The translations under genes were made by a program, and so were the position numbers. This document shows positions 1-64,000 of a stretch of 64,000 nucleotides of DNA, in pieces. The DNA comes from Minisyncoccota bacterium (lineage in GTDB: Bacteria > Patescibacteriota > Minisyncoccia > Phycocordibacterales > Phycocordibacteraceae). Within the stretch, counting starts at the first letter, position 1; each line of letters starts with the position of its first letter. The notes below the pieces were generated by a model, which was not told the origin of the DNA, ran no database searches, and worked only from the letters and a program-made list of their open reading frames with translations. The stretch spans positions 113,067-177,066 of the forward strand of contig JAQVIY010000001.1 in assembly GCA_028695415.1 (NCBI GenBank). The letters are read 5' to 3'.

Positions 1-42
1 CACCTTTTTCGCGCGGAGGGGTGGAACGTTGAGACACGCAAA

Positions 43-582
43 ATGATACGCGGAAAATGCGTTACTCACGAAGTTGATTTTTATGCGTCGCGTGAGAAGG
101 ACAATTCTTTCCTTGCCGCTGAACTCAAGTATCACAACGATCCCGGGTACAAGACCGACCTGAAGATCGCGCTCTACGTGAAGAGCCGTTTCGACGATAT
201 CTTCGCCTGCGACCCCGCGGTGCGCGCCTGTTCCGTCGATCGCGGATTGCTCGTTACGAATACTAAATTCACGTCTGAAGCCATTGCCTATGCCGAGTGT
301 GCCGGCGTCGAGCTTCTCGGCTGGAGCTATCCGGAAAAGGAAAACCTCTTCGCACGTATGAATCGCGCGCGCGTATATCCGATAACTACCGTGACGAGCC
401 TCTCGCATGCCGAGAAAAATATCCTTATCGGGAATGATGTTATCGCGGTTGATCAGATAGTGGAAAATCGCCGCTTGCTCGACCCGCTCCACCTCTCGGG
501 CGAACGGGTCGGGGAACTCCTTGCCGAGATGGACGGGCTCCTTTCGCACCCATTGTCGGCACATGATATTGTTCCCGTATGA
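43..582 (+). CDS. Mrr-like restriction-endonuclease catalytic-domain protein (PD-(D/E)XK). The frame is open back to position 1, so it may be 5' partial
   Basis: D..ELK motif (VDFYAS...AAELKYH) and an LVTNTKFTSEAIAYA...VELLGW segment resembling the Mrr catalytic domain. Its stop overlaps the next start (ATGA). Confidence 0.45.
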   Translation: MIRGKCVTHEVDFYASREKDNSFLAAELKYHNDPGYKTDLKIALYVKSRFDDIFACDPAVRACSVDRGLLVTNTKFTSEAIAYAECAGVELLGWSYPEKENLFARMNRARVYPITTVTSLSHAEKNILIGNDVIAVDQIVENRRLLDPLHLSGERVGELLAEMDGLLSHPLSAHDIVPV

Positions 583-1055
583 CACAGCGCTTTTCGTTCA
601 TCTCCTTCGTTGCCGGCGTCATGCTCGGGGTTCTTCTTGCGGGGATGTGGTTCCTAAGCGATAGTATCGGATCATCACCTTTCTCATCCACGCCGCCTCT
701 TTCGAAAACAGGAGAGCAGAAGACGCCAGAAAGCGGGGCGGTTTCTGTCGCTAGTCAGCCTTCGGGAGAAAACGTCGCTATCGAATCGGTCACGGTCCCG
801 CCGCCGGGAGTGTGGGTTGCGGTGCGCGAAGCCAACGGTACTGACCTCGGGAACGTGCTCGGTGCGGAGCGTGTCGTCGGCCCGCATGGAAATGTAAGCG
901 TTTCGCTTTTGCGCCCGACAGAGCCGAATCGTTCCTATGCGGTCGAACTGTATCGCGATGACAACAACGGGACGTTTGACCCTGCGGTCAATAGCGTGTA
1001 TGTCGACTTCGATACCGGTGCGCGTGTCGTCGCGTTCTTCTCGACAACTGAATGA
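579..1055 (+). CDS. hypothetical N-terminally membrane-anchored protein
   Basis: N-terminal hydrophobic helix (FISFVAGVMLGVLLAGMWFL). Translationally coupled on both sides (ATGA overlaps). Confidence 0.5.
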   Translation: MTQRFSFISFVAGVMLGVLLAGMWFLSDSIGSSPFSSTPPLSKTGEQKTPESGAVSVASQPSGENVAIESVTVPPPGVWVAVREANGTDLGNVLGAERVVGPHGNVSVSLLRPTEPNRSYAVELYRDDNNGTFDPAVNSVYVDFDTGARVVAFFSTTE

Positions 1056-1840
1056 TGATGGCACCGCGCAACCTAAAGACATTCGACCCCTCCTCGCCGG
1101 AGCCGTTCAAGATAAGCCGCTCGAAGCTGGATCTCTTCACCGAGTGTCCGCGTTGCTCGTACCTCGACTTGCGGCTCGGAGTGAAGCGGCCGTCGATGCC
1201 CGCGTTCACGCTCAACAATGCGGTCGACGAGCTCCTGAAACGCGAGTTCGATATCCATCGTGCGAAGGGGAGCAAACATCCGCTTGTCGAGAAATATGGG
1301 CTCGATGCGGTGCCGTTCGATGATCCGCGTATGGAGGAGTGGCGCGACGCGCTTCGTCGCGGCATCAGCTACCTCCACGCTCCGACCAATATCCTCCTGC
1401 GCGGCGGCATCGACGATGTGTGGATCAATCCAGCAGGCGAGCTTATCATCGTGGACTATAAGGCAACGAGCAAGAAGGTCGGTCCTTCTACCGAAGATGA
1501 CCTGTATGACTCGTACAAGCGCCAGCTCGAGATATATCAATGGCTGTTTCGTAAGAACGATTTTGCCGTATCGCCGACCGTCTACTTCGTTTATGTAAAC
1601 GGCAAGTCTGACGCCGAGGCGTTCGACGGCAAGCTTGAGTTTGATGTAGAGCTTATCCCGTATACCGGCAGCGACTCGTGGATCGAGCCTGCGCTCTACG
1701 ACCTGAAGCAGATGCTTATGAGCGAGGAGATACCAGCAGTAGGAAAGGCGTTCGGCGGCGGCCCGTGCGAGTTCTGCACCTATCGCGAAAACGCTGGCAA
1801 GATACTTCTTAGTCTTCACACAAAGAACAAGAAGAAATGA
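1052..1840 (+). CDS. Cas4/RecB-like PD-(D/E)XK nuclease with Fe-S cysteine cluster (DUF83-like), stand-alone
   Basis: N-terminal CPRC, a D...IVDYK catalytic core and a C-terminal C..CEFC arrangement typical of Cas4-family nucleases. No cas genes nearby. Confidence 0.6.
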
Positions 1841-1847
1841 TGAGAGT

Positions 1848-2591
1848 ATGCGGGTAAAAATAGAACCGTCGTGGGCGAAGCATCTCGCGGGCGAGTTTGA
1901 GAAAGAATATTTCAAAGAGCTCGCTGATTTTGTGAAGAAGGAATATCACGAGGGAAACGTGTATCCGGCGCCGAAGAACATTTTCCGTGCGTTTGATCTC
2001 TGTCCGTTTGAAAAAGTAAAAGTAGTCATCTTGGGTCAAGATCCGTATCACGGCACCGGACAAGCAAACGGTCTTAGTTTCGCCGTCGGCGAAGGTGTCG
2101 CGATCCCGCCGTCCCTACAGAACATCTTCAAAGAGATTGAGAGCGATTTGGGGGGCGACCGAGCGAGGAGCGAGGAAGTCCCGAGGCTAGCAAGCCGAGG
2201 GGGAGACCTGACTCGATGGGCAGAACAGGGGGTGCTCCTCTTGAACGCAACGCTCACTGTTCGGGCGCATCAGGCCGGCTCGCATCAGGAGAAAGGCTGG
2301 GAACAATTCACCGACGCGGTTATCAGGGCGCTCTCCGAAGAGCGTGAACATCTTGTCTTTATTCTCTGGGGCAACTACGCGAAGGCGAAAGGGGCGCAGA
2401 TCGACCGAGCGTCGAGCGAGGAAGTCCTGAGGCCAGCAGGCCGAACGGGCGACCGTTCGAAACATCTCGTCATCGAATCGCCCCACCCCTCACCATTTTC
2501 TGCCGCCTCGGGATTCTTCGGATCGCGACCTTTTAGCAAAGCGAACACCTATCTCACCGCTCACGGCGAAACTCCCATCGACTGGCGCTAA
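1848..2591 (+). CDS. ung: uracil-DNA glycosylase, family 1, carrying two in-frame repeat insertions
   Basis: [35 protein letters not shown] and HPSPFSA motifs. Confidence 0.9.
2157..2208 (+). repeat. 52-nt repeat copy 1 inside ung, in frame (encodes [17 protein letters not shown])
   Basis: Nearly identical to 2403..2454. Both lie where canonical UNG has shorter loops. Confidence 0.8.
2403..2454 (+). repeat. 52-nt repeat copy 2 inside ung, in frame (encodes [17 protein letters not shown])
   Basis: Direct repeat of 2157..2208 with a few substitutions, in the same reading frame. Confidence 0.8.
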
Positions 2592-2681
2592 TCTGACGTT
2601 TGACAGCGAGTAAACAGAGGCATACAGTCTCGACAGATTCACTTTGTTGTTTCCATCGTTGTACTCTTGAGGAGCCAAAGA

Positions 2682-3410
2682 ATGAACAAACTGCTTGATT
2701 CGCACATGTTGGCTGATGCAAACCTGTTCGTCCTGAGTATGAACCCGTATCCGGGCCGCGGGATTGTCCTCGGCATGAATGAGACGGGAGAAAACCTCAT
2801 CCTGGTGTACTGGATCATGGATCAGAATCGCTTTTTTACCTTCGATGCCGACGGTTCTGTTTCCACCAAAGTCGCCGACAGCTCGAAACTGGTGGACACG
2901 CCGCCCATCGTCTATAACGCGATGCGCGAGATCCACCACGACGGGGTCACCTTTGCCGTTGTCAGCAGTGGCGACCAAACGGACGCTATCGTAGAAGGCC
3001 TTGGCGAAGAGCGGAGCTTCACCGTGACGCATCGCTCGTGTCTCTACGAGCCGGATGCGCCGAACTTCACGCCGCGCATCTCTGCTTACTGCTTCTGGAC
3101 GAACAGTGGTGCGTCAGTCGCCGAGATGGCCGTCTTGAAGAAGTCGCTTGTAAGCGACGCCTGCAACCGACATTTCTACGACCTCACCCTCGAGCCGGGG
3201 TTCGGCTACTGCGTTACAACCTACAAGGGTGACGGCACGCCGCTTCCGTCTTTCGACGGCACGCCGTATCTGGTGCCGCTTCGCGGACATATCCAATCGA
3301 TCGCGAGCGCCTATTGGGACTCACTGAACAGCGAGAACAGAGTTTCGCTCGTGGTGAAGTTCATCCCGAAAAACGGTCCCTCACAGGTTTTCTACATCAA
3401 CAAGTTCTGA
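2682..3410 (+). CDS. purO: archaeal-type IMP cyclohydrolase (PurO family)
   Basis: PYPGRGIVLG N-terminus, PPIVYNAM...VSSGDQTDAIVEGL and NFTPRISAY segments align with recalled archaeal PurO sequences. GAGGAG RBS upstream of ATG 2682. Confidence 0.55.
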   Translation: MNKLLDSHMLADANLFVLSMNPYPGRGIVLGMNETGENLILVYWIMDQNRFFTFDADGSVSTKVADSSKLVDTPPIVYNAMREIHHDGVTFAVVSSGDQTDAIVEGLGEERSFTVTHRSCLYEPDAPNFTPRISAYCFWTNSGASVAEMAVLKKSLVSDACNRHFYDLTLEPGFGYCVTTYKGDGTPLPSFDGTPYLVPLRGHIQSIASAYWDSLNSENRVSLVVKFIPKNGPSQVFYINKF

Positions 3411-3446
3411 AAAGCCTGATTCCAAGGAGGTGGTTAGAACCTAACA

Positions 3447-3490
3447 GCGCCCGCACGGAGAAATCCGTACGGGCGCACCTTATTTCATAT
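3447..3490 (+). terminator. intrinsic terminator-like hairpin after purO
   Basis: gcgcccgcacgg-agaaat-ccgtacgggcgc stem-loop followed by a T-rich stretch. Confidence 0.5.
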
Positions 3491-3584
3491 ACGTGCTTGT
3501 CGAAGAGGAATATGGTACAACTATGCTTTAGAACGACCGTTTCAGGCCCTTTTCGTACAGCAACGTTTTATGGGGAGATAGACA

Positions 3585-3991
3585 TGTTCAGTTCAACAGT
3601 TATACCGCCTGCATCGTCCGAACAAACGCGCGGAAGCGATTATCGGGGTTCGCTTGCGTGGAATCAGTTCGTGACGCAGATCAATAATCTGAATGAAGCG
3701 GGAGAACCGTGCGTTATCGACGTAGCCGGGCTCGGAAAGGACAAGTTTCGCGGTTTTCTCACCGGAGCCCGCATACAAGGACTCTTTCTTATCCTGGAAT
3801 CCCCGGAGCAATTCAAAAAGACCGGGGGTGGCTGGCAGAGTACCGGATTCACCGAGTACAAGGTACACATCTCGAATCACGTGCCGCTTCCGGTAATGCT
3901 GCAAGATGGACGTATCGAAGTCGTGATTGAAGGGATCATCTTCGTGATCTATCCGTATGGCAGGGTCGAATGTCCGCGCTCAGTATGTTGA
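3585..3991 (+). CDS. hypothetical protein
   Basis: ORF with coding-like composition; no recognisable motif. Confidence 0.35.
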
Positions 3992-4064
3992 TGCGGCACC
4001 TTCATCGCCGCAAGAGGAGACTCTTGCGGCGGCTTATTTTTATACCTGCGGTATACTGAGCTGG

Positions 4065-4637
4065 ATGAATCACACTCCCCAGATAAAGAAAGCGATACAA
4101 TTCGCGGCGCGTAAGCACCACGGGCACCTGCGCATCTCGAGTTCGGCAGACGAACCGCTCCCGTATGTAACGCACCTCTTCTCGGTCGCGCTTCTCGTCG
4201 CTGAAGACGGCGCGAGCGATGATGTTGTCACTGCCGCGCTTCTCCACGATACGCTCGAAGATACCGACACGACGCGCGAAGAAATAGTCTCGGCGTTCAA
4301 CGAGCAAGTCGCGAGCCTCGTCGAAGAGGTGAGTGAGGATAAGAAGCTCGAATGGAAAGAGCGCAAAGAAGAATATCTTGTTGGTATGGAACGTTCGAGC
4401 GACGAAGCGCTCCTTATCGCGCTCGCCGATAAGGTAGATAACGTCGAGAGCCGTATAGAAGAATACGAGAAGGAGGGTGATGCGTTTCTCGCTCGCTGGA
4501 AGCGGTCGAACGAAGAGTATCTTTGGTTCTACGATGAAGCGCTTCGTATCGCACAATCTCGATTGCCGAACCACTCACTCACGAAGCGGTACGCCGAGGC
4601 GTGTGCGCGGCAATGTGCTATGCTCTCGGAATCATGA
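4065..4637 (+). CDS. HD-domain protein, RelA/SpoT-type (p)ppGpp hydrolase-like (small alarmone hydrolase)
   Basis: KHHGHLRISSSADEPLPYVTHLFSVA...AALLHDTLEDT matches the SpoT/Mesh1 HD motif. Start chosen at MNHTP. Confidence 0.7.
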   Translation: MNHTPQIKKAIQFAARKHHGHLRISSSADEPLPYVTHLFSVALLVAEDGASDDVVTAALLHDTLEDTDTTREEIVSAFNEQVASLVEEVSEDKKLEWKERKEEYLVGMERSSDEALLIALADKVDNVESRIEEYEKEGDAFLARWKRSNEEYLWFYDEALRIAQSRLPNHSLTKRYAEACARQCAMLSES

Positions 4638-6601
4638 AGCGCAAACGATACGACAAGGCAGATTTCAAATGGGTGACATGGGGTGCGGCTGACTTCAGGC
4701 GCATTGCGGCCGATGGCACACGCCGAAAAAAGGAAGCCTATGCGAAGATACGCGCCATTCCGGCCGAAAAACGCACGTTTGTAAATACGATTTATGCACT
4801 CGAGACATCCGACGAGCGTATGTCGGATGAGATGAACCGTGTCGCTCTTTTGAAAGAAGTCAGTCCTAACGCTGCCATACGCGCAGCAGCAGCAGAAACG
4901 ATTGAGGCCGTACAGAAGCAACTCGTCGAGATAGAGTTCGATCCGCGCATGTATGCGGTCATCAAAGAATATGCCGCGAAACGCGAAAAGCTCTCCGGAC
5001 CTGAAAAGCTTCTTTTCAAAGATCTGAAGAAAGGATACGAACGTATGGGGTTTGACCTGCCGACAGCGAAACAGAAAAAGCTCAAGACGAACATCGCAAC
5101 ATTAGGAAAGCTTGGACTCGCTTTCGACCGCAATCTAAATGAGCACAAAGACCATCTCTTAGTGACGGAAGCAGAGCTCAATGGTCTGCCGGAAAGCTAT
5201 CGTGCTAACCTCACGAAAGTACGGGATAAGTTCAAAATAACGATGGCATATCCAGACGTATACCCGTATATGGCTGGCGCACATGATGAAGAAAAACGGC
5301 GTGAACTGCTTGAAAAGTTCGTTCGCAGAGGCGGCACGAAAAACGTTGTCATTCTCAAGAAGATGTTTCGTCTTCGCGCTGAGAACGCGCGATTGCTCGG
5401 CTACAAGACTCACGCAGACTTCCAAACCGAGCTTCGTATGGCGAAATCGGCCGCTACTGTCTGGCGATTCATTGCCGACCTTGAGCGACGTACCAAGAAA
5501 CAAGTCTCGCGCGATCTCTCGATGCTCAGGGCTGATAAACGTCGTCGTACCGGTGATCCGAAGTCTGTCTTGAGCGCACATGATATCGCATATCTTTTTA
5601 AGCAGATACGCAAGGAGAAATTCGATATCGATTCAGATACCGTGAGAGAATATTTCCCGTTCGAGCACGTGAAGCGCGCGACACTCGACGCATATCAAAA
5701 ATTATTTGGTGTCGTGTTCAAACGCCGCGTCGATGTGAAGCTCTGGCACCCAGACGTGCAACTCTTTGATATATATGATGCGCGCGGTGATTATCTGGCG
5801 ACATTCATTCTCGACTTGTATCCGCGTGAAGGGAAATATGGTCATGCGTGTGCATCTGAACTGACCTATGGTCGACAAGAAGAAAACGGTTATCGACCCC
5901 CACTTGCCGCAATGCTCGCCAATTTCCCGAAACCGAGTGTCGCGAACCCATCGTTAATGAGTCATGGAGAAGTGGAGACATTTTTCCACGAATTCGGACA
6001 CATTATGCATTTCACTCTTACAAAAGCGCGATATAGCGCTCAGTCCGGCTTCAATGTTGCTATGGATTTTGTCGAGGCACCGTCGCAGATGCTTGAGAAT
6101 TGGGTGTGGGATGCTGAAATGCTCACGCGCCTCTCTAAGCACTACAAGACCGGTCAGCCAATGCCGAAAGATCTTATCAAACGCATCATCGATGCTCGCC
6201 TTTTTGGGGAGGCGTGGAGCGTACGCAGCCAGCTGGTGCTCGCATCACTCGATATGGTTATACATACAAAAGGAACGAAAGACCCTGTCGCATTATATGC
6301 CACACTCGATAAGAAATTGATGGGAATCGCACCGCCTAAACGGCAGCTATGGATTGCGGGTTTCGGTCATATTGCGCACGGATACGATGCCGGATATTAC
6401 GGGTATCTCTGGTCAAAAGTATATGCCGAGGATATGTTCAGCAGATTTAAGAAAGAAGGCATTTTGAATCCGAAGACCGGCAGTGACTATCGGCGTTGGG
6501 TACTTGAAAAAGGCTCGAGTATGGAAGAAACGGATCTTGTGAAAGGCTTTCTGGGTCGCAAACCGAATAACAAAGCCTTTCTCAAGTCCATTGGTGCATA
6601 A
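4634..6601 (+). CDS. M3-family zinc oligopeptidase (thimet/oligopeptidase A-like)
   Basis: HEFGH zinc motif (FFHEFGHIMHF) and overall M3 architecture. ATGA overlap with the previous gene. Confidence 0.85.
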   Translation: MKRKRYDKADFKWVTWGAADFRRIAADGTRRKKEAYAKIRAIPAEKRTFVNTIYALETSDERMSDEMNRVALLKEVSPNAAIRAAAAETIEAVQKQLVEIEFDPRMYAVIKEYAAKREKLSGPEKLLFKDLKKGYERMGFDLPTAKQKKLKTNIATLGKLGLAFDRNLNEHKDHLLVTEAELNGLPESYRANLTKVRDKFKITMAYPDVYPYMAGAHDEEKRRELLEKFVRRGGTKNVVILKKMFRLRAENARLLGYKTHADFQTELRMAKSAATVWRFIADLERRTKKQVSRDLSMLRADKRRRTGDPKSVLSAHDIAYLFKQIRKEKFDIDSDTVREYFPFEHVKRATLDAYQKLFGVVFKRRVDVKLWHPDVQLFDIYDARGDYLATFILDLYPREGKYGHACASELTYGRQEENGYRPPLAAMLANFPKPSVANPSLMSHGEVETFFHEFGHIMHFTLTKARYSAQSGFNVAMDFVEAPSQMLENWVWDAEMLTRLSKHYKTGQPMPKDLIKRIIDARLFGEAWSVRSQLVLASLDMVIHTKGTKDPVALYATLDKKLMGIAPPKRQLWIAGFGHIAHGYDAGYYGYLWSKVYAEDMFSRFKKEGILNPKTGSDYRRWVLEKGSSMEETDLVKGFLGRKPNNKAFLKSIGA

Positions 6602-6622
6602 ATCGTGCTATCTTCTTGAGAT

Positions 6623-8506
6623 ATGCCTATTAGCGAAGTACGCAAGCGGTATCTAGATTTCTTCGCGAAGCGCGGGCATGTCATCATCCCGAGCGCTCCT
6701 ATCGTGCCTGAAAATGATCCGACCACACTCTTCACTTCGAGCGGGATGCAACCCCTGGTCCCGTATCTTCTCGGTCAGCCGCACCCCGAGGGTGCGCGCC
6801 TCGTCGACTCACAGATGAGCTTTCGAGCAGAAGATATCGAAGAGATAGGTGACAATCGGCACACCACGTTCTTCGAAATGCTCGGCAATTGGAGCCTCGG
6901 TGATTATTTCAAACAGGAGCAATTGCCGTGGATATTTGAATTCCTCACAAATAAGGACGAGGGTCTCGGACTCGACGCTCATAATCTCTATGTGACGGTT
7001 TTTGGCGGCGATGAGGAATCCGGCATGGCGGCCGATCACGAATCCGTAGAGATTTGGAAAACGCTTTTTGGTGAGAAAGGGATAGAGGCGAAGTTTGTTG
7101 AGCTCGGTACCGAAGAACATGGCAACGAAGTTGGTATGCAAGACGGGCGCGTCTTTTCCTATGGTGCAAAGAAGAATTGGTGGAGCAGGGCAGGGGTGCC
7201 GACCAAGATGCCGACAGGAGAGATCGGCGGACCTGATTCTGAAATCTTCTATGACTTTGGCACGCCTCACGACCCCGCCTTTGGCCCCGAGTGCCACCCG
7301 AACTGCGACTGCGGTCGCTTCATCGAAATCGGCAACTCGGTGTTTATGCAATTCATCAAGCAAGAGGATGGCTCGTTCAAGGAGTTGCCAAAGCGCAATG
7401 TTGACTTTGGCGGCGGGCTCGAACGGCTCACAGCGGCGACACTTCAAAATCCGGACATTTTCTTGATAGATGTGTTTGATGCCGCCCGTACTGCTCTTGA
7501 GACTCGCTCCGGCAAGATGTATTCAAAAGACACACGATCGTTCAGGATTATTTTGGACCATATGCGCGCCGCGGCGTTTATGCTCGCGAGCGGTATCCGC
7601 CCCGCGAACTCCGAACAGGGCTATATCCTCCGCCGTCTTATTCGCCGTTCTATCCGCGAAGCAGACAAGCTCGGGATAAAAGAGGCGGTGCTTGCAGAAG
7701 TCGCGCACGGCTTTGGCGCGGCATATGCCGAGGCGTACCCCCTCATACTTTCTTCAGAAAGCGTCATCAAAGAAGAGCTCGAGAAAGAAGAGGCGCAATT
7801 TAGGAAGACACTTGAGCGGGGATTGAAGGAGTTTGAGAAAGCAATCAGTGTTGCCGGAAATAAAAAGAGAATTCTTTTAGGTAGCAGTATTTTCAATCTT
7901 GTGACGACATTTGGTTTCCCAATAGATTTAATTCGTGAGATAGCTATGGAGCGAGGTTTGGAACTCGAGGAGGATAGTTTCGAAGTCCATATGAGAGAGC
8001 ATCAAGCGCTCTCGCGTGCGGGCGCGGCGCAGAAGTTCGCGGGCGGACTCGCTGACACTGCCGAACAGACCGTGCGCTACCACACCGCGCATCACCTGCT
8101 CTTGAAAGCGCTCCAGATGGTACTCGGCCCTGACGTGCATCAGCGGGGGAGTAATATCACGAGCGAACGCCTGCGCATTGATTTCAGTTATGGCGCGAAG
8201 ATGACCGATGAACAAAAAGCAGAAGTAGAGAAGATAGTAAATGAGAAAATACACGAGGCGCTGCCGGTCGAACGGGTCACGATGCCGCGGGAAGAAGCTG
8301 AGCAGCTTGGCGCTGAGCACGAGTTCGGTGCGAAATATCCGGACATGGTCAGCGTCTATTTCATCGGATCGCGCGACAACGCGTTTTCGATAGAGTTTTG
8401 CGGCGGGCCGCACGTCGCGAACACTGCCGAGCTCGGACAGTTCAAGATTGTAAAAGAAGAAGCCTCATCCGCTGGCATCCGCCGTATCAAAGCAGTGCTA
8501 GAATAA
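6623..8506 (+). CDS. alaS: alanyl-tRNA synthetase, short form lacking the C-terminal C-Ala domain
   Basis: N-terminal FTSSGM motif. Editing-domain HTAHHLL and CGGPHV motifs. Confidence 0.9.
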   Translation: MPISEVRKRYLDFFAKRGHVIIPSAPIVPENDPTTLFTSSGMQPLVPYLLGQPHPEGARLVDSQMSFRAEDIEEIGDNRHTTFFEMLGNWSLGDYFKQEQLPWIFEFLTNKDEGLGLDAHNLYVTVFGGDEESGMAADHESVEIWKTLFGEKGIEAKFVELGTEEHGNEVGMQDGRVFSYGAKKNWWSRAGVPTKMPTGEIGGPDSEIFYDFGTPHDPAFGPECHPNCDCGRFIEIGNSVFMQFIKQEDGSFKELPKRNVDFGGGLERLTAATLQNPDIFLIDVFDAARTALETRSGKMYSKDTRSFRIILDHMRAAAFMLASGIRPANSEQGYILRRLIRRSIREADKLGIKEAVLAEVAHGFGAAYAEAYPLILSSESVIKEELEKEEAQFRKTLERGLKEFEKAISVAGNKKRILLGSSIFNLVTTFGFPIDLIREIAMERGLELEEDSFEVHMREHQALSRAGAAQKFAGGLADTAEQTVRYHTAHHLLLKALQMVLGPDVHQRGSNITSERLRIDFSYGAKMTDEQKAEVEKIVNEKIHEALPVERVTMPREEAEQLGAEHEFGAKYPDMVSVYFIGSRDNAFSIEFCGGPHVANTAELGQFKIVKEEASSAGIRRIKAVLE

Positions 8507-8511
8507 CCGGG

Positions 8512-9564
8512 ATGAGTTTTCTTGAAAATCTTTTTCATAAAGAAAAAAAGATTGAGTCGGTCGTGCTGATTGATATCAGTACAAGTTCGGTCGCGGGTGC
8601 GTATGCGACCTTTGCTTCAGGCGAACAGCCGACCTTGCACTACCTGCGCCGATTGCCAGTCGAGATGCACGAAGGAGAATCAGATGCACGGGCGATGCTT
8701 CGTGCGCTCAAAATACTCGGTGATACGCTCGTTCGCGAGGGCGCGCCTGCTCTCCTGCGCGTTACGGGTACCGGCCGTGCCGATTCGGTGCTTGTATCGG
8801 TGGACGCGCCGTGGGAGAAGACCTCGGTACGCACCGAGCACTTCGAGCAGGATGAGCCGTTCACCTTTACGAAAGAAATGGTGCGGGCGGCGCTTGAGAA
8901 GGCGAGCTTTGCGCCGCCAGAACAACTTCTTGCTGATGAAAGCGTCATCGGCACCACGCTGAATGGATATCAGACACGCGACCCCTACGATAAAGAGGCA
9001 AATCGTGCTGCTGTCATCATTTTGACCTCGCTTATCAATAAACGCGTGGCCGAGGGCGTCAAAGCGATAATGCGGGGCGTGCTTCACGCAGAAGATATTT
9101 TCCCTATCGCCGGCAGTTCTTTGCGCTATCAGGCAATTCGCACCGCGTTTCCTCATGAGACTGATGCGCTCATTATTGATGCGACCGGCAGAGAGCTGAC
9201 GTCGCTCTCGCTGGTGCGCAAAAGCCTTTTAGTCAATATCACCGAGATGAAAGAGCGTACAGAAAATAGCGTTGCATGGACGCGAAGTCTCACCGATACC
9301 CTGAAGACTATTGCCCAGCGATTCCCGCTCCCGCGTACCGTGTTCTTGCTCGCGCGCGAACCGGAACTATCCATCTTGCGGGAAGCACTTCTGACCGCGA
9401 AGCTCGGCTCTCTCTGGCTCTCAGATAATCCGCCGAAAATAACCTCGATTTTAGGGAGTCATGTAAGCACGTTCGTACGACAAGCGACGACCAATCCTGC
9501 AGACCTTTCGCTCCTTTTGATGGCGCTTTTCCGTCAAAATCGCACCCCTGATGAAGCCGTATAG
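8512..9564 (+). CDS. hypothetical protein, possibly actin-fold ATPase-like
   Basis: N-terminal VVLIDISTSSVAGAY and a later IIDATGRELT are faintly reminiscent of FtsA/PilM phosphate motifs. Weak evidence only. Confidence 0.35.
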   Translation: MSFLENLFHKEKKIESVVLIDISTSSVAGAYATFASGEQPTLHYLRRLPVEMHEGESDARAMLRALKILGDTLVREGAPALLRVTGTGRADSVLVSVDAPWEKTSVRTEHFEQDEPFTFTKEMVRAALEKASFAPPEQLLADESVIGTTLNGYQTRDPYDKEANRAAVIILTSLINKRVAEGVKAIMRGVLHAEDIFPIAGSSLRYQAIRTAFPHETDALIIDATGRELTSLSLVRKSLLVNITEMKERTENSVAWTRSLTDTLKTIAQRFPLPRTVFLLAREPELSILREALLTAKLGSLWLSDNPPKITSILGSHVSTFVRQATTNPADLSLLLMALFRQNRTPDEAV

Positions 9565-9611
9565 TGGACAACAATCGCTGGACTAGTTATGAGAAATGAT
9601 ATACTCGGAAC

Positions 9612-10829
9612 ATGCGTAAACTTGATGACATAATCCCGCCGTCCCGTCGGAAAGAAACGGAACAACCTCTTACCAGTTCAGCACGCGAACCCCTCCGTCT
9701 CACTCGCCGCTATCCGAAGTTCCCGTTTGCTATACCGGCCGCTATCGCGCTCGTCATCGTCGCCTCGGTAGGCGCACTATTCTATTTCTCTACTACCAGA
9801 GTCGAAGTAACTCCGAACACCGTCTCGGTTGCGGTTCAGAGCCCGTTTACTACAAACATGGGCTCGAGCACGCAGCCGTTCCAAGTCATCACCGCCCAGA
9901 AGGTCGCCTCGCAGAGCGTGAAGGGGAGTGGTACGAAGGCCGTGTCCACCTCATCTTCGGGCATCATCACTATCTATAATGCTCAAGCGAAGACGCAACG
10001 GCTCATCGCTAATACGCGTTTCGCCACGACTGCGGGACTCATCTTCCGTATTCACGAAGCGGTCAGTATCCCCGCTGGTTCAAAGGCTTCACCCGGCAGT
10101 GTCTCCGCTAAGGTCTATGCCGACAAAGCAGGTGATGCCTATAACGTAGGCCCGACGTCGTTCACCATCCCCGGATTCGCAGGAACGCCGCAGGCCTCAA
10201 TGGTATATGCGCGTTCAAGCTCGGCTATGACCGGCGGAGCTTCGGGAACGGTGCCGGTCGTAGACGCAGTCGCAGAATCACAGGCGCGCACGGCGCTCGT
10301 GACAGCCCTCGCGCCCGATCTCTTGAAGAGTATCGAGGCGCAGGTGCCTTCGGGGTTCATCCTCTTACCGGGAGCTGCGACCACTACGTATGAGGCGCTT
10401 CCCTCCACTTCGTCTCTAACGGCAGGTCAGGTTGACGTCAAAGAGCAGGGTAGTATCACCGCCGTTGTATTCCCGAACGCTTCGCTCGCCAAGGCGATAG
10501 CAAGTTCGGCAGGCGGGCTCGGCTACCAGGGAGAGCCTATTACCCTCACCTCGGCGAATACCCTCACGCTTTCGGCAACTGAGTTCCCGAGTGCCGACGC
10601 GACATCCTTCACCTTCACCCTCTCCGGCACGGCGTCGCTTATTTACACGGTAGATTCTACTCGTATTGCCGCGGCGGTGAGCGGTAAGACCAGGACTGCT
10701 GCCCAGGCCGCCCTCTCAAGCTATCCGGAGATCAAACGGGCGGTTCTTATCCTGCGTCCGTTCTGGCGTCAAACGTTCCCGCTGGACCCCTCCTCGATCT
10801 CGATTGTTGTCGAGGAACCTAATCGTTAG
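9612..10829 (+). CDS. hypothetical single-pass membrane protein with a Ser/Thr/Ala-rich extracytoplasmic region
   Basis: About 45 cytoplasmic residues, one TM helix (AIPAAIALVIVASVGALFYF), then a low-complexity exported domain. Confidence 0.45.
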   Translation: MRKLDDIIPPSRRKETEQPLTSSAREPLRLTRRYPKFPFAIPAAIALVIVASVGALFYFSTTRVEVTPNTVSVAVQSPFTTNMGSSTQPFQVITAQKVASQSVKGSGTKAVSTSSSGIITIYNAQAKTQRLIANTRFATTAGLIFRIHEAVSIPAGSKASPGSVSAKVYADKAGDAYNVGPTSFTIPGFAGTPQASMVYARSSSAMTGGASGTVPVVDAVAESQARTALVTALAPDLLKSIEAQVPSGFILLPGAATTTYEALPSTSSLTAGQVDVKEQGSITAVVFPNASLAKAIASSAGGLGYQGEPITLTSANTLTLSATEFPSADATSFTFTLSGTASLIYTVDSTRIAAAVSGKTRTAAQAALSSYPEIKRAVLILRPFWRQTFPLDPSSISIVVEEPNR

Positions 10830-10858
10830 TTGACGGTTTTTCGGATACCTGCTAGATT
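10830..10858 (+). promoter_or_regulatory. sigma70-like promoter upstream of infA
   Basis: TTGACG, 17-nt spacer, TAGATT. Confidence 0.45.
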
Positions 10859-10891
10859 GTCTAGGTACCTTATGGTAGGCGAGAAAGCTAA

Positions 10892-11179
10892 ATGAGCGAA
10901 GGCAAAGAAACGACAACGGCGGTAGGTACCGTCGAAGAAGTATTGCCGAACTCTCTCTTTAGAGTCCGTCTGTCTGTGCCGGAAGAAGTATCCTCCGAGT
11001 CTCCAGAAGGAGAAGCGGCGGAGACGTCGGTGAAGGATACAGGTGAAGGAGAACTTGTGCTCGCCTACTTGGCAGGGAAGATGCGCTTGCATCGGATCCG
11101 CGTCCTCGTCGGCGACCAGGTGGATATGGTGCTTGATCCCTACGGGGGTCGCGCGCGAATAGTGCGACGATTAACCTAA
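10892..11179 (+). CDS. infA: translation initiation factor IF-1 with a 23-aa acidic insertion
   Basis: [16 protein letters not shown] and [23 protein letters not shown] match the IF-1 OB fold. The insert [23 protein letters not shown] lies between them. Confidence 0.85.
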
Positions 11180-11210
11180 ATCTATAAAGCAACATTCAAG
11201 ATGAAAGTTC

Positions 11211-11327
11211 GTGCGTCTATCAAAGTCCAACAGCCAGGTGATCAGCTCGTCCGTCGCGGCGGGCGCCTTTACCGTATCAATAAGAAGAATCCTCGACGCA
11301 AGGCGCGCCAGGGTTAGAGTATTTTCA
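11211..11327 (+). CDS. rpmJ: ribosomal protein L36, Cys-less (non-zinc) type
   Basis: MKVRASIKV...[21 protein letters not shown]. Expected position between infA and rpsM. Confidence 0.8.
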
Positions 11328-11348
11328 TAATTATTAATTCTGAATCAT

Positions 11349-11729
11349 ATGCGTATCGCCGGCGTCACACTCCCAGATAACAAGCAGCTCTCATACTCGC
11401 TGCCGCTTATTTTTGGCATCGGTCCGGCACGTGCTCGCGATATCCTCAAGAAGGTCGGCGTTCCTGCAAACAAGAAGGGCAGCGAACTCACCACCGACGA
11501 AGAGCAGAAGATCCGCACGCTCGCCGAGAGCTACACCATCGAGGGCGAACTTCGCCGCGAAATAAGCCAGGACATCAAGCGTCTGAAGGATATCCGTTCA
11601 GAACGCGGCGATCGTCATGCAAAAGGCATGCCGGTACGCGGTCAGCGAACCAAGACCAACTCCCGCACGCGCCGCGGCAATGTGCGTAAGACTATGACCT
11701 CTGGTCGTCGTAAGCTTGAAAAAACATAA
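11349..11729 (+). CDS. rpsM: ribosomal protein S13
   Basis: MRIAGV.LP N-terminus and conserved S13 sequence. Confidence 0.95.
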   Translation: MRIAGVTLPDNKQLSYSLPLIFGIGPARARDILKKVGVPANKKGSELTTDEEQKIRTLAESYTIEGELRREISQDIKRLKDIRSERGDRHAKGMPVRGQRTKTNSRTRRGNVRKTMTSGRRKLEKT

Positions 11730-11731
11730 TT

Positions 11732-12166
11732 ATGGGAAAGAAACGAATCATCAAAAAGAGCGGGAGGGGCATGGATCAGGGCCGCAAGGAGCGCGCCATG
11801 TCGAAGGCGACCAAGCGTCACCTCGAGAAGGGCGTGCTGCATATCGAAGCGACCTTCAACAACACCAAGGCTATCCTTACCGACGAGAAGGGCAATGCAG
11901 TCGTGTCATCGTCTGCTGGCGCGCTCGGTTTCTCCGGCGCGCGCAAGTCGACACCGTATGCGGCAGCGAAGGTGGGCGAGTTCCTCGGCGAGAAGGGCGT
12001 GTTGATTGGTCTCAAGGAGGCATCAGTCGTCATCCGCGGCGTTGGTGCCGGCCGCGAGTCGGTACTCCGCTCGTTTTCGGGCAAGGGTATTCAGGTCAAG
12101 TCAATCAAAGACGTGACGCCGGTACCGCACAACGGCCCGCGACCGCCTAAGCCTCGACGCATCTAA
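11732..12166 (+). CDS. rpsK: ribosomal protein S11
   Basis: GVLHIEATFNNT...SSAG motif and operon order. Confidence 0.95.
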   Translation: MGKKRIIKKSGRGMDQGRKERAMSKATKRHLEKGVLHIEATFNNTKAILTDEKGNAVVSSSAGALGFSGARKSTPYAAAKVGEFLGEKGVLIGLKEASVVIRGVGAGRESVLRSFSGKGIQVKSIKDVTPVPHNGPRPPKPRRI

Positions 12167-12173
12167 ATTTCCT

Positions 12174-12785
12174 ATGAAAACTCCTCCACGATATAAAACA
12201 GCAAAGCGCCTCGGCGCGACCGTCTTCGAGAAAGCGCAGACCCAGAAGTTTGCTATTTCTGCTGAGCGTACGGCAAAGAACAAGAAGCGCGGGCGCGGGC
12301 GCCAGAGCGAGTATGGCAAACAAATGCTCGAGAAGCAGAAGGTGCGCATGACCTATGGCGTGACCGAGAAGCAGTTCCGCAACTATGTGAAGAAGGCGCT
12401 CGCCGCTCACTCGGCGAAGCCCTCTGATCGCCTGCACGAGCTCCTCGAGATGCGTCTCGACAATGTCGTATGGCGCCTCGGGCTCGCTTCGACTCGCCGC
12501 GGCGCGCGCCAGATGGTCGCACATGGTCACGTAATGGTCGGCGACAAGAAGGTTCGCGTGCCGTCGCATATGCTCTCGATCGGCGACGCGCTCTCAGTTC
12601 GCGAGGGTTCTAAGGAGCACGGCATGCTCGCCGGCTTCGCTGACAAGTTCCATGAGCGCCCGCTCCCGTCGTGGCTCTCGTGGGACCTTGCGAAGATGTC
12701 GGGTAAGGTCGTCGAACGGCCGACCGCTGCTTCGGCAGATCCGGCGGGCGACTTGGTCGCAGTGCTCTCGTTCTACACACGATAA
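12174..12785 (+). CDS. rpsD: ribosomal protein S4
   Basis: Conserved S4 N-terminus and S4 RNA-binding domain (LDNVVWRLGLASTRRGARQMV.HGH). Confidence 0.95.
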   Translation: MKTPPRYKTAKRLGATVFEKAQTQKFAISAERTAKNKKRGRGRQSEYGKQMLEKQKVRMTYGVTEKQFRNYVKKALAAHSAKPSDRLHELLEMRLDNVVWRLGLASTRRGARQMVAHGHVMVGDKKVRVPSHMLSIGDALSVREGSKEHGMLAGFADKFHERPLPSWLSWDLAKMSGKVVERPTAASADPAGDLVAVLSFYTR

Positions 12786-12814
12786 TTTTTATTCACGGTA
12801 ATTACGATTGAGTT

Positions 12815-13753
12815 ATGGAATACCACATTACACTTCCGAGTAAGCCTCGCATCGTTTCTGAAGAGGGCGTCCAGGGCGTCTACGAGATAGATTCGCTCTA
12901 TCCGGGTTACGGCCACACCCTCGGCAACTCGCTCCGCCGCATTATCCTCTCCTCGCTCCCCGGCGCGTCTATTACGCAGGTCAAGATCGAGGGCGTACCG
13001 CATGAGTTCGCGACCGTTGATGGTATGCGCGAGACGGTGATGGAGCTCCTTTTGAACCTCAAGCGTGTCCACTTCGTCCTTCACGGCGATGAGCCTCAAA
13101 CTATCTCGCTTGTCGCAAAGAATACCGGCGAGGTCAAGGCATCAGACTTCAAGCTTCCGAGTCAGGTTGAAATAAAGAATCCTGAACAGCACATCTGCGA
13201 TCTCTCAGGTAAGGCGTCGCTCGAGCTCGAGGCGACTATTGAGCGCGGTTTGGGCTACGTTGCCCGCGAGGTACTCACGAAAGAGAAAGTAGACATCGGT
13301 GTCATCGCGCTTGATGCGACCTTCACGCCTATTCGCCGTGTGAACTACGAGGTAGAGAATATGCGCGTCGGTGACCGTACTGATTTCAATCGCCTGCGTA
13401 TCCTTATTGAGACCAACGGCACTATCGCTCCGCGCGAGGCGCTCGAGCAATCTATTGAGACCATGATTCATCAGCTCAAGGCGGTTATCGGCTTCCAGGA
13501 GTCGGCACCTATAGCGCCTGAAACCTCAACCGCGAAGTCGGAGGGTTCTGATGCCGCTAAGGTGAAAATCGCCGATCTCGAACTCTCGACGCGCATCACG
13601 ACCGCGCTTGAGGGAGCGGGCATAAAGAGCGCCGCAGGCCTCGCGCGGAAGACCGCAAGCGCTCTGAAGGAGCTGGACGGCATCGGTGACAAGGCGATCG
13701 AAGAGATTGCAACAGCGCTCGCCGGACACGGCCTCACCCTTAAGGCAGAATAA
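12815..13753 (+). CDS. rpoA: DNA-directed RNA polymerase alpha subunit
   Basis: GHTLGNSLRRILLSS motif. C-terminal helix-hairpin-helix domain. Confidence 0.95.
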   Translation: MEYHITLPSKPRIVSEEGVQGVYEIDSLYPGYGHTLGNSLRRIILSSLPGASITQVKIEGVPHEFATVDGMRETVMELLLNLKRVHFVLHGDEPQTISLVAKNTGEVKASDFKLPSQVEIKNPEQHICDLSGKASLELEATIERGLGYVAREVLTKEKVDIGVIALDATFTPIRRVNYEVENMRVGDRTDFNRLRILIETNGTIAPREALEQSIETMIHQLKAVIGFQESAPIAPETSTAKSEGSDAAKVKIADLELSTRITTALEGAGIKSAAGLARKTASALKELDGIGDKAIEEIATALAGHGLTLKAE

Positions 13754-13761
13754 ATATTCGT

Positions 13762-14115
13762 ATGGCGTATACCCCTAAAGCACGAACCTTCGCTCGACCG
13801 AGCAACCAGCGCGGTGCGCTTATGCGCTCGCTCGCTCGCTCGCTGGTTCTCGAAGAGCGCATCTCGACCACCGAAGCGAAGGCGAAGGCGCTCCGCCCGT
13901 TTATCGAGCGCCTCGTTACCTACGCCAAGACGAATACCCTCGCGTCTCGCCGCCTCGCTAAGGCGCGTCTCGGCGACGACGAAGCGGTGAAGAAACTCTT
14001 CGGCACGATCGGCCCGCGCTATGTCGACCGTAAGGGCGGCTACACTCGCGTCGTGAAGCGAACGCTTCGCGGCACCAATGATGCTCGTAAGCTTGCGTAT
14101 ATCGCTTTCGTATAA
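13762..14115 (+). CDS. rplQ: ribosomal protein L17
   Basis: Conserved L17 sequence following rpoA. Confidence 0.95.
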   Translation: MAYTPKARTFARPSNQRGALMRSLARSLVLEERISTTEAKAKALRPFIERLVTYAKTNTLASRRLAKARLGDDEAVKKLFGTIGPRYVDRKGGYTRVVKRTLRGTNDARKLAYIAFV

Positions 14116-14119
14116 CAGT

Positions 14120-14494
14120 ATGAGCACTCCTATGAAAAAGCCAGAGAAAGTCATCTACACTATCGACGCGACCGATCGCACGCTCGGGCGTGTGTGCAGC
14201 GAGGCCGCCTCAGCGCTTCTCGGTAAGAAGTCGGTGCACTTCGCTAAGCATATCGCGCTCCCGATGGAGGTTATCGTCGAGAATGCGAGCAAACTCCACC
14301 TGCCGGCACGGCGCACTGCCGGTACGATCTACACCCGCTACACCGGCTACCCGGGCGGTCTCCGCGAGATGACCATGGCAGAGATGATTGCCAAGAAGGG
14401 AATCGCCGAGGTAATCAAGAAGACCGTGGACGGTATGATCCCGCGCAACAAGCTTCGCAAGCCGCGGATGATGAAGCTTATCGTCAAAGACTAA
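14120..14494 (+). CDS. rplM: ribosomal protein L13 (start could instead be ATG 14132)
   Basis: KVIYTIDATDRTLGR...YTRYTGYPGG matches L13. Confidence 0.9.
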   Translation: MSTPMKKPEKVIYTIDATDRTLGRVCSEAASALLGKKSVHFAKHIALPMEVIVENASKLHLPARRTAGTIYTRYTGYPGGLREMTMAEMIAKKGIAEVIKKTVDGMIPRNKLRKPRMMKLIVKD

Positions 14495-14503
14495 TTATTT
14501 ATT

Positions 14504-14902
14504 ATGGCATCAAAGAAATTCATCACTGCAGTCGGGCGCCGTAAGACCGCCGTCGCGAGCGTACGGATGGTGAAGGCTGCGAAATCGAGCCTCACGGTCA
14601 ACGGTATGGCTCCGAAGGAGTACTTCAAGACCGATCTCCGCGCACTCGTCGCGACCGAGGCGCTTGCGAAGGCAGAGAGCGCCGAGAACTACGAAGTGCA
14701 TGCACACGTCGAGGGCGGCGGTATCGCGGCACAAGCAGACGCGGTGCGCCACGCTATCTCGCGTGCACTCACCAAAGCAGAGCCGAAGACCCGAAAGGTA
14801 CTCAAAGCGGCGACCTTCCTCAAGCGCGACCCGCGCGCCAAGGAACGCAAGAAGCCGGGCTTGAAGAAAGCTCGCAAGGCCCCCCAGTGGTCGAAGCGCT
14901 AG
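14504..14902 (+). CDS. rpsI: ribosomal protein S9
   Basis: GRRKTAVA N-terminus and ...KAPQWSKR C-terminus. Confidence 0.95.
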   Translation: MASKKFITAVGRRKTAVASVRMVKAAKSSLTVNGMAPKEYFKTDLRALVATEALAKAESAENYEVHAHVEGGGIAAQADAVRHAISRALTKAEPKTRKVLKAATFLKRDPRAKERKKPGLKKARKAPQWSKR

Positions 14903-14905
14903 TCA

Positions 14906-14934
14906 AAAGCCCCGCGATGCGGGGCTTTTTGTTT
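14906..14934 (+). terminator. rho-independent terminator after rpsI
   Basis: aaagccccgc-gat-gcggggcttttt hairpin followed by a T-tract. Confidence 0.8.
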
Positions 14935-14948
14935 GATAGAATCCAGTT

Positions 14949-15521
14949 ATGAACATCTACAGTGAAATCATCGCGGCGAGCTGGGGCGTCTTTCTTCTTG
15001 TGTGGTTCGTGGGCGCACACGGAGTGAAGCATACCGCGACTGACACATATACCTGGCGACGCGTTGCAATTCGGATTGCGGGATTACTTCTAATCGTCCT
15101 CCTTTTTAGTCTGCCTGTGATTAATAGCTACTTCCGCTTGAATATCATGGTGCGACAGATAAGTCCGCTTTCGGGCAACATCGGGGTCGCGCTCTCTATC
15201 ATCGGAGTCGGCATCGCCATCTGGGCACGTATTTATCTTGGTCGTAATTGGGGCGCACCACGGTCGCTACATGAGGGGCACGAGCTCGTCACTTCCGGCC
15301 CATATCGGTATGTCCGTCATCCCATCTATACGGGCGTCCTGCTCGCCCTTCTCGGCGCAGCAGTCGTGCAGGGACCCGTCTGGTTCATCCCGTTTGCTTA
15401 TTTTGTCTTCTATTTCATCCGTAGTATACGAATCGAAGAAGGGCATATGCTGGAGCGCTTTCCGAGCGAATATCCCGTCTATAGAGCGCGCACCAAGCGT
15501 CTCGTCCCATTCATTTATTAG
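14949..15521 (+). CDS. isoprenylcysteine carboxyl methyltransferase / phospholipid methyltransferase family membrane protein
   Basis: Several TM helices. GPYRYVRHPIYTG and EE.L motifs of the ICMT/PEMT family. Confidence 0.75.
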   Translation: MNIYSEIIAASWGVFLLVWFVGAHGVKHTATDTYTWRRVAIRIAGLLLIVLLFSLPVINSYFRLNIMVRQISPLSGNIGVALSIIGVGIAIWARIYLGRNWGAPRSLHEGHELVTSGPYRYVRHPIYTGVLLALLGAAVVQGPVWFIPFAYFVFYFIRSIRIEEGHMLERFPSEYPVYRARTKRLVPFIY

Positions 15522-15653
15522 GCTATGCTAAACCTATCCACAATTTCGTCCTATAGGACTATCCCTTGGATAGCGTCTCGGTTCAAAACGCGTACACACG
15601 CGTTTGCAGCGAGACGAAATATTCCCCCTCGCCTTGTTTTTCTACACAAGTGC

Positions 15654-15659
15654 TATAAT
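15654..15659 (+). promoter_or_regulatory. extended -10 element (TGcTATAAT) a few nt upstream of the ImmA-like gene. The transcript would be leaderless or nearly so
   Basis: gtgctataat about 10 nt before ATG 15670. Palindromes gtcctataggac and aaacgcgt-acac-acgcgttt lie just upstream. Confidence 0.35.
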
Positions 15660-15669
15660 CTTAATAAAA

Positions 15670-16179
15670 ATGAATGGACACTCCCTCGGTCACGATGACA
15701 TAAATCATGCTGAGATAGCCGAAAAGGCTGATGCTATCCTTGATAAATTTGGCATTACTGAGCCGGTGGTAGATGCTGTGCGAATCGCGAATGGTCTAGG
15801 TTTTAAAGTAAAAGAGATAACGATGCCTCCGAGATATTTTGATGTGGCGGGTTTCTACAACAACAAAGACAAGACTATTTATGTTCAGGCATCAGATAAG
15901 CCCTGGAGGAAATTGTTTACCGTCGCTCACGAAATTGGACACAATGTTTTGGGACACAAAAATTACGAGGTTCTTTTCCGTGTCCAAAATAAAGATCAAA
16001 GATATTCCGAGGTGGAGAGGGAAGCTAATAGTTTTGCTGCTAGTTTGTTGATGCCAAATTGGATGCTCAACAGATATTTGGACGCATATGGTCTAACGAA
16101 AAAAGATTATCGCGAAATGGCAAAAATATTCGGGGTTTCCGAGAAAGCGATGGAGCCCATTCTCCTTTACTTGAAGTAG
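15670..16179 (+). CDS. ImmA/IrrE-family (COG2856, DUF955) zinc metallopeptidase
   Basis: HEIGHNVLGH HEXXH motif, downstream E (EREANSFAASLLMP) and typical size. Visibly lower G+C than the flanks. Confidence 0.7.
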   Translation: MNGHSLGHDDINHAEIAEKADAILDKFGITEPVVDAVRIANGLGFKVKEITMPPRYFDVAGFYNNKDKTIYVQASDKPWRKLFTVAHEIGHNVLGHKNYEVLFRVQNKDQRYSEVEREANSFAASLLMPNWMLNRYLDAYGLTKKDYREMAKIFGVSEKAMEPILLYLK

Positions 16180-16180
16180 C

Positions 16181-16567
16181 ATGCCGCCGAAAGACCTAAC
16201 TCATACTACGCCAGTGCAAGCTGTTGGAGAAGCGGAAGTTGAGAAAATTCTCTCTGAATCAGAGAGTGCCCCAGAGCAGGAAGATTCGTTCGTCTCATCC
16301 TTGTCTCAAACTAGCCGTAAAGCCCTAGCGGCCTTTGCTTATAAGGACGTTATAGAAATGCGTCGGCAATGGTCCAATGTCCTACTGTTTCTCATCGGGG
16401 CTATCGTTCTTTATGATCTGTGGTTCTCTACAGCCCTTGGTAGTGGTTGGATTGTATTTCCAAACGAAAAACTTATCGCTTATTTCATACTGGAAAATCT
16501 CGCGAAGATTGCTGGACTAGCTTACATTGTTGTTAATTTCCTTTTCGACAAGACAAAGAATTATTAG
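16181..16567 (+). CDS. hypothetical membrane protein with two predicted TM helices, co-transcribed with the ImmA-like gene
   Basis: Starts 2 nt after the ImmA stop. C-terminal hydrophobic helices. Low G+C. Confidence 0.5.
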   Translation: MPPKDLTHTTPVQAVGEAEVEKILSESESAPEQEDSFVSSLSQTSRKALAAFAYKDVIEMRRQWSNVLLFLIGAIVLYDLWFSTALGSGWIVFPNEKLIAYFILENLAKIAGLAYIVVNFLFDKTKNY

Positions 16568-16611
16568 GGACATTTTGACTCTCTCGCTCGATTCGGGCAT
16601 AGTAGGGAGAT

Positions 16612-17184
16612 ATGGCTGAATGGAAAGGAGATGATATAGATGCAGAAAGCGTTGTTGAGCTCGAAGCCGAAGACGTAGATCCCGAGTCCGTCGAGGAACA
16701 AGAAGAGGGTGGAGATGACGCTGTTGCTAAGATCAAGAAGCTCCAGGGCGAGCTCGCGGCGTGCCGCAAGGATAAGCAGGAATACATGGACGGCTGGCAG
16801 AGAGCCAAGGCCGATTATGTGAACGCACTCAAGCGGTTTGAAACCGAAACCAAAGCGGCAGAGTTTAGAGGTAAAGTGAAGGCTGTTGAGACGCTTCTCC
16901 CTGCCTTCGACGCCCTCGAGCGAGCCAAAGAGCATGGCGAGGTGCCTGAAGGATTCTTAGCGATAGCGAGGCAGATAGAGAGCGCGTTCGCAGCGCTCGG
17001 ACTCGAGGAGACCGGCAAGGAGGGAGAGAAGTTCAACCCCGCCTATCACGAAGCGCTCGGGCAGGACGTCGTTGAATCATCTGATAAAGATGATATAATT
17101 ACGGCAATCCTCGAGAAGGGTTGGCGCGTGGGCGAGAGCGTTGTCCGACCGGCGAAAGTACGCGTAGGACACTTCGGCGCGTAG
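16612..17184 (+). CDS. grpE: nucleotide exchange factor GrpE
   Basis: Acidic N-terminus, coiled coil and C-terminal GrpE domain (RPAKVRVG). Sits upstream of dnaK. Confidence 0.9.
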   Translation: MAEWKGDDIDAESVVELEAEDVDPESVEEQEEGGDDAVAKIKKLQGELAACRKDKQEYMDGWQRAKADYVNALKRFETETKAAEFRGKVKAVETLLPAFDALERAKEHGEVPEGFLAIARQIESAFAALGLEETGKEGEKFNPAYHEALGQDVVESSDKDDIITAILEKGWRVGESVVRPAKVRVGHFGA

Positions 17185-17245
17185 TTGCGTTTATAGTAGG
17201 GTTTTTTGTAGAATCGTTATTGGCGTAATAATTATATTTTTGAGT

Positions 17246-19126
17246 ATGGCAAAAATCCTTGGTATTGATCTGGGAACCACCTATTCCGCGATGGCGATTG
17301 TCGAGGGCGGCGAGCCGCGCGTACTTGAGAATGCAGAGGGGTCGCGCACGACCCCCTCTATCGTCGCAGTAGGGAAGAACGGCGAGCGCATCGTCGGCAC
17401 GCTCGCGAAGCGCCAGTCGGTGACCAACCCGCTCAACACCATCTTCCAGGTGAAGCGCTTTATCGGACACTCGTTTGATGAGCCGGAAGTGCAGAAAGAC
17501 AAGGCGGCAGTACCCTTCGAGATGCAGAAGGGGGCGAACGGCGGCATCGAGATCAAGATGAACGATAAGTGGTATCGCCCCGAGGAACTCTCGGCGATGA
17601 TACTCGGCAAGATGAAGAGCGACGCCGAGGCGAAGACAGGCGAGAAGATAACCGAAGCGGTCATCACCGTCCCCGCTTATTTCAACGATGACCAGCGGAG
17701 CGCGACCAAGGCGGCGGGAGAAATTGCCGGCCTTACGGTAAAGCGCATTATCAACGAGCCGACCGCAGCAGCGCTCGCCTACGGATTCAATAAAAAGAAA
17801 GATGAGAAGATCGCCGTGTTCGATTTCGGCGGCGGGACCTTCGATATCTCGGTCCTCGAAGTGGGCGGCGATGTTATCGAGGTGAAGTCGACCGACGGCG
17901 ATGCCCACCTGGGCGGCAAGGATATCGACCAGAAGATCATCACCTGGCTCGCCGAAGAATTCAAGAAGGAGAGCGGTATCGATGTGCTTACCGATGCGCT
18001 CGCGCGCCAGCGCCTCGACGAGGCTGCAGAGAAGGCGAAAATCGAGCTCTCGAGCGCGATGGAGACCGAGATCAATATCCCGTTCCTGACCTCAGACGCT
18101 TCCGGCCCGCGCCACCTGCTTATTAAGATGACTCGCGCGAAGCTTGAAGACCTCGCGGGAGAGTTTATCGCCCGCGCGATAGACATCACCAAGCGCGCGA
18201 TGGACGCATCGCCCTTCAAGGTGGCGGATATCAACGAGGTGATACTCGTGGGCGGCCAGACCCGTATGCCCGCGATACAGGCTGCGGTCGAGAAGTTCTT
18301 CGCTAAGAAGCCGAACATGTCGGTGAACCCGGACGAGGTGGTTGCTATCGGCGCCGCTATTCAGGCCGGCATTCTCCAGGGCGACGTGAAGGATATCCTT
18401 CTCGTGGATGTTATCCCGCTTTCGCTCGCTATCGAGACGATGGGCGGCGTTGCGACCAAACTCGTCGAACGCAACACCGCGATACCGACCAGCCGTTCGC
18501 AGACCTTCTCTACCGCCACAGATAATCAGGCATCTGTGGAGATTCATATCACGCAGGGCGAACGCGCAATGAGCGCCGACAACAAGTCGCTCGGTAAGTT
18601 TATGCTCGACGGTATTCCGCCGGCGCCGCGAGGGCTTCCGCAGGTTGAGGTGTCGTTCGACATTGATGCGTCCGGTATTCTCACCGTCACCGCGAAGGAG
18701 AAGACGACCGGCAAAGAGCAGTCGATAAAGATTACCGGCTCCACCGGACTCTCGAAAGAAGATATTGAGAAGATGAAGGCCGATGCCGAGGCGCACAGCG
18801 CCGATGACGAGAAGCGTCGCGAGCTCATCGAAGTACGCAATGCCGCCGATCAGGCTGTCTATGCCGCGGAGAAGTCAATAAAGGATTACGGCGAGAAAGC
18901 GGGCACGGAGGTGGTGAAGGATGTGCAGGATAAGATAGAGGCACTCAAGACCGCGCGAAACAGCGAAGATGCCGGCACGGTGAAGTCAGCCACCGATACG
19001 CTTTCGCAGGCGCTCTCGAAGATCGGTGAGGCGATGATGTCCTCCTCTGCCAAGGCTACGGAGGATAAAAAAGAACCACCGGAAGCATCCGAGCCGACCG
19101 ATGCCGAATTCAAAGAGAAAGAATAA
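17246..19126 (+). CDS. dnaK: molecular chaperone DnaK (Hsp70)
   Basis: [18 protein letters not shown] and overall Hsp70 sequence. Confidence 0.97.
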
Positions 19127-19148
19127 ACGGCCTATCTGCTCACTCCCC

Positions 19149-19172
19149 AAGCCCCGCCTCTGTGCGGGGCTT
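19149..19172 (+). terminator. hairpin after dnaK (terminator-like; its 3' arm overlaps a -35 box)
   Basis: aagccccgc-ctctgt-gcggggctt stem-loop with no clear T-tract. Confidence 0.4.
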
Positions 19173-19198
19173 GACATATATAATGAAGTGTGTATACT
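19171..19198 (+). promoter_or_regulatory. near-consensus sigma70 promoter
   Basis: TTGACA, 16-nt spacer, TATACT, upstream of the small ORF and dnaJ. Confidence 0.5.
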
Positions 19199-19245
19199 AT
19201 ACATAACGCTGGATTGTCCAGCTTGAACCTTCAGAGGAGATCTTC

Positions 19246-19353
19246 ATGAAAACCAGCGATATCGAATCCCACCCGCTGTATATATTCACGTGGGGAATCA
19301 TCGCCGGCCTCATTCTGGTGATTGTCTCAATGGATTGGCCTATACTGAATTGA
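19246..19353 (+). CDS. small hydrophobic protein (36 aa) between dnaK and dnaJ
   Basis: GAGGAG RBS 8 nt upstream of ATG. One predicted TM helix (IFTWGIIAGLILVIVSM). Too short for the supplied ORF track. Confidence 0.35.
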   Translation: MKTSDIESHPLYIFTWGIIAGLILVIVSMDWPILN

Positions 19354-19467
19354 GCCCCTGGCGCCCGCGTTGGGCGACATGAAAGGCCATCAATGGCGCG
19401 ACTGGTAACCACCCCGGCCGCGCCATCTTCATTTTGCATACGAAAACGAGAAGGGTATAGTGAAGGA

Positions 19468-20559
19468 ATGGCAGCAAAAGATTATTACGCGACGCTCGGC
19501 GTCGATAAGAAGGCGACCCAGGACGACATCAAGAAGGCGTTCCGGAAGCTCGCGCACAAATATCATCCTGACAAGGGTCATGCCGACGAATCAAAATTCA
19601 AAGAAATAACCGAAGCATACGCCATCTTAGGCAACGACAAGAAACGCCGCGAGTATGACACGTATGGTCAAGCATTCCCGGGTGGAGCGAACGCGGGTGG
19701 AGCGGGACAAGGCAACCCCTTTGCCGGGTTCGACTTCTCCCAATTCCAGCAAGGATTTGGAAACGGCGATATCGAGTTTGATCTGGGCGATATGTTCGGT
19801 GGCATGTTCGGCGGCGGGCGACAGGCGCGCACTCCACGCGGACGCGACATCTCTATCGACCTTGAAGTCCCATTTCAAGATGCCGTATTCGGCACAACGC
19901 GCGATGTCCTCATTGGTAAGATTTCAACCTGTGACACCTGTAAGGGGAGCGGCGCGAAACCGAACACCGAGATAACGACCTGTACGACCTGTAACGGGAG
20001 CGGCAAGATACACGAGACGCGCAATTCAATACTCGGACAGTTCAGCACCGTGCGTCCCTGTGTCGACTGCGAAGGTACCGGAAAGGTGCCAAAAGAGAAG
20101 TGCGAGGCGTGCAAGGGGCACGGCGTACGACGCAAGGAAAACAACATCCATATCGAGGTCCCCGCCGGCATAGATAACGGCGAAATGATCCGTCTGCCGC
20201 AACAGGGAGAAGCTATCAAGACCGGCGTCGCAGGCGATTTGTATGTAAAAGTGCACGTGAAGCCGCACCCGGTCTTCCGGCGCGAGGGATCAAATCTCGT
20301 CATGGATCTGCCGGTGAAGCTTACCGACGCGCTCCTCGGCACGACGGTCCCTGTCGCGACTCTGGAAGGGAAGACGCTCGAAGTGAAAATCCCCATAATG
20401 AAGCGTGCTGAGGAGTTGCTCCGCGTCGCCGGCAAGGGAATCCCTGTCAGCGGCACTCACCGCGGCGATCTCATCATCCGTCTCGAAGTCGCGCTTCCGC
20501 ACAAGCTCTCGGGTAAGGCCAAGAAATCTGTGGAAGATCTTAAGACGGAAGGCCTGTAG
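19468..20559 (+). CDS. dnaJ: chaperone DnaJ
   Basis: J-domain with HPD (KYHPDK), Gly/Phe-rich region and four CxxCxGxG zinc-finger repeats. Confidence 0.95.
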   Translation: MAAKDYYATLGVDKKATQDDIKKAFRKLAHKYHPDKGHADESKFKEITEAYAILGNDKKRREYDTYGQAFPGGANAGGAGQGNPFAGFDFSQFQQGFGNGDIEFDLGDMFGGMFGGGRQARTPRGRDISIDLEVPFQDAVFGTTRDVLIGKISTCDTCKGSGAKPNTEITTCTTCNGSGKIHETRNSILGQFSTVRPCVDCEGTGKVPKEKCEACKGHGVRRKENNIHIEVPAGIDNGEMIRLPQQGEAIKTGVAGDLYVKVHVKPHPVFRREGSNLVMDLPVKLTDALLGTTVPVATLEGKTLEVKIPIMKRAEELLRVAGKGIPVSGTHRGDLIIRLEVALPHKLSGKAKKSVEDLKTEGL

Positions 20560-20621
20560 GCTTTAGGGAAATCCCCCGCATTTGCTAGCGTCTAGCGCCT
20601 AGCGCCTTTATACTAGTTCAT

Positions 20622-21143
20622 ATGTCTGCCACTGAAGGCATCGCTCAAGTAAGCACGCTTGCGACCAATACCGCTTTGACCGCGTGGAACTTCGCGGGCG
20701 ACTTCCTCATCATTATCGTCCTCGTGTCCGTTCTCTTTTTGTACGGATGGTATGTAGGGCGCGGACCGTTCGTCGCTATCCTCCTTGCGCTCTATGCCGG
20801 ATACGCGATTTATGTCGCGTTCCCCTATACCTCGCTCCTCCCAACTGCGCCCGCCTTGACCGCGCTTCTCGCTCAAGCGGGTGTCTATCTCGGGCTCGTG
20901 TTCGTCTTCTTTATCATCCTGCGCCGCGTGGTCGTCTCTGATTTCTTGTATGTCGGCATATTCGGACTCATCGCTCTATCGTTCTTCGCGACCGCATTTC
21001 TTCTCGCGCTCGCCTACCACATATTCCCTGTAGCGGCGGTGTACCACTTCACTCCGCCCGTTGACCTTCTCTTTGCGCCTAAGGAATATTTCTTCTGGTG
21101 GTTTATCGCTCCCGGGGTCGGGCTCTTCTTCCTCGCCCGGTGA
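20622..21143 (+). CDS. hypothetical polytopic membrane protein
   Basis: Five or six hydrophobic helices; no recognisable motif. Confidence 0.5.
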   Translation: MSATEGIAQVSTLATNTALTAWNFAGDFLIIIVLVSVLFLYGWYVGRGPFVAILLALYAGYAIYVAFPYTSLLPTAPALTALLAQAGVYLGLVFVFFIILRRVVVSDFLYVGIFGLIALSFFATAFLLALAYHIFPVAAVYHFTPPVDLLFAPKEYFFWWFIAPGVGLFFLAR

Positions 21144-21272
21144 GGACAAACTTGGCATTATATATTTATATAGCATCTTCAAATGTAACGGTATTACGCA
21201 AGGCGATGCCAAGTTGTACTACCGGGCTCGCCCGGTAACCTCTCCGTGCGTTGGTGTGATAAAATAAACCCC

Positions 21273-21587
21273 ATGACGCAAGGCAACGAGAAAAACGCAG
21301 GAGAAGTGACGCTTGACGACCTGGCACAGATGGTCGCAGGCGGCTTCCAAGATATCGAAACTCGACTAGTGGGCCGAATAGACCGGCTTGAGGCAAAAAT
21401 GGACCAGAAGTTCTCTGAGGTTGACGACCGTCTTCTCAATCTTGAACGCACCACTTCGGAGACGAAGGTCGCGGTGCTTGATATGAAAGAAGATCTCGCT
21501 GCGACGAACAGCGAGAACGAGGATAACTCCCTTCAACTCACCGACCACGAGCGTCGCATCATCGCGCTTGAGACGGCGACCGCCTAA
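21273..21587 (+). CDS. small coiled-coil protein, paralog A (shares an N-terminal 25 aa and a central block with 23446..23790)
   Basis: MTQGNEKNAGEVTLDDLAQMVAGGF... and LEAKMDQKFSEVDDRLLNLERTTSETKVAVLDMKEDLAAT are identical to paralog B. Confidence 0.6.
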   Translation: MTQGNEKNAGEVTLDDLAQMVAGGFQDIETRLVGRIDRLEAKMDQKFSEVDDRLLNLERTTSETKVAVLDMKEDLAATNSENEDNSLQLTDHERRIIALETATA

Positions 21588-21621
21588 CATTGGTCTCTTC
21601 GTCTTCGCGCGGTAGTCGCCT

Positions 21622-23418
21622 ATGGAATCTAGCGAAAATATCGAGACGCCCGTATCGCTTCGCGAGGGTGCACAAGGCGTGTGGCGGCACATGCGCGAAT
21701 ACAAGGGGACGATCATCTCCCTGAGCATCCTCGGCGTCGTCTCGGCAATAGCGAACGGTGCCGTGCCGTACGTCACCGGTCGCTTCTTCGACTCGCTCAT
21801 CGCGCTCTCGCAGGGCACAACCCTCGTGTATTCCGGGCTCCCGCTCTGGGGTGTCTTGCTTGGTACATGGGCGTTGATCCTCATAATTTCTGACGCTGTC
21901 GATTGGTGGATAGACGGCAAGCAACGCTGGCTCGGTACGAACCTTCAAATCGGTACTCAAGCCGAAGGATTCATTCATGTATTACAACTTTCTCTCTCAT
22001 TTCATACCAACGAACACATAAACGGTGTATTCGAGAGAATTAGCGCCGCCTCTTGGCGCATGAGTGAGATATCGAGGACGATTATTCAGATTGGCCCGCA
22101 GATTCTCTCGGTACTTATCGGGGTCGCGTTCGCATTCAGTATAAACACCCCTCTTGCGAGCATCCTCATGCTCGGACTTCTCGTGTATGCGATCGTACTC
22201 TCAATCCTCTTGCGCGGAACTGCCGAAAGAGATTCCATCGCGCACCGCCGATGGAATGACTCTTGGAACGACGCGGCAGCAGCAGCCAGCCAAGCCACCT
22301 CGGTCAAGCAAGCGGCAGCTGAGACATACGAGATACGTCGCATCGACAAAACGATGCGCAATGAGGCCGCAGGGCTCTGGTATGCGAACGAGCTTGTCTG
22401 GAACCGAATCAATTTCTGGCAACGTACCATCGTATTCCTCACACAATTTTCCGTTTTCATCTTCTCTGTCTATTACATCCGCATAGGAGCTATCACTATC
22501 GGCGAACTTGTGGCACTCAACAGCTACGCAGGTATGTTCTTTGGTCCGCTCGTCACCTTCGGTTCAAGCTGGCAGATTATCCGCAACGGCTTCACTTCAG
22601 CAGGACGCGTCAATCGGATCTTCACTCAACCGACCGAAAACTATCACCCGAAAAATTCCCACACATCAGGCAGCACATCTGGAACAGTCACGTTCGATGA
22701 TGTCACCTTCAACTACGAGGCCGGGCAGGAACCAGTGCTCACACATTTTTCCTTTGAAGCGAAGCCGGGCGAGTCGGTCGCCTTTGTCGGCGAGTCGGGA
22801 GTGGGGAAGAGCACGGCCGTCTCGCTCATATCTGCATATTATTTCCCGAACGAAGGTCGCGTGACCGTCGACGGCGTCGACACGCGACAGTGGGATCTGA
22901 CCGCGCTTCGCTCACGCATCGCGGTCGTGCCGCAGGAGGTCGCACTCTTCAACGACACGATTCGCACCAATATCCGCTACGGTACCTTCGACGCCTCCGA
23001 CGCGGCGGTCGAGGCCGCCGCGCGCGAGGCGCACATCCACGACTTCATCATGAAGCAGCCAGCCGGCTATGACACCATCGTCGGCGAGCGCGGCATCAAG
23101 CTCTCGGTAGGGCAGAAGCAGCGCCTCGCAATCGCCCGCGCGATACTCCGCAACCCCGAGTTCCTCATCCTAGACGAGCCGACCTCTGCGCTCGACCCCG
23201 AGACCGAACAGCTCGTCACCGAGTCACTCCAGAAGCTCATGAAGGGGCGCACGACCTTCATCATCGCGCACCGCCTCTCGACGGTACGCCACGCTGACCA
23301 TATTCTCGTGGTGAAGGACGGCACCATCGCCGAGCAGGGCTCTCACGCGACCCTCATGAGGATCACGGGCGGCGTCTATCGCCATCTCTACGAGCTCCAC
23401 GTCGGGCTACATGAGTAG
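21622..23418 (+). CDS. ABC transporter, fused permease/ATPase (MsbA-like exporter) with no N-terminal peptidase domain
   Basis: Six-TM N-terminal domain. Walker A (GESGVGKST), signature LSVGQKQRLAIARA and Walker B ILDEPTSALD. Confidence 0.9.
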   Translation: MESSENIETPVSLREGAQGVWRHMREYKGTIISLSILGVVSAIANGAVPYVTGRFFDSLIALSQGTTLVYSGLPLWGVLLGTWALILIISDAVDWWIDGKQRWLGTNLQIGTQAEGFIHVLQLSLSFHTNEHINGVFERISAASWRMSEISRTIIQIGPQILSVLIGVAFAFSINTPLASILMLGLLVYAIVLSILLRGTAERDSIAHRRWNDSWNDAAAAASQATSVKQAAAETYEIRRIDKTMRNEAAGLWYANELVWNRINFWQRTIVFLTQFSVFIFSVYYIRIGAITIGELVALNSYAGMFFGPLVTFGSSWQIIRNGFTSAGRVNRIFTQPTENYHPKNSHTSGSTSGTVTFDDVTFNYEAGQEPVLTHFSFEAKPGESVAFVGESGVGKSTAVSLISAYYFPNEGRVTVDGVDTRQWDLTALRSRIAVVPQEVALFNDTIRTNIRYGTFDASDAAVEAAAREAHIHDFIMKQPAGYDTIVGERGIKLSVGQKQRLAIARAILRNPEFLILDEPTSALDPETEQLVTESLQKLMKGRTTFIIAHRLSTVRHADHILVVKDGTIAEQGSHATLMRITGGVYRHLYELHVGLHE

Positions 23419-23445
23419 TAGTGCTGGTGTGATAAAATAAACCCC

Positions 23446-23790
23446 ATGACGCAAGGCAACGAGAAAAACGCAGGAGAAGTGACGCTTGACGACCTGGCGC
23501 AGATGGTCGCAGGTGGCTTTTCTGAAATGCACGAGGAGATGCATGGTCTTGAAGAACGACTGGATGGACTCGGTGGCCGAATGGGTCGTCTCGAAGCAAA
23601 AATGGACCAGAAGTTCTCTGAGGTTGACGACCGTCTTCTCAATCTTGAACGCACCACTTCGGAGACGAAGGTCGCGGTGCTTGATATGAAAGAAGATCTC
23701 GCGGCGACGCATATCGCAAACGAGAATAATTCTCACCAACTCATCGGTCACGAACACCGCATCGCGACGCTTGAAGCAAGCGTCGCGTAA
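23446..23790 (+). CDS. small coiled-coil protein, paralog B
   Basis: Same 5' region (about 70 nt upstream plus the first 25 codons, near-identical at nucleotide level) and same central block as paralog A. Confidence 0.6.
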   Translation: MTQGNEKNAGEVTLDDLAQMVAGGFSEMHEEMHGLEERLDGLGGRMGRLEAKMDQKFSEVDDRLLNLERTTSETKVAVLDMKEDLAATHIANENNSHQLIGHEHRIATLEASVA

Positions 23791-23796
23791 CATGCT

Positions 23797-25053
23797 ATGA
23801 CTAGTCTCGCAGACGATTTGCAGGCACGCGGGCTCATTGAGCTCTCGTCTGCTGAACCGGAGAAGATACTCTCCACACCGCGTACCGCGTATATCGGCAC
23901 CGACCCGACTGCCGACTCTCTTCATGTTGGCCATCTCGCGTGGATACTCCTTATGAAGCGCCTTGGCGACGCCGGCCATAAGCTCCTGATTCTCGTCGGC
24001 GGCGGTACCGGTATGATTGGCGACCCGAAAGAGACGGGCGAGCGCCCTATGCTCGATGAGAAAACGGTTGCTCGTAATACTCGCGCGCTCAAAGCACAAT
24101 TGAAACAAATCCTCGGGCGCGTTCCGTTCAAGATGGTCGATAACGCCGATTGGCTTATGGGCACCAAGCTCATACCGTTCCTGCGCGATGTGGGGAAATA
24201 TTTCACCGTAAACGATTTGATAAAACGCGAAATTATCAAGAAGCGGCTCGATGATCCTAACGAGAGCATTTCGTATACTGAGTTCACTTATGCGCTCCTG
24301 CAGGGCTTCGATTACTACACGCTTCACCAGAAGTACGGCGTCGACCTACAGCTCGGCGGCTCTGATCAATGGACGAATGTCCTCTCGGGCGTCGACCTTA
24401 TCCATAAGCGCCTCGGTACGCAGGTGTATGCGCTCGGGATGCCGCTCGTTACTGACGCCTCGGGCAAGAAGTTTGGCAAGTCAGAAGGGAATGCGATCTG
24501 GCTCGACCCGAAGAAGACTTCGCCCTTCCGCTTCTACCAGTTCTGGATAAACCTCCCCGATGCCGGCATCGAGAAATACCTGAAGACCTACACTTTCCTC
24601 CCGCTCAATGAAATAAGCGCTCTTATGGAGCTCCATACCCGCAATCCGGGCGAGCGTCAGGCACAAGAGACCCTCGCACGGCTCGTGACCGAGATTGTCC
24701 ACGGCCCCGCGGCAGTCGCTCAAGCCGCCGCCGCCTCTGATGCGCTGTTTGGTGAGACACCGTTCCACGAGCTCTCGGGACCAGCACTCCAAGTCGCGCT
24801 CGCCGAAGCGCCGTCCGTCACCCTTTCCAAGAAAGACGTCGCCGATGGCTCTTCGCTTGCTGAAGCGCTTGTCGCAGGCGGCCTTGCGACGTCGAAATCA
24901 GATGCGCGACGACTCATCGAAGGGAAGGGCATCACGCTCTCGGGTCAGACCATCACCGACCCTGATCTAAAGCTCTATCCGGGCGATCTCTCACACGGCT
25001 ATGCGCTCGTGCGCAAGGGTAAACAGGGTGTGCTGATTCTCGTTTTGAAATAA
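23797..25053 (+). CDS. tyrS: tyrosyl-tRNA synthetase
   Basis: HVGHL (HIGH-type) motif, KFGKS (KMSKS-type) motif and a C-terminal S4 domain. Confidence 0.92.
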   Translation: MTSLADDLQARGLIELSSAEPEKILSTPRTAYIGTDPTADSLHVGHLAWILLMKRLGDAGHKLLILVGGGTGMIGDPKETGERPMLDEKTVARNTRALKAQLKQILGRVPFKMVDNADWLMGTKLIPFLRDVGKYFTVNDLIKREIIKKRLDDPNESISYTEFTYALLQGFDYYTLHQKYGVDLQLGGSDQWTNVLSGVDLIHKRLGTQVYALGMPLVTDASGKKFGKSEGNAIWLDPKKTSPFRFYQFWINLPDAGIEKYLKTYTFLPLNEISALMELHTRNPGERQAQETLARLVTEIVHGPAAVAQAAAASDALFGETPFHELSGPALQVALAEAPSVTLSKKDVADGSSLAEALVAGGLATSKSDARRLIEGKGITLSGQTITDPDLKLYPGDLSHGYALVRKGKQGVLILVLK

Positions 25054-25085
25054 GGACCGAAATCGGCTATACTGCCGGAGTAATT

Positions 25086-25172
25086 GCGTCGGTGGCGGAG
25101 TGGTCAATCGCAACAGACTGTAAATCTGTCGGGCATAGCCCTACGAAGGTTCGAATCCTTCCCGGCGCACCA
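25086..25172 (+). tRNA. tRNA-Tyr (anticodon GTA), type II long variable arm, CCA encoded
   Basis: Hand-folded cloverleaf. Acceptor gcgtcgg/ccggcgc, anticodon loop ctGTAaa, variable arm cgggcatagccctac, T-arm gaagg-ttcgaat-ccttc. Confidence 0.8.
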
Positions 25173-25189
25173 TAGTTTGGGCAGAAGGA

Positions 25190-25209
25190 ATCCCCGCCGG
25201 GGCGGGGAT
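25190..25209 (+). terminator. hairpin after tRNA-Tyr
   Basis: tccccgcc-gg-ggcgggga inverted repeat. Confidence 0.35.
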
Positions 25210-25456
25210 CGTGTTGTAGCCGATCTACATCGGGCATCCTGCAACAAACCAAAGGAAAATCCCGATCACCACGAAAACGCCTGCAAGCTTCGAGAAAAAC
25301 GGTACTCGAACTTTGTCTTCAGCCGAGGTCGTGGGGTAGGGAATAACGGAACGTCTGAACATTGGAATCTCCAGAAAATTGAACGAAAGTTTGACGCGCT
25401 CCCTATCGGGGATTACTCTAGTGATAGGCAATGTCAAGATGTGCTACCGTATCCGT

Positions 25457-26533
25457 ATGGATTTCCTCTATCGGCACGCCTTGAAGCCACTCATGTTCAA
25501 ATGCAATCCGGAGACGATGCACGACCTTTTTGTGACTATCGGCGAATTCTCCGGTCGATTCTGGGTACTACGAAAGCTCTTCGCACTCATCTACGGCTAT
25601 CGCGGTCCAGATATAAGCAAGGTAGTTGACGGCGTCACGTATCGCACCCCCGTCCTCCTTTCGGCGGGATTCGATGCAAACGGCCAGCTTACGCGTATTC
25701 TCCCCTCGCTCTCTTTCGGCGGGGAAGAAATAGGCTCGATCACCGCGCACCCTTGCGAGGGCAATCCGCGCCCGCGCCTCACCCGCCTCATTCGCAACAA
25801 GAGTCTCGTGGTCTACAAGGGCCTGCGCAATCACGGCGTTGATGCGCTTATCTCGAAACTAAAGCGCACGCCTCGCATGCCAAACTACGTGCTCGGTATC
25901 TCGATAGCACGCACGAACGTTCCCGAAGCCGCAGCCGACGTCGAAGCGGGCGTTCGCGACTACGCTGAATCCTTCAGGAAGCTCGTTGAGTCAAATACCG
26001 GCGATTACTACACCATCAACATTTCGTGCCCCAACTCCTATACCGGCGAGACGTTCATAGAGCCCGCACTCCTCGCGCGCCTTTTGCCGCACATCAAAGA
26101 GATATCGCATCACCAGCCGGCGTATCTGAAAATGCCTATCAATATCCCGTGGGAGCAATTCTCGGCGCTTCTCGATATTGCCGACACCAACGGCATCGAG
26201 GGCGTCATCATCGGCAATTTGAATAAAAACTACAGCCACTTGAACCACCCTGAGGATGCGCCAAAAGAATTCCGAGGCGGCCTCTCCGGTTCACCAACAT
26301 TCAAACTTTCTAACGAGCTTATTAAGAAAACACGCGAGAAGTACGGAAAGAGATTCACTATCATCGGCACCGGCGGCATCTTTAGCGCGGACGATGCGAT
26401 GGCGAAGTTCGATGCAGGAGCCGACCTCATTCAGCTCGTCTCGGGGATGATATTCGAGGGTCCGGGACTCATGCAAAAAATCTGCAAGAAATATGCAGAA
26501 AGAAAAACCCCCGCCGGAGCGGGGAAAGGCTAA
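25457..26533 (+). CDS. pyrD: dihydroorotate dehydrogenase (quinone), class 2
   Basis: N-terminal membrane-association segment. LSAGFDANGQ, NISCPNS and IIGTGGIFSADDA motifs align with E. coli PyrD as recalled. Confidence 0.85.
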   Translation: MDFLYRHALKPLMFKCNPETMHDLFVTIGEFSGRFWVLRKLFALIYGYRGPDISKVVDGVTYRTPVLLSAGFDANGQLTRILPSLSFGGEEIGSITAHPCEGNPRPRLTRLIRNKSLVVYKGLRNHGVDALISKLKRTPRMPNYVLGISIARTNVPEAAADVEAGVRDYAESFRKLVESNTGDYYTINISCPNSYTGETFIEPALLARLLPHIKEISHHQPAYLKMPINIPWEQFSALLDIADTNGIEGVIIGNLNKNYSHLNHPEDAPKEFRGGLSGSPTFKLSNELIKKTREKYGKRFTIIGTGGIFSADDAMAKFDAGADLIQLVSGMIFEGPGLMQKICKKYAERKTPAGAGKG

Positions 26534-26719
26534 AACGAACACGGCAAAACAGGTCATCGCCCACGTGCCGGAAACGAGTGCCATGGCGATTGCCGTCTCT
26601 GTCGCGGCTTCAAGAACTGCTTTCTGCAGCGGGTGCAAAGGGAACATGATTGAACCCTCCTTTCTGCTTCAACGATATCGCTCCGCAATGGTTCGTCAAG
26701 GTATGCTATGGTACAACAT

Positions 26720-27679
26720 ATGTCCGGCTCTAAACCCGTACTCGTCTCCGGCGTAAAGCCGACCGGCGACCTGCATATCGGCAACTACTTTGGCGCGATG
26801 CGTCAGCAAGTCGAGCTCGCAAAAAGCGGCAAATATACGCCGTTCATATTCGTCGCTGACTACCACGCCTTGAACACGATGCAAGACGCCGAGGAAATGC
26901 GTCGCCGCACCCGCGAGCTCGTGATGGCGTATCTCGCCGTCGGCCTCGACCCAAAAGAGGTCACCTTCTTCAAGCAGTCAGACGTACCGGCGCATACTGA
27001 ACTCTGTTGGATATTCGACGCTATCACCACGATGCCCTACCTCATGCGTGCGCACGCTTTCAAGGACGCGGAGGCAAAAAATAAAGAAATAACCGTCGGT
27101 ACCTTCAACTACCCGATGCTCATGGCGGCCGACATCCTCCTCTACGACGCGGCAATCGTACCGGTAGGGCAGGACCAGAAACAGCACATCGAATATGCAC
27201 GCGACACCGCCGAGAAATTCAATCGCATCTTCAAAGAAGAGGTGTTCACGCTTCCCGAGCCGTACATCATGCCCGAGGTCGCCGTCGTCCCCGGCACCGA
27301 CGGGCAGAAGATGAGCAAGAGCTACGGGAACGTCATCCCGCTCTTCGCTTCGAGAGACGAGCTTACAAAGGCGGTGATGAGTATCGTGACCGACTCTTCA
27401 GGCGGCCGCCCTGAAAATGTGTTCGCCATTCATAAGCTTATCCGCGACGAATCAGAGCTCAACTCCGTGTATGAGCGGAACGCGGGGAATTATAAGGCGT
27501 TGAAAGAGATGCTTATCGAAGACCTCGATGTATTCATCACGCCGATGCGGGTGAAATATGAAGAACTCAAACGTGACCCCAGCATCGTCGACGCTGCTCT
27601 CACGAAGGGTCGCCAAGAAGCCCGCGCCGTCTCTGAAGCAAAGATGCAGGAGGTACGCCACGCTATTGGTGTGGCGTAA
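26720..27679 (+). CDS. trpS: tryptophanyl-tRNA synthetase
   Basis: SGVKPTGDLHIGNY (HIGH region) and KMSKS motif. Confidence 0.92.
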   Translation: MSGSKPVLVSGVKPTGDLHIGNYFGAMRQQVELAKSGKYTPFIFVADYHALNTMQDAEEMRRRTRELVMAYLAVGLDPKEVTFFKQSDVPAHTELCWIFDAITTMPYLMRAHAFKDAEAKNKEITVGTFNYPMLMAADILLYDAAIVPVGQDQKQHIEYARDTAEKFNRIFKEEVFTLPEPYIMPEVAVVPGTDGQKMSKSYGNVIPLFASRDELTKAVMSIVTDSSGGRPENVFAIHKLIRDESELNSVYERNAGNYKALKEMLIEDLDVFITPMRVKYEELKRDPSIVDAALTKGRQEARAVSEAKMQEVRHAIGVA

Positions 27680-27699
27680 CCGTCCGCTCAAACTCGAAC

Positions 27700-27733
27700 C
27701 ACCCCGCAAAAGACCGCGGGGTGTGGTATTTTA
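27700..27733 (+). terminator. rho-independent terminator after trpS
   Basis: caccccgc-aaaagacc-gcggggtg hairpin followed by tggtatttta. Confidence 0.6.
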
Positions 27734-27741
27734 TAGGGTAT

Positions 27742-29097
27742 ATGGAACGAACAACGACGGTGATGCTCGGGGAGAACATTGGCAAGACGGTCTCGATCTC
27801 GGGCTCTGTGGACGTGCGTCGCGACCACGGCAAGCTTGTTTTCCTCGATATTCGCGACCGCTCAGGTAAGGTACAGGTCGTCTGTCTTCCCAATCATAGC
27901 GAGGTACTCACTCGAGCGCAGGAGCTCAAACCCGAATGGGTCGTCACCATCGAGGGTATCGTGAATGAACGCCCCGAGAAGATGCGCACTGAGGGAGTGA
28001 ACGGGAACCTCGAGCTCGAAGCGACAGCGATTACCGTCCTCGCGGAAGCGCAAGAATTACCGTTCGAGAAAGATACGGCAGTCAACCTCGACACGTATCT
28101 CGACTATCTGCCGCTTACGCTTCGCTCGGAGAAGGCGCGCGCGATATTCAGAGTGCAAGCGGAGATTACGAATGCCTATCGCAGCTTCCTCGACCTGCAG
28201 GGCTTCACTGAGTTTCAAGCGCCGAAACTCATCGGCGACGACGCTGAGGGCGGCGCGAACGTCTTCTCGGTACCGTATTTCAACGACAAGGTCGCACACC
28301 TCGGCACCTCGCCGCAATTCTATAAGCAGATCATGGTTGGCGTGCTTGAGTGCGTCTATGCGATCGGCAATGTCTATCGCGCCGAAAAACATTCCACCAC
28401 CCGTCACCTGAACGAGTACACCTCGATGGACCTTGAGATGGGATTCCTCAAAGACCATCGCGACCTGATGGCGCTTGAGACACGTCTTATGCACGCGATT
28501 ATCAAGCAGCTCGAGATGAACTGTGCAGGAGAATTCAAACTCCTTGGTGCAACACTCCCCATCACGCCTGAGACATTCCCGTCAATGAAGCTTCGCGAAG
28601 CACTTGAACTCATTTACAAAGAGACCGGTCGCGACAACCGCAACGAGCCCGACCTCGAGCCCGAAGACGAGCGTTGGCTCTCGGAGTGGGCGGCGCGCGA
28701 GAAGGGAAGCGACTTTATCTTCGTGACGCATTACCCGGTAGCGAAGCGTCCGATGTACACGATGGAGGACCCTGAAGACAAGGGATATACCAAAAGCTTC
28801 GACCTTCTCTTCCGCGGCGTTGAGATCACGACTGGCGGTCAGCGTCGTCACGAATATGACAACCTTATCGAAGGCATCAAGATGAAAGGCCTCGACCCGG
28901 AAAAGTTCTCCTATTATCTGCAGGCCTTCAAGTACGGTATGCCGCCGCACGGCGGATGGGGCATGGGTCTCGAACGTCTCACGCAGAAGTTCCTCAAGCT
29001 CGATAATGTGAAGGAGGCGACGCTTTTCCCGCGCGACATGAACCGCATCGATGTGCTCCTCTCAAGCTCTATCCCCGACGAAGCCGAGGAATCTTAG
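27742..29097 (+). CDS. aspS: aspartyl-tRNA synthetase, archaeal/eukaryal-type (short form)
   Basis: N-terminal OB fold and class II motifs. FRGVEITTGGQRRH and GMPPHGGWGMGLERL closely resemble archaeal AspRS as recalled. Confidence 0.8.
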   Translation: MERTTTVMLGENIGKTVSISGSVDVRRDHGKLVFLDIRDRSGKVQVVCLPNHSEVLTRAQELKPEWVVTIEGIVNERPEKMRTEGVNGNLELEATAITVLAEAQELPFEKDTAVNLDTYLDYLPLTLRSEKARAIFRVQAEITNAYRSFLDLQGFTEFQAPKLIGDDAEGGANVFSVPYFNDKVAHLGTSPQFYKQIMVGVLECVYAIGNVYRAEKHSTTRHLNEYTSMDLEMGFLKDHRDLMALETRLMHAIIKQLEMNCAGEFKLLGATLPITPETFPSMKLREALELIYKETGRDNRNEPDLEPEDERWLSEWAAREKGSDFIFVTHYPVAKRPMYTMEDPEDKGYTKSFDLLFRGVEITTGGQRRHEYDNLIEGIKMKGLDPEKFSYYLQAFKYGMPPHGGWGMGLERLTQKFLKLDNVKEATLFPRDMNRIDVLLSSSIPDEAEES

Positions 29098-29098
29098 G

Positions 29099-29842
29099 AT
29101 GAATCCGACCCTGCCGAAGGTCAACTTCCATATCAAGACCGATTCGTATCAGGGTCCGTTCGAACTCGTGCTCGATCTTATTGAAGCGCGGAAGCTCCTC
29201 GTGAACGACCTCGCGCTTGCCTCTATCACCGAGGACTTCATCGCGCACGTGCGGGCGCAAACGACCTTCCCGGTCGAAGAGACCGCGAACTTCATCCAGA
29301 TAGCGGCGACCCTGCTTCTTATCAAATCAAAGTCGCTCATTCCCGACCTGACGTTTTCCGAAGAAGAGAACGCCGACGTCGAAGACTTGAAGCGCCGGCT
29401 TGCCGCATATGAGAAAGTGCGCGAGGCGTCGCGGGAGCTCGCACGCATCTACGGGCGGACCGTGATGGCAGCAGAAGGGGAGCGCATGCCCGAAGTGCTG
29501 TTCGCCCCTTCGCGCGACCTTTCGACCGACGCACTCGCCGAGGCGCTCGTGCGCGTACTCGCTGCACGCGAAGCGGTCGAAGAGCTCCCTGAAGCGCGCG
29601 TGAAGCCGCTTATCTCGATAGAAGAAGTGATGGACGATTTAGCGAGACGCGTGCAGAGTGCTCTGACGCTCTCGTTCAAGGACTTCGCCGGTGAGCAGAA
29701 AGAGAAAGTGGAGGTCATAGTCTCATTCCTTGCCCTTTTGGAATTGGTCAAACAAGGAGCGGTCGCTGCTGAACAATTCGATACTCACGGCGATATCCGT
29801 ATCAGCCACACTGCCGCCTCCGCCGTTCCGCGGTACGGGTAA
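29099..29842 (+). CDS. scpA: segregation and condensation protein A
   Basis: FQGPFELVLDLIEARKL N-terminal motif; size and context with scpB. Confidence 0.8.
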   Translation: MNPTLPKVNFHIKTDSYQGPFELVLDLIEARKLLVNDLALASITEDFIAHVRAQTTFPVEETANFIQIAATLLLIKSKSLIPDLTFSEEENADVEDLKRRLAAYEKVREASRELARIYGRTVMAAEGERMPEVLFAPSRDLSTDALAEALVRVLAAREAVEELPEARVKPLISIEEVMDDLARRVQSALTLSFKDFAGEQKEKVEVIVSFLALLELVKQGAVAAEQFDTHGDIRISHTAASAVPRYG

Positions 29843-30010
29843 TCCCGTTGCAAACTCTTCGAGTTGCAACGGGACACGTCTCCCCATAATCGGACGTGTT
29901 GTCCCCAGAAATACCGAACAAAGTGAGTATATTTCTGGAGGATCCCTGAGCGAAGCGAGAGGGACAAATCTCCTTGTTTCTGTTGGCGTGTATAGGCTAT
30001 TATAAACATA

Positions 30011-30580
30011 ATGCTTACGCCCCCTGCCGCTCTTCACGCTCTTCTCTTCGCCTCCGGCGAACCAATGAGCAAACAGCAGCTCGCAAAGCTCTTGGACATA
30101 AAAGATTCTGAAGTCAATATGGTGCTCAAAGCGCTCACTGACTCGCTCAAAGGGAGCGGGGTGGTCGTCGTTGAAACCGAGACTGAGGTCGAGCTCCGTA
30201 CGGCGCCGGAAGCCTCGGCTCTCGTAAAGAAGCTCCGCGAGAGCGAGCTCTCGCGCGATCTCGGTAAGGCGTCGCTTGAGACGCTTGCGACTATCGCCTA
30301 TCAAGCGGGCTCGACACGCGGCGAGATAGACTGGGTGCGCGGAGTCAATTCTTCAGCCTCACTGCGCACGCTGCTTATGCGCGGACTCATCGAGGGCAGA
30401 GAAGACGAACGCGATAAACGTCGTATCCGTTATTCGCTTACTACCGAAGCGCTTGCCCACTTGGGTATCAGGAGTTCCGCCGACCTCCCGCGCGCCGAAG
30501 AGCTTATGGCGGGTGCGCACGCGGTCGTTGAAGAAGCGTCTCTAAACGCGGCCGCCGAACCACAAGAAGAAATTGCATAA
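30011..30580 (+). CDS. scpB: segregation and condensation protein B
   Basis: ALLFASGEP and ETLATIAYQAGSTRGEIDWVRGV winged-helix motifs. Confidence 0.85.
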   Translation: MLTPPAALHALLFASGEPMSKQQLAKLLDIKDSEVNMVLKALTDSLKGSGVVVVETETEVELRTAPEASALVKKLRESELSRDLGKASLETLATIAYQAGSTRGEIDWVRGVNSSASLRTLLMRGLIEGREDERDKRRIRYSLTTEALAHLGIRSSADLPRAEELMAGAHAVVEEASLNAAAEPQEEIA

Positions 30581-30583
30581 CGT

Positions 30584-31537
30584 ATGGATGCCGCTGAACT
30601 TCAAGAACTGGCGAAACGTACCCGCTCTACGCGCGAAACGGGCGTTGCGCTCGTCCTCGCGACCGGACTCCTCTCCCTTTTCCTTTTTGTACCACTCGCC
30701 TCACCGAGGCCGACGCTCGTACCAGAAACGGCAGCTCTTGCAGTCTCGACTACGCCGAACGCTTTCGCGCAGATAGCAATCGATGCGAAAGCCGCGATAG
30801 TATACGACCTCGCGACTGGTGAGACATTGTATACCAAGAACGCCGACACTCAGCTCCCGCTCGCCTCGCTTACGAAACTACTCACGGTCTATGCGGCACT
30901 CTCTGAACTCTCGCCGACCACTCCCGTCACCATCTCCGCCGACGCAACTCGCGTGGATTCTCCGCGCGCATTCAATGAGGGTCAAGTGTTCTCGCTCGCT
31001 GACATCGCGCGGCTGACGCTCACTGCCTCGCTCAACGACGGTGCGGTCGCTATCGCCGAAGCGACTGCCGCGCGGCAGAACGTCTCAGAGAGCGCGATGC
31101 TCGCCAGCGCTGCGGCGGCGCTCGGCCTCTCTCAAACCTATGCGGTAAATGGCAGCGGTCTCGATATCTCTGCCGCCGTCTCGGGCGGGTATGGTTCGGC
31201 GCGCGATCTCGCGCTTCTCGCTGGTGCATTGGTCAAACAAGCCCCTGCTATAGCGGAGGCGACAACCGCAAGCTCTGCACGTGCCATCTCAGAGGGCGGT
31301 ACGGTATTCCACGTAAAGAATACTGACCCTATGGTTGCGACCATACCCGGACTCCTGCTATCTAAGACTGGTTACACCGATCTCGCGGGCGGAAATCTCG
31401 CCATAGTCTTTGACGCGGGCATCAATCACCCTGTCGCGGTCGTCGTACTTGGGTCGTCACAGAAGGCTCGCTTCACCGACAGCACCGCGCTTATCGCAGC
31501 TTCTTTCGCGCATTTCGCAGGCGTTGAATCCCTCTGA
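30584..31537 (+). CDS. D-alanyl-D-alanine carboxypeptidase (peptidase S11, PBP5-like)
   Basis: SxxK (ASLTKLLT), SxN (NGSG) and KTG (KTGYT) motifs. N-terminal membrane anchor. Confidence 0.8.
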   Translation: MDAAELQELAKRTRSTRETGVALVLATGLLSLFLFVPLASPRPTLVPETAALAVSTTPNAFAQIAIDAKAAIVYDLATGETLYTKNADTQLPLASLTKLLTVYAALSELSPTTPVTISADATRVDSPRAFNEGQVFSLADIARLTLTASLNDGAVAIAEATAARQNVSESAMLASAAAALGLSQTYAVNGSGLDISAAVSGGYGSARDLALLAGALVKQAPAIAEATTASSARAISEGGTVFHVKNTDPMVATIPGLLLSKTGYTDLAGGNLAIVFDAGINHPVAVVVLGSSQKARFTDSTALIAASFAHFAGVESL

Positions 31538-31539
31538 TT

Positions 31540-32619
31540 ATGCTGACTTCTAGCATCATAAAGGTGTTTATTCCCGCTACGGCATCATTCGCCATCGGTA
31601 TCCTCTTCGCCCCTCTCCTCACGCACTGCCTCTACAAGCATAAGGTATGGAAGAAGTCGGTGGGGAAGACTGCGCTCGACGGTACTCCGGCAGTCGAATT
31701 CGAAAAAATTCGCACCACCGCTCATGCTGGCACCGAGACCTCGACCCCGCGCATGGGCGGCATCCTCATTTGGGTAACGGCGACCTTTGTGACCGTCGGC
31801 ATCTGGGTACTCGCGCGGCTCGTACCAGGTCCTTTTTTCGAGAAGCTCGATTTTCTCAGTCGGAGCCAGACCTGGATACCTCTTTTCGCGCTTCTCGCCG
31901 GCGCATTCGTCGGTTTCGTGAACGATCTCCTGGACATCCTTCCTTCCGGAGAACGCGGTCTTGGTCTCCGCACCCGCCTTCTTTTCGTTACGCTCGTCTC
32001 GACCTTTATCGGTTGGTGGTTCTACGCAAAGCTCGGTGTTGATGCTATCGGTATTCCGGGCGATGGCACATTCACGATAGGTGCGCTTATCGTCCCGCTC
32101 TTTGTCTTTACGACGCTCGTGCTTTACGCGGGAGGCGTTATCGACGGTATTGACGGGCTCGCAGGAGGAGTATTCAGCACCGCCTTCATGGCGTACGCCG
32201 GCATTGCCTATTTCCAAAATCAGATAAATCTCGCGGCATTTTCGGCGACTCTTATCGGTGCGCTACTCGCGTTTCTTTGGTTCAACATACCGCCCGCACG
32301 GTTCTGGATGACCGAGACCGGCACGATGGGGCTTACGATGACGCTCGCCGTCATTGCCTTTATGACCGATACGCCCGGGAACGGCTATGGCGTCGCGGCG
32401 CTTCCCATCATCGCATTCCCACTCATCATCACGGTCGCCTCGAACATCATTCAAGTCATCTCAAAGAAGCTGCGCGGGAAGAAAGTGTTCCGTATCGCTC
32501 CTCTGCATCACCACTTTGAAGCCATCGGCTGGCCTTCATACAAAGTTACAATGCGCTACTGGATAATCTCGATCGTCTGCGCCATCGTCGGTATGATCGT
32601 GGCGCTCTTGAAGACATGA
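31540..32619 (+). CDS. mraY: phospho-N-acetylmuramoyl-pentapeptide transferase
   Basis: TPRMGGILI and APLHHHFE..GW motifs; polytopic membrane protein. Confidence 0.9.
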   Translation: MLTSSIIKVFIPATASFAIGILFAPLLTHCLYKHKVWKKSVGKTALDGTPAVEFEKIRTTAHAGTETSTPRMGGILIWVTATFVTVGIWVLARLVPGPFFEKLDFLSRSQTWIPLFALLAGAFVGFVNDLLDILPSGERGLGLRTRLLFVTLVSTFIGWWFYAKLGVDAIGIPGDGTFTIGALIVPLFVFTTLVLYAGGVIDGIDGLAGGVFSTAFMAYAGIAYFQNQINLAAFSATLIGALLAFLWFNIPPARFWMTETGTMGLTMTLAVIAFMTDTPGNGYGVAALPIIAFPLIITVASNIIQVISKKLRGKKVFRIAPLHHHFEAIGWPSYKVTMRYWIISIVCAIVGMIVALLKT

Positions 32620-33713
32620 AGTTTGTCGCTGGCGATCGGGTGTTCTTCATGCTGGTGCTTGCCATCGTACTCACCGGCCTTGCCATCTTTTCTTCCGCCG
32701 CGCTCGGACTTCTTGCGCGCGAATCGAGCTCCGTATCAAAAGACATACTGCTTCAGCTGGGACTCGGAATAGGGCTCGGGTTCCTCGCGCTCGTTGTCGC
32801 GCGTGCTGTCCCGCTCGCGCAGATACGGCGATTCGCTCCGTATATCTACGGCGCGACTCTCGTCTTCACCGCGCTCGTGTTCGTTCCGGGCATCGGACTC
32901 CATGCCAACGGCGCAACACGCTGGATAGACCTCGGCTTTACGACCGTACAGCCGGCCGAGTTCTTAAAGATAGGTTTTGTGCTCGTACTCGCGTGGTGGC
33001 TCACCCCCCGAGCTCGGCAACTCTCTGACCTGAAGAAAGGTTTGTTACCTTTTACCTTTATACTTCTCCTGCCTGCCATTCTCCTCTTGGCTCAGCCGAA
33101 TACCTCGACGACCATGCTTATCATCGCCACCGGCGGCGTAATGTACTTCGGTGCAGGCGCGCCGTGGCGCGACTTTGGCATACTGTTCCTTTGCGCGATC
33201 GTCGCGCTCAGCGCGATTATCATCGTACGACCGTATGCGCTTGAACGAATAAAGACGTTCATCGACCCTTCTGCAAACTCGCTCTCAAGCGGATATCAGA
33301 TACAACAATCACTCATCGCTATCGGGAGTGGCGGATTCCTTGGTCGCGGGTTCGGACAGAGTGTAGAGAAGTTCAATTATCTGCCGGAGCCCGATGGCGA
33401 CTCGGTCTTCGCTGTCTTCGCTGAAGAGACCGGGTTCCTTGGAGCGAGCTTTCTCCTTATTCTCTTCGTCGCACTTGCGGCGCGCGGTATCGCGATAGCG
33501 GGAAACTCAAAAGACTTTTTCGGCGGCCTCGTCGCGCTCGGATTCTCATTCCTCATCATCTTTCAGGCGTTCATCAATATCTGCGCGATGCTCGGCATCA
33601 TCCCGCTCACCGGCCTGCCGCTTCCATTCGTCTCTCACGGCGGTACCGCACTTATGGCAACCCTTCTTATGTGCGGCCTTATTTTGAACGTCGCCGCACA
33701 TAAGAAGGCGTAG
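32616..33713 (+). CDS. ftsW: SEDS-family peptidoglycan glycosyltransferase FtsW/RodA
   Basis: SEDS motifs (TRWIDLGFTTVQPAEFLKI, PEPDGDSVFAV). Position between mraY and murG. Confidence 0.85.
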   Translation: MKFVAGDRVFFMLVLAIVLTGLAIFSSAALGLLARESSSVSKDILLQLGLGIGLGFLALVVARAVPLAQIRRFAPYIYGATLVFTALVFVPGIGLHANGATRWIDLGFTTVQPAEFLKIGFVLVLAWWLTPRARQLSDLKKGLLPFTFILLLPAILLLAQPNTSTTMLIIATGGVMYFGAGAPWRDFGILFLCAIVALSAIIIVRPYALERIKTFIDPSANSLSSGYQIQQSLIAIGSGGFLGRGFGQSVEKFNYLPEPDGDSVFAVFAEETGFLGASFLLILFVALAARGIAIAGNSKDFFGGLVALGFSFLIIFQAFINICAMLGIIPLTGLPLPFVSHGGTALMATLLMCGLILNVAAHKKA

Positions 33714-33725
33714 TATACTTCTCGT

Positions 33726-34865
33726 ATGACCATCGCGTTTACGGGAGGGGGGACCGGCGGGCACTTTTACCCCATTATCGCCATTGCCGAGGCGCTGCAG
33801 GATCTCGTGCGCGAGAAGCGGCTCGTCGAACCCAAGCTCTACTATCTCGCCCCGAGCACGTTCGACGAGAAGGCGCTTTTCGAGAACAGCATCATCTATC
33901 TCTACGTTCCGGCAGGGAAGATGCGCCGATACGCGTCATTCCTCAATGTCACCGATTCATTCGTTACGTTCTTCGGCGTCATATCGGCGCTCGTTACGCT
34001 TTTCCGTCTCTATCCCGATGTCGTCGTAAGCAAGGGCGGGTACGGCAGCGTGCCCACCGTCATCGCCGCGCGCATACTGCGTATTCCTATCATCATCCAT
34101 GAATCAGATGCGAAACCGGGCCGTGCAAACTTGCTCGCCGCAAAGTTTGCAACGAAGATAGCTATATCGTTTGAAAGCGCGGCGGCATTCTTCCCGAAGA
34201 AGGCGCAAAGCAAGATTGCGCGCACCGGTATCCCTATCCGTAAGGCGCTTATGCGCACTGAGCTCGAAGGCGCTCGTCAGTACCTCGGGCTCGAGAAGGA
34301 TATCCCGACCATTTTCATCATCGGCGGCTCTCAGGGCGCGGTGAAAATAAACGAGACCGTCCTCTCCGCACTGCCCGAACTCGTCGCTCGTGCGAACGTC
34401 ATACATCAGACCGGTCAAGCGAATATCTCGAACGTCGAGGCGGTGGCAAAGGTCGTACTCGCAAAATCTCCGAACGCCGACCGATACCATCCCATCAATT
34501 ATCTCAATGAGATGTCGCTTCAGCGCGCCGCAGGTGTCGCTGACCTTATCATTTCGCGCGCGGGCGCGGGCAGCATCGCCGAGATAGGTCTCTGGAAGAA
34601 ACCCGCCATACTTATACCGATACCCGAATCTATAAGCCACGACCAGCGCACCAACGCCTACAGCTACGCGCGGACGGGCGCGGCAGTCGTGCTTGAAGAA
34701 GAGAACCTTGCGCCGCACCTGCTCGTGTCTGAAGTGAAGCGCATCTTGGGCGACCCTGAGCTCGCGAAACGCATGGGCGCCTCCGCCGCCGGCTTCACCG
34801 ACCCCGATGCCGCACGCGTTCTCGCAAACGAGGTGCTCAGCATCGCGCTCAGCCACGAATCGTAA
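33726..34865 (+). CDS. murG: undecaprenyldiphospho-muramoylpentapeptide beta-N-acetylglucosaminyltransferase
   Basis: FTGGGTGGHFYP N-terminal motif and overall MurG sequence. Confidence 0.9.
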   Translation: MTIAFTGGGTGGHFYPIIAIAEALQDLVREKRLVEPKLYYLAPSTFDEKALFENSIIYLYVPAGKMRRYASFLNVTDSFVTFFGVISALVTLFRLYPDVVVSKGGYGSVPTVIAARILRIPIIIHESDAKPGRANLLAAKFATKIAISFESAAAFFPKKAQSKIARTGIPIRKALMRTELEGARQYLGLEKDIPTIFIIGGSQGAVKINETVLSALPELVARANVIHQTGQANISNVEAVAKVVLAKSPNADRYHPINYLNEMSLQRAAGVADLIISRAGAGSIAEIGLWKKPAILIPIPESISHDQRTNAYSYARTGAAVVLEEENLAPHLLVSEVKRILGDPELAKRMGASAAGFTDPDAARVLANEVLSIALSHES

Positions 34866-34867
34866 CC

Positions 34868-36208
34868 ATGGCCATCGTCACGCGTTTCGCCCCCTCACCG
34901 ACCGGCTATCTCCACGCCGGCAATTATCGTACCGCGGTATTCGCCTATCTCTTTGCGAAACATTCGGGAGGAAGATTCATCGTACGCATAGAAGATACTG
35001 ACGTTGCGCGGAGCAAGCCGGAATACGAAGCGAATATCTTCGAAGCACTTGCCTGGCTCAATCTTCCGGTAGATGAACGTTATCGCCAAAGCGAGCATCG
35101 ACCACGCCATCGCGAACTCCTCGAGAAACTCGTTGCTCTTGGTGCCGCCTACGTGTCTAAAGAAACGCCCGAGAAAGAAGGGGATAGGGAAGAGGTCATC
35201 CGCTTCAGGAACCCCGGCGGAGCAATCACCTTCACCGATATCATCCGCGGCGACATAACGACTGACGTCAATGACCTTGGCGACTTTATTATTGCACGCT
35301 CCTATGATGAGCCGGTCTTTCACTTTGCGGTTGCGGTTGACGACTCAGACGAGGAGGTTACGCACGTCATCCGCGGAGCCGATCATATCTCGAATACCGC
35401 ACGCCAATTGCTTATTCAGCGCGCGCTCGGCTTCCCGACGCCTCTCTATGCGCACTTGCCGCTCATCATGGACAGCTCGCACAAGAAGCTCTCGAAGCGT
35501 TCTGGTGCGAAAGCGCTTACCGAATACCGCGACCTGGGTGTCCTCCCTGAAGCGCTTCTCAACTACCTCTCGTTTCTCGGGTGGAATCCCGGCGACGAGC
35601 GTGAGTATCTTTCAAAAGAAGAGTTGATCGAAGCCTTCGATCTCGTACGCGTGCAAAAGGGGAGTGCGGTCTTCGACGAAGTGAAGCTCTTCTCGGTCAA
35701 TCAGCACTGGATGCGCACGCTCTCTGATGACGAATTCTTCTCGCGCTTGAGCGGACATCTCCCGCCGAACGGCTTTACTCCCGAGAAAATACGAAAAGCC
35801 ATTCCGCTTCTCAAGGAGCGCGCACAGACCTTTGAAGAGGCGCGCGAACTCCTTACTGGCGAACTTTCCTGTCTCTTTGAAGCACCCGAACCGGAGCGGG
35901 AGCGGCTTATCGCTAAAGAGCTCCCCGACTGCCCAGAGATGACTATATCGGCTCTCCAGTGCCTCCTGGGAGCCCTAAAAGCTGTCCCAGAGGGCGCTTC
36001 TGCCGAGGCAGCAAAAGAGGCGCTGATGCCGCTTGCGGACGCCGAGGAGGCAAAACAGAAAGGGGGCAGAGGAGCGGTCCTCTGGCCTCTGCGCTACGCC
36101 CTCTCCGGACAAGATCGTTCTCCTGACCCTTTCACGCTCATCTCGATATTGGGGACCAGCGAATCGCTCGCACGCATAGAAAAGGCTCTTGCTATACTGA
36201 ACAAATGA
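34868..36208 (+). CDS. gltX: glutamyl-tRNA synthetase
   Basis: RFAPSPTGYLHAGN (HIGH region) and KLSKR (KMSKS-type) motifs. Confidence 0.92.
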   Translation: MAIVTRFAPSPTGYLHAGNYRTAVFAYLFAKHSGGRFIVRIEDTDVARSKPEYEANIFEALAWLNLPVDERYRQSEHRPRHRELLEKLVALGAAYVSKETPEKEGDREEVIRFRNPGGAITFTDIIRGDITTDVNDLGDFIIARSYDEPVFHFAVAVDDSDEEVTHVIRGADHISNTARQLLIQRALGFPTPLYAHLPLIMDSSHKKLSKRSGAKALTEYRDLGVLPEALLNYLSFLGWNPGDEREYLSKEELIEAFDLVRVQKGSAVFDEVKLFSVNQHWMRTLSDDEFFSRLSGHLPPNGFTPEKIRKAIPLLKERAQTFEEARELLTGELSCLFEAPEPERERLIAKELPDCPEMTISALQCLLGALKAVPEGASAEAAKEALMPLADAEEAKQKGGRGAVLWPLRYALSGQDRSPDPFTLISILGTSESLARIEKALAILNK

Positions 36209-37536
36209 GTCGGCCACGTTCTGTATTTTTATTTTCGCTGTTCGCTGTCTTCCTTTTTCCTGGTGTCTCATACGCACAAACGGCTGATTCCCTGCAAGCC
36301 CAGATAAACGCGAACAATGTTCAGCTTGATGCCATCAAGGCAGATATCGCCGCCTATCAGAAACAGCTCGATGCGCTTGGCGAGAAGAAGAACACACTTC
36401 AATCAACCGTTAGTTCGCTTACCATCTCACAGAAACAGCTCGCCTCGCAGATACAGCTCACGCAGAGCCAGATAGCTTCGGCGAACCTGCAAATACGGCA
36501 ACTGACGAACTCTATCGGCGACAAGGAGGCTTCCATATCCTCTGATCAGGCGGCTATCTCGAAGGCGCTTCGTGTCGTGGCGGCGGGCGAAGAGCGGCCG
36601 CTTATCACGAGCCTCATATCCTCGGGCTCTCTCGGGGAAGCGTGGCGTCTCGCCGATCAGATGACGCAATTCAATCAGGCTCTCGCAGACAATATCAGCC
36701 ACCTGCGTATCGCGCGGACTCAGCTCACGACAAACCGCGATGCGGTGACGAAAGCGAAAGCAGATCTCGTCGCGCTTCAGAATCAGCTCACGGTGCAGAA
36801 GCGCTCCGTCGATGCAAGTAAGAATGCGCAAACGCAGCTCTTGGCACAGACGAAGAATCAGGAGGCGAACTACCAGAAGCTCCTCGCGCAGAAACAGGCG
36901 GCGGAAAAAGACTTTGAACAGGAGCTTCTCAATCTCCAAGGGCAGCTCAATCTCGTCGTGCATCCGAACCTTCTCCCGAAGGTCGGCTCGGGCGTACTCG
37001 TGTGGCCTATGAGCAATGCCTTTATGTTCAACTGTGCGGCACGCAAAAACGTGTTCGGAAATATCTTCTGCATCACGCAGTACTTCGGCACGACCGCATT
37101 CTCAACCGCCAATGCGCAGGTCTATAATGGTCATGGCCATAATGCCATAGACATAGGCGCACCTATCGGCACGCCGCTCTATGCGGCACTCGACGGCACC
37201 GTGCTCGCGACCGGTAACACCGACCTCGTGCGCGGCTGTTACTCGTTCGGCAAGTGGGTGATGATCACGCACGGCAACGGCCTCTCGACGCTCTATGCGC
37301 ACCTCTCTGAAATAGATGTAGCGAAAGGGCAGTGGGTGAGTACGAAACAGCTCATAGGCCTCTCCGGCATGACTGGGTATGCGACCGGCCCGCATCTCCA
37401 CTTTGGCGTATACGCGACCGAGGGTACGCAGATAATGACCTTGAAGCAATTCCGCAGTACGAACACTTCCTGTGCGAACGCGACGATGCCGGTCGCGACG
37501 CTCTCCGCATACCTGAATCCGTTGTCGTACCTCTGA
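36205..37536 (+). CDS. secreted M23-family metallopeptidase with a long N-terminal coiled coil (EnvC/LytM-like)
   Basis: Signal peptide and coiled coil. C-terminal HGHNAIDIG...GPHLHFG LytM motifs. Confidence 0.85.
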   Translation: MSRPRSVFLFSLFAVFLFPGVSYAQTADSLQAQINANNVQLDAIKADIAAYQKQLDALGEKKNTLQSTVSSLTISQKQLASQIQLTQSQIASANLQIRQLTNSIGDKEASISSDQAAISKALRVVAAGEERPLITSLISSGSLGEAWRLADQMTQFNQALADNISHLRIARTQLTTNRDAVTKAKADLVALQNQLTVQKRSVDASKNAQTQLLAQTKNQEANYQKLLAQKQAAEKDFEQELLNLQGQLNLVVHPNLLPKVGSGVLVWPMSNAFMFNCAARKNVFGNIFCITQYFGTTAFSTANAQVYNGHGHNAIDIGAPIGTPLYAALDGTVLATGNTDLVRGCYSFGKWVMITHGNGLSTLYAHLSEIDVAKGQWVSTKQLIGLSGMTGYATGPHLHFGVYATEGTQIMTLKQFRSTNTSCANATMPVATLSAYLNPLSYL

Positions 37537-37840
37537 TCTCTCTACCCGAATCTCGGCTAGACGTGTTCACGAGGGGAGGGGAGGTATATACTACCTATGT
37601 ATGGGTATCACCCTTCGAACCATCTTCTGGGCTCTCGTTCTTCTCCTCGCCCTGTCATTCTTTGGCATCTCTCTGCAAGCTATAGTGAACTCTCCTGTGG
37701 GCCAAGCAAATATTCATTACGTGAGCGGCCTCCTCTCCGATCTCTGGCTGTGGTGCACCGCGTGGATGAGGCCCCTAATCTAGTTCTAACTGGGATATGT
37801 GCGCAAAAGATATAATGTGCGCACTTCATACGTCTTAGTC

Positions 37841-38320
37841 CTAGATTCTCCCCTTTCGTTTAATACGGTCTGACTGTGCTTTTATATCAGATAACTTTTG
37901 CTCCAAATCTTTATCGAGCGGGCGGCTTTTTCCTGTTATTTCTTTTTGTCTGTGAGCATAGAGCAGTTTTACTGCTTGGCTCCATAACTCAAAGTCTTTC
38001 GCTTTTGTACCAAACAGGTGATTTTTCTCAAAGAAGGGGACTATAACGTCATGCAGCTCGGATGTGTTCTGGACAGAATAACGAACCTGATCCCCTGCTC
38101 TTTTGAAAGATATATTACCTACACTAAATTTGTCTCTAATGAGTTCGAGAAGTCCGGCATCTGATGGATGCAACACAATTGCAAATTCAGTTTTCCAATA
38201 ATGATACTCATACAGTATATTTCCATCATCGTCATATCTTTTATCTGCTCGATAGTTCAGAGCAAAACATCCTTCGCCATCAACAAAACCAGCGACGTAG
38301 CTGTCGTCGAGACCTTTCAT
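37841..38320 (-). CDS. free-standing LAGLIDADG homing endonuclease (single-motif, I-CreI-like size)
   Basis: YVAGFVDGEGCF LAGLIDADG motif near the N-terminus, about 159 aa, sitting in a conspicuously AT-rich islet. Confidence 0.75.
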   Translation of the reverse strand: MKGLDDSYVAGFVDGEGCFALNYRADKRYDDDGNILYEYHYWKTEFAIVLHPSDAGLLELIRDKFSVGNISFKRAGDQVRYSVQNTSELHDVIVPFFEKNHLFGTKAKDFELWSQAVKLLYAHRQKEITGKSRPLDKDLEQKLSDIKAQSDRIKRKGRI

Positions 38321-38582
38321 CTCTTTATTCTAACATTTTGTTGCTAATCCTTTGTGCAAATTGGGTGACCCTGTTGATAAGAAAGCTATTTTTTAAAGAC
38401 GATGACGAGAACGTGTACGAGACTGATAAGCGTGCTCATAAAGCCTGTCCAGAACGCATACACTTGTAAATGAGCTGCTGAAAGTTTCCGGTGCTTCTTC
38501 ATATGTACAAAAGGATACCACGCGAATATTGCTCTCACCGAGCGTATCCACTTCCCTATCCGTTTCTAAAAAATCGACCGTA

Positions 38583-39350
38583 TCAACACGAAACGTTTGT
38601 CGTGATGTAATCGTACGCCTCGTCAACAGAATCGACGACGGTATAGAGATCCATATCGCCCTTATCGATGGCGGCATGACCCTGATAGATAGTCTTTTCG
38701 ATAAAGCCGAGCAAGGGGCCCCAGTAATCCTTGCCGTAGAGAATGATAGGAACCTTGCGTATTTTCTTGGTCTGAACGAGCGTTACTATTTCGAAGAATT
38801 CATCGAGCGTACCGAATCCGCCCGGGAAATAAATATATACTTCGGACGCGTACGTCAGCATCACTTTGCGTACAAAGAAGTGGTCGAACCCGAATCGCTC
38901 GGTAAGGAACGGATTATAGCTCTGAGACTCCGGCAGATTGATATTGAGCCCAACCGAGGCACCGCCGACCTCGAAGGCGCCTTTATTGGCCGCCTGCATG
39001 ATACCTGAGGAGCCGCCAGTGACGATGGCAAAACCTTTTTCTGCGAGACGCTTCGCCAACTCCTCAGCGCGTTCATAGGAGTCGTCGCCTAAGGTCGCGC
39101 GCGACGAGCCGAAGAATGATGCGGCGAGGCCGTGTCGGCGAATAATATCAAACCCTTCGACAAACTCTGACATTATCTTGAAAATGCGCCACGATTCTAT
39201 CTTCCTCGGCTTACAGACGAGCAAAGGCCGATCCTCGGCTTCGGGCATCGTACGCCCGCCTTCGTGAACTACCTGCGCGAGACGTTCGGTTGTCTTATGA
39301 ATACCCGCTGATTGGATAATCGGCTCTTCGCCGGTAATGTCCTCATTCAT
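38583..39350 (-). CDS. LOG-family protein (cytokinin riboside 5'-monophosphate phosphoribohydrolase / TIGR00730)
   Basis: IVTGGSSGIMQAANKGA and PGGFGTLDEFFE motifs. Confidence 0.85.
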   Translation of the reverse strand: MNEDITGEEPIIQSAGIHKTTERLAQVVHEGGRTMPEAEDRPLLVCKPRKIESWRIFKIMSEFVEGFDIIRRHGLAASFFGSSRATLGDDSYERAEELAKRLAEKGFAIVTGGSSGIMQAANKGAFEVGGASVGLNINLPESQSYNPFLTERFGFDHFFVRKVMLTYASEVYIYFPGGFGTLDEFFEIVTLVQTKKIRKVPIILYGKDYWGPLLGFIEKTIYQGHAAIDKGDMDLYTVVDSVDEAYDYITTNVSC

Positions 39351-39399
39351 GCTACGCAGTATATCACTCCTACGCCAAGGCTTCGAAGTGCACAGCAGG

Positions 39400-39582
39400 C
39401 TAGATGCCTTTGCAATTTGTCACCGGAGCATAACTCGTCTCCGGTCCTGCTTCAATTCCCGCTAAAAAGCCAAACCAGAAACTTGCGGACGAAGCGGCGA
39501 AAAGAATGCCGAATATCAGGATATCTCGCGGCACCCGTGCGAGGAGGCTTTTGCATTTTTCGCGCGCTTCTGCTATAGTCAC
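39400..39582 (-). CDS. possible small membrane protein upstream of the LOG gene
   Basis: ORF with one hydrophobic helix (ILIFGILFAASSASFWFGFLAGI). No clear RBS. Confidence 0.25.
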   Translation of the reverse strand: MTIAEAREKCKSLLARVPRDILIFGILFAASSASFWFGFLAGIEAGPETSYAPVTNCKGI

Positions 39583-39601
39583 TGGGTAACACTATACCAC
39601 T

Positions 39602-39874
39602 ATGGCATCGACTAAAGCCGGCGGATCCGCGAAAAACCTCACTGATTCTAACCCAAAATATCTTGGGGTGAAGCTCGCTGACGGCTCTGCCGCCCGCCCG
39701 GGCATGGTCATCGTTCGCCAGCGCGGTACGAAGATCGAGGCAGGCAAGAACGTCCGCGTAGGCAAGGATCACACGCTTTTCTCCGTCGCTACCGGCAAGG
39801 TCGCTTTCCGCACCCGCCGCAAGGTGAACTTCACCGGACACATCGTTTCTAAGAAAGTCGCCGAGGTTATCTAA
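39602..39874 (+). CDS. rpmA: ribosomal protein L27
   Basis: Conserved L27 sequence (KAGGSAKN..DS...LGVK). Confidence 0.92.
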   Translation: MASTKAGGSAKNLTDSNPKYLGVKLADGSAARPGMVIVRQRGTKIEAGKNVRVGKDHTLFSVATGKVAFRTRRKVNFTGHIVSKKVAEVI

Positions 39875-39877
39875 AGC

Positions 39878-39918
39878 AAAAAACAAGGTTCGACTGAAAG
39901 GTCGAACCTTGTTTTTAT
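39878..39918. terminator. bidirectional intrinsic terminator between rpmA (+) and rplI (-)
   Basis: acaaggttcgac-tgaaag-gtcgaaccttgt hairpin flanked by A-runs and T-runs. Confidence 0.8.
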
Positions 39919-39944
39919 TCACACTTTTCTGTTTTTCTCTTGAG

Positions 39945-40388
39945 TTATTCTGCTTCGACAATAACGGTGAATGCACCGAATATATCGCCGGCAGAAACCG
40001 GGATAGTGAACGTGCCGAGCTCCTTGATCGGCTTTTCAAGCTTTATAGCATCTTCAGGAAGGTCGATATGCGCCTGCTCTTTGGCTGCTGCTCTTATTTC
40101 GGGCGTGCTCACGGCATCGTAGAGGTGGCCTTTTTCATTTGCCTTCATCCGTATGACGATACGCGCTTCGGCGAGCGAGGCGATATTCTCTGCGAGGAGT
40201 GCATTTTCGAGCGCATTCTGGTCGACCGACTGTTTGCGGCGCGTCTCAGCTTCTTTCGAAGCAATCCCCGTTGCGGCAATAGCGAACTTCTTAGGAATAA
40301 GATAATTGAGCGCGTAGCCGTCTGCGACGTCTATTTCGGTGTGCGCCCGCCCCATCCCTTTCACATCTTTTATCAGTATAACTTTCAT
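39945..40388 (-). CDS. rplI: ribosomal protein L9
   Basis: MKVILIKDVKGMG N-terminus and L9 two-domain layout. Confidence 0.9.
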   Translation of the reverse strand: MKVILIKDVKGMGRAHTEIDVADGYALNYLIPKKFAIAATGIASKEAETRRKQSVDQNALENALLAENIASLAEARIVIRMKANEKGHLYDAVSTPEIRAAAKEQAHIDLPEDAIKLEKPIKELGTFTIPVSAGDIFGAFTVIVEAE

Positions 40389-40407
40389 ATATCCCCAGCC
40401 TACCGTA

Positions 40408-41682
40408 TTACTTCCCTGTCGTCAAAAATTGAATAGCGCGGGTCATTTGCGAGTCGTTACCCTTTGGCGTATCGGCTTTCTTATACTCAACCTTGATGTC
40501 CGGCGTGACGCCGTTGCCCATGATCCAATGGCCAGCGGGAGTTATCCAGCGCGCAACAGTAACCTTCAAGGAACCCCCGCCGAGGTCGATGAGCGTCTGT
40601 ACCGAGCCTTTGCCGAAAGTCTGCGTACCAATAACGGTCGCCGCCTTATTGTCCTGCAATGCGCCGGCGAGAATCTCAGAAGCCGAAGCGGAGCCGACAT
40701 CAACGAGCACGACTATTTTTGTACCCTTAGGCAAATCGGCGTATCCGTAACTCGTGTGTACGACATTGTCTTCCTTGCCTCCAAAATCTTCGGTGACTAT
40801 CTTCGCACCTTTCGGCAAGAAGTGACTCGCAATATCGACTGCCGCATCGAGATACCCGCCCGGATTCCCGCGCAAATCGATGATGAGTTTCTGCGAACCT
40901 GACGCCTGGAACCGGCTGAACGCCTGCGCAAAAAGATCAGCAGAATTTGAAGTGAACTCGTAGAGGGCGATGCGATAGGCGCCCGTCGCCTCATCAACGC
41001 TTTCATCGGTCTCGGGCACCTGTATCGTCTGACGAGTTATCTTGAAATCGAGCGCTTTGCCATCGCGGATAATAGAAAGGTCAACCGTTGTGCCGATGGC
41101 TCCCCGTATCTGGCTCACTGCCTTATCGGTAGAGAGCCCATCGGTAGACTTGCCATCAATGGCGATAATCTGGTCGCCCGCCTTGACCCCGGCGTCCTCT
41201 GCAGGGGTACCCTTCAATGGCGCGACGACGGTGAGCACGCCGTCCTTCACGTCTATCTCCATGCCAACGCCGGCAAAACTGCCTGAGATGGTGTCGGCAA
41301 ACTCTTTCGCTTCTTTGGGCGGGAAAAAGACCGTGTATGGGTCGTTATAGGAGGAGGCGAGTCCCGCTATTGCGCCAAGAACGCGGTCGCGCGCCGAGGG
41401 GAGCGTCGAGGATGCATGAGTAATGACATAATTCGCTTCGAGCGCATTCCATGCCTTCCAGAAGTCGGCAAGTTCGACATTCGATGCCGGAGTCGCGTCG
41501 AGTCCGTCGCCAATAAGCGGGATATGCGAGACCACTGCGGCGGCGGAACTACTCCCGCCAGCGACTGCGAGACCCGCGCCAAACGCGAATACCGCAATAA
41601 GCGCTATCGAGATGCCGCGTGCAGCGATCGCACGTCCTCGCTCATAAGCTTCTTTCGCGTCCATGTCGGGATAGTGTACCAT
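40408..41682 (-). CDS. carboxy-terminal processing protease (peptidase S41) with PDZ domain; start could be the internal ATG at 41664
   Basis: N-terminal TM anchor, PDZ (GDQIIAIDG), S41 catalytic region (LIDLRGNPGG, GSASASEILAGALQD, TFGKGSVQ). Confidence 0.85.
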   Translation of the reverse strand: MVHYPDMDAKEAYERGRAIAARGISIALIAVFAFGAGLAVAGGSSSAAAVVSHIPLIGDGLDATPASNVELADFWKAWNALEANYVITHASSTLPSARDRVLGAIAGLASSYNDPYTVFFPPKEAKEFADTISGSFAGVGMEIDVKDGVLTVVAPLKGTPAEDAGVKAGDQIIAIDGKSTDGLSTDKAVSQIRGAIGTTVDLSIIRDGKALDFKITRQTIQVPETDESVDEATGAYRIALYEFTSNSADLFAQAFSRFQASGSQKLIIDLRGNPGGYLDAAVDIASHFLPKGAKIVTEDFGGKEDNVVHTSYGYADLPKGTKIVVLVDVGSASASEILAGALQDNKAATVIGTQTFGKGSVQTLIDLGGGSLKVTVARWITPAGHWIMGNGVTPDIKVEYKKADTPKGNDSQMTRAIQFLTTGK

Positions 41683-41700
41683 ATATGGTATCCTAGACGT

Positions 41701-42621
41701 ATGATTTTCCGGTACGAGTATCCTGGCGGCGTGTGGGTCGACCTTGAACGACCGACCGAGGAAGAAATACGAAGTGTTGCGCACGAATTTTCGATAAGCG
41801 AACGAATGGAGACCGAGCTGTACTCCCCTACCCCGTCGCCCTTGGTCGCCGGCGATGAAGGAGCGACGCTTCTCGTGCTTCATTTCCCCGAACATGGCGC
41901 CGAAGGCGCTAAGGATAAAAAACAAGAGATAGACTTCGTCGTCGGGAGCCGCTTCATACTGACTGTGCGTTACGAAGTCATCGTCCCCCTCCACCATTTG
42001 AAGAAGCTCCTCGAAACACAGAAGATAGTCACTAACCACCACAACGCTATATCCACCGACGTCCTGCTCGAGATACTCTTCGCTCATCTGTATACGTCTG
42101 TCCGCGATCATACGAACCACGTCGCCGACACCCTTGCACATGTCGAACGCGACATGTTCGACGGACACGAGCGCAATACGGTGCGGCTCATATCAGACGT
42201 CAGCCGCGAATTCCTTCACTTGGAGGCCGCGCTTGCCAATCAGGAAGAGTCATTCGGACGCTTTCTCAAGGTGCTTACTCAACGCGACTTCTTCGGCGCT
42301 TCATTCGCCGAGCGCGCTGACCGCATCTTCGCGGAACACTCGCAAGTCGCGCGGCTTATCAAGACGCACCGCGCTATCTCGACCGAACTGCGCGAGACCA
42401 ATATCGCCCTTCTCGAGGTGCGTCAGAACGAGATCATGAAAACACTTACTATCGTGAATTTCATCTTTCTGCCGCTCGGTCTTATCAGCTGGACATTCTC
42501 TATGCGCACCGAGGGTATGCCTATTATCGATTCACCGAACGCATTTTGGATAATCCTCGGCATTATGCTCGGCGTCACGGTGCTTTTGACCGCGTTTTTC
42601 ATTCGCAAACGCTGGCTCTGA
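41701..42621 (+). CDS. CorA-family divalent cation transporter-like protein with a non-canonical signature (SMR in place of GMN)
   Basis: Cytoplasmic domain plus two C-terminal TM helices. MKTLTIVNFIFLPLGLISWTFSMRTEGMP aligns with the CorA YGMNF region. Confidence 0.65.
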   Translation: MIFRYEYPGGVWVDLERPTEEEIRSVAHEFSISERMETELYSPTPSPLVAGDEGATLLVLHFPEHGAEGAKDKKQEIDFVVGSRFILTVRYEVIVPLHHLKKLLETQKIVTNHHNAISTDVLLEILFAHLYTSVRDHTNHVADTLAHVERDMFDGHERNTVRLISDVSREFLHLEAALANQEESFGRFLKVLTQRDFFGASFAERADRIFAEHSQVARLIKTHRAISTELRETNIALLEVRQNEIMKTLTIVNFIFLPLGLISWTFSMRTEGMPIIDSPNAFWIILGIMLGVTVLLTAFFIRKRWL

Positions 42622-42625
42622 TCCT

Positions 42626-44086
42626 ATGGAATGGCTCTCGCGGATATTCGGCAAAAAGGAGCAGACGGGGCACGCGCGCCCCGCACAAGTATTCTTTTTC
42701 AATACCCTTTCAGGCAATAAAGAGCTTTTCATTTCTCAAAAACCGGGTATTGCGACGATGTATACCTGCGGTCCGACGGTCTACGGACAGCAGCACATCG
42801 GGAACCTGCGCCCCGGGATGCTCTCCGACACTATTGCGCGCACGCTCGGTGCTGCCAATTATCGAGTTCATCGAGTCATCAACATCACCGATGTCGGCCA
42901 TCTGGTCGGCGACGGCGACAAGGGAGCCGATAAGATAGCCGTCGGCGCCGAGCGAGAGAAGACGACCCCGCAGGCGATAGCCGACCGGTATGCAAAACAA
43001 TTTATTGAAGATCTCGCCGACCTCAATATCGATACTGCCGACATCGATTTTCCACGCGCGACCGACTATATCAAAGAGCAGATAGCGCTCGCCAAAACGC
43101 TCGAGGAGAAAGGATTCGCCTACTTTCTGCCTGATGGTCTTTATTTCGACACACAAAAATTCCCCGGATACGGGAAACTCGGCGGGCTCGGCGGAGCGCA
43201 TCTTACCGCCGGCGCACGCGTCGAGGTGGTCAAGGGTAAGCGCCACCCGTCAGACTTCGTACTCTGGCGCAGGGCAAAGGTCAACGATCTCCAGCAATGG
43301 GATAGTCCATGGGGGCGCGGCAACCCGGGCTGGCATATCGAATGTTCCGCGATGATACGCTCTCTACTCGGTCAAGAGATAGATATTCATACCGGCGGCG
43401 AAGACCTCGCGCAGATACACCATAACAACGAGATAGCACAGTCAGAGGCCGCATCGGGTCGGACATTCGTCCACTACTGGCTCCACAACGCGTTCCTCAC
43501 CATGAGCGGCGAGAAGATATCGAAGTCTCTCGGCAACGTCGTACACCTCTCCGACATTATCGCTAAAGGATTTGACCCGCTCGCGCTCCGCTACTTCTAC
43601 TTGCAGGCGCACTATCGCACTCCCCTTTCCTTCTCGTGGGACGCGCTCGCGGGTGCCGCTGAGGCGCTCGGGCGGCTCCAGAGACTTGCGCGTGATATAG
43701 CTGAAGAGTCGCGTCGGGTAAGCGAGCCATCAGAGGCGCGAGAGCGATTCTTAGTCGCGATGCGTGATGATCTCTCGACCCCTCAGGCGCTTGCCGTCAT
43801 TTGGGAGGTGCTTCGAAGCGAGGAGTACACTCCCGAAGAGAAATGGGGTCTTATTCTCGATGCTGAGGCGCATCTCGGTCTCTCGCTTACCAACTCGACT
43901 GCTCCTGCGCCCAGAGAGAGCGCCGCTGCCCCGAAGGAGGTGCTCGACATGCTCGCAAAACGCGAAAAAGCCCGTATGGACAAGGATTTTGCGTCTGCCG
44001 ATCGCCTCCGAAGCGATATCGAGAACAGTGGATATCGTGTGGATGACGGCCCGAACGGCCCGGTGTTGACGCGGACAACTCTTTGA
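42626..44086 (+). CDS. cysS: cysteinyl-tRNA synthetase
   Basis: CGPTVYGQQHIGN (HIGH region) and KISKS (KMSKS) motifs. Confidence 0.92.
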   Translation: MEWLSRIFGKKEQTGHARPAQVFFFNTLSGNKELFISQKPGIATMYTCGPTVYGQQHIGNLRPGMLSDTIARTLGAANYRVHRVINITDVGHLVGDGDKGADKIAVGAEREKTTPQAIADRYAKQFIEDLADLNIDTADIDFPRATDYIKEQIALAKTLEEKGFAYFLPDGLYFDTQKFPGYGKLGGLGGAHLTAGARVEVVKGKRHPSDFVLWRRAKVNDLQQWDSPWGRGNPGWHIECSAMIRSLLGQEIDIHTGGEDLAQIHHNNEIAQSEAASGRTFVHYWLHNAFLTMSGEKISKSLGNVVHLSDIIAKGFDPLALRYFYLQAHYRTPLSFSWDALAGAAEALGRLQRLARDIAEESRRVSEPSEARERFLVAMRDDLSTPQALAVIWEVLRSEEYTPEEKWGLILDAEAHLGLSLTNSTAPAPRESAAAPKEVLDMLAKREKARMDKDFASADRLRSDIENSGYRVDDGPNGPVLTRTTL

Positions 44087-44099
44087 TAGAATAGAGGGA

Positions 44100-45458
44100 A
44101 TGGCAGCCGCAGACCGCGTTCCTCCCCAATCGCTCGAATCAGAGCGCGCCCTCCTCGGCGCGCTTCTCTTGAAGCCCGATGCTATCCACGATGTTTCTGA
44201 TCTTATACGTCACGATTCTTTTTATGCCGAAAAACATCGGTTGATATTCAGCGCAATGCGCGAGCTCGCTGAACGCGGCGAGCCTATTGATCAGCTCTCG
44301 CTCTCCGAACGCCTCCAGGGCCAAGGGCTTCTTGATCGAGCCGGCGGCAGAAGCTACCTCGCCGAGCTCGCAGGATCGGCACCGACCCCGGGTAATTTCT
44401 CGCACTATGCCGAACTTGTCTCGCGCAAGTATCTGATGCGTTCGCTTATTGACGCCGCCTACGGCATTACCGAATCCGCCTACGACGACGCGCGTGAGAC
44501 GATGGAGGTGCTTGATGAGGCCGAAAAAAGCATCTACGCTATCGGCAACGCATCTGCGGCGCATAAATTCACCGCCATCGGTGACAAGATACACGCGGCA
44601 TGGGAACGCATTGAGGCGCTCTCCCAGAAGGAGGACGGGATACGCGGCGTTCCCTCGGGCTTCCCTGCCCTCGATAATCTGCTGTCTGGCTTCCACCCTT
44701 CTGATCTCGTCATTCTCGCCGCCCGACCCTCGATGGGTAAGACATCGCTCGCGCTCGATATCGCACGCAATGCTGCGGTCCGTCATAACGTCCCCGTCGG
44801 CATCTTCTCGCTTGAGATGAGCTCTGAACAACTCATTGACCGCATGCTCGCGGCGGAATCGTTTGTGAACTCCTGGAAGTTGCGTACCGGCCAAGTGAGA
44901 GAGGAGGCGGACTTCAATCGTATCCGCGATGCGCTCGAAGTACTCTCGAAGGCGCCGATATTTATCGATGATAAGCCGGGTAATAATATCCTCGCGATGC
45001 GCGCGGTCGCGCGACGGCTCAAACGCGAGCGCGGCATCGGGCTCATCGTCGTGGACTATCTCCAGCTTATGGCGCCTACGTCAACCAAGGCATCCGACTC
45101 GCTCGTCCAACAAGTGACCGAGATATCACGCTCGCTCAAGGGGCTCGCGCGCGAGCTCGAGGTGCCGGTCATTGCGCTCTCTCAGCTCTCACGCGCCGTG
45201 GAACAACGCGGAGGTAAGCCCCGTCTCTCCGACCTGCGCGACTCCGGCTCTATCGAACAGGACGCCGATGTCGTGATGTTCATTCATCGCGAAGACAAGC
45301 GCGACCCGGGGAGCGACCGGCCCGGTATCGCCGAGATTCTTATCGAGAAGCACCGAAACGGCCCCACCGGCTCGACTGAGCTTTTCTTTGATGAGAAGCG
45401 CGCCACCTTCCAACCCGTTGATACTGCCGGCTACGGCGCTCTCGCGGCAGAATTCTAA
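44100..45458 (+). CDS. dnaB: replicative DNA helicase
   Basis: N-terminal SLESERALLGALL motif. RecA-like domain with Walker A (ARPSMGKTS). Confidence 0.92.
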   Translation: MAAADRVPPQSLESERALLGALLLKPDAIHDVSDLIRHDSFYAEKHRLIFSAMRELAERGEPIDQLSLSERLQGQGLLDRAGGRSYLAELAGSAPTPGNFSHYAELVSRKYLMRSLIDAAYGITESAYDDARETMEVLDEAEKSIYAIGNASAAHKFTAIGDKIHAAWERIEALSQKEDGIRGVPSGFPALDNLLSGFHPSDLVILAARPSMGKTSLALDIARNAAVRHNVPVGIFSLEMSSEQLIDRMLAAESFVNSWKLRTGQVREEADFNRIRDALEVLSKAPIFIDDKPGNNILAMRAVARRLKRERGIGLIVVDYLQLMAPTSTKASDSLVQQVTEISRSLKGLARELEVPVIALSQLSRAVEQRGGKPRLSDLRDSGSIEQDADVVMFIHREDKRDPGSDRPGIAEILIEKHRNGPTGSTELFFDEKRATFQPVDTAGYGALAAEF

Positions 45459-45473
45459 TCTCTGTATCGTATA

Positions 45474-46742
45474 ATGGCTTCAGTGACTAAAAATGCATCT
45501 GCGCTTGTTCTCTTGAAGAATTTTGCCTTCTTCTGGCTCTTCCTCGCCGCATACAAATTCGGAGCGGTGCTTCACTATTCGCTCCTCTCTCCGCTCGGTT
45601 CAGAGCTTATGCCGCTTTGGGTCGTGGGGTTTCTTATCGGCGGCGAAGCATTCTTCCAGATGCTGCTTGATGTGCCGGCCGGACACCTCGTAGACCGGTA
45701 TGGGCGCAAACGAATGCTCGGTATCGGCCTCATATCGTTTCTCATCGCGGCTTTATTGCTTATGCAGCTTACGGTCACGTCATATATCGCCAGCATCGTG
45801 TTCAGTCTCTTCGGGTGGCTCTTCCTCTCACCGGCAGTGAATGCCTACCTCCTCGCCTATACCGAGCACACATCAAGCGGCCGATTCCTCTCCTTCCGCG
45901 ATACATTTTCTTCGCTCGGCATGGCCTCGGCGAGCATCGGCCTCGTGTTCATTCTCGCTCTCACGCCCGCCTCTATGGGTCTCATTCTCCTCGTCTCATT
46001 CCTCGTTTCCGCCGTTTTCCTTTTTATAAGTCCGAAGGATAAGAGCTATAACGTCCTCGAACAGAAGCTGCCGGCTCAAGGATTCCACATCCGTCGAACA
46101 TTCCTGAAAGATGCAGTGCGGGCGTTCAAACGACTCAATATCGCAAGCAAGATGCTCTCGGCATACTCGTTCTCTGGAGGGGTGTTCTATGGAACGGTCT
46201 GGTTCGTCGTCCCGCTCCTCATCGCGTCCGATATCAGTACAGAATTTCTCGGCATCGGGCTTGGCGTGTTTGACTTCGCCATCGTCACGCTCGGGTTCGT
46301 CATTGGCTCTATCGTTGACCGCAGCGACAAGCGTCTCCTCGTGTTTTACGGTCTCCTTGTATTCGCGATTATGGGTATGGCACTCGGATTTTCTTTCGGC
46401 CCCCTCTTCCTTCTTTTCGGCTTCCTTGCGACCGCGGGCGACGAGACGACGAATCTCTCGCTCTGGTCATGGCTCCATTCACTCGACAAGGAACACGCGC
46501 ACGACGGCGCGGTTGCCGGAGCTATCTCGTTTACCGAAGATATGGGTTACACCGTCGGCCCGATACTCGCCGGCGTCACCTTCAGTGTGTTTGGCCCGAC
46601 GTGGGCGATAGTCATCGGGGCGTTGCCGCTTCTCGTCCTCTGGGTCGCCTACTCATTCTTCGTGCGACCGGTACACTTTGAGCTCCCCTCCCTCGAAGTA
46701 CCGCAGATGCCAATGCGGCGTCGACATAAGGGGTATCGCTAG
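45474..46742 (+). CDS. MFS transporter
   Basis: About 12 TM helices. MFS loop motif GHLVDRYGRKR. Confidence 0.8.
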   Translation: MASVTKNASALVLLKNFAFFWLFLAAYKFGAVLHYSLLSPLGSELMPLWVVGFLIGGEAFFQMLLDVPAGHLVDRYGRKRMLGIGLISFLIAALLLMQLTVTSYIASIVFSLFGWLFLSPAVNAYLLAYTEHTSSGRFLSFRDTFSSLGMASASIGLVFILALTPASMGLILLVSFLVSAVFLFISPKDKSYNVLEQKLPAQGFHIRRTFLKDAVRAFKRLNIASKMLSAYSFSGGVFYGTVWFVVPLLIASDISTEFLGIGLGVFDFAIVTLGFVIGSIVDRSDKRLLVFYGLLVFAIMGMALGFSFGPLFLLFGFLATAGDETTNLSLWSWLHSLDKEHAHDGAVAGAISFTEDMGYTVGPILAGVTFSVFGPTWAIVIGALPLLVLWVAYSFFVRPVHFELPSLEVPQMPMRRRHKGYR

Positions 46743-46744
46743 CT

Positions 46745-47347
46745 ATGGACCATATCGATGAACTCGCAAAAGCGTTTGCACGGCTTCCTGGCATAGGTCC
46801 GCGCCAGGGAAAACGGTTCGTCTACCACCTCCTCTCGGTGCCTTCGGCTGAACGTACAAAATTTTCTGAGCTCATCTCTTCCTTAGGGAAAGAAGTACGG
46901 CAGTGCCCCGAGTGTATGCGTTTCTACAATGGAACTACCGCGATGGTTTGCATCTATTGTTCTGATACGCGACGCGACGATACGCAACTAATGCTCGTCG
47001 AGAAAGACCAGGATCTCGCCGCTGTCGAGCGCGCCGGCACCTATCGAGGGCGCTATTTCGTCTTGGGCGGCGTGCTCACGCTTTCAGGAAAGGGCGCGAT
47101 ACGCGAAAAGGAGCTCATACGAATCACTGAGAAGCGCTTGCAAGGAAATCTGAGTGAAATCGTGCTCGCACTTTCGGCGACAAGCGAGGGCGAACACACG
47201 AGCGATAGGGTGCGCGAACTCCTCGCGCCCTATCGCAACCATCTGAAGATATCGGAGCTCGGCCGCGGCCTCGCAACCGGCTCTGAGCTCGAATACTCCG
47301 ACCCCGAGACCCTGCGTGCCGCCCTTACGAATCGTAAAGAATCCTAA
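46745..47347 (+). CDS. recR: recombination protein RecR
   Basis: LPGIGPRQGKR helix-hairpin-helix, C4 zinc finger (CPEC...C..C), Toprim domain. Confidence 0.9.
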   Translation: MDHIDELAKAFARLPGIGPRQGKRFVYHLLSVPSAERTKFSELISSLGKEVRQCPECMRFYNGTTAMVCIYCSDTRRDDTQLMLVEKDQDLAAVERAGTYRGRYFVLGGVLTLSGKGAIREKELIRITEKRLQGNLSEIVLALSATSEGEHTSDRVRELLAPYRNHLKISELGRGLATGSELEYSDPETLRAALTNRKES

Positions 47348-47358
47348 CCGTAAAGAAA

Positions 47359-47386
47359 AACACTGCCCTCGAGGGCAGTGTTTTTC
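47359..47386. terminator. bidirectional terminator between recR (+) and the helicase gene (-)
   Basis: cactgccctc-gagggcagtg hairpin followed by tttttcttt. Confidence 0.75.
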
Positions 47387-47389
47387 TTT

Positions 47390-48736
47390 CTAGTGTCCCT
47401 GGACGAAGGTGAGCGCCTTGCCCTTCTGATTCGCACGACCGGTGCGGCCGATGCGGTGCACGTAATCCTCATAGGTCGAGGGGAGATCGTAGTTGATGAC
47501 GTGGGAGACACCGGATATATCGAGACCGCGTGCCGCAACATCAGTCGCGACGAGCGCGACGACTCTGCCTGTTTTGAAGGCTTCAAGTGCGCGAATACGC
47601 GCGCCATAGGTCTTATTTCCGTGGATGCTCTCGGCGTGGATGTGCTTCCGCGAGAGTTCTTTGGCGAGCTTCTCGACGCCGTACTTTGTACGGCCGAAGA
47701 TAAGCACACGGCTGAAATCGCGGTCCTTCATAAGCTCCACGAGCACCTCGAACTTATCTCTGCCCCGCGGAATGCGCACGACATCCTGCTCCACGTTCTT
47801 CGAGGTGTCGCGCGTCTTCACCGAGATGATGACCGGACTCTCAAGGAAGTCGCCGATAAGCTTCTCCACGTCCTTCCCCATCGTCGCCGAGAAGAAGAGC
47901 GTGTGACGCTCCTTGCGCATCTTGCTGAGTATCATGCGCATATCGTCGATAAAGCCCATGTCGAGCATGCGGTCCGCCTCATCGAGGACGACCGTACCGA
48001 AGCCCGAGAGGTCGAGCGCCTTGCGCTCCATCAGGTCCTTCAGACGTCCCGGGGTACCGATAACGAAGGCCGGATCGTGCTTCAATTGCGAGATCTGAGG
48101 GCCGATGTTTGCGCCACCAACTGCGACCATACCGCGGAAGCCGAGACCCCGAGCGAAGCTCGCGAGCTCCTTCTCGATTTGCACCGCGAGCTCGCGCGTC
48201 GGCGCCATGACGAGCACACGCTCACCCTTCTGCTTCATCACCTTGTCGATGAGCGGAATGAGGAAGGCCGCTGTCTTGCCGGTACCCGTCTCAGCGAGCC
48301 CGACGACGTCTTGACCGAGGAGCGCATGCGCGATGGTCTTGTCTTGGATAGGCGTCGGAGACACGTAGCCGCGCGCCTCGATATTCTTCTTCAGGTGCGC
48401 GTTCATATCGAAGTCGGCAAACGTGTGCTCGGCGACGAATACCGGCTCTTCGGTCGTGACGACCGCCTTGTTCATAAACTTGGCTATCTCAGCCTCGGTC
48501 TCGCCGAAGCTGCCGAAGCCGCGACCGCCGCCGCGTGAGCCGCCGCGGCTACCACCGCGCGACGCATAACCGCCTCTTGAGGGGTATCGGCTCGCACTTT
48601 CGCTTCGCTCGCCGTACCGGCGAGGCGCGCTTCCGCCGCCCTGTGAGCGCGATGAATACGGGCGGCTACTGCCTCCTGATCTCGAAGACCCCGAAGCGCC
48701 CCCGGCTGACTGATGATTCCATCTTCCTACTTGCAT
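47390..48736 (-). CDS. DEAD-box ATP-dependent RNA helicase with an RGG/RGS-rich N-terminal region (start uncertain)
   Basis: Q-motif, Walker A (AETGTGKTAAF), DEAD (VLDEADRMLD), SAT and HRIGRTGR motifs. Confidence 0.88.
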   Translation of the reverse strand: MQVGRWNHQSAGGASGSSRSGGSSRPYSSRSQGGGSAPRRYGERSESASRYPSRGGYASRGGSRGGSRGGGRGFGSFGETEAEIAKFMNKAVVTTEEPVFVAEHTFADFDMNAHLKKNIEARGYVSPTPIQDKTIAHALLGQDVVGLAETGTGKTAAFLIPLIDKVMKQKGERVLVMAPTRELAVQIEKELASFARGLGFRGMVAVGGANIGPQISQLKHDPAFVIGTPGRLKDLMERKALDLSGFGTVVLDEADRMLDMGFIDDMRMILSKMRKERHTLFFSATMGKDVEKLIGDFLESPVIISVKTRDTSKNVEQDVVRIPRGRDKFEVLVELMKDRDFSRVLIFGRTKYGVEKLAKELSRKHIHAESIHGNKTYGARIRALEAFKTGRVVALVATDVAARGLDISGVSHVINYDLPSTYEDYVHRIGRTGRANQKGKALTFVQGH

Positions 48737-48810
48737 AGATTGTTAGTGTTAGAAACGTAAAAATAAAGGCAAAAGCCTTTTGGTAGGTCTGCTCTCTACT
48801 ATTGGAAAAG

Positions 48811-49128
48811 TTAGGAGATAGAATCTATCTTCACCTTCAAAACAGGCTGACGATGGCCCTTGCGCTTGTAGTAGCGGCTCTTCGGCTTATATTTCACCAC
48901 TTCAACCTTCTTTGCTTTTCCGGCGAGAACAACGGTGCCCTTGACCTCCGCGCCTTTGATAACCGGCGCGCCGATGGTCGTGTCCGAGCCGTTGTCGACG
49001 AGGAGCACCTCGTCAAAGACAACTGTGTCACCCTTCTTCAAATCCCCCGGGAGCTTCTCAATAGCGATAGTGTCGCCTTTTGAGACGACATACTGCTTCC
49101 CGCCGGTCTTGATTACGGCCACTTCCAT
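48811..49128 (-). CDS. rplU: ribosomal protein L21
   Basis: MEVAVIKTGGKQY N-terminus, typical of L21. Confidence 0.9.
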   Translation of the reverse strand: MEVAVIKTGGKQYVVSKGDTIAIEKLPGDLKKGDTVVFDEVLLVDNGSDTTIGAPVIKGAEVKGTVVLAGKAKKVEVVKYKPKSRYYKRKGHRQPVLKVKIDSIS

Positions 49129-49171
49129 AGTCCCCCTAATCTAGCATTTCTTGGCTACAAAGGCAAGTTTC

Positions 49172-50230
49172 CTACTCGTCTCCTGCCGATGGCTTATCGA
49201 GAAGCGAAGGCTCGATGCCAATTTTGGATTCATTGATGCGATACACGTCCTTGTCTATCTTCCCCAATTCTTTATAGCCGGCGTTGTAATGAGAGACGGT
49301 GGTACTAAGCGAGTTGCCGAGTTTCTTATAAAACTCCTCATAAGTACCAATATGCTTCCCGAGCTCCCCTACCCGCTTCTGTATGTCGGCGGCTTTCTGC
49401 TCTATCTGGAGCGCCTTCAACCCCTGCATCACGGTCTGGAGGTATGCAAGGAACGAGGTCGGCGAGACGATGATGACTTTATACTTGCTTGCGGCGCGTT
49501 GAATCAGATTCTCGTCTTCTCCGGCGCCCACCTGATTCGTAAGCAGGTCGTAATAGATGCCCTCGGAGGGGATAAACATAAAGGCGAAATCCATCGTGTC
49601 TTCTTCTGGCCTGATATACTTTGCCGTTTCTGTAATGCGGAGCTTGAGGTCGTTTACGAACGCTTTTTCGGCCGCGGCGCGCTCCGGCGTGCCCACCTGC
49701 GTACTCACGAAGCGATTGTAGTTATCGAGCGAGAACTTAGAGTCTACCGGCACGAGCTTCTTATTGATGATGATGACCGCGTCCACTATCTCGCCGTTTT
49801 GAAACGGGTACTGGATTCGATAGTCCTCGGGCGACATCACATTTCGGAGCACGGTCTCGAGATAGTATTCGCCCAAAATCCCGCGCTGTTTCGGATTCTT
49901 GAGTAAGTCTTGAAGCGACTGGAGTTGCTCAGCATAGGTCTGCGTCTGTCGGCCAATCTCCTTTACCGACGTGAGTTCAGTGGTGATTTCCTTGATGAGG
50001 CGAGAGGATTCCGAAAACTGCCGGTGGGCATTCTCCTGCATCGTACGCGATGACTCTGAGACGCGCGCGTCGAGCGTCCGCGCGAGTTCCTGTATCTGTT
50101 GTTGGAGAAGCAGCATACTACCTTCTTCTTTAGGTGTGCCGAGGCTCTTACGCAACCAAACAAACCCCCCTATAAGCCCGATGATAAGGACACCGATGAG
50201 AAGTCCGATGATTAGGGTGGCTGATTCCAT
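49172..50230 (-). CDS. rmuC: DNA recombination protein RmuC
   Basis: N-terminal TM helix, long coiled coil, C-terminal RmuC nuclease-like domain. Recognised by recall of the family. Confidence 0.7.
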   Translation of the reverse strand: MESATLIIGLLIGVLIIGLIGGFVWLRKSLGTPKEEGSMLLLQQQIQELARTLDARVSESSRTMQENAHRQFSESSRLIKEITTELTSVKEIGRQTQTYAEQLQSLQDLLKNPKQRGILGEYYLETVLRNVMSPEDYRIQYPFQNGEIVDAVIIINKKLVPVDSKFSLDNYNRFVSTQVGTPERAAAEKAFVNDLKLRITETAKYIRPEEDTMDFAFMFIPSEGIYYDLLTNQVGAGEDENLIQRAASKYKVIIVSPTSFLAYLQTVMQGLKALQIEQKAADIQKRVGELGKHIGTYEEFYKKLGNSLSTTVSHYNAGYKELGKIDKDVYRINESKIGIEPSLLDKPSAGDE

Positions 50231-50250
50231 ACCTATAGTATACTAGCCCT

Positions 50251-50709
50251 ATGGCTATCCACGAAACCCTGAAGCAATCTATTCCCGAGGCGCTCCGCGC
50301 CAAGGACGAAACGCGGCTCCGCACGCTCCGCTCGCTCGTTACCGCGATGACGAACGAGGTCGTCGCCAAGAAGCGAAAGCCCGACGAGTTCCTCACCGAC
50401 GAGGAGGCTCTCGCGATCTTGAAGCGCGCGGCGAGTCAGCGCAGAGATTCCATAGAACAGTTTGAAAAAGCCGGCCGGAACGAGCTTGCCGAACCCGAGA
50501 AGCTTGAGCTCGTTATCATCGAGTCGTACCTGCCGCAGATGATGAGCCACGAAGAGATAGAAGTTGTTGCGAAAGCGAAGATGGCGGAGCTCGGTATCTC
50601 GTCAAAGACTGAAGCCGGAAAGTTCACCGGCATGCTCATGAAAGAGCTGAAGGGTAAGGCAGACGGCGCGGTCGCCAAAGCGGTCGTGGACGCCCTTCTC
50701 GTTTCGTAG
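50251..50709 (+). CDS. GatB/YqeY-domain protein
   Basis: About 150-aa all-helical protein with a YqeY-like C-terminus (ISSKTEAGKFTGMLMKELKGKADG). Confidence 0.75.
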   Translation: MAIHETLKQSIPEALRAKDETRLRTLRSLVTAMTNEVVAKKRKPDEFLTDEEALAILKRAASQRRDSIEQFEKAGRNELAEPEKLELVIIESYLPQMMSHEEIEVVAKAKMAELGISSKTEAGKFTGMLMKELKGKADGAVAKAVVDALLVS

Positions 50710-50756
50710 TGAATCTGCTATAGTTCACTGAGTCAAATCCTATGGAAGGGATACCG

Positions 50757-51011
50757 ATGGGCAAGGAAACCAAATCTGACCTGATGGACACGCTGGAGAG
50801 GGCTGCTCGAGCACGAAAAAAGTATCTCGAAGAACATCCCGAGTTCCTTAAGAAGTTGGAGCGAGGAGAAAATGCTTCTGCCCGAATCGCTACGGAACAT
50901 CCAGAAACCGTTGCGGGGGCTCAAGAAAGCGAGAGAGGGAGACGCCCTGCCCTCAAGGGAGCGCGAGAGCACGACCTTCACCAACGCAAGATTCTCGGAG
51001 ATGATTTCTGA
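50757..51011 (+). CDS. hypothetical small charged protein
   Basis: ORF with GGAAGG upstream; no recognisable motif. Confidence 0.3.
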   Translation: MGKETKSDLMDTLERAARARKKYLEEHPEFLKKLERGENASARIATEHPETVAGAQESERGRRPALKGAREHDLHQRKILGDDF

Positions 51012-51012
51012 A

Positions 51013-51040
51013 AGGCCGGCACTCACCGGTCTTTTTTCTT
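51013..51040. terminator. terminator-like hairpin with T-tract between converging genes
   Basis: ggccggcactcaccggtc followed by tttttt. Confidence 0.5.
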
Positions 51041-51046
51041 TTTAGA

Positions 51047-51460
51047 TTACGGGCACGGCACCTTCGGGGCATTCAATATTTCAAGTACCTTGTCGGCAAT
51101 TCCTTCAAGTTTCCAATCTGACTTCACCATAAAGAACGAGGGGCCGAGCTCGGCGATATTTCGTATTTGAACGTCTTCATCTGCGCTTAGATTGGTGAGG
51201 ATGACGACCGGGACGCACTTACCCCAATCATTCTTCCCGCGCAGTTCTTTGAGCATCTCCCAGCCGTCCATCATCGGCATAAGGATATCGAGCAGAATAA
51301 TATCAGGAAGTTCTTTGAGCGCCACCATAAGACCGCTCATGCCGTTTTTAGCCTCTATAACAGTCAATCCTGCCTCAACGAGCGAGGAGCGGAGTGCCTT
51401 GAGCATGGCCTCATCATCTTCAACCACAAGAACTTTATTTTTTGTCATGTCCGTAGCCAT
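51047..51460 (-). CDS. single-domain response regulator (CheY-like receiver)
   Basis: VLVVEDDEAM...DIILLDILMP with conserved Asp and Lys positions. Start chosen at MATDM, just downstream of the kinase stop. Confidence 0.85.
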   Translation of the reverse strand: MATDMTKNKVLVVEDDEAMLKALRSSLVEAGLTVIEAKNGMSGLMVALKELPDIILLDILMPMMDGWEMLKELRGKNDWGKCVPVVILTNLSADEDVQIRNIAELGPSFFMVKSDWKLEGIADKVLEILNAPKVPCP

Positions 51461-51467
51461 GGTGACA

Positions 51468-53816
51468 TTATACCACCGGTCGCGCCTCTTTCGGGAGCAA
51501 GAGATAGAACGTTGTCCCCTCCCCTTCTTTAGAAACAAACCAGATGATGCCTCCTATGATATCCGCCATTATCTTCGACATGTAGAGCCCAAGCCCGTTG
51601 CCGTTGGGATCCTGCATTTTTGCATTATCGGCGCGATAGAACTTAGAGAATACCTTCTCCTTGACGCTCTCTGGCACCCCGATACCGGAGTCGTGGACAG
51701 CGACGAGCACCGAATCCTGTGCGGCTATCTTTCCTGCAACGGACTCTCCGGCGATGACATTCTCAAGGGAGATAACGACTTCCCCGCCGTCTTTTGAATA
51801 TTTAAGGGCATTCGAGACGAAATTCTGTACGATGATACGGGCGAGATCCGCGTCGGTGAGCACACGAGAGAGAGAGTTCTGATACTTCTCGACAACACGC
51901 AACTTCTTTCGCTCCGCCTGCAGTTGAAGTTCCGCCTGTATCGATCGCGAGATGGCGATAAGATCGGTCGGAGCAGTGTTTTTCGTCTGGGTGCCGGTCT
52001 CGAGGCGCAAGACATGCAAGAACGAGTTGATGATTTCATTCATCTGCCGTCCGGCCAGAGCGATCTCATTGAAATATTCTTTCTGTTTAGCGGTCATCTT
52101 ACCCGCATCGCCGCCAAGAAGCATTTCTGAATACCAATTGATGGCAGTAAGCGGCGTGCGCAGCTGGTGCGACGCGAGCGAGATAAATTCGGTCTTAGCG
52201 GTATCTATCTCTTTCTCTTTCGTGATATCCCGCTCGATGCCGACGAAGAATACTATCTTGTCATTAGAATCGAGTACCGGGGAAATATTGATGAGCGCCG
52301 TATAGAGCTGCCCGTTCTTCCTTTTATTCTGCATCTCCCCGATGAAGGTCTCCTTCCGGTCCTTGATGGTATGCCAGAGATTCTCGTAATAGTCTTTAGG
52401 CATCGGCGACTTCCAGAGCACTCCGGATTTCTTACCCAGCGCCTCTTCCGGCTTGTAGCCCGTTATCTTTTCGACCGCCGCATTGGCATAGATAACCGTT
52501 CCCTCAGGGTCCGTGATGATGATCTGATCCGAGGCATTATCGATCGCCAATTTGAATTTTTTCAGATCATTCGCGAGACGCTCGGCCTTCATTTTCTCCT
52601 CTTCAAGCTTCTCTTCTTCGTCTTTAAGATCCGCAGCGATATTAAATGCAGCCTGTTCGCTCTCTTTTGCTTCTTCGGTCTTCTCAGCAAGTTCTTTTGT
52701 CCGTTCACTCACCTTTTGTTCAAGCGTGATGCGAGATTCCTGCAGTTTGCTGATCATGGCATTAAAGGTGGTTGCCAGAATACCGACATCGTCTTTCGAC
52801 GTGATGACGATGCTTTGGTTCAGATCCCCTTGTGCGATTTTATTTGCAAATGCCGTGAGCGCATGTACCGGACCCGTTATGGACCTCGACATGGTGACCG
52901 CGACGGCGATAATCAGCGCGCTGATGATGGAAACAATAAGCAGGAACAATTCCTGCAAATGCCGTATCGGCGTATATGCTTCGGTCTGATCTATTTTGAC
53001 GACGATCCCCCATCCGGTGCTCTCGATATATCGCGTCGCCGCAAAGACTTTTATGCCGCGATAATCGACTGCGTTCAATAGAAGCGCTTCCTCTCCGCGA
53101 ACGGCGCGTATCGTCGGCAGCATTTGACTTGCTGGCACAACTCGCGAGAGTGCGGCAGAAGGGTCAAAACGAGTCGGGGTCAAGAAAAGCGCATTTCCAT
53201 CGCTTGTCTCAGTGACAACCAATGTCTCTCCTGTTTTCCCAAATCCCGCAAAATCATGAGAAATATTGACGATATCGTCAGCATCGGTTACCACCACCGC
53301 GACCCCCTCAGTTTTGTCGGCAATAAGCGGGCCGGCAAGATATTGTGAGACGGTGCCATCTGCATCTTTCCCCAACACCGATTCATCGTTAGCGTGCAGG
53401 CCTCGCTTAAAATAGGCCTCGGTTTGTATATCCGTACCAATAAGAGCCTTATCGCTTGAGGCGACAACGATACCTGCGGTTGTCGCTAAAAATAATTTTC
53501 GTATCCCGACCGCTCTCCCCGGCGCTTCTACCAACTCCTGTAATTTTTCCTTATTCAACAACGTCGGTTGTGCATTATACCCTTGCAGGGCGCCGACAAA
53601 CGACGAACTCGTGGTGAATAAGTTCAGAATATCCAATTTGTTGTTCAACGTATCTTCAAGCCGATTCTTTTGCGTTTCAGCGAGACTGTCGAGGGTGGTG
53701 TAGGTCTTGGCGTTCACCTGTTCTTGTGATGCCAGAAATGCAAGCGTCCCGCCTACCAACCACGGTATGAGAGCGACTTGCATGACGATGATAACGATTT
53801 TTGTATTCAGGCTCAT
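51468..53816 (-). CDS. sensor histidine kinase (TM, extracytoplasmic Cache-like domain, HAMP, PAS, HisKA, HATPase)
   Basis: H-box LASHQLRTPL. N, G1 and G2 boxes (DSGIGVP, GNGLGL). PAS region (PEGTVIYANAAVEKITGYKPEEALG). Start ATG overlaps the upstream gene's stop (ATGA). Confidence 0.9.
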   Translation of the reverse strand: MSLNTKIVIIVMQVALIPWLVGGTLAFLASQEQVNAKTYTTLDSLAETQKNRLEDTLNNKLDILNLFTTSSSFVGALQGYNAQPTLLNKEKLQELVEAPGRAVGIRKLFLATTAGIVVASSDKALIGTDIQTEAYFKRGLHANDESVLGKDADGTVSQYLAGPLIADKTEGVAVVVTDADDIVNISHDFAGFGKTGETLVVTETSDGNALFLTPTRFDPSAALSRVVPASQMLPTIRAVRGEEALLLNAVDYRGIKVFAATRYIESTGWGIVVKIDQTEAYTPIRHLQELFLLIVSIISALIIAVAVTMSRSITGPVHALTAFANKIAQGDLNQSIVITSKDDVGILATTFNAMISKLQESRITLEQKVSERTKELAEKTEEAKESEQAAFNIAADLKDEEEKLEEEKMKAERLANDLKKFKLAIDNASDQIIITDPEGTVIYANAAVEKITGYKPEEALGKKSGVLWKSPMPKDYYENLWHTIKDRKETFIGEMQNKRKNGQLYTALINISPVLDSNDKIVFFVGIERDITKEKEIDTAKTEFISLASHQLRTPLTAINWYSEMLLGGDAGKMTAKQKEYFNEIALAGRQMNEIINSFLHVLRLETGTQTKNTAPTDLIAISRSIQAELQLQAERKKLRVVEKYQNSLSRVLTDADLARIIVQNFVSNALKYSKDGGEVVISLENVIAGESVAGKIAAQDSVLVAVHDSGIGVPESVKEKVFSKFYRADNAKMQDPNGNGLGLYMSKIMADIIGGIIWFVSKEGEGTTFYLLLPKEARPVV

Positions 53817-54472
53817 GGGTTCTTTTCTGCACGGTTCACAAAGGCGAGTCCGATTCCAAGGAGGATGAAACAAAGTGCTGTATTGAACGCCATGGGCACA
53901 CTCGCGTTATTGAATTCGAAATACAGGGCGGGAACGTTGAACGCATACCCGATCATAGCAACACAGGCAATAGCAATGATGGCAAAGCTCATAATAGTAA
54001 TATATTGTTTACGAAAAACGGTCGCGAAATTTGCAATAACGGTGACTACCGAAAAAATCATGAAATTCAGCAGTGCGGGGATGGAAGGCAGCCCGCTGAC
54101 CGGTTCAAGATTGGTAATCGTCAATATATCTGGCTGTCGCACAAATAATGTTTCTATACCCGTTGGTATGCCAAGCAGTCTGCCCGCCAACATCGAACTT
54201 GCCACAATAGCGAGGGTCAATGCGATACCGGGCAGAAATACACCCGCGACCTCGTCTTCGTCTTGAACGACGCGAGATATAAGAAAGAGACCGCTAGCAC
54301 TAAGGAGGAACAGAAAAGCCGTTACGAACTTCATGTTGATGCTCACGTGTGCAGACACAATGCGCGTGAACGCATCAATATCAAAAACCCAACCCGCCAT
54401 AACAATGATCGAATATATTCCAATCACTACCGCCAGAAGATGTGCAATTCGGTGACGAGCAAAACGGATCAT
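53813..54472 (-). CDS. polytopic membrane protein (about 6 TM helices), possible stand-alone membrane sensor module
   Basis: Hydrophobic helices throughout. Translationally coupled to the downstream kinase. Confidence 0.55.
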   Translation of the reverse strand: MIRFARHRIAHLLAVVIGIYSIIVMAGWVFDIDAFTRIVSAHVSINMKFVTAFLFLLSASGLFLISRVVQDEDEVAGVFLPGIALTLAIVASSMLAGRLLGIPTGIETLFVRQPDILTITNLEPVSGLPSIPALLNFMIFSVVTVIANFATVFRKQYITIMSFAIIAIACVAMIGYAFNVPALYFEFNNASVPMAFNTALCFILLGIGLAFVNRAEKNP

Positions 54473-54474
54473 AG

Positions 54475-56553
54475 CTACTCTGAAGCGAGCTTCGCCTTCA
54501 GTTTCTCTATCTCATTCTTCAGCTCAATCATCTTGAGCTCTCTCCCGACCATGAGCTTGTTGATGTTCTCGATCTCCTCGAGATGTTCTTGACTCTTCTG
54601 TTCCGCTTCTTTCTGTTCGGTGACATCCTGCACCATCGAGAGTACGCCGATTACCGCCCCGTCCGGCTGCTTTAAGGGCGTATTGACCCAGTCGCAGATG
54701 ATGGTGCGGCCGTCCTTAGTCGTATTCTCGTTCACGCTGCGCGCCGACTCATCGCCGGCGAGCAGCCGACCCCAGACATCATTCACTTGGGGCTGCGCGC
54801 TCTTCGGCACGATAAGATCGTACGGATGCTTTCCGATTGCCTCCTCGGACGTAAAGCCGAATATCTTTTCTGCCGCGGGATTCCAGGTAACCACAAGGAA
54901 ATTCTTGTCCCAGAGAATATGGCCGATAGGCATGCGATCCACCTCGAAGCGCAACCGTTCTTCGTTCTTCTTTAAGGCTTCTCCAGCCACCTTGCGCTCG
55001 GTGATGTCCTGAGCTGTACCGCGGAGACCAATCACCTTGCCTTCCTCATTACGGATCGTCTCGCTCCGCGCCGTAATCCAGCGGACCGAATCGGTCGGAC
55101 GAGCGATTTCTAGATCGATTTCGTACGGCTCGCCCGTTTCTGTATTTTTCTTTACTGCCGCGTCGAGCAGTGCCGCACTCTCTGGCGTGTATATCTTGAG
55201 GTGTTCTTCATAGTTCGGAGGATGTTGCGTAGGATCAAGGCCGAAGAGGTGATAATACTCCTTCGACCATGTGATAGTGTCTGTCGCGATATCCCAGCTC
55301 CAGTTGCCGATCCGCCCCACGCGCTGAGCCTCTCTGAGCTCTCGTTCACTTTCGCTCAATTTCTTCTCGGCGCTCTTACGCTCCGTCACATCGATGCCGT
55401 AGGAGATGGTCCCAATGACAGCTCCATCGTCATGCAGGTCGGAGTTTCGCCATTCGATTATCCGCTCTTCGCCGCTCTTCGTGAGAATAGGGTTTTCGAA
55501 GTCCCCGATGATGGACTCCCTCTTCTTCTTGAATTCCTCGAACACCTCCCACACCTTCGGGTATCGGTTGCGTGGCGCAATGATCTCGAACCAATTCCGG
55601 CCAAGCACCTCGTCCTTCCGGTACCCAGTCACTTTCTCAGCGACTTCATTGAACGCCGTGACCCTGCCTTCAAGGTCAAGACATACGATCATCGCGTTCG
55701 AGAAACGGATGAGCTCTTCGGAATAGTGGATCGCTTTCTTATACTCTGTCTCAATGGTCTGCCGATCGAGCAGGTTCTTAAGCAATCGGTCCACTTCTTC
55801 CGAAGTTCCTTTCCCGGCCATCAGGAACTCGTCGACAGGAACGTAGTAAAAATTACGGCAGACGGTATTGCCGACCACGACGATCGGGTGCGTGTGAATG
55901 ACGTCGAGAAGGATTGCCGGCGAGAAACGCTGACGATTGTACTGACAGATGGCGAGCGCATCGTTCGCCGGGAAAAAACGGTTGAGTTTCGCCTCATACT
56001 CGATGAGGCGGTCAGTGCCCTTCTCACCGCCGAGCATCCAGGTCATCTCGCCAGTTGCCCGAAGCGCAGAATATCCCTCCTTTTTCGCCGCATTTGTCGA
56101 GTCGGTAAGGAACCGGATCATTTCATCCGGATCGAAATAGCCGTTACGCAAATACGCTTCCCGCTTCGTGATCACGGCGAGCGAACCTTTCTTGAGCGCC
56201 GCATCCACATCAATGCCGCCCGCCCGCATGGAGGCAAGAACCTCATCGACGGTATTGTCATCCGCGATGTACACGCATTTTTCTCCGCGCTCAAGCCCGA
56301 TGCGCATGAACGGAACGACCGCCGCAAACTGTTCTTCCTTATTGGCATAAATGAGGCACAAATGATCGTGCATCGAAACGTCCTCAATGGCGCGTACGAG
56401 ACTTGTCGCGCCCGATCCGGCCGGATTTTTTTCGTCATTCGCAATGGTGAGGGACATGAGGATAGGAGGAGACATTTTTCCGTCTCTATTTCCTATTGTA
56501 CGCCAACGCGGTGCGCGAAAACACCCCGCAAAGCGGAGCGTGTGCACAAGCAC
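54475..56553 (-). CDS. cytoplasmic sensor protein: N-terminal MEDS-like domain, three to four PAS/PAC domains and a C-terminal coiled coil; no kinase domain
   Basis: HLCLIYANKEEQFAAVVPFMRIGLERGEKCVYI resembles the MEDS domain. Repeated PAS segments (VTGYRKDEVLGRNWFEI; EKIFGFTSEEAIGKHPYDLI). Start is 10 nt after the RR stop. Confidence 0.7.
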   Translation of the reverse strand: MLVHTLRFAGCFRAPRWRTIGNRDGKMSPPILMSLTIANDEKNPAGSGATSLVRAIEDVSMHDHLCLIYANKEEQFAAVVPFMRIGLERGEKCVYIADDNTVDEVLASMRAGGIDVDAALKKGSLAVITKREAYLRNGYFDPDEMIRFLTDSTNAAKKEGYSALRATGEMTWMLGGEKGTDRLIEYEAKLNRFFPANDALAICQYNRQRFSPAILLDVIHTHPIVVVGNTVCRNFYYVPVDEFLMAGKGTSEEVDRLLKNLLDRQTIETEYKKAIHYSEELIRFSNAMIVCLDLEGRVTAFNEVAEKVTGYRKDEVLGRNWFEIIAPRNRYPKVWEVFEEFKKKRESIIGDFENPILTKSGEERIIEWRNSDLHDDGAVIGTISYGIDVTERKSAEKKLSESERELREAQRVGRIGNWSWDIATDTITWSKEYYHLFGLDPTQHPPNYEEHLKIYTPESAALLDAAVKKNTETGEPYEIDLEIARPTDSVRWITARSETIRNEEGKVIGLRGTAQDITERKVAGEALKKNEERLRFEVDRMPIGHILWDKNFLVVTWNPAAEKIFGFTSEEAIGKHPYDLIVPKSAQPQVNDVWGRLLAGDESARSVNENTTKDGRTIICDWVNTPLKQPDGAVIGVLSMVQDVTEQKEAEQKSQEHLEEIENINKLMVGRELKMIELKNEIEKLKAKLASE

Positions 56554-56562
56554 GAGGTATCG

Positions 56563-56934
56563 TCACTTCGAGTGTATGAGAACGTTTTTTATCTTTTCAA
56601 CTATCTCGTTGATGGGGTGTTCGGACTTTACATAATAATCGGCGGCACCGAGAGACAGGGCGCGCTTGATATCGCTGTCTTCGCCGAGATTCGAGACGAC
56701 GACCACGGGTATCATCTTCAGCATTTGGTCAGACTTCAGTGACTCAAGCACCTCGAAGCCATTCCTCTTCGGTAGAAGGAGGTCGAGCACGATAGCGTCT
56801 GGATTAGTATCCTTCGCTAGAGTGAGCGCGGCATCGCCGTCGTTGGCAACAGCAACATCATAGCCGGATTTTTCAAATTTTTCTTGCAAGACTTTTGAAA
56901 GCACCTCTTCGTCTTCAATGACTAAAATTTTCAT
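56563..56934 (-). CDS. single-domain response regulator (CheY-like receiver)
   Basis: MKILVIEDEEV...DAIVLDLLLPKRNG with conserved Asp and Lys. Confidence 0.88.
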   Translation of the reverse strand: MKILVIEDEEVLSKVLQEKFEKSGYDVAVANDGDAALTLAKDTNPDAIVLDLLLPKRNGFEVLESLKSDQMLKMIPVVVVSNLGEDSDIKRALSLGAADYYVKSEHPINEIVEKIKNVLIHSK

Positions 56935-56959
56935 GATGGCTTGATTAAAATGATTGTTT

Positions 56960-58414
56960 TTAGGATTCTATTTCCTCGATATTCTGCACCACATACTGCT
57001 TATTCTTCTCGATTGTCTCCGCTATTTTCTTCAGCGCAGACTTCATGTCTCGTGCCTCTAGGTCGGTTATAGCATCGCCATTATACTTCACTAAGAGGCT
57101 GTCTACCTCTTTTTTTATTATACCAAATGCCGTCTGGATGTCGCGCTGGGCAACCACGATCCGGCGGCGGCGTTGTTCTCGCTCCTTTTTGCCGATATAC
57201 CAGCCGAACGCGCCTCCTGCGAGGAGCGCAAGAATAAGGCTTATAAAGAATGAGGTTCGAGTGATGCCGACACCCGCGATAGTGATGAGCGGTATCTCAG
57301 AAATATCGAGTATTACTCGGCTCTCGGCTGTATTTCCCGCCCTATCAACCGCTTGTACGACGAGGCTATGTTTCCCCGCCTGCTGCGGAGGAAGCGTGTA
57401 TTTCGCGAGCATCGTGGTAGTCGAGAGCGTCCCGTCGAGCATAATCTTGTAATCGAGAATACCGGAAGGCTGATCATTGGTTCCGAACGCGATGGTCGGA
57501 GCGACATTTGCGGTCGTAAGTCCGTCGGGCGATGTCACGGTAAAACTAAGCGGCGGCGCGCTATCAATGCCGATGCGGTAATGCACGGTAGGGCCCCAGC
57601 CGACAGAATCTTTGAAGCGCACGTGCAGGTACCATATGCCGTCGGTAAGCGGACTGAACGTCTTATTATTGAAAAGCCCTTCAGAGGCAGTTGGGTCAAA
57701 CGTCGGCTGTTGATTGACCGCCGTAGCCACGTCGGTCACCTCTCGCGGCAAATCCCACTGAACGATGAACTTGGTAACGTCCGCATACCATGCGGACGAG
57801 TCGGGATAGAGCGGCACCGTGAGCACTGGTTTCGTCGGAAGACCCGTTGCGGTTACCGCCGTTCGAGTTATCTGAGATGGTGCGATAACTGCGGCGGTTT
57901 GCGAAGCGCTGCTCGTAAGCTGGAGACCGTTCATCGCCGTCAAAACGTTCGTACCGCTCCCATCACTTGCCGTCACCGCACCATCAGAGAAAATGATGCT
58001 GACCGCACCAGTACCCTTTACTTTGAAGGCTATACGGAGCACTTCGAGCGCCTTGCCGGATATGCCGCTTTGGCTCCCGCCGATAAAGGTCACCTGCCCC
58101 GCGTCATTTGAGAATGACGGCCCTTGAAGCCAGAAATCAAATGCCGACGTGCTTTTATCAAGACTGGTCACCTGCACGGTGTCTTTAGGGAACGTAATCG
58201 TCGCTTGCGCGGCGTTCACACCGACATCGGTGCTATCTATCTTTACATCTACCGTGAACGTATTCCCGACCGAGAACGTCTCTTTATCGGCAGTGAGGTT
58301 ATATGATGCGGCGCGCGCGGAGTACGGCGCGCCAAATACGAAGAAGAGCATCGCTATGCTTGAAAGCACTACGGCACGCTTCGTTACTGTCATTCTTGAA
58401 GTATACACCGTCAT
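56960..58414 (-). CDS. cell-surface anchoring protein: signal peptide, cohesin-like domain, C-terminal TM helix and a cytoplasmic coiled-coil tail
   Basis: The region after the signal peptide (ASYNLTADKETFSVGNTFTVDVKIDS...GQVTFIGGSQSGISGKALEVLRIAFKVKGTGAVSIIF) has the cohesin beta-sandwich pattern. TM helix FFISLILALLAGGAFGWYIG near the C-terminus. Confidence 0.6.
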   Translation of the reverse strand: MTVYTSRMTVTKRAVVLSSIAMLFFVFGAPYSARAASYNLTADKETFSVGNTFTVDVKIDSTDVGVNAAQATITFPKDTVQVTSLDKSTSAFDFWLQGPSFSNDAGQVTFIGGSQSGISGKALEVLRIAFKVKGTGAVSIIFSDGAVTASDGSGTNVLTAMNGLQLTSSASQTAAVIAPSQITRTAVTATGLPTKPVLTVPLYPDSSAWYADVTKFIVQWDLPREVTDVATAVNQQPTFDPTASEGLFNNKTFSPLTDGIWYLHVRFKDSVGWGPTVHYRIGIDSAPPLSFTVTSPDGLTTANVAPTIAFGTNDQPSGILDYKIMLDGTLSTTTMLAKYTLPPQQAGKHSLVVQAVDRAGNTAESRVILDISEIPLITIAGVGITRTSFFISLILALLAGGAFGWYIGKKEREQRRRRIVVAQRDIQTAFGIIKKEVDSLLVKYNGDAITDLEARDMKSALKKIAETIEKNKQYVVQNIEEIES

Positions 58415-58422
58415 ACCTGCAA

Positions 58423-61400
58423 TTATTTCTTCAAGGTGCGGACAAAGATGCTCAAGTCAGTGACATCGACTTTCCCGTCGCCGTTCAGATCATCGAGAAG
58501 TTGTGTCGCCTTGTTCGAGGAACTCCAGCGGGAAAGGAAGATGCTCCAGTCCTGCACATTTATCACGCCGTCCTGATTGAAGTCGGTCTGAGGAGTGAAG
58601 AGTGTCGTCACGGTGAACACTTTCTGAGGCGCAAAGTCGCTCGCTACACCGGAGGGCGAGGTCTGGCGAACCCGCACGGTGTGGCTGCCGAGCGAGAGAG
58701 AGCCGGTCGGATAAAGGATCTTATACGCGCCATCGGCGTCTGCCTTGGCCGTGACGGAGACTGCTTTGCCGTCAACCTGGGCGCTCACAGTGTATCCCGG
58801 CACCGCCATACCAATAAACCCGACGGTATCATTTTGTCGAACGGTCGGCCGAACGAGACCGAGGGTCGGCGAGAGCGCGGTATCAAGCGCAAGGAGCGCA
58901 TTGCTGCTCGTGTAATTAGCATTGAACGCCTTTATCTGGGTCGTGCGCCCGAGATCGTCAACACCGACAATGCCATAGGAACCAATCCCGACCGTAATTC
59001 CTTTCAGGAGGATTGAGAACGAACCGTTTGCTCGCGCCGTCGCTTGTCCTGCGAGAGTCGCTCCCGCCGGTGACACGGCGAGCACCTGCACACTCGCGTT
59101 CGGGAACGCTCGTCCGGAGATCTGTACGCCGGTTATCGCCGGTACCGGTTCAAGACCCGTACCGCCGCCGCTCACGCCCGTCACCGGTACAACCGGTATA
59201 GCTGAGAACAGCAGGCTCTGTGTCGAGGAAACATCGAGGCCGGTGGACTGCGTATCGGAGAGCGAGAGCGTTACCGTCTCAGCGACAGTATCGGAAAGCG
59301 AGATTGTCCCGACGCCGTTTGTCATCGTCACGAGCCCGGCCCCCGTAGCAGAGCCGTCCGTGCGAAGTGTCACGCCCGATACGATTGTCGTGTCGACATT
59401 TCCGTTCTCGTCTTGCGCTTCAACAGTTACGATAGCGGGTGTCCCTACTTGCACCGATGCGGGAGGAAGGATGACGAGCCGCGTCGCGACTATCGGTATC
59501 GCACTCACGGTCACCGAATCAACTGCGTCTTGAACGCCCGCACTGTCAGGAGCTGATGCGTTGTCGGACGCGGTGATGAGCCACGTGCCGGGGGTCTCGT
59601 CATAATACCAGAACGTACCCGAGGAACTGCCGTCGTTGATGGTCGCAAAGGTCGTCGGAGCTCCACCTACCGCGACCGCATAAAAGGCGGTCGTCGTTCC
59701 GGTTGAAGACGAATAAAAGTAGGCGAGCGTTACCCCCGTCGTCACGAGGTTGTTGTATTGGTCTTCGCGAGTCACGGTGTATCCGAGCCGCGTGCCTGCG
59801 GTCATATTACCCGGGTCGTTGAGGAGGAACTTCGCGACAGTTGCCGGCTGTACGGCGATAGCGTCGCTTGCATCAGCGATACCGCTTGCGTCGGGCGCTG
59901 TCGCGTTGTCAGAAACCGTAATGAACCAATTCCCTGCTTTTTCGTCGTATGCCCAGAAAGCTCCTGAAGAATTTCCATTCGAGATAACGAGCGAGGTGAT
60001 AGCGCTCCCTCCTGACGCGGAATCATAGAACTTTTTATTCACGCCGGTCGAAGAGCTGTAGAGATACGCATCCGTTGCACCCGTCGTCACCAGATTTCCG
60101 TATTGATCTTTACGGGTGACCGTATATCCGATGCGCACGCCCGCCGCCGAATCCCCCGGGTTATCGAGCGAGAACTGTGCGACGGCCCCCGGAGCAAAGG
60201 TGAGCGGCTGTGTCGAAGAGACATCGAGACCGGTACCTTGCGAATCGGCAAGAGAGAGTGTTCGCGTTCCCGCATGCGTATCGGAGAGCGGGAGCGTACC
60301 GACGCCGTTTACGATATTCACGAGTCCGGTGCCAGTTACGGTACCCGTCGCGGAAAGCGTCACATCGCTCTCATACGAGGTGTCGACATTACCGCTTCCA
60401 TCCTGCGCCTGCACCGTGACCGTTATCGGTGCGTCTACCGTCCCGTTTACAGGCGGGAGGATAACGAACCGCGTCGCAACTATCGGGGCCGCGTTTACTG
60501 CAACAGCGTCAGAAGCATCTGCGACACCCGTTGCCCCATCGGCAGTCGGCGTTGCATCAGAGACGGTCACGTTCCAGGTTCCTAGATTCGGATCCTCGTA
60601 CCAGAACGACGCGGACGATGCGCTATCGGGTATCGCAAGCGAGGTGATGCTGTTTCCGAGAGAAGCGGCATCATAAAACGCCGGGGAGCTCGTCCCGACG
60701 GAATTGCTGTAGAGATACACGTTTGTGCTGCCGCTTGTCGCGAGATTATTGAACTGGTCCTTGCGCGTCACGGTGTACCCAATCCGCGTGTCGACAGTCA
60801 TATCGCCAGGGTCATTGAGGGAGAGTGCAGCCGTCGGTCCCGCGACGACTCCAAGCGTTTGTACGGCATCATTGACGCCTGTAGTGCCGTCAGGCGCAGA
60901 CGCGTTGTCCGAAGCGGTAATACTCCAGCTCCCTGGAAGAGTGTCGTAATACCAGACACTCGCGCTCGACTGACCGGCAACTATCTGTACTGAAGATATG
61001 ACCGCACCGCCTGTCGCGGCGTCATAGAACTTCTTACTGCTTCCTGTCGAAGAACTATAGAGATATACCGTGCTGGTCGCAGACGAGCTTACATTGCCGT
61101 ACTGATCCTTGCGCGTCACGGTGTACGCCGCTCGTTCTCCCGCAATCAGCGTCGAGGGATTAGAAAGAGAGAACTGTGCAAGAACTCCTCCTGTGAAAGC
61201 GAGCGACTGTGTCGAAGATACATCGAGTCCGGTACTCTCTGAATCAGAGAGTGAGAGCGCCGCCGTCTCAGCAACCGTGTCTGAGATGGCGAGCGTGCCG
61301 ACGCCGTTTATGATATCTACGAGTCCGCCGCCGGTGGCAGAGCCGGTCGTCGCGAGCGTCACGTCGCTTTGATAATTAGTATCGACGCTGGTATCGGGTT

Positions 61401-63117
61401 TCTGCGCCTGCACCGTGACCGTTATCGGTGCGTCTACGGTCCCGCTTGTAGGAGGCAGGATGACGAACTTCGTCGCAACCGGCATCACCGTGACCGCATC
61501 AGTTGCGTCAGTGATGCCGGTAGCCCCGTCAGCGACCGGTGTCGCATCGGAAGCGGTGATGGTATATGAGCCCGGCGTCTCGTCGTAGTACCAGACGTTC
61601 GCCGTCGAATGTCCCGAACCTATCGCGATAGAGGTGATGACGGAACCTGCGAGAGAATCGTCATAAAACTTCTGCGTCCCTCCCGTCGAAGTGGTATAGA
61701 GGTAGACGGTCGTCGTCCCTGTGCCGACGGCATTCCCATACGAATCAAACCGGCTCACGGTATAGCCGAGTCGCGTTTTCGCGTACATGTCACCTGGGTT
61801 AGTAAGGGTAAGCGAAGCAACGGCTCCCGTGGCGACTACGAACGACTGGTCGACATTTGAGGCAGCAGTATAGTTGCTGTCCCCCGCTTGTGAGGCACGA
61901 ATGGTACAGGTGCCGATTGAGACAAGGTGCACGGTTGCCGTACTCACCGTACAGACACCGGCCGTAAGCGATGAGAATGAGACCGCGAGGCCGGAAGATG
62001 CGGTCGCGCTTACCGCGAAGTCAGCCTCGCCGAGCGTCTTGTTCGGGAGCGGGTTGAAGGTGATCGTCTGACTCGCAGGATTGATCGTGAATGTGCCGGC
62101 AGAAGCGGCAGTCAAGCTCGTATAGCTTGTCGTATCCGTCGGGACGAAGTTTGCAGTAACCGCATAGGAGCCGCCATTCGTTTGTGTTGCAGCACCACCC
62201 GTAAGCACAGTGTTCGCTGCTCCCGGAACGGATCCGGTAACCGTAGCCGCCTGAGCGGATCCGGTATAGGTGACGGGCGAATTGGTAACCGAGAGTGTGG
62301 GGGTCGCGCGCGTATCGTTCGTCACGCTGAGCTTGCCGGTTGTCGCCGCAAAGTACGTATTATTTTTATAGGTTGCCGTAGAGCTGGTGGAGCCCCAAGT
62401 GCCGTTGATTCTGCCGAGCCCGCCGAGCGTGAGATTAGCGACCGTGAGAGTAGTCCCCGCACCGATACTCGCTGTCGGTGTCCCGGTAGACGCGACACTG
62501 AGCGTGCCTCCGATTGAAATGCCCGACGCCATGGACTTTGTTCCGCTCCCGGAAAGCGTCACGTTGTTGTAAGTGAATACACCAAGCGTTTGATTGCCGG
62601 ACGCTGAATAGCTTGCGGTGCTGCCTGAGTTATACGCCCAATTGGCGATGCCCGTGGTCGCGGCAGTTGTGCTGAAATTGATAACGCCTCCATTATTGAC
62701 CTGCACGGTAGGACTATTCCCTGCGCCATTCTTGTTAAGACCATTGCTAACGGTTATTCGGAATGTTCCATTGACTACCATTCCGGGGTTCAGATTGTTT
62801 TTGATACCGAAGACCTTTCCTCCGTCCGTGAGTGTTCCGCCGCTGTTTATGGTGACAACGCCGGACTGGTTGAGGTTCGCACTCAGGCTCACCGTATCGC
62901 CAGACGCGATGATAACTGTGTCACTTGTCGCCGGCACGACACCGCCCGCCCATGTAGAGCCAACACTCCAGATACCACCACCGGTCCCGTTGCTTGTTCT
63001 TGTCGCGGCGAATGCCGTATTGGCTCCACTCAAAACGAACAACACTGCACTCACTATCACAACACGTCGGCAGATGGTACTCATAAAGTGAATATAAAGA
63101 TTAGTATCTCTATACAA
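58423..63117 (-). CDS. giant secreted surface protein (about 1560 aa): signal peptide, beta-strand-rich N-terminal region, Ig-like/MBG-like domains, two interleaved tandem repeat families, and a C-terminal type-I dockerin
   Basis: C-terminal DFNQDGVINVQD...DLNGDGKVDVTD is a two-loop calcium-binding dockerin. N-terminal signal peptide. The start may be the internal ATG 33 nt downstream. Confidence 0.85.
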   Translation of the reverse strand: MYRDTNLYIHFMSTICRRVVIVSAVLFVLSGANTAFAATRTSNGTGGGIWSVGSTWAGGVVPATSDTVIIASGDTVSLSANLNQSGVVTINSGGTLTDGGKVFGIKNNLNPGMVVNGTFRITVSNGLNKNGAGNSPTVQVNNGGVINFSTTAATTGIANWAYNSGSTASYSASGNQTLGVFTYNNVTLSGSGTKSMASGISIGGTLSVASTGTPTASIGAGTTLTVANLTLGGLGRINGTWGSTSSTATYKNNTYFAATTGKLSVTNDTRATPTLSVTNSPVTYTGSAQAATVTGSVPGAANTVLTGGAATQTNGGSYAVTANFVPTDTTSYTSLTAASAGTFTINPASQTITFNPLPNKTLGEADFAVSATASSGLAVSFSSLTAGVCTVSTATVHLVSIGTCTIRASQAGDSNYTAASNVDQSFVVATGAVASLTLTNPGDMYAKTRLGYTVSRFDSYGNAVGTGTTTVYLYTTSTGGTQKFYDDSLAGSVITSIAIGSGHSTANVWYYDETPGSYTITASDATPVADGATGITDATDAVTVMPVATKFVILPPTSGTVDAPITVTVQAQKPDTSVDTNYQSDVTLATTGSATGGGLVDIINGVGTLAISDTVAETAALSLSDSESTGLDVSSTQSLAFTGGVLAQFSLSNPSTLIAGERAAYTVTRKDQYGNVSSSATSTVYLYSSSTGSSKKFYDAATGGAVISSVQIVAGQSSASVWYYDTLPGSWSITASDNASAPDGTTGVNDAVQTLGVVAGPTAALSLNDPGDMTVDTRIGYTVTRKDQFNNLATSGSTNVYLYSNSVGTSSPAFYDAASLGNSITSLAIPDSASSASFWYEDPNLGTWNVTVSDATPTADGATGVADASDAVAVNAAPIVATRFVILPPVNGTVDAPITVTVQAQDGSGNVDTSYESDVTLSATGTVTGTGLVNIVNGVGTLPLSDTHAGTRTLSLADSQGTGLDVSSTQPLTFAPGAVAQFSLDNPGDSAAGVRIGYTVTRKDQYGNLVTTGATDAYLYSSSTGVNKKFYDSASGGSAITSLVISNGNSSGAFWAYDEKAGNWFITVSDNATAPDASGIADASDAIAVQPATVAKFLLNDPGNMTAGTRLGYTVTREDQYNNLVTTGVTLAYFYSSSTGTTTAFYAVAVGGAPTTFATINDGSSSGTFWYYDETPGTWLITASDNASAPDSAGVQDAVDSVTVSAIPIVATRLVILPPASVQVGTPAIVTVEAQDENGNVDTTIVSGVTLRTDGSATGAGLVTMTNGVGTISLSDTVAETVTLSLSDTQSTGLDVSSTQSLLFSAIPVVPVTGVSGGGTGLEPVPAITGVQISGRAFPNASVQVLAVSPAGATLAGQATARANGSFSILLKGITVGIGSYGIVGVDDLGRTTQIKAFNANYTSSNALLALDTALSPTLGLVRPTVRQNDTVGFIGMAVPGYTVSAQVDGKAVSVTAKADADGAYKILYPTGSLSLGSHTVRVRQTSPSGVASDFAPQKVFTVTTLFTPQTDFNQDGVINVQDWSIFLSRWSSSNKATQLLDDLNGDGKVDVTDLSIFVRTLKK
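59370..61830 (-). repeat. interleaved tandem coding repeats inside the giant protein gene (about 115-aa unit x5 and about 95-aa unit x3)
   Basis: Unit A recurs as ..YTVTRKDQYGN...VYLYSSSTG..KKFYD..GG..I.S..I..G.SS..W.YDE.PG.W.ITASDNA.APD. Unit B as VATRFVILPP..GTVDAPITVTVQAQ...GNVDT....DVTL...G..TG.GLV.I.NGVGT..LSDT.A.T..LSL.DS..TGLDVSSTQ.L.F. Boundaries approximate. Confidence 0.7.
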
Positions 63118-63233
63118 TATATAGTATGTATCGCACGGTTATACGCTCTCTCAGTGTTCGTGTGTGGATAGGGATGTTATAAACGCGCTCCTAATAGCGC
63201 AACGAGAGAAGAGATGGTATAAAATACAAACAA

Positions 63234-63305
63234 GGCCTCATCGTCTAACGGCTAGGACAGATCCCTCTCACGGATCAAATCGGGGTTCGATTCCCCGTGA
63301 GGTCA
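63234..63305 (+). tRNA. tRNA-Glu (anticodon CTC); CCA not encoded
   Basis: Hand-folded. Acceptor ggcctca/tgaggtc (one G-U pair), D-arm gtc-taacggctag-gac, anticodon stem gatcc/ggatc with loop ctCTCac, T-arm cgggg-ttcgatt-ccccg. Confidence 0.75.
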
Positions 63306-63354
63306 CAAGCGGCCAGCCGAGAAGCGTAAGCTTCTCGGCTGTTGCCGTCTTGTA

Positions 63355-63498
63355 GACCTCACGGGGAATCGAAGGCGAGCGCGAGTGGCCGGCTCAGCAG
63401 AGCCGGTCGCGCGAGCGTGGTCAGGCGGAGCGAGGAGTGACGACGACGAAGCGAGCGCTTGACCGAAACCGTAATCGGGGTTCCCCGTGAGGTCACCA
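63355..63498 (+). repeat. inverted (63355..63373) and direct degenerate (63474..63498, ending CCA) copies of the tRNA-Glu 3' end, bracketing GC-rich hairpins
   Basis: gacctcacggggaatcgaa is the reverse complement of the tRNA T-arm/acceptor. atcggggtt-ccccgtgaggtcacca repeats the tRNA 3' end with a 5-nt T-loop deletion. Confidence 0.6.
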
Positions 63499-63502
63499 GA
63501 GC

Positions 63503-63530
63503 AAAAACCGCCCTCGGGCGGTTTTTGCTT
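63503..63530 (+). terminator. rho-independent terminator
   Basis: aaaaaccgccc-tcg-ggcggtttttgcttt hairpin with T-tract. Confidence 0.8.
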
Positions 63531-63566
63531 TATAAATCCTCTGTTTCTCGTCTCGGGTAATCGAGA

Positions 63567-64000
63567 TTATGCCTTCTGCTTCCACTTGTGTTCCTGTCGA
63601 ACGAGACGATTAGCATCGGCCGGGTCAGCGAGAAGCGCCTCGACAATGCGTTCAGTACGCATCGACTGGGAGCCCTTTACGAGAAGTACGTCCCCTGCCT
63701 GGACGAAATCAACAAGCGCGGCGGCGGCGGCATATGCGGTATCAAATTGCATCACTTCCGTATCCCGTGCCGCCGATGCAAACGCACGGGCGCGAATGCC
63801 AACCGTGATAATAACATCGGCAGACTTTTCCGCGAGCGCGCCGATGCGTTCATGCTCTGCTACTGAGTAACGCCCAAGCTCAAGCATATCGCCGAGAACA
63901 GCGATGCGACGCTTCACGTGCGGCAATGCTTTGAGCGTCTTCAAAGCCTCTTCGACCGCTGCGGGTGATGCATTGTAAGAATCATCAATAATGACTGAAT
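63567..64000 (-). CDS. murF: UDP-N-acetylmuramoyl-tripeptide--D-alanyl-D-alanine ligase, C-terminal part (N-terminus lies beyond the window)
   Basis: VLGDMLELG and LLVKGSQSMRTERIVEAL C-terminal Mur ligase motifs. The frame is open to the window end. Confidence 0.8.
   Translation of the reverse strand, partial: SVIIDDSYNASPAAVEEALKTLKALPHVKRRIAVLGDMLELGRYSVAEHERIGALAEKSADVIITVGIRARAFASAARDTEVMQFDTAYAAAAALVDFVQAGDVLLVKGSQSMRTERIVEALLADPADANRLVRQEHKWKQKA

Follow-up and report, generated by a model that had tools for sequence, protein, structure and literature searches.

Two paralogous genes for small hydrophilic coiled-coil proteins, here termed ccA and ccB, lie one on either side of a gene for an ABC exporter, and each encodes an N-terminus that includes a Gly-Gly pair, an arrangement that raises the question of whether the small proteins are cargo of the intervening transporter, directed to it by a double-glycine secretion leader, or whether the exporter is simply their neighbour. 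The locus was analysed within a stretch of 64 kb (the window) belonging to a 209-kb contig from a Candidatus Pacebacteria MAG. The reading considered to account best for the combined data, and held with a good deal of confidence, is that ccA and ccB are diverged paralogues of a large coiled-coil family which have been patchily homogenised and are carried as autonomous cassettes, with the exporter unconnected to either, and that they do not constitute a secretion cassette. The relevant features, in order along the window, are as follows.

20622..21143, + strand: mem173, a polytopic membrane protein of 173 aa (ORF call), bounding the variable slot on the left
21252..21272, + strand: promoter-like element of ccA, TGGTGTGATAAAATAAACCCC, identical to 23425-23445
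21252..21346, + strand: probable 5' gene-conversion tract (promoter plus codons 1-25), 95 nt, 98% identical to 23425-23519
21273..21587, + strand: ccA, a hydrophilic coiled-coil protein of 104 aa (NCBI PHV99_00795), in the mem173-ABC interval
21393..21499, + strand: probable gene-conversion tract in the centre, 107 nt, matching 23596-23702 perfectly
21622..23418, + strand: ABC half-transporter (TMD-NBD, ABCB / type IV exporter architecture), assigned from Pfam domains
23425..23445, + strand: promoter-like element of ccB, with the same sequence as 21252-21272 and starting 7 nt past the ABC stop codon
23446..23790, + strand: ccB, the coiled-coil paralogue of 114 aa (NCBI PHV99_00805), in the ABC-tyrS interval
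23797..25053, + strand: tyrS, tyrosyl-tRNA synthetase, bounding the variable slot on the right
25086-25172: tRNA-Tyr, downstream of tyrS

On the left-hand side, dnaJ is followed by mem173 in all of the relatives whose locus includes this side. The best 120 of 685 homologues of mem173 (E ≤ 1e-3) were all of ~173 aa and 69-93% identical, and those among them with names were all designated hypothetical except for one "VanZ family" entry. No Pfam or NCBIfam family was matched by mem173 itself, and a CvpA-like (colicin V production) identity, considered from size and topology, was dropped on that account. The site of ccB, between the ABC gene and tyrS, is the common position for a cc gene, with positional orthologues in L001, L134 and L004 (L-numbers denote individual loci), and the site of ccA, between mem173 and the ABC gene, also holds the single cc copy of L002. 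No further copies of the cc gene were detected in the 64-kb window by tblastn.

Comparison of the two copies bore out the original prediction of direct repeats on either side of a single ABC exporter gene, these being resolved into two aligned blocks, the first corresponding to the 95-nt tract listed above (21252-21346 and 23425-23519; 98% identity) and the second extending over 208 nt (21364-21571 and 23567-23774; 86% identity). The common upstream sequence, thought to comprise ~70 nt, proved to be of 21 nt, with identity collapsing immediately 5' of 21252 and 23425. Protein sizes of 105-114 aa had been forecast, a range correct for the longer protein at 114 aa and in error for the shorter, which has 104 aa; a 113-aa ORF starting from a GTG at 21246 is a mere upstream extension past the conserved ATG of ccA. 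As anticipated, the first 25 codons were near-identical, residues MTQGNEKNAGEVTLDDLAQMVAGGF being the same in ccA and ccB, and the three differences within these codons are all synonymous, two of them falling within the 95-nt tract. Near-identity of a central block was likewise upheld, over 38 codons with one synonymous change in place of the 40 codons expected, and the indel described as one of 9 codons amounts in total to 10.

The longest perfect runs between the copies are of 74 nt (21252-21325) and 107 nt (21393-21499), and when the 41 mismatches over the 319 aligned positions were shuffled 100,000 times, runs as long as these were obtained in none of the 100,000 permutations (p < 1e-5). 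Taken by successive segment, the identity of ccA to ccB is 96%, 51-60%, 99% and 63%. Both tracts are 96-99% identical between the paralogues and 75-86% identical to their L001 and L006 orthologues, the corresponding values for codons 41-78 being 99% and 75-77%; over the divergent segments, ccA and ccB each share 49-68% identity with those orthologues and stand no further from them than from one another. This mosaic of two near-identical tracts, with the remainder at inter-species divergence, thus points to diverged paralogues that have undergone recent gene conversion, and at the level of sequence ccA and ccB are best explained as older paralogues, situated ~2.2 kb apart, that have been subject to recent conversion in two tracts. 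We infer conversion from the mosaic pattern, and a similar picture would be expected had one copy been acquired from a related lineage and recombination then taken place. The alternative initially offered, a recent segmental duplication with gene conversion, consequently stands in respect of conversion, which takes in the central tract as well, and falls in respect of recent duplicates, given the inter-species level of divergence outside the tracts. Selection at the nucleotide level in place of conversion was disfavoured because the tracts are only 75-86% identical to those of orthologues.

Included in the 5' tract is the element TGGTGTGATAAAATAAACCCC, in which an extended -10 (TGnTAAAAT) ends 7 nt before the ATG. 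The cc orthologues in L001, L002, L004, L005 and L134 are preceded, with the same spacing, by TGTGnTAnnAT-like boxes, and it is on this conservation among orthologues that the assignment as an extended -10 rests; in L074 and L106, the family members arranged in tandem have TATAAT-like boxes within ~20 nt upstream of the ATG. The cc promoters were not called by a generic sigma-70 scan because they have no -35 element. With the -10 box only ~7 nt from the ATG, the cc mRNAs are therefore probably leaderless or near-leaderless.

A profile of the 7 closest sequences recovered 1134 clusters at E ≤ 1e-3, many of them of ~100 aa and matching from near residue 3. Low-complexity coiled-coil regions inflate weak profile matches of this type, and the specific part is the N-terminal signature (I/V)T(L/I)(D/E)DLAxM(V/I)xxGF, which both copies read as VTLDDLAQMVAGGF at residues 12-25. 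An unbiased degenerate-DNA scan for this motif returned at least 120 loci, against ~1 expected by chance on our own estimate, and among the matches listed most titles named Patescibacteria lineages, the rest being unlabelled bar five under other names. A metagenome scan conducted with a family alignment yielded only 6 loci, too distant and short to inform on synteny. No phage or viral copies of the motif were found in IMG/VR (0 matches), and a phage origin of the cc genes was rejected on the strength of that result.

Members of the family are characterised by a length of ~70-130 aa, a Lys-rich N-terminus, heptad repeats and no signal peptide, together with a C-terminal motif R(V/I)xxLE and nearly invariant R105 and E110; a TM-like stretch was recorded in 0 of 116 members. 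For 31 members, no curated family in Pfam, NCBIfam or PHROGs was matched above its cut-off, the only matches being sub-threshold ones to generic coiled-coil families, and the PHROG matches of individually checked members lay mostly in the heptad region, short of the N-terminal motif. PDB entry 7O97 (hypothetical protein UY81_C0065G0003, Candidatus Giovannonibacteria) matched the family profile from the motif onward (E 1.7e-8); a search of the literature on the cc family or 7O97 found nothing relevant. Judged by these sequence comparisons, ccA and ccB are members of a very large Patescibacteria (CPR) family, lacking a Pfam or NCBIfam model and found almost only in that group.

The conserved genes mem173 and tyrS enclose a slot of variable content, occupied here by the cc genes and the ABC gene and filled by relatives in every combination. 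In L138, L140 and L141, mem173 adjoins tyrS directly; an ABC gene alone intervenes in L133 and L137, and a cc gene alone in L005; both are present in L134 (mem173-ABC-cc-tyrS) and in L002 (mem173-cc-ABC'-tyrS). An ABC gene without a cc gene was recorded in L133, L135 and L137, and a cc gene without an ABC gene in L005. The window exporter belongs to a Paceibacteria-specific orthologous group and is located directly after mem173 in L133, L134, L135/L136 and L137, in none of which does a cc gene lie between mem173 and the window-type ABC gene.

Such variability bears on an improbable alternative, that of circular or foreign DNA carrying the ABC gene and a cc allele having integrated into a resident cc gene in a Campbell-type event, thereby creating hybrid direct repeats between which the ABC gene could be deleted again. 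In keeping with such an event, the closest relatives, L138, L140 and L141 (TyrRS 83-89% and mem173 80-88% identical), carry neither the ABC gene nor a cc gene, the mem173-cc-tyrS order of L005 is the exact product expected of recombination between the flanking copies, and the copies are mosaics that differ at inter-species level outside the identical tracts. However, a single crossover would leave one junction per copy and not two separated identical tracts, the flanking ORFs (inspected without a dedicated scan) included no integrase, transposase or other mobility gene, and repeated loss of the ABC gene in a streamlining lineage accounts equally well for its presence and absence. Neither was there any sign of recent transfer, the nucleotide identity of the ABC gene to its counterparts in L001, L134 and L133 (71-76%) being not above that of tyrS. 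Recent horizontal transfer of the ABC gene had also been considered in connection with the C-terminal 91 aa of the L001 protein, which are 95% identical, and was rejected since the nucleotide identity there is 76%, no higher than that of tyrS.

Also unlikely is a scheme in which the cc genes would be Patescibacteria-specific mini-cassettes (-10 box, leaderless ORF, ~340 bp) of a huge family that spread to intergenic sites between housekeeping genes; as dispersed or flanking direct repeats whose similarity is maintained by conversion, they would drive the gain and loss of enclosed genes, in this instance of the exporter gene between mem173 and tyrS. In a less likely variant of the same scheme, the AGG|F form present in this clade would have been co-opted to serve the neighbouring C39-less exporter as a recognition helix.

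Consideration of the exporter itself confirmed that it is without a C39 peptidase domain, as had been claimed, Pfam and NCBIfam analyses of the 598-aa protein indicating only ABC_membrane (36-310 in Pfam) and ABC_tran (374-522). Its alignments to NHLM_micro_ABC1, HlyB and bacteriocin_ABC start at profile positions 140, 213 and 222, respectively. The best NCBIfam matches, MsbA_rel (348.3 bits versus a cut-off of 780.4), NdvA and MsbA (TIGR02203; 332.8 bits versus 602), were all far below their cut-offs, and the description "MsbA-like" is consequently apt for the architecture and inapplicable as membership of the MsbA equivalog. Matches in the PDB were to ABCB1, Sav1866, Atm1 and NdvA. The best 120 homologues listed were 55-75% identical and mostly of ~598 aa, those with names being from Paceibacteria/Parcubacteria.

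The proposal that the 24-residue N-terminus acts as a double-glycine-type signal for this C39-less exporter, with the cc proteins exported and perhaps cleaved by a separate protease, is considered very unlikely. The double-glycine leader consensus takes the form Leu(-12)-X3-Glu(-8)-Leu(-7)...Val(-4)...GG (PMC6363468). The cc sequence fits this consensus from -4 to -1 (V-A-G-G), and the GG is conserved in the window's clade, being invariant in all 7 of the closest homologues; however, positions -7, -8 and -12 are occupied by Ala, Leu and Thr, leaving the register off by one. In 116 members of the family, the residue before G-F was K in 58, R in 19, N in 10, E in 8 and G in 8, so that Lys or Arg accounts for 77/116 (66%) and Gly for 8/116 (7%), and the invariant pair in the family alignment is G24-F25 and not G-G. 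Even the cc orthologue of L134, which lies beside the closest full-length ABC orthologue, reads QEGF at this point. Phe25, the residue directly past the supposed cleavage site, is as invariant as Gly24, and the AlphaFold2 model of ccB comprises one uninterrupted helix from 14 to 113 (pLDDT 86) that has the motif inside it and is predicted to run through the supposed cleavage site. The signature is internal and repeated in some relatives (P0008, P0009 and P0016). No leader or bacteriocin HMM was matched in Pfam (E ≤ 1) or NCBIfam (E ≤ 0.1), and the top-25 family summaries from 31 members included no leader or bacteriocin family. A 100-aa hydrophilic coiled coil would also be a cargo unlike the known GG-leader peptides.

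With regard to gene context, 5 of the 13 clade loci examined have a cc gene beside an ABC exporter (the window, L001, L002, L004 and L134; L003 overlaps L002 and ends before any ABC gene), an adjacency commoner in this narrow clade than in the family at large, and a lineage-specific functional link is conceivable. By way of contrast, either gene can be present without the other, as in the loci noted above, no second ABC exporter was detected in the 64-kb window, and ABC genes are essentially absent near the loci of the wider family, an ABC ATPase of any kind being present at 5 of the 120 loci listed. The immediate neighbours of family loci (81 upstream, 70 downstream) were assorted housekeeping genes, with no family represented more than three times. 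The original prediction had itself recognised that occurrence of the leader on many unrelated genes without nearby transporters would favour plain duplication, and this was the outcome, the same N-terminus being found on more than 120 small genes across Patescibacteria. With the consensus register displaced, Gly-Gly confined to a small minority of the family, Phe25 invariant and the predicted helix unbroken, the shared N-terminus could not be upheld as a double-glycine secretion leader; nor, with no C39 domain in the exporter and no family-wide linkage to ABC genes, could the cc proteins be sustained as its cargo. From its sequence and modelled structure, the supposed Gly-Gly leader is instead a predicted signature helix of the family, with Gly in this clade where most members carry Lys or Arg, and not a cleavable export signal.

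It is barely credible that the second cc copy resulted from chimeric assembly of metagenomic strain variants, a suggestion prompted by the MAG source and the perfect runs of 74 and 107 nt, given that these runs fall short of typical read lengths and are set in clearly different flanks, that ORF and promoter are intact in each copy, that the surrounding gene order on the 209-kb contig is as in relatives, and that independent assemblies show ABC-cc-tyrS (L001, L134) and mem173-cc (L002, L005), all junctions except that between ccA and an ABC gene of the window type being seen elsewhere.

Under the preferred reading of patchily homogenised, autonomous paralogues, each cc gene would be a self-contained cassette of ~340 bp, comprising an extended -10 and one ORF with no Shine-Dalgarno sequence, and would have no coupling to the ABC gene. 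The cc proteins would be expected to remain intracellular as oligomeric coiled-coil scaffolds or adaptors, for which the conserved N-terminal helix of the modelled structure may provide the interaction surface. The ABC exporter would act independently of them, and possibly in concert with mem173, its neighbour in L133, L134, L135/L136 and L137.

The failure of the secretion-system reading means that a "new peptidase-less GG-leader exporter" need no longer be entertained as a candidate. What the locus offers in its place is a clean case of small paralogues that appear to have been converted in patches within a reduced CPR genome, at a site, mem173|tyrS, whose variability among close relatives makes it useful for the study of gene gain and loss in Paceibacteria. 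It also draws attention to a very large family, restricted to the CPR, whose N-terminal helix is sharply conserved and for which there is no Pfam or NCBIfam model and one deposited crystal structure (7O97); families so widespread in the CPR are candidates for a role in lineage-specific cell biology.

Relative to known systems, the locus resembles the PCAT/AMS double-glycine systems (ComA, CvaB, LahT) in having a short amphipathic N-terminal helix that ends V-A-G-G beside a gene for an ABCB-type exporter. It differs from them in that the exporter lacks a C39 domain, the N-terminus departs from the Leu(-12)/Glu(-8)/Leu(-7) register, the GG is not conserved in homologues, both the predicted helix and the sequence conservation continue past the supposed cleavage site, and the cc genes do not co-occur with transporters from one genome to the next. 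The exporter shares with MsbA/NdvA/Sav1866-type homodimeric exporters its TMD-NBD order, its length of 598 aa and a strong full-length similarity, although it falls well below every equivalog cut-off of named subfamilies such as MsbA. The cc proteins can be aligned through their heptad repeats with DUF7310, DUF1664, HSBP1, XhlA and SlyX, all below the Pfam gathering scores; in individually checked members the DUF7310 and DUF1664 matches stop short of the N-terminal motif, and XhlA has a TM segment, unlike the cc proteins. Their likeness is to 7O97 and the unnamed TLDDLAxMVxxGF family of Patescibacteria, with which they share the position of the motif after a Lys-rich start, a length of ~100 aa, heptads and R(I/V)xxLE, and, in the relatives checked, stand-alone genes with a -10 box close upstream of the ATG. 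Within that family, most members read x-(K/R)-G-F where the window's clade reads A-G-G-F, and whereas the other genes are scattered or in tandem, the two copies described here, 2.2 kb apart, flank an ABC gene.

The window derives from a 209-kb contig of a Candidatus Pacebacteria (Patescibacteria/CPR) MAG, in which the gene order was found to be grpE-dnaK-dnaJ-mem173-ccA-ABC-ccB-tyrS-tRNA-Tyr, ccA and ccB being two small coiled-coil genes (hereafter cc, in any genome) with products identical to NCBI PHV99_00795 and PHV99_00805. Repeat searching and pairwise alignment confirmed the reported direct repeats on either side of the ABC exporter gene, resolved as two blocks:

20622-21143: mem173, 173-aa membrane protein
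21252-21346 and 23425-23519: direct-repeat block 1, 95 nt, 98% identity
21364-21571 and 23567-23774: direct-repeat block 2, 208 nt, 86% identity
21273-21587: ccA, 104 aa
21622-23418: ABC exporter
23446-23790: ccB, 114 aa
25086-25172: tRNA-Tyr (GTA), 32 nt 3' of tyrS, a pairing kept in relatives

Alignment of the two cc genes bore out the reported near-identity of a 25-codon N-terminus and a central block within an otherwise diverged sequence, residues 1-25 being identical and a 38-codon central block differing by one synonymous change. The finer measurements required revision: the indels sum to 10 codons rather than 9, the upper ORF length of 114 aa held for ccB while the lower, 105 aa, became 104 aa for ccA, and the common upstream sequence proved to be 21 nt rather than about 70, identity stopping sharply 5' of TGGTGTGATAAAATAAACCCC. 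The longest perfect runs were 74 nt and 107 nt; permuting the 41 mismatches 100,000 times never produced a run of such length. No third cc copy was found in the window. Both copies were then compared segment by segment with orthologues in loci L001, L006 and L005 from other genomes.

Nucleotide identity by segment (ccA versus ccB; each copy versus the L001/L006 orthologues)
Codons 1-25: 96%; 80-86%
First variable segment: 51%; 49-61%
Central block: 99%; 75-77%
C-terminal segment: 63%; 65-68%

Within both divergent segments ccA and ccB were no nearer to one another than to the orthologues of other species and, since this is a between-species distance, they did not arise by a recent duplication. 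The two genes are either diverged paralogues or alleles with separate origins, in which two tracts have recently been homogenised, most likely by patchy gene conversion. Thus, of the originally suggested alternative of recent duplication with gene conversion, the second element stood (two tracts at 96-99%) and the first did not (remaining segments at 51-63%, as distant as orthologues). An origin of cc-ABC-cc by Campbell-type recombination is a lesser alternative; recombination between the flanking repeats could also remove the ABC gene, producing the arrangement seen in L005. Tandem family pairs 25-26 nt apart were recorded in the unrelated CPR genomes L106 (2643-3144) and L074 (7341-7783), the former a mosaic like ccA/ccB with similar ends and a diverged middle, so neighbouring paralogues of this family may repeatedly undergo patchy homogenisation.

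The common 21 nt has the form of an extended -10 promoter (TGnTAAAAT) whose 3' end lies 7 nt from the ATG, and there is no Shine-Dalgarno sequence. TGTGnTAnnAT-like boxes lie at the same distance from the ATG in cc orthologues of five other assemblies, and TATAAT-like boxes no more than about 20 nt upstream of the ATGs of the tandem members in L074 and L106; lacking a -35 element, the ccA/ccB sites were not called by a generic sigma-70 scan. These boxes indicate that each cc copy is, as judged from sequence, a self-contained promoter-plus-ORF cassette, with an mRNA that is probably leaderless or nearly so. In relatives tyrS likewise carries a TGnTATAGT box 6 nt before the ATG and no Shine-Dalgarno sequence (L137 6800-6813; L133 3178-3229; window 23790-23797), and leaderless transcription may be common in the lineage and not special to cc genes.

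Tracing the homologues of cc, ABC and mem173 through the window plus 13 loci revealed a constant frame, dnaJ-mem173-[slot]-tyrS, with eight kinds of slot content. Since the closest relatives by TyrRS (83-89% identical) and mem173 identity (L138, L140, L141) are empty at this junction, with neither ABC nor cc, it is a variable slot.

Content of the mem173-tyrS slot
Empty, mem173 then tyrS directly: L138 (5280-7070), L140, L141
ABC only: L133, L137
ABC + unrelated ORF: L135/L136
ABC + cc: L134, L001 (partial contig)
cc only: L005
cc + different ABC (31-40% identical): L002
ABC + cc + second ABC: L004
cc-ABC-cc: window only

The cc gene lies most often between ABC and tyrS, the ccB position; the ccA position, between mem173 and a window-type ABC, is unique to the window among the loci examined, and in L002 the single cc directly follows mem173 with the different ABC downstream. 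A window-type ABC directly follows mem173, with a gap of 3-17 nt, in the four relatives that retain both genes (L133, L134, L135/L136, L137), a recurring Paceibacteria pair split by ccA in the window. The mem173 product, whose best 120 homologues are 69-93% identical, matched no Pfam or NCBIfam family and may act together with the exporter. Nucleotide identities did not point to a recent transfer of the ABC gene. In L004 the end of a window-type ABC (…DLHVGLYE*; 1-48) precedes cc (49-420) and a second ABC only 31% identical (445-2235), possibly a heterodimeric pair with cc between its members. The second-type ABC of L002 (3160-4929) was called in two parts, of 516 aa and, at the C-terminus, 60 aa, suggesting a frameshift or pseudogene. 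The L138 tRNA-Tyr is 98% identical to that of the window over the tRNA. A Pfam LAGLIDADG_3 gene (6245-7075) lies just after tyrS in L002, and a 159-aa ORF in the window (37841-38320, minus strand, start MKGLDDSYVAGFVDGEGCFAL) looks like a LAGLIDADG homing endonuclease; with no rRNA hit from Rfam anywhere in the window, this ORF would either stand alone or lie inside a protein-coding gene.

A word-index search returned only 7 close homologues of the cc proteins, all with an invariant TLDDLAxMVAGGF. When 1.84 billion representatives were searched with a profile, 1134 clusters matched at E<=1e-3, many of them about 100 aa long and aligned from near residue 3. Family members begin with a Lys-rich stretch and carry the motif (I/V)T(L/I)(D/E)DLAxM(V/I)xxGF, RFDxVDx-type heptad repeats and, near the C-terminus, R(V/I)xxLE. 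A degenerate DNA pattern in which both residues before G-F were unconstrained matched at least 120 loci across the species genomes of GTDB (about one chance match estimated) and none in IMG/VR viral contigs; among the matches listed, most titles were of Patescibacteria lineages, the rest being unlabelled except for five other names. Motif genes in MAGs labelled as a Thermoplasmata archaeon (L085, its protein identical to that of L011 from Saccharibacteria), 'Gammaproteobacteria' (L010, L063) and Gemmatimonadales (L007) likely represent mis-binned CPR contigs, not a wider distribution. No Pfam, NCBIfam or PHROG family scored above cut-off, the only hits being sub-threshold ones to generic coiled-coil families. 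PDB 7O97, a deposited crystal structure (93 aa, N-terminus KKPITLEKLVSMVAVGFAE), is a family member whose match to the profile starts at the N-terminal motif (E 1.7e-8); its truncated title, 'hypothetical protein UY81_C0065G0003 from Candidatus Giovannonibacteria bacterium converte…', suggests use in an engineered or converted form, and a literature search found no associated paper. The ccA/ccB genes thus belong to a very large and as yet uncharacterised family of CPR coiled-coil proteins; as a working model, the protein would be an intracellular oligomeric coiled-coil adaptor with the conserved N-terminal helix as its interaction surface.

The original hypothesis, that the N-termini, loosely similar to double-glycine leaders, mark cargo of the adjacent exporter, named as evidence against itself a leader found on many unrelated genes without nearby transporters, and this is what the neighbour census revealed. 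An ABC ATPase of any kind was present in only 5 of the 120 family loci listed (each of at most 8 kb), at most one of these being possibly an exporter, and a Pfam scan of neighbours (81 upstream, 70 downstream) returned mixed housekeeping genes with no family occurring more than three times. The exporter was correctly described as without a C39 peptidase: only ABC_membrane and ABC_tran domains were detected, and alignment to C39-containing transporter models began only past their peptidase region. The proposed HMM check gave no leader or bacteriocin match for the cc proteins in Pfam and NCBIfam scans. In a set of 116 family members whose collection was unbiased at this position, the residue before G-F was most often Lys (58), followed by Arg (19), Asn (10) and, with 8 each, Glu and Gly, and QEGF occurs in the L134 cc adjoining the closest full-length ABC orthologue (75% identity). 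G24 and F25 were the only invariant residues of a 31-sequence alignment, so conservation spans the supposed cleavage site; the motif recurs internally in three homologues (P0008, P0009, P0016), and AlphaFold2 predicted a single unbroken helix over residues 14-113 (pLDDT 86) running through the GG. The secretion-cassette reading of cc-ABC-cc is contradicted by several independent tests. Compared with the published double-glycine recognition consensus, Leu(-12)-X3-Glu(-8)-Leu(-7), Val(-4), GG (PMC6363468), the cc N-terminus fits only at positions -1 to -4.

What the first reader, a model, noticed from the sequence alone, without database searches (positions are those of the whole stretch)
37790..38480. 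Free-standing LAGLIDADG homing endonuclease in an AT-rich islet
A 159-aa single-motif LAGLIDADG endonuclease (YVAGFVDGEGCF) lies on the minus strand in a short stretch of markedly lower G+C. It sits between an M23 peptidase gene and the LOG gene. No interrupted host gene, intron or intein is visible around it, so it appears to be a stand-alone mobile endonuclease gene inserted in an intergenic region. The 3' flank carries a direct repeat of the self-complementary octamer gtgcgcac (atgtgcgcaaaagatataatgtgcgcac).
Basis: partly seen in the sequence, partly recalled or inferred. Interest (0 to 1): 0.6.

Follow-up and report, generated by a model that had tools for sequence, protein, structure and literature searches.

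The report
Homing endonuclease beside a dif-like site
A small, selfish DNA-cutting enzyme gene sits on its own, in no intron or intein, right next to a deeply conserved 26-bp palindrome that looks like the chromosome's dimer-resolution (dif/Xer) site, and that palindrome is probably what the enzyme cuts in relatives lacking the gene.

Summary
Window 37841-38320 (-) encodes a 159-aa single-domain LAGLIDADG endonuclease in a low-GC patch, with no intron, intein or split host gene.

Comparison with 80 syntenic genomes of related Patescibacteria (Kaiserbacteria-like) shows an insertion of about 500-560 bp. It is present at this locus in 1 of 42 species and leaves no remnants elsewhere. The gene is under strong purifying selection (dN/dS 0.05-0.10) and has foreign codon composition. 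The "stand-alone mobile endonuclease" reading is therefore supported.

The quoted 3' repeat is not an insertion scar. It is a 26-bp pseudo-palindrome, GTGCGCAAAAGATATAATGTGCGCAC, conserved in single copy in 54 endonuclease-free loci.
- It has the 11-6-11 layout of dif and matches E. coli dif at 18/26 positions.
- It coincides with the GC-skew peak in seven distant genomes.
- It lies next to Xer-like recombinase genes or inovirus-like DNA in others.

Every endonuclease homologue examined ends 11-29 bp from this site (218 bp in one lineage). All carry one allele (..TATAAT..), whereas 0 of 52 genomes with the common allele (..TATATT..) carry the gene.

Best model: a homodimeric free-standing homing endonuclease that targets the dif-like site. 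Cleavage was not tested.

The parts
37841..38320 (-). Free-standing single-domain LAGLIDADG homing endonuclease gene (159 aa)
   Evidence: ORF. Pfam LAGLIDADG_1 E 5.2e-20. PDB sequence hits to I-OnuI-family domains at E 1e-22 and to single-domain I-TnaI. AF2 pLDDT 90.5 with alpha-beta-beta-alpha-beta-beta-alpha core. dN/dS 0.05-0.10.
38327..38335 (-). Conserved TGTTAGAAT (extended -10-like) 6 nt before the ATG; suggests own promoter and a near-leaderless mRNA
   Evidence: Conserved TAGAAT 6-8 nt upstream of the start codon in window, L001, L002, L118, L010, L008 and L121. The simple sigma-70 scan does not call it because there is no -35. This is inference.
38347..38360 (-). Arm-like half-site TTTGCACAAAGGAT at -38 from the start codon
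   Evidence: Matches the site arm plus centre TGCGCAAAAGAT at 10/12 in five endonuclease-positive loci. The distant loci carry GTCGCACAAAG (L007, L010) or its inverse (L008, L121).
37799..37824 (.). 26-bp pseudo-palindrome GTGCGCAAAAGATATAATGTGCGCAC: conserved dif-like (Xer-type) site and proposed endonuclease target; the window carries the endonuclease-linked allele (A at 37815)
   Evidence: Conserved in 61 non-redundant loci, one copy each. Outer arm positions co-vary. 18/26 match to E. coli dif in the 11-6-11 register, reached by 0 of 20000 shuffles. GC-skew peak at the site in 7 genomes. Xer-like genes and Zot phage DNA adjacent in others.
37826..38385 (-). Maximal extent of the inserted cassette relative to empty sites (half-site, -10, endonuclease ORF)
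   Evidence: blastn flanks against L012. The last ~6 codons of the ORF overlap a G-rich element also present before the site in endonuclease-free loci, so the true indel is nearer 37863-38361.
38386..38538 (-). sORF50: small conserved hydrophobic protein gene between LOG and the endonuclease (host gene, left flank of the insert)
   Evidence: The C-terminal YAFWTGFMSTLISL is conserved in L012 15373-15579 and in L001-L003. It is absent in L118.
37601..37783 (+). sORF60: small conserved membrane-like protein gene, convergent with the endonuclease (host gene, right flank)
   Evidence: tblastn 46-84% identity in about 35 syntenic loci.

Best explanation
Window 37841-38320 (-) is a free-standing, mobile LAGLIDADG homing endonuclease gene. 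It forms a minimal cassette of about 0.5 kb: an arm-like half-site, a TAGAAT -10 element and the ORF. The cassette lies in the spacer between two convergent small genes, 16 bp from a deeply conserved 26-28 bp pseudo-palindrome that is most likely the dif/Xer-type recombination site of these Patescibacteria.

Proposed mechanism:
1. The one-domain protein dimerises and recognises the near-palindromic site in its common form (...GATATATTG...).
2. It makes a double-strand break there in chromosomes that lack the gene.
3. Repair from a chromosome that carries the gene copies the cassette together with the adjacent site allele (...GATATAATG...).
4. That allele protects the carrier from self-cleavage.
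5. Later loss of the gene leaves 'empty but resistant' alleles.

Shown here: gene identity and fold; an intact, invariant acidic residue in the LAGLIDADG motif; free-standing status; insertion boundaries; patchy distribution; purifying selection; foreign composition; constant linkage to the site; the allele association; and the dif-like features of the site.

Inferred only: dimerisation, cleavage of this site, resistance of the linked allele, homing by gene conversion, and Xer action at the site.
For: **Identity.** Pfam E 5e-20 with one domain. PDB hits to I-OnuI-family domains and to single-domain I-TnaI. The AF2 model has pLDDT 90.5 with the canonical core. GFVDGEGCF and the beta-strand residues (R24, D26, Y39, Y41, W42, E45, Q78, R80, S82, Q84, K106) are invariant in 23 homologues down to 49% identity.

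**Free-standing.** No Rfam hit. An empty site exists in L012.

**Patchy.** The gene is present in 1 of 42 syntenic species and leaves no remnants elsewhere. Carriers are scattered on the LOG tree.

**Functional and foreign.**
- dN/dS is 0.05-0.10.
- GC3 is 0.22-0.49 in hosts with locus GC of 0.39-0.60.
- Endonuclease dS is 0.6-1.0, against LOG dS of 1.4-2.3 for the same genome pairs.
- Nucleotide identity is 82-91% for the endonuclease and 70-85% for LOG, and similarity stops at the site.

**Linkage to the site.** In window, L001, L002, L003, L007, L010, L095, L113 and L118 the stop codon is 11-40 bp from the site, always in the same orientation. The distance is 218 bp in L008. This holds even though all other neighbours differ. 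Broader homologues (L121, L124) also have arm-like CGCACA(T/A)T just 3' of the gene.

**Allele association.** All 7 non-redundant endonuclease-positive loci carry ATT, against 2 of 54 endonuclease-negative loci (Fisher p = 8e-8). Three further positive metagenome loci also carry ATT. Endonuclease-negative ATT loci cluster near the positive clade.

**The site is dif-like.**
- It has an 11-6-11 layout and matches E. coli dif at 18/26, reached by 0 of 20000 shuffles (dif sequence and criteria from PMC3025954 and PMC5357621).
- The cumulative GC-skew maximum lies within 18-67 bp of the site in 7 of 47 loci, against 0.77 expected, always with the same polarity.
- A full-length XerC/D-like gene starts about 28 bp from a variant site in L028, with similar arrangements in L024, L060 and L062. 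A Xer-like gene lies 464 bp from the site in L127.
- Zot-encoding, inovirus-like viral contigs carry the site near one end.
Against: - No biochemical evidence exists that the protein cuts anything.
- The ATT allele is not exclusive to carriers: 23 of 29 metagenome loci with ATT lack the gene, many of them in other lineages. ATT may therefore be only a permissive background or a hitch-hiking marker.
- The endonuclease-positive chromosome keeps an otherwise intact site. Immunity would rest on a single base at +4 from the dyad centre.
- The best-conserved 7-bp arms lie at +/-7 to +/-13, partly outside the +/-11 footprint known for I-CreI (my recollection, not tested).
- In the window's own clade the site is not at a GC-skew switch. 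The window's skew maximum is at 20418, 17 kb away.
- Endonuclease amino-acid identity tracks that of its neighbours, so much of the history could be vertical descent with loss.
- The dS contrast may be inflated by the very different codon composition.
Confidence: 0.55

Rival explanations
1. Domesticated LAGLIDADG protein: a sequence-specific DNA-binding factor or nickase retained for a host function at the dif-like site, for example as a Xer accessory factor or a regulator. It would not be a selfish homing enzyme.
For: - Purifying selection is as strong as on the housekeeping LOG gene.
- DNA-contact strands are invariant.
- Position and orientation beside the site are fixed across lineages down to 52% identity.
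- An arm-like half-site lies in the gene's own upstream region, suggestive of autoregulation.
- Endonuclease identity tracks that of neighbouring genes.
Against: - The gene is present in 1 of 42 related species at this locus and leaves no remnants elsewhere.
- GC3 is far below the host's in every carrier.
- The endonuclease is less diverged than the adjacent LOG gene.
- The metal-binding acidic residue is retained.
Confidence: 0.15
2. Mini integrative element that uses Xer (IMEX or dif-module-like). The 0.5-kb cassette would be moved by the host's Xer recombinase acting at the dif-like site. The endonuclease would be cargo whose target, if any, lies elsewhere.
For: - The cassette abuts the site exactly.
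- An arm-like sequence lies at the other end of the cassette.
- DNA on both sides of the site is highly variable between relatives, with intervals from 76 bp to 5.9 kb.
- Inovirus-like contigs and recombinase genes occupy the same slot in other genomes.
- In some loci a second, split, inverted pseudo-site lies next to the site.
Against: - The upstream element is only about 11-12 bp. What follows it shows no similarity to a central region plus second arm, so it is not a complete recombination site.
- Its orientation differs between lineages: direct in L007 and L010, inverted in L008 and L121.
- An endonuclease with invariant DNA-contact residues next to an invariant 20-bp palindrome is more simply explained as enzyme and target.
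Confidence: 0.15
3. Remnant of an intron- or intein-borne endonuclease whose host element has decayed, or an annotation artefact.
For: CPR bacteria are rich in rRNA introns that encode single-domain LAGLIDADG enzymes (PMC11270868).
Against: - No group I or II intron signal at E<=1.
- The flanks are intergenic and alignable to empty sites.
- There is no in-frame host protein.
- All 10 subfamily members whose context was examined, plus two broader homologues, are free-standing.
Confidence: 0.02

Closest known systems
Single-domain, homodimeric LAGLIDADG homing endonucleases (I-CreI type; I-TnaI, PDB 5gkk; CPR rRNA-intron enzyme I-ShaI, PMC11270868)
   Same: One LAGLIDADG_1 domain of about 160 aa with the same core fold and an acidic residue at the end of the motif helix. 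A homodimer acting on a pseudo-palindromic site of about 22 bp is expected. The host clade (CPR/Patescibacteria) is known to be rich in such enzymes.
   Different: The gene is not inside a group I intron of an rRNA gene or in any intron or intein. It has its own promoter-like element and sits in an intergenic spacer. The presumed target is a non-coding recombination-type site, not a gene.
Free-standing homing endonucleases with 'intronless homing' (phage T4 Seg/Mob enzymes, cyanophage F-CphI; recalled from memory, not tested here)
   Same: A stand-alone endonuclease gene with presence/absence polymorphism at a fixed locus. The presumed target lies next to the gene in genomes that lack it. A sequence difference in the carrier's copy of the target correlates with presence. 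Flanking DNA appears to be co-inherited.
   Different: Those enzymes are GIY-YIG or HNH types in phage genomes and target protein-coding genes. This one is a LAGLIDADG enzyme in a bacterial chromosome, next to a dif-like palindrome.
dif / Xer chromosome dimer-resolution sites and the elements that exploit them (IMEXs such as CTXphi; IS1202-family insertion sequences that insert 5 bp from dif or pdif, PMC10132070)
   Same: The neighbouring site has 11-bp arms with partial dyad symmetry and a 6-bp centre. It matches E. coli dif at 18/26 and lies at or near skew shift-points. It is adjacent to Xer-like genes and filamentous-phage-like DNA in some genomes. Like IS1202-type elements, the endonuclease cassette sits a fixed short distance from the site in one orientation.
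   Different: Both arms resemble the XerC-type arm, so the site is nearly palindromic, as in single-recombinase systems. The canonical XerD arm TTATGTTAAAT is absent. The exploiting element encodes a homing endonuclease, not a transposase or a phage genome, and lacks a second complete site.

Membership tests
LAGLIDADG homing endonuclease, single-domain (homodimeric) class | LAGLIDADG_1 domain, one copy per chain | tested here: met
   Pfam PF00961 E 5.2e-20, one stretch covering residues 10-117. Each PDB two-domain enzyme matches the query twice, once per domain.
LAGLIDADG homing endonuclease, single-domain (homodimeric) class | alpha-beta-beta-alpha-beta-beta-alpha core fold | tested here: met
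   AF2 pLDDT 90.5 with elements H6-16, E17-29, E35-50, H52-65, E69-72, E79-83, H86-99. Foldseek E 1.6e-10 to I-OnuI variants and 2.5e-10 to I-TnaI.
LAGLIDADG homing endonuclease, single-domain (homodimeric) class | Conserved acidic metal-binding residue at the C-terminal end of the LAGLIDADG helix | tested here: met
   VAGFVDGEG: E16 is invariant in 23 homologues, and K106 is also invariant. The catalytic role is inferred from the family, not assayed.
LAGLIDADG homing endonuclease, single-domain (homodimeric) class | Dimerisation and site-specific double-strand cleavage leaving 4-nt 3' overhangs | not testable with these tools
   Needs purified protein and substrates carrying window 37790-37835 in both alleles.
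Intron- or intein-encoded homing endonuclease | ORF embedded in a self-splicing intron or in frame within a host protein | tested here: not met
   No Rfam family at E<=1 in 36500-39500. The ORF has its own ATG and stop, and its flanks align to an intergenic empty site.
Free-standing mobile homing endonuclease | Sporadic presence at one homologous locus among close relatives, with definable empty sites | tested here: met
   Present in 1 of 42 syntenic species with no remnants. Empty site in L012. Carriers are scattered on the LOG tree.
Free-standing mobile homing endonuclease | Recognition site close to the gene in genomes lacking it; carrier protected by a variant site; co-conversion of flanks | tested here: inconclusive
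   All endonuclease-positive loci have the ATT allele, and 0 of 52 AAT loci have the gene. Endonuclease-negative ATT loci are common. The endonuclease block is more similar between genomes than LOG. Cleavage was not tested.
dif / Xer recombination site (for the 26-28 bp palindrome) | About 28 bp: two 11-bp arms with partial dyad symmetry around a 6-8 bp centre, similar to known dif | tested here: met
   11 of 13 dyad pairs are complementary in the consensus, including the two variable pairs of the outer three, which co-vary. 18/26 identical to E. coli dif in register, reached by 0 of 20000 shuffles. Definitions from PMC5357621 and PMC3025954. By the criterion of Kono et al. (positions 7-12 against 17-22) only 4 of 6 pairs match, which is at or just below their threshold.
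dif / Xer recombination site (for the 26-28 bp palindrome) | Located at or near the terminus-type GC-skew shift point | tested here: inconclusive
   Within 18-67 bp of the cumulative-skew maximum in 7 of 47 loci, against 0.77 expected. In the window and its clade the maximum is 7-17 kb away. That is roughly 1-2.5% of a genome of <1 Mb (an assumed size), against a reported spread of 0-1.39% with outliers <=3%.
dif / Xer recombination site (for the 26-28 bp palindrome) | Single copy per chromosome | tested here: inconclusive
   One copy in the 64-kb window and one per 12-21 kb locus. Whole genomes were not available.
dif / Xer recombination site (for the 26-28 bp palindrome) | Bound and recombined by Xer-family tyrosine recombinase; exploited by integrative elements | not testable with these tools
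   Indirect only. An XerC/D-like gene (E 4.8e-69) starts about 28 bp from a variant site in L028, with similar arrangements in L024, L060 and L062. A Xer-like gene lies beside the site in L127, and Zot-encoding viral contigs carry the site near one end.
IMEX / dif module | Element bounded by two complete dif-like sites | tested here: not met
   Only an 11-12 bp arm-like sequence lies upstream of the endonuclease. No second full site within 6 mismatches was found in any endonuclease-positive locus.

The most novel reading that the evidence does not exclude
A lineage of free-standing LAGLIDADG homing endonucleases in Patescibacteria has specialised on the chromosome dimer-resolution site itself. 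It cuts the common dif allele, and copies itself together with a one-base resistant dif allele into the adjacent spacer. dif, already known as a landing pad for Xer-exploiting phages and insertion sequences, would then also be the target of a homing endonuclease gene drive in bacteria with very small genomes.
Probability: 0.4. Interest if true: 0.8.

Novelty: new variant of a known kind. Interest (0 to 1): 0.62.

Why it matters
Homing endonucleases survive by targeting sequences their hosts cannot afford to change. Known targets are almost all inside essential genes such as rRNA, polymerase and photosystem genes, and the endonuclease gene is sheltered in an intron or intein. Here the gene is naked, and its constant partner is a non-coding palindrome of about 26 bp, conserved across what looks like a class-level clade, with the hallmarks of dif.

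If the enzyme cuts that site, three things follow:
- It would be a bacterial chromosomal example of intronless homing aimed at a recombination site.
- It would provide a natural meganuclease with a defined, nearly palindromic target.
- It would flag the previously undescribed dif/Xer site of Kaiserbacteria-like CPR bacteria, which is useful for locating the terminus and checking assemblies of these uncultured genomes.

If it does not cut the site, the finding is still a clean, well-bounded case of a free-standing LAGLIDADG gene with presence/absence polymorphism.

Tried and rejected
- **Group I/II intron or other RNA around the gene.** Rfam at E<=1 found nothing. Rejected.
- **'Universal, vertically inherited gene'.** The first three homologues were all at the same locus with neighbour-like divergence. 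This was rejected once 80 neighbour-anchored loci showed 1 carrier in 42.
- **The repeat as a target-site duplication or a REP-like genome-wide repeat.** The 9-mer is not enriched in the window, and the sequence is present in endonuclease-free relatives. Rejected.
- **The palindrome as an intrinsic terminator.** It has no T-run. The loop sequence is conserved across lineages, which is not expected of terminators. The scan calls nothing there. Rejected.
- **The palindrome as a promoter or operator.** It lies between two convergent stop codons in 76-90 bp spacers and has no -35. Unlikely.
- **'AGGGGAG' before the site in L012 as a relic of the endonuclease's 3' end.** The same G-rich element precedes the site in many AAT, endonuclease-free loci. 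It is therefore host sequence into which the ORF reads.
- **ATT allele as diagnostic of the endonuclease.** The metagenome scan shows most ATT sites lack the gene. Only the converse holds.
- **GC-skew switch at the site in the window itself.** Not found; the maximum is at 20418.
- **A Xer gene inside the window.** Ten ORFs were screened with Pfam and none is a tyrosine recombinase. The screen was not exhaustive.
- **Contact-residue versus site co-variation in broader homologues.** Too few contexts to judge.
Full report
**1. The observation**

The minus-strand ORF at 37841-38320 encodes 159 aa beginning MKGLDDSYVAGFVDGEGCF. It matches Pfam LAGLIDADG_1 at E 5.2e-20 with one domain. It also matches each half of the two-domain I-OnuI-family meganucleases in the PDB (E down to 1e-22) and the single-domain I-TnaI.

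An AlphaFold model built on 23 homologues has pLDDT 90.5 and the canonical alpha-beta-beta-alpha-beta-beta-alpha core, followed by further helices. Its best structural matches are LAGLIDADG enzymes.

G+C drops to 0.37-0.44 over the gene, against about 0.55 around it. Rfam finds nothing at E<=1 in 36500-39500.

The quoted 3' string is exactly window 37797-37824. It contains an exact 9-mer repeat (ATGTGCGCA, 18 bp apart), but only one full copy of the octamer GTGCGCAC.

**2. Is it a resident or an insert?**

The nearest protein homologues (89, 74 and 69% identity) lie at the same locus, and their divergence resembles that of their neighbours. At first this looked like vertical inheritance.

I therefore fetched relatives independently of the endonuclease, using a murG alignment against one genome per species. 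This gave 80 syntenic loci from Kaiserbacteria/Paceibacteria-type MAGs. Of the 42 that contain the whole M23..LOG interval, only one (L023, the genome of homologue P0005) has the gene. A profile search of all six frames finds no remnants in the others.

The endonuclease-free relative L012 aligns to window 37789-37828 (92.5%) and to 38388-38460. The two segments are 43 bp apart in L012 and 559 bp apart in the window. The insert is therefore at most 37826-38385. Its last few codons read into a G-rich host element, so the true indel is nearer 37863-38361.

**3. Is the gene alive and foreign?**

- Pairwise dN/dS among close copies is 0.05-0.10, like the housekeeping LOG gene.
- GFVDGEGCF, K106 and the residues of the DNA-contacting strands are invariant down to 49% identity.
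- GC3 of the endonuclease is 0.36 in the window against 0.62 for LOG. It is well below the host's in every carrier.
- For the same genome pairs, the endonuclease is less diverged than LOG. dS is 0.6-1.0 against 1.4-2.3, and nucleotide identity is 82-91% against 70-85%. The codon-composition difference may exaggerate the dS contrast.
- On a LOG tree the carriers fall in at least four separate places.

**4. The flanking 'repeat' is a conserved host site**

GTGCGCAAAAGATATAATGTGCGCAC (window 37799-37824) is present once in nearly every related locus. Its 20-bp core CGCACA(A/T)TATATCTTTTGCG is almost invariant across 61 non-redundant loci, including lineages whose murG is only 52% identical.

The outer three base pairs of the arms vary but stay complementary: 129 of 183 cells, against 75 +/- 6 in shuffles.

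In many genomes the site is essentially the whole 76-90 bp spacer between two convergent stop codons. The DNA on either side is highly variable, with intervals from 76 bp to 5.9 kb. The site's orientation relative to murG..LOG flips between close relatives.

**5. What the site probably is**

Written as 11-6-11, it matches E. coli dif (GGTGCGCATAA-TGTATA-TTATGTTAAAT; sequence in PMC3025954) at 18 of 26 positions in register. None of 20000 shuffles reaches this. Both arms resemble the XerC-type arm.

Evidence on position:
- In seven loci from more distant lineages (L007, L079, L080, L083, L087, L088, L107) the cumulative GC-skew maximum of the 12-21 kb held lies 18-67 bp from the site, always with the same polarity. 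Chance predicts 0.77 such loci out of 47.
- In the window's own clade this is not so. The skew has the same sign on both sides of the site, and the terminus-type maximum is 7-17 kb away (window: 20418). That is about 1-2.5% of a genome of <1 Mb (an assumed size). It is at the edge of the published spread between dif and the shift point.

Evidence from neighbours:
- In L024, L028, L060 and L062 the same slot holds a variant site (CGCACAATATATGTAAAACG). In L028 a full-length XerC/D-like recombinase gene (NCBIfam XerC E 4.8e-69) starts about 28 bp from it.
- A viral contig has a Xer-like gene 464 bp from the site. Two Zot-encoding, inovirus-like contigs carry the site 240-290 bp from one end. Filamentous phages are the classic Xer-exploiting integrative elements.

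I rate 'Xer/dif-type site' at about 0.75.

**6. The endonuclease is tied to the site, not to its gene neighbours**

In ten non-redundant contexts (window, L001, L002, L003, L007, L008, L010, L095, L113, L118) the gene points at the site. Its stop codon is 11-40 bp away (218 bp in L008), although the other neighbours differ completely in L007, L008 and L010.

Upstream, every copy has TAGAAT 6-8 nt before the start codon. Each also has an arm-like 11-12-mer: TTTGCACAAAGGAT in the window's clade, and GTCGCACAAAG or its inverse elsewhere. More distant homologues (P0025, P0047) are also free-standing and have arm-like sequence just 3' of the gene.

**7. Allele association**

All seven non-redundant endonuclease-positive loci in the first data set carry ...CACATTATATC... 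(that is, GATATAATG on the window's plus strand). Fifty-two of the 54 endonuclease-free loci carry ...CACAATATATC... (Fisher p = 8e-8, not corrected for phylogeny). Sister lineages of the distant carriers have the common allele.

A metagenome scan for the rarer allele returned 29 loci. Six have the gene and 23 do not. So the allele is necessary but not sufficient. Within the window's clade, about half of ATT loci carry the gene and none of the AAT loci do. Empty ATT loci sit next to the endonuclease-positive clade on the LOG tree.

The variable base is four positions from the dyad centre. In the common allele it is part of the symmetry (11 of 13 pairs); in the carrier allele it breaks it.

**8. 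Model**

A one-domain LAGLIDADG protein must dimerise, and then prefers a pseudo-palindrome of about 22 bp. The only invariant palindrome next to all copies of this gene is the dif-like site.

I propose the enzyme cuts the common allele. Repair then copies the cassette plus the adjacent one-base variant, which protects carriers. Loss of the gene leaves resistant empties, as in a homing cycle. The upstream half-site could allow autoregulation.

None of the biochemical steps is shown. The rivals are a domesticated site-binding factor, or a Xer-mobilised mini-element whose endonuclease acts elsewhere. They are not excluded and are scored separately.

**9. Novelty**

Free-standing LAGLIDADG genes are annotated in CPR genomes, and CPR rRNA-intron LAGLIDADG enzymes have been characterised (PMC11270868). 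The gene itself is therefore a new member of a known kind.

I found no paper linking a homing endonuclease gene to dif; six papers co-mention the terms and none is on this topic. I also found none describing dif in Patescibacteria. The endonuclease-dif association, if real, is a new variant of free-standing homing.

Noticed in passing
window 34868-36208 (gltX) and loci L012-L091: The gltX gene next to murG is bimodal among otherwise close relatives. One type is about 446 aa and 70-81% identical to the window's. The other is about 481 aa and only 43-49% identical, while murG stays at 75-80%. This suggests replacement of gltX by a distant homologue in some lineages.
   Followed up: no
window 37537-37600; L001 2943-3569; L002 6801-7421; L012 14309-14932: Many relatives carry an HhH-GPD DNA glycosylase gene between sORF60 and the M23 peptidase gene. 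The window lacks it and has only a 64-bp spacer.
   Followed up: partly
L028 13979-14992; also L024, L060, L062: In four related genomes the slot next to LOG holds a variant site, CGCACAATATATGTAAAACG, instead of the usual palindrome. In L028 a full-length XerC/D-like recombinase gene starts about 28 bp away, an arrangement resembling a xerS-difSL-type module.
   Followed up: partly
L128 274-293 and L130 238-257 (IMG/VR contigs); L127 3340-3359: Two viral contigs of about 5-6 kb encode a Zot-like (filamentous phage) ATPase and carry the conserved site close to one end. A third has a Xer-like recombinase 464 bp from the site. These may be Xer-exploiting integrative elements of Patescibacteria.
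   Followed up: partly
L012 15213-15300; also L003, L095, L105, L113, L117 just beyond the site: About 15 bp beyond the site lies a second, inverted copy with a longer, different centre (GTGCGCAAAAGAT-agtcgc-GATTGTGCGAA). In L012 it forms a 20-bp perfect hairpin with the site's arm. It is seen only in ATT-allele loci, with or without the endonuclease, and is absent from the window.
   Followed up: no
L028 17807-18410: Four tandem units of 201 bp lie between the L27 and L9 genes. Each contains an arm-like CGCAAAAGAT followed by ATTATTGTA-like sequence.
   Followed up: no
20-45 nt before the site in many loci (e.g. L021, L033, L040, L054); window 37851-37862: G-rich runs resembling GGGNAGGG (the FtsK-orienting KOPS consensus quoted in PMC5357621) precede the site in many endonuclease-free loci. 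The endonuclease's C-terminal K-G-R codons overlap this element. Polarity on the other side was not examined.
   Followed up: no
window 20418 and 57217: The cumulative GC skew of the window peaks at 20418, inside the dnaJ gene (19393-20559). It bottoms at 57217, so a 37-kb block including the dcw cluster and the endonuclease locus has negative skew on the plus strand, whatever the gene orientation.
   Followed up: partly
window 37601-37783 and 38386-38538: Two small hydrophobic ORFs (60 and 50 aa) are conserved at the protein level in many relatives but have no Pfam match. sORF50 is missing in some genomes (L045, L047, L118).
   Followed up: partly

Follow-up and report, generated by a model that had tools for sequence, protein, structure and literature searches.

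A cohesin/dockerin surface pair linked in the genome to a two-component pathway with receiver-only regulators in a Minisyncoccota bacterium

Introduction

Response regulators that consist of a receiver (REC) domain alone serve as intermediates in known phosphorelays (e.g. Spo0F), and their use as phosphate sinks is well documented. Sensor kinases can in turn be controlled by separate membrane partners, as in UhpC-UhpB, BceAB-BceS, SaeQ-SaeS and SpdC-WalK (PMC5854430; 10.1101/2020.02.28.969956), and an upstream open reading frame that is translationally coupled to the kinase gene is known from CbrX-CbrA (PMC6591292). A regulator of cellulosome systems, XydS/R, has been described (PMC3572039), as has the MEDS domain, under the name iKaiC, as an inactivated KaiC-like domain (PMC5847659), with a role regarded as sensory or in interaction.

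The locus described here shares features with each of these systems. As in the four kinase pairs, an integral membrane protein, here with six transmembrane helices (6-TM), is encoded beside a kinase and is predicted to associate with it and influence its activity; unlike the known partners, it is neither a transporter nor an Abi protein, and in other organisms kinases of this kind have it as their N-terminal domain. Like CheY, DivK, CpdR, LovR and Spo0F, which work in branched pathways, the two regulators of the locus, RR1 and RR2, are REC-only proteins with an intact aspartate pocket; what sets them apart is a conserved genomic partner, a cohesin membrane anchor, none being described for the five named proteins in the literature searched. 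Against NCBIfam models of named receivers they score far below cut-off (e.g. 65 versus 160 for the DVU0259/DivK-like model). As in cellulosome systems (RsgI/SigI; XydS/R), a dockerin-bearing secreted protein and a cohesin anchor are encoded side by side near signalling genes. In contrast to those systems, the anchor has one cohesin only, neither surface protein carries a glycoside hydrolase or CBM domain, and the block lacks a sigma/anti-sigma pair and a DNA-binding regulator.

A life attached to host cells is assumed for CPR/Patescibacteria, which have few transcription factors, and this raises the question of how they achieve regulation. The block analyzed here is a variant of two-component signalling not described before, in which REC-only regulators are tied to a cohesin/dockerin pair; a literature search on CPR, cohesin/dockerin and response regulators found no account of this linkage. 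We put at about 0.5 the probability that the block represents a lineage-typical CPR cassette, in which a pair of surface proteins for attachment is coupled to two-component signalling without DNA-binding output. Present across many CPR lineages, such a cassette is a concrete and testable candidate for regulated attachment without a DNA-binding step.

Results and discussion

Anatomy of the block

All coordinates refer to a window of 64,000 nt (GCA_028695415.1 JAQVIY010000001.1:113067-177066), the whole stretch of DNA analyzed, from an ultra-small Minisyncoccota (CPR/Patescibacteria) bacterium. The minus-strand block (51047-63084, 12 kb) holds seven genes, in the order giant dockerin protein, cohesin anchor, RR1, MEDS-PAS sensor, 6-TM protein, kinase and RR2 (Table 1). 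The last five (51047-56934) made up the original prediction: all five open reading frames lie where it had placed them, genes called independently on a Logan contig are the same five, and Pfam/NCBIfam annotation of the proteins, with hydropathy and an AF2 model for the 6-TM protein, bore out its domain assignments and their order, i.e. a REC-only regulator, MEDS with three PAS domains and no kinase, 6-TM, a dCache-HAMP-PAS-HisKA-HATPase kinase and a second REC-only regulator.

Table 1. Positions of genes, domains and other features in the window
Feature	Coordinates	Strand	Details
Giant secreted surface protein	58423..63084	-	About 1553 aa from ATG 63084; ORF reaches TTG 63117
Dockerin module of giant protein	58432..58587	-	Two DxNxDGxhxxxD calcium loops
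Cohesin anchor	56960..58414	-	484 aa; signal peptide, cohesin fold, Ig-like Big_13, C-terminal TM helix, cytoplasmic tail
Cohesin-fold domain of anchor	57905..58309	-	About aa 36-170; AF2 model and Foldseek
Cytoplasmic helical tail of anchor	56963..57190	-	aa 409-484; alignment A3: AQRDIQT..FG.I.K.V..LL....EMK..L.KI....KN.QYVV.N.EEIES
RR1, single-domain (REC-only) response regulator	56563..56934	-	123 aa; Response_reg 82.9 bits
MEDS-PAS sensor, kinase-less, cytoplasmic	54475..56475	-	666 aa from ATG, ORF to GTG 56553; MEDS, three PAS, tail motif
MEDS domain (inactivated KaiC-like fold)	55885..56367	-	PF14417, 180.9 bits versus 29.8, full length 1-161
Three PAS domains	54610..55713	-	PAS_4, PAS_3, PAS, PAS_9 and TIGR00229, each in three stretches
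C-terminal tail motif of MEDS-PAS sensor	54481..54630	-	...EEIENINKLMVGRELKMIELKNEIEKLKAKL; profile A5
6-TM membrane input module	53813..54472	-	219 aa; no Pfam/NCBIfam match; upstream of kinase
Sensor histidine kinase	51468..53816	-	782 aa; TM, dCache_1, TM, HAMP, long helical linker, PAS, HisKA, HATPase_c
RR2, second REC-only regulator	51047..51460	-	137 aa; Response_reg only; paralog type distinct from RR1
GC-rich hairpin	51010..51035	.	Between convergent genes; borders the block

Read from the sequence, the junctions measure 25 nt from the cohesin gene to RR1, 87 nt from RR1 to the MEDS-PAS gene, 2 nt from there to the membrane gene and 7 nt from the kinase to RR2, and the kinase ATG overlaps the stop codon of the 6-TM gene (ATGA), as had been noticed earlier. 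The 87-nt stretch is the sole real gap and allows two transcription units, and the bordering hairpin is probably a two-way terminator that closes the block. A scan for promoters and terminators gave 13 promoter-like sites versus 9.6 expected, i.e. near chance, and tRNA-Glu was the sole match in an Rfam scan.

A sensor kinase in two genes

Both hydropathy and an AF2 model (pLDDT 82.5) give the membrane protein six TM helices, which are built as three similar hairpins; orienting the AF2 helices by the positive-inside rule places the conserved motifs of the protein in the three loops that face outward, rather than along a pore. The family profile has 8320 matches, many of them fused to signalling domains, and across many phyla the module is joined to kinases, GGDEF, GGDEF-EAL, CHASE3 and HWE kinases, and once to MEDS. 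Because fusion in cis to domains of this kind is a hallmark of input domains, the protein is a membrane input module, one that serves thousands of kinases and c-di-GMP enzymes in bacteria and some archaea. It resembles MASE1-9, HisKA_7TM, 5TMR-LYT and MHYT in being a polytopic module that forms the N-terminal part of kinases and GGDEF/EAL proteins in many phyla, and differs from them in its three-hairpin build, in often being a stand-alone gene and in matching no model, since none of 11 family members scored above threshold for any of these named input domains when sequences were compared with the models. One of the 11 shows a weak HisKA_7TM match (E=9.6e-4).

In the kinase itself, dCache_1 (PF02743, aa 40-273, between TM segments 5-29 and 286-313) is marginal at 46.3 bits versus a cut-off of 45, and the orthologs also carry it in precomputed Pfam annotation, which consists of lists without scores. 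HisKA (PF00512, aa 540-608) reaches 52.7 bits (cut-off 26.9), with the H-box SHQLRTPL visible in the translation, and HATPase_c (PF02518) 78.9 bits over model positions 2-110 of 111.

Single-protein fusions of the form 6TM-dCache-HAMP-(PAS)-HisKA-HATPase were found six times (P0044, P0049, P0076, P0095, L016, L025), and a MEDS-6TM fusion (P0055) sits upstream of a dCache-HAMP-PAS-tail gene. Four of these proteins (P0044, L016, L025 and P0055) lend support to the earlier idea that the 6-TM and MEDS/PAS proteins act as accessory sensors to one kinase. Since the 6-TM module is fused in front of dCache kinases elsewhere, as their N-terminal domain, the arrangement in the block is one sensor kinase split into two genes, with the 6-TM protein as its separated N-terminal part and not as a recruited accessory protein. 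Where the 6-TM gene stands alone, a dCache sensor/kinase gene follows directly in 18 of the 20 GTDB loci with room for it, spanning CPR, Omnitrophota, Fibrobacterota, Lentisphaerae, Elusimicrobia, Planctomycetes and Methanosarcinales; some sensor or kinase gene follows in every locus with downstream sequence, and in CPR loci the two gene calls overlap by 4-11 nt. If the protein were instead a small channel or transporter signalling its own flux to the kinase (cf. DctA-DcuS, BceAB-BceS, UhpC-UhpB), and not a ligand-sensing domain, this would agree with its being a separate polypeptide whose translation is coupled to that of the kinase; we consider such a role improbable, given the cis fusions, the position of the conserved motifs in the outward loops and the lack of a match to any transporter family.

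The kinase-less sensor and its tail motif

The sensor encoded between RR1 and the membrane gene shares a clear MEDS domain with DcmR, RsbA-type anti-sigma factors and archaeal MEDS kinases; unlike these, it has no HATPase_c_2 or kinase part, and its MEDS domain is followed by three PAS domains and a tail motif. The RsbA-type model NF041045 gives 59.2 bits versus 210, with the MEDS part alone matching and no HATPase_c_2 or other ATPase domain present, and the MEDS region has a weak match to the KaiC ATPase (E=1.9e-4). This slot is variable, holding zero to three differing sensors with PAS or GAF domains elsewhere and MEDS only here: in the other related CPR loci examined MEDS was not found, and outside the window it was seen only in the MEDS-6TM fusion (P0055, contig L172).

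The C-terminus had been read as a coiled coil, and a C-terminal element does exist there, as a specific conserved motif (profile A5) and not a generic coil. This motif, NKLMVGRELKMIELK, ends every kinase-less sensor found in related loci, where the A5 matches lie 1-24 aa from the C-terminus. In a large protein database A5 has 775 matches; the best 120 of these are proteins or fragments of 46-93 aa, with no fusion partner for the motif among them. Neither the tail motif nor the 6-TM family has a Pfam or NCBIfam model, and a full-text literature search for the letters of the motif found no paper. The motif provides a short marker of kinase-less sensors, and knowing the partners of the tail-motif and 6-TM families would improve the annotation of many signalling proteins.

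A giant dockerin protein and its cohesin anchor

Upstream of the signalling genes, the giant protein carries a signal peptide, a G8 domain (23.3 bits; cut-off 22.9), repeated beta-sandwich modules and a C-terminal dockerin (Dockerin_1, PF00404, 24.2 bits; cut-off 22.9), whose duplicated calcium loops, DFNQDGVINVQD and DLNGDGKVDVTD, are evident in the translation. The anchor copy of the window falls below the Pfam cohesin cut-off; its nine-stranded beta-sandwich cohesin fold is assigned by structure match, with cohesin modules ranking first when the AF2 model (pLDDT 81) was compared with the PDB by Foldseek (2w1n at E=7e-12, 2vo8 at TM 0.82, 4dh2 and 6kgf at 0.72). At NCBI the protein is listed as 'cohesin domain-containing protein', and PF00963 is present in many orthologs. 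Neither the anchor sequence nor its profile nor the profile of the 6-TM family gave a meaningful match in sequence searches of the PDB.

A TM helix and a cytoplasmic tail (61-160 aa, median 74) were present in all 75 complete anchor homologs, and in the window the positive cluster KKEREQRRRR follows the helix. The anchor is a type-I membrane protein with the cohesin fold outward and, on the cytoplasmic side, a conserved tail of about 74 aa. Given its CPR host, the pair is probably an adhesin with its anchor, and less likely a machine for degrading polysaccharides.

Conservation across genomes

The linkage to a cohesin/dockerin pair, also part of the original prediction, holds in related genomes: in four loci (L004, L007, L008, L012) an orthologous pair lies directly upstream, together with RR1, of the sensor genes, though the membrane protein there is just 38-46% identical. 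The giant protein orthologs in these loci share 47-72% identity, and in the L008 comparison RR1 is the best conserved protein of the block, at 83% versus 38-77% for the others. The linkage between surface pair and signalling genes recurs in dozens of related genomes. Among 57 dereplicated metagenome cohesin-anchor loci with downstream sequence, 44 have an ORF with a REC domain, usually REC-only, within 250 nt, and in 53 an RR1-type or REC-only gene adjoins the anchor pair in some arrangement (e.g. HK-REC1-giant-anchor), at anchor identities of 40-77%. RR1 stays beside the pair even without a nearby kinase (e.g. L113-L116), and where the kinase has been relocated. Because it recurs in many diverged genomes, the arrangement is not due to chance. 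Its conserved core in CPR consists of the genes for the giant dockerin protein and the cohesin anchor together with one of RR1 type.

The five signalling genes, in contrast, do not form the fixed unit that had been proposed, as MEDS is confined to the window among the related CPR loci examined, the number of sensors changes and the kinase type varies. In about 18 of the 41 loci with at least 4 kb of downstream sequence there is no kinase near the pair, and conversely the 6-TM and kinase genes occur together without a nearby surface pair in L002, L003, L010, L014, L030 and L035. At L010, three prepilin-type (N_methyl) genes stand beside a paralogous sensor/kinase/receiver set in the place of the surface pair. 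Given the importance of type IV pili to CPR bacteria, the pathway might steer pili or motility through CheY-like receivers, the cohesin/dockerin genes being unrelated neighbours. We regard this as very improbable, with pilin genes in one locus as opposed to dozens with the surface pair, and with no Pil genes in the block; CheA, CheW and MCP are absent from the block, and a scan of ten neighbouring genes in the window did not find them either.

Receivers and possible outputs

In an alignment with E. coli CheY (whose numbering we use), D13, D57 and K109 are invariant in RR1 and RR2, and at position 87 RR1 has Ser and RR2 has Thr. Response_reg is the sole confident domain in both, with NCBIfam matches limited to the receiver part, and neither has an output domain, in agreement with the expectation that no DNA-binding output would be found. 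As both are REC-only with an intact Asp pocket, any output would therefore run through protein contacts or phosphotransfer. RR1 shares 53-83% identity with its orthologs downstream of the cohesin gene, and RR2 is 72-80% identical to genes after the kinase in L002, L004 and L012. RR2-type genes are always placed after the kinase and RR1-type genes after the anchor; outside CPR, the receivers that follow the 6-TM and kinase pair are REC-only, and not specifically RR2-type. Two relatives (L004, L012) encode an additional protein of REC plus a coiled coil of about 600 aa, of which only the REC part has matches in the window, namely RR1 and RR2; this extra protein, absent here, could be the true effector.

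The gene linkage suggests that attachment is controlled by a signal via protein contacts and not via a DNA-binding regulator. Under such a scheme, the 6-TM module and the kinase would assemble in the membrane, and the MEDS-PAS protein would dock on this complex by way of its tail motif, PAS contacts or both, adding cytoplasmic inputs to the extracellular dCache input of the kinase. The kinase would phosphorylate RR2 and RR1. Phosphorylated RR1 would act by protein-protein contact, with the cytoplasmic tail of the cohesin anchor as its likeliest target, a proposal that draws on adjacency and conservation, and the display, clustering or holding of the giant dockerin adhesin would follow the signal. 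RR2 would be a second branch or a phosphate sink. In its most specific form, the scheme describes a dedicated CPR attachment device, in which phosphorylated RR1 controls docking or presentation of the giant adhesin at the anchor tail, or the anchor reports adhesin engagement back to RR1, with the cohesin-dockerin pair as an integrin-like link and with input from the split 6-TM/kinase complex and from exchangeable sensors that share a docking tail; in this complete form we consider it rather unlikely.

Output could also be transcriptional by an indirect route, with RR1 and/or RR2 passing phosphate in the manner of Spo0F, or binding a sigma/anti-sigma factor or RNA polymerase, and a distant regulator controlling the adjacent surface genes. 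These genes share the strand and block with the receivers and could be the regulated target, and a kinase encoded apart from the surface pair is frequent enough to make components in trans normal for the system. However, neither an Hpt nor a Spo0B-like phosphotransferase, as a His-Asp-His-Asp phosphorelay would use, nor a DNA-binding domain was found among the seven block proteins or in annotated related loci, and a relay leaves unexplained both the conserved anchor tail and the persistence of RR1 at the anchor gene through rearrangements. We see this route as possible but doubtful. The presence of two REC-only genes for one kinase, in positions that imply differing roles, raises the further option that one of them is a phosphate sink or feedback element (cf. 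the Sinorhizobium CheY paralogs and LovR), that output runs through the other receiver or the kinase complex, and that the surface pair is co-transcribed without being a target. The adjacency of RR1 and the pair in 53 of the 57 loci, which survives relocation or loss of the nearby kinase, is not easily accounted for unless the two are functionally connected, and we give this option little credence.

As a minor observation, RR1 also shows a sub-threshold match to PDE8A_N (17.5 bits; cut-off 29.6).

Gene organization of the block

In our ORF reading of the window, seven consecutive genes run without interruption along the minus strand from 51047 to 63117, encoding a giant dockerin-bearing secreted surface protein (1564 aa), a cohesin membrane protein (the anchor, 484 aa) and five sensory proteins. 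Pfam and NCBIfam searches, together with the gene calls, bore out the original prediction on the domains and order of these five, namely two receiver-only response regulators (RR1 after the cohesin gene, RR2 after the kinase), a kinase-less MEDS-PAS sensor, a six-helix (6-TM) membrane protein and a histidine kinase. A Logan contig whose 6-TM protein is identical yielded the same genes when called independently, at 123, 666, 219, 782 and 137 aa; the database copy of this 6-TM protein belongs to a MAG with the name Candidatus Pacebacteria bacterium. The predicted tight packing holds for the MEDS-PAS/6-TM (2 nt), 6-TM/kinase (ATGA overlap) and kinase/RR2 (7 nt) junctions as read from the sequence, and fails for the 87 nt between RR1 and the MEDS-PAS ATG; RR1 itself lies 25 nt after the cohesin gene. 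All catalytic parts belong to known families (HisKA kinase, CheY-like receivers, MEDS, PAS, dCache, cohesin, dockerin). The kinase has a canonical H-box, and both receivers retain D13, D57 and K109, with Ser or Thr at position 87 (CheY numbering). As had been predicted, neither regulator carries a DNA-binding output; a rival reading is that the signal is relayed to a transcription factor outside our view, and another that one of the two receivers, acceptor residues intact in both, is a sink.

Features of the sensory genes and the borders of the block (window positions)
Feature	Position	Strand	Description
89-aa ORF	50742-51011	+	between YqeY and hairpin; convergent with RR2; no family match; also gene-called on Logan contig L001
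GC-rich hairpin	51010-51035		precedes convergent genes
RR2	51047-51460	-	Response_reg only
Kinase	51468-53816	-	TM, dCache_1 (46.3 bits, cut-off 45), TM, HAMP, PAS, HisKA, HATPase_c
Antisense ORF, 304 aa	52167-53081	+	opposite kinase gene
6-TM gene	53813-54472	-	six hydrophobic helices; no Pfam/NCBIfam family match
MEDS-PAS gene	54475-56475	-	MEDS (180.9 bits) and three PAS; no kinase or other output in Pfam/NCBIfam
Tail motif NKLMVGRELKMIELK.EI..LK	54481-54630	-	ends PAS, GAF or HAMP sensors
Antisense ORF, 513 aa	55201-56742	+	opposite MEDS-PAS gene
RR1	56563-56934	-	Response_reg only
tRNA-Glu(CTC)	63234-63306	+	divergent from giant gene

The remainder of the window is ordinary chromosome (MraY, FtsW, MurG, GluRS, M23 peptidase, CorA, CysRS, DnaB, an MFS transporter, a DEAD-box helicase, L21, RmuC, YqeY and two tRNAs) and shows no trace of a mobile element. 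GC content falls mildly to 0.49 at 52001-54000, in the kinase and 6-TM genes, from 0.55-0.58 in the flanks. The AT-rich spacer of about 150 nt between the tRNA and the giant gene is likely the promoter region of the block, and the two antisense ORFs resemble shadow ORFs of the genes opposite them.

The surface pair and its linkage to RR1

The giant protein has a signal peptide and carries a G8 domain as well as repeated beta-sandwich modules; the dockerin at its C-terminus scores above the Pfam cut-off and has two visible calcium loops. The anchor comprises a signal peptide, an N-terminal domain modelled as cohesin (Foldseek top match 2w1n, E=7e-12; single cohesin modules TM 0.72-0.82), an Ig-like domain, one TM helix and a cytoplasmic helical tail. 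Its name at NCBI is cohesin domain-containing protein, and PF00963 occurs in many of its homolog clusters, which number at least 290. The cytoplasmic tail is kept in sequence among orthologs and present in 75/75 complete homologs (61-160 aa, median 74). A cellulosome was considered and rejected, since the surface pair holds no carbohydrate-active enzyme domain.

Gene order beside the cohesin/dockerin genes proved conserved in part: the linkage of surface pair and RR1 recurs, while the sensor slot and the kinase vary. In four related loci (L004, L007, L008, L012), the sensor genes are immediately preceded by orthologs of the two surface proteins (42-77% identity) and, after these, of RR1 (53-83%), with the 6-TM protein just 38-46% identical. 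A metagenome scan with the anchor profile returned 80 loci (40-71% identity); an S1564-like giant gene lies directly upstream of the anchor in 73 of them, and a REC ORF, usually REC-only, starts within 250 nt after it in 54 of the 68 with at least 500 nt downstream. Seven further loci are ordered kinase-REC1-giant-anchor, and three have kinase-REC2-REC1 immediately after the anchor. Dereplicated at 80% identity into 57 clusters, the loci have a REC gene directly downstream of the anchor in 44 and adjacent in some arrangement in 53. Nearby kinases are of different kinds (cytoplasmic PAS, HAMP and dCache types), and of the 41 loci that extend 4 kb or more downstream, only 23 have one within 9 kb; those without include L113-L116, on contigs of up to 893 kb. 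Because the kinase is variable or absent and the adjacency of RR1 steady, the tightest unit is the giant dockerin protein, the cohesin anchor and an RR1-type receiver, and the kinase complex of the window is one of several inputs to it. RR2-type genes come after kinases and RR1-type genes after anchors; an RR1-type gene also directly follows a kinase in L003 and in the kinase-REC1-giant arrangement, which makes RR1 a plausible direct kinase substrate.

A membrane input module split from its kinase

A word-indexed search found only 11 relatives of the 6-TM protein; a profile built from them, scored against 1.84 billion cluster representatives, matched 8320 proteins at E<=1e-3, with 190 reaching E<=1e-30. 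Among the best 149 of the 8320, 126 stand alone, with a length of about 210 aa, and the rest carry the module N-terminal to HAMP, dCache, PAS, HisKA-HATPase and sometimes REC. One representative, P0044 (6TM-dCache-HAMP-PAS-HisKA-HATPase-REC), matches the 6-TM and kinase genes of the window in a single chain. A GTDB scan covered one genome per species. Where room was left after a stand-alone 6-TM gene (20 loci), the next gene encodes a dCache sensor or kinase in 18; the loci belong to CPR, Omnitrophota, Chitinivibrionales, Lentisphaerae, Elusimicrobia, Fibrobacterota, Planctomycetales and a Methanosarcinales MAG. Fusions in the same scan join the module to dCache kinases (Syntrophus, Smithellaceae), GGDEF (an Acidobacteriaceae MAG), CHASE3-PAS-HisKA_3 (Phnomibacter) and HWE kinases; others join it to PAS-GAF-GGDEF-EAL in Marinobacter (L036, L037, L043, L047, L053, L055, L070) and to PAS kinases in Flavobacterium (L046, L054, L063, L090). 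Its fusions and neighbors show the 6-TM protein to be an input module split off from a sensor kinase; the rival reading would make it a transporter. As Marinobacter and Flavobacterium are cultivable, this input module is open to genetics outside CPR.

The module is covered by none of the Pfam and NCBIfam models, HisKA_7TM being weakly matched by one of the 11 members. Its conserved motifs (GWxFxIDxLTRI...INMKFxTA; PTGIExLF...GxPS; GYxFxLPxLYY...PMAFNTAL) point to three similar hairpins, which may serve for sensing or contact on the outer side. In P0061, P0108, P0128 and P0157 (about 505 aa) the module is C-terminal, after about 300 aa weakly matching PorA (PF11271), and in P0016, P0075, P0129 and P0148 it follows other N-terminal regions with no assigned identity.

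Exchangeable kinase-less sensors

Across seven CPR relatives of the 6-TM protein, the slot between RR1 and the 6-TM gene is empty (L007) or holds one PAS protein (L012), a two-PAS protein (L008), PAS-GAF and PAS (L002), three-PAS and PAS (L003), GAF/PAS, FIST and two-PAS (L004) or hemerythrin and multi-PAS proteins (L010); among these and the window, MEDS occurs in the window only. A tail motif of about 30 aa, ...E(L/I)E..NKLMVGRELKM(I/M)ELK.EI..LK, ends all PAS/GAF sensors of this kind in related loci. Its profile matched about 35 distinct proteins in the fetched loci, always 1-24 residues from the C-terminus and never with a kinase in the same protein; they include dCache-HAMP-(PAS)-tail proteins after a 6-TM gene in Victivallis, Lentisphaerae and a Patescibacteria MAG. 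A large protein database gave 775 matches in bacteria and archaea, and the motif spans many bacterial phyla and archaea such as ANME-2 and Altiarchaeales (matches listed, of the 775: P0281-P0400). The MEDS-PAS protein is one among many exchangeable kinase-less sensors sharing this tail. MEDS is viewed as a KaiC-like domain that has been inactivated (PMC5847659), and the window copy weakly matches KaiC in Pfam. In P0055, MEDS is fused to the 6-TM module and a dCache-HAMP-PAS-tail gene comes next; this fusion and those of 6-TM to kinase support the earlier idea that the MEDS/PAS and membrane proteins act on one kinase.

Proposed mechanism and comparison with described systems

Anatomy, intact catalytic and acceptor residues, fusions and conserved adjacency are demonstrated. 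We put at roughly 50% the overall picture that follows. The 6-TM module and kinase would form a single membrane sensor, extracellular input entering via dCache and the outward loops of the 6-TM module, with the MEDS-3PAS protein contributing cytoplasmic inputs via its tail and/or PAS contacts. The kinase would pass phosphate to RR2 and RR1, and phosphorylated RR1 would work by protein contact. Its most likely target would be the conserved cytoplasmic tail of the anchor, tuning the display or holding of the giant adhesin, and this specific contact we consider rather improbable. A rival reading of the output is that the pathway controls a pilus.

As far as our searches reach, three features set the block apart from described systems: REC-only signalling coupled across CPR to a cohesin/dockerin pair, the family of 6-TM input modules, often a split gene, and the C-terminal motif marking exchangeable kinase-less sensors. 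In the literature searched, no description of the cohesin/dockerin linkage and, in full text, no paper with the tail motif appeared; subscription journals were mostly outside this scope, and earlier descriptions are possible.

Close relatives (L004:3420-5636, L012:6486-8780, also L093-L096) have an extra gene between anchor and RR1, with no counterpart in the window. It encodes an RR1-like receiver fused to a repetitive, highly charged coiled coil of about 600 aa (738-764 aa; L004 and L012 42% identical) and might serve this pathway as an alternative effector. In one relative, at L010:18-8273, a second, paralogous set consists of a PAS-tail protein, a dCache kinase, two receivers and hemerythrin, preceded by three prepilin-type (N_methyl) genes that replace the cohesin/dockerin pair.
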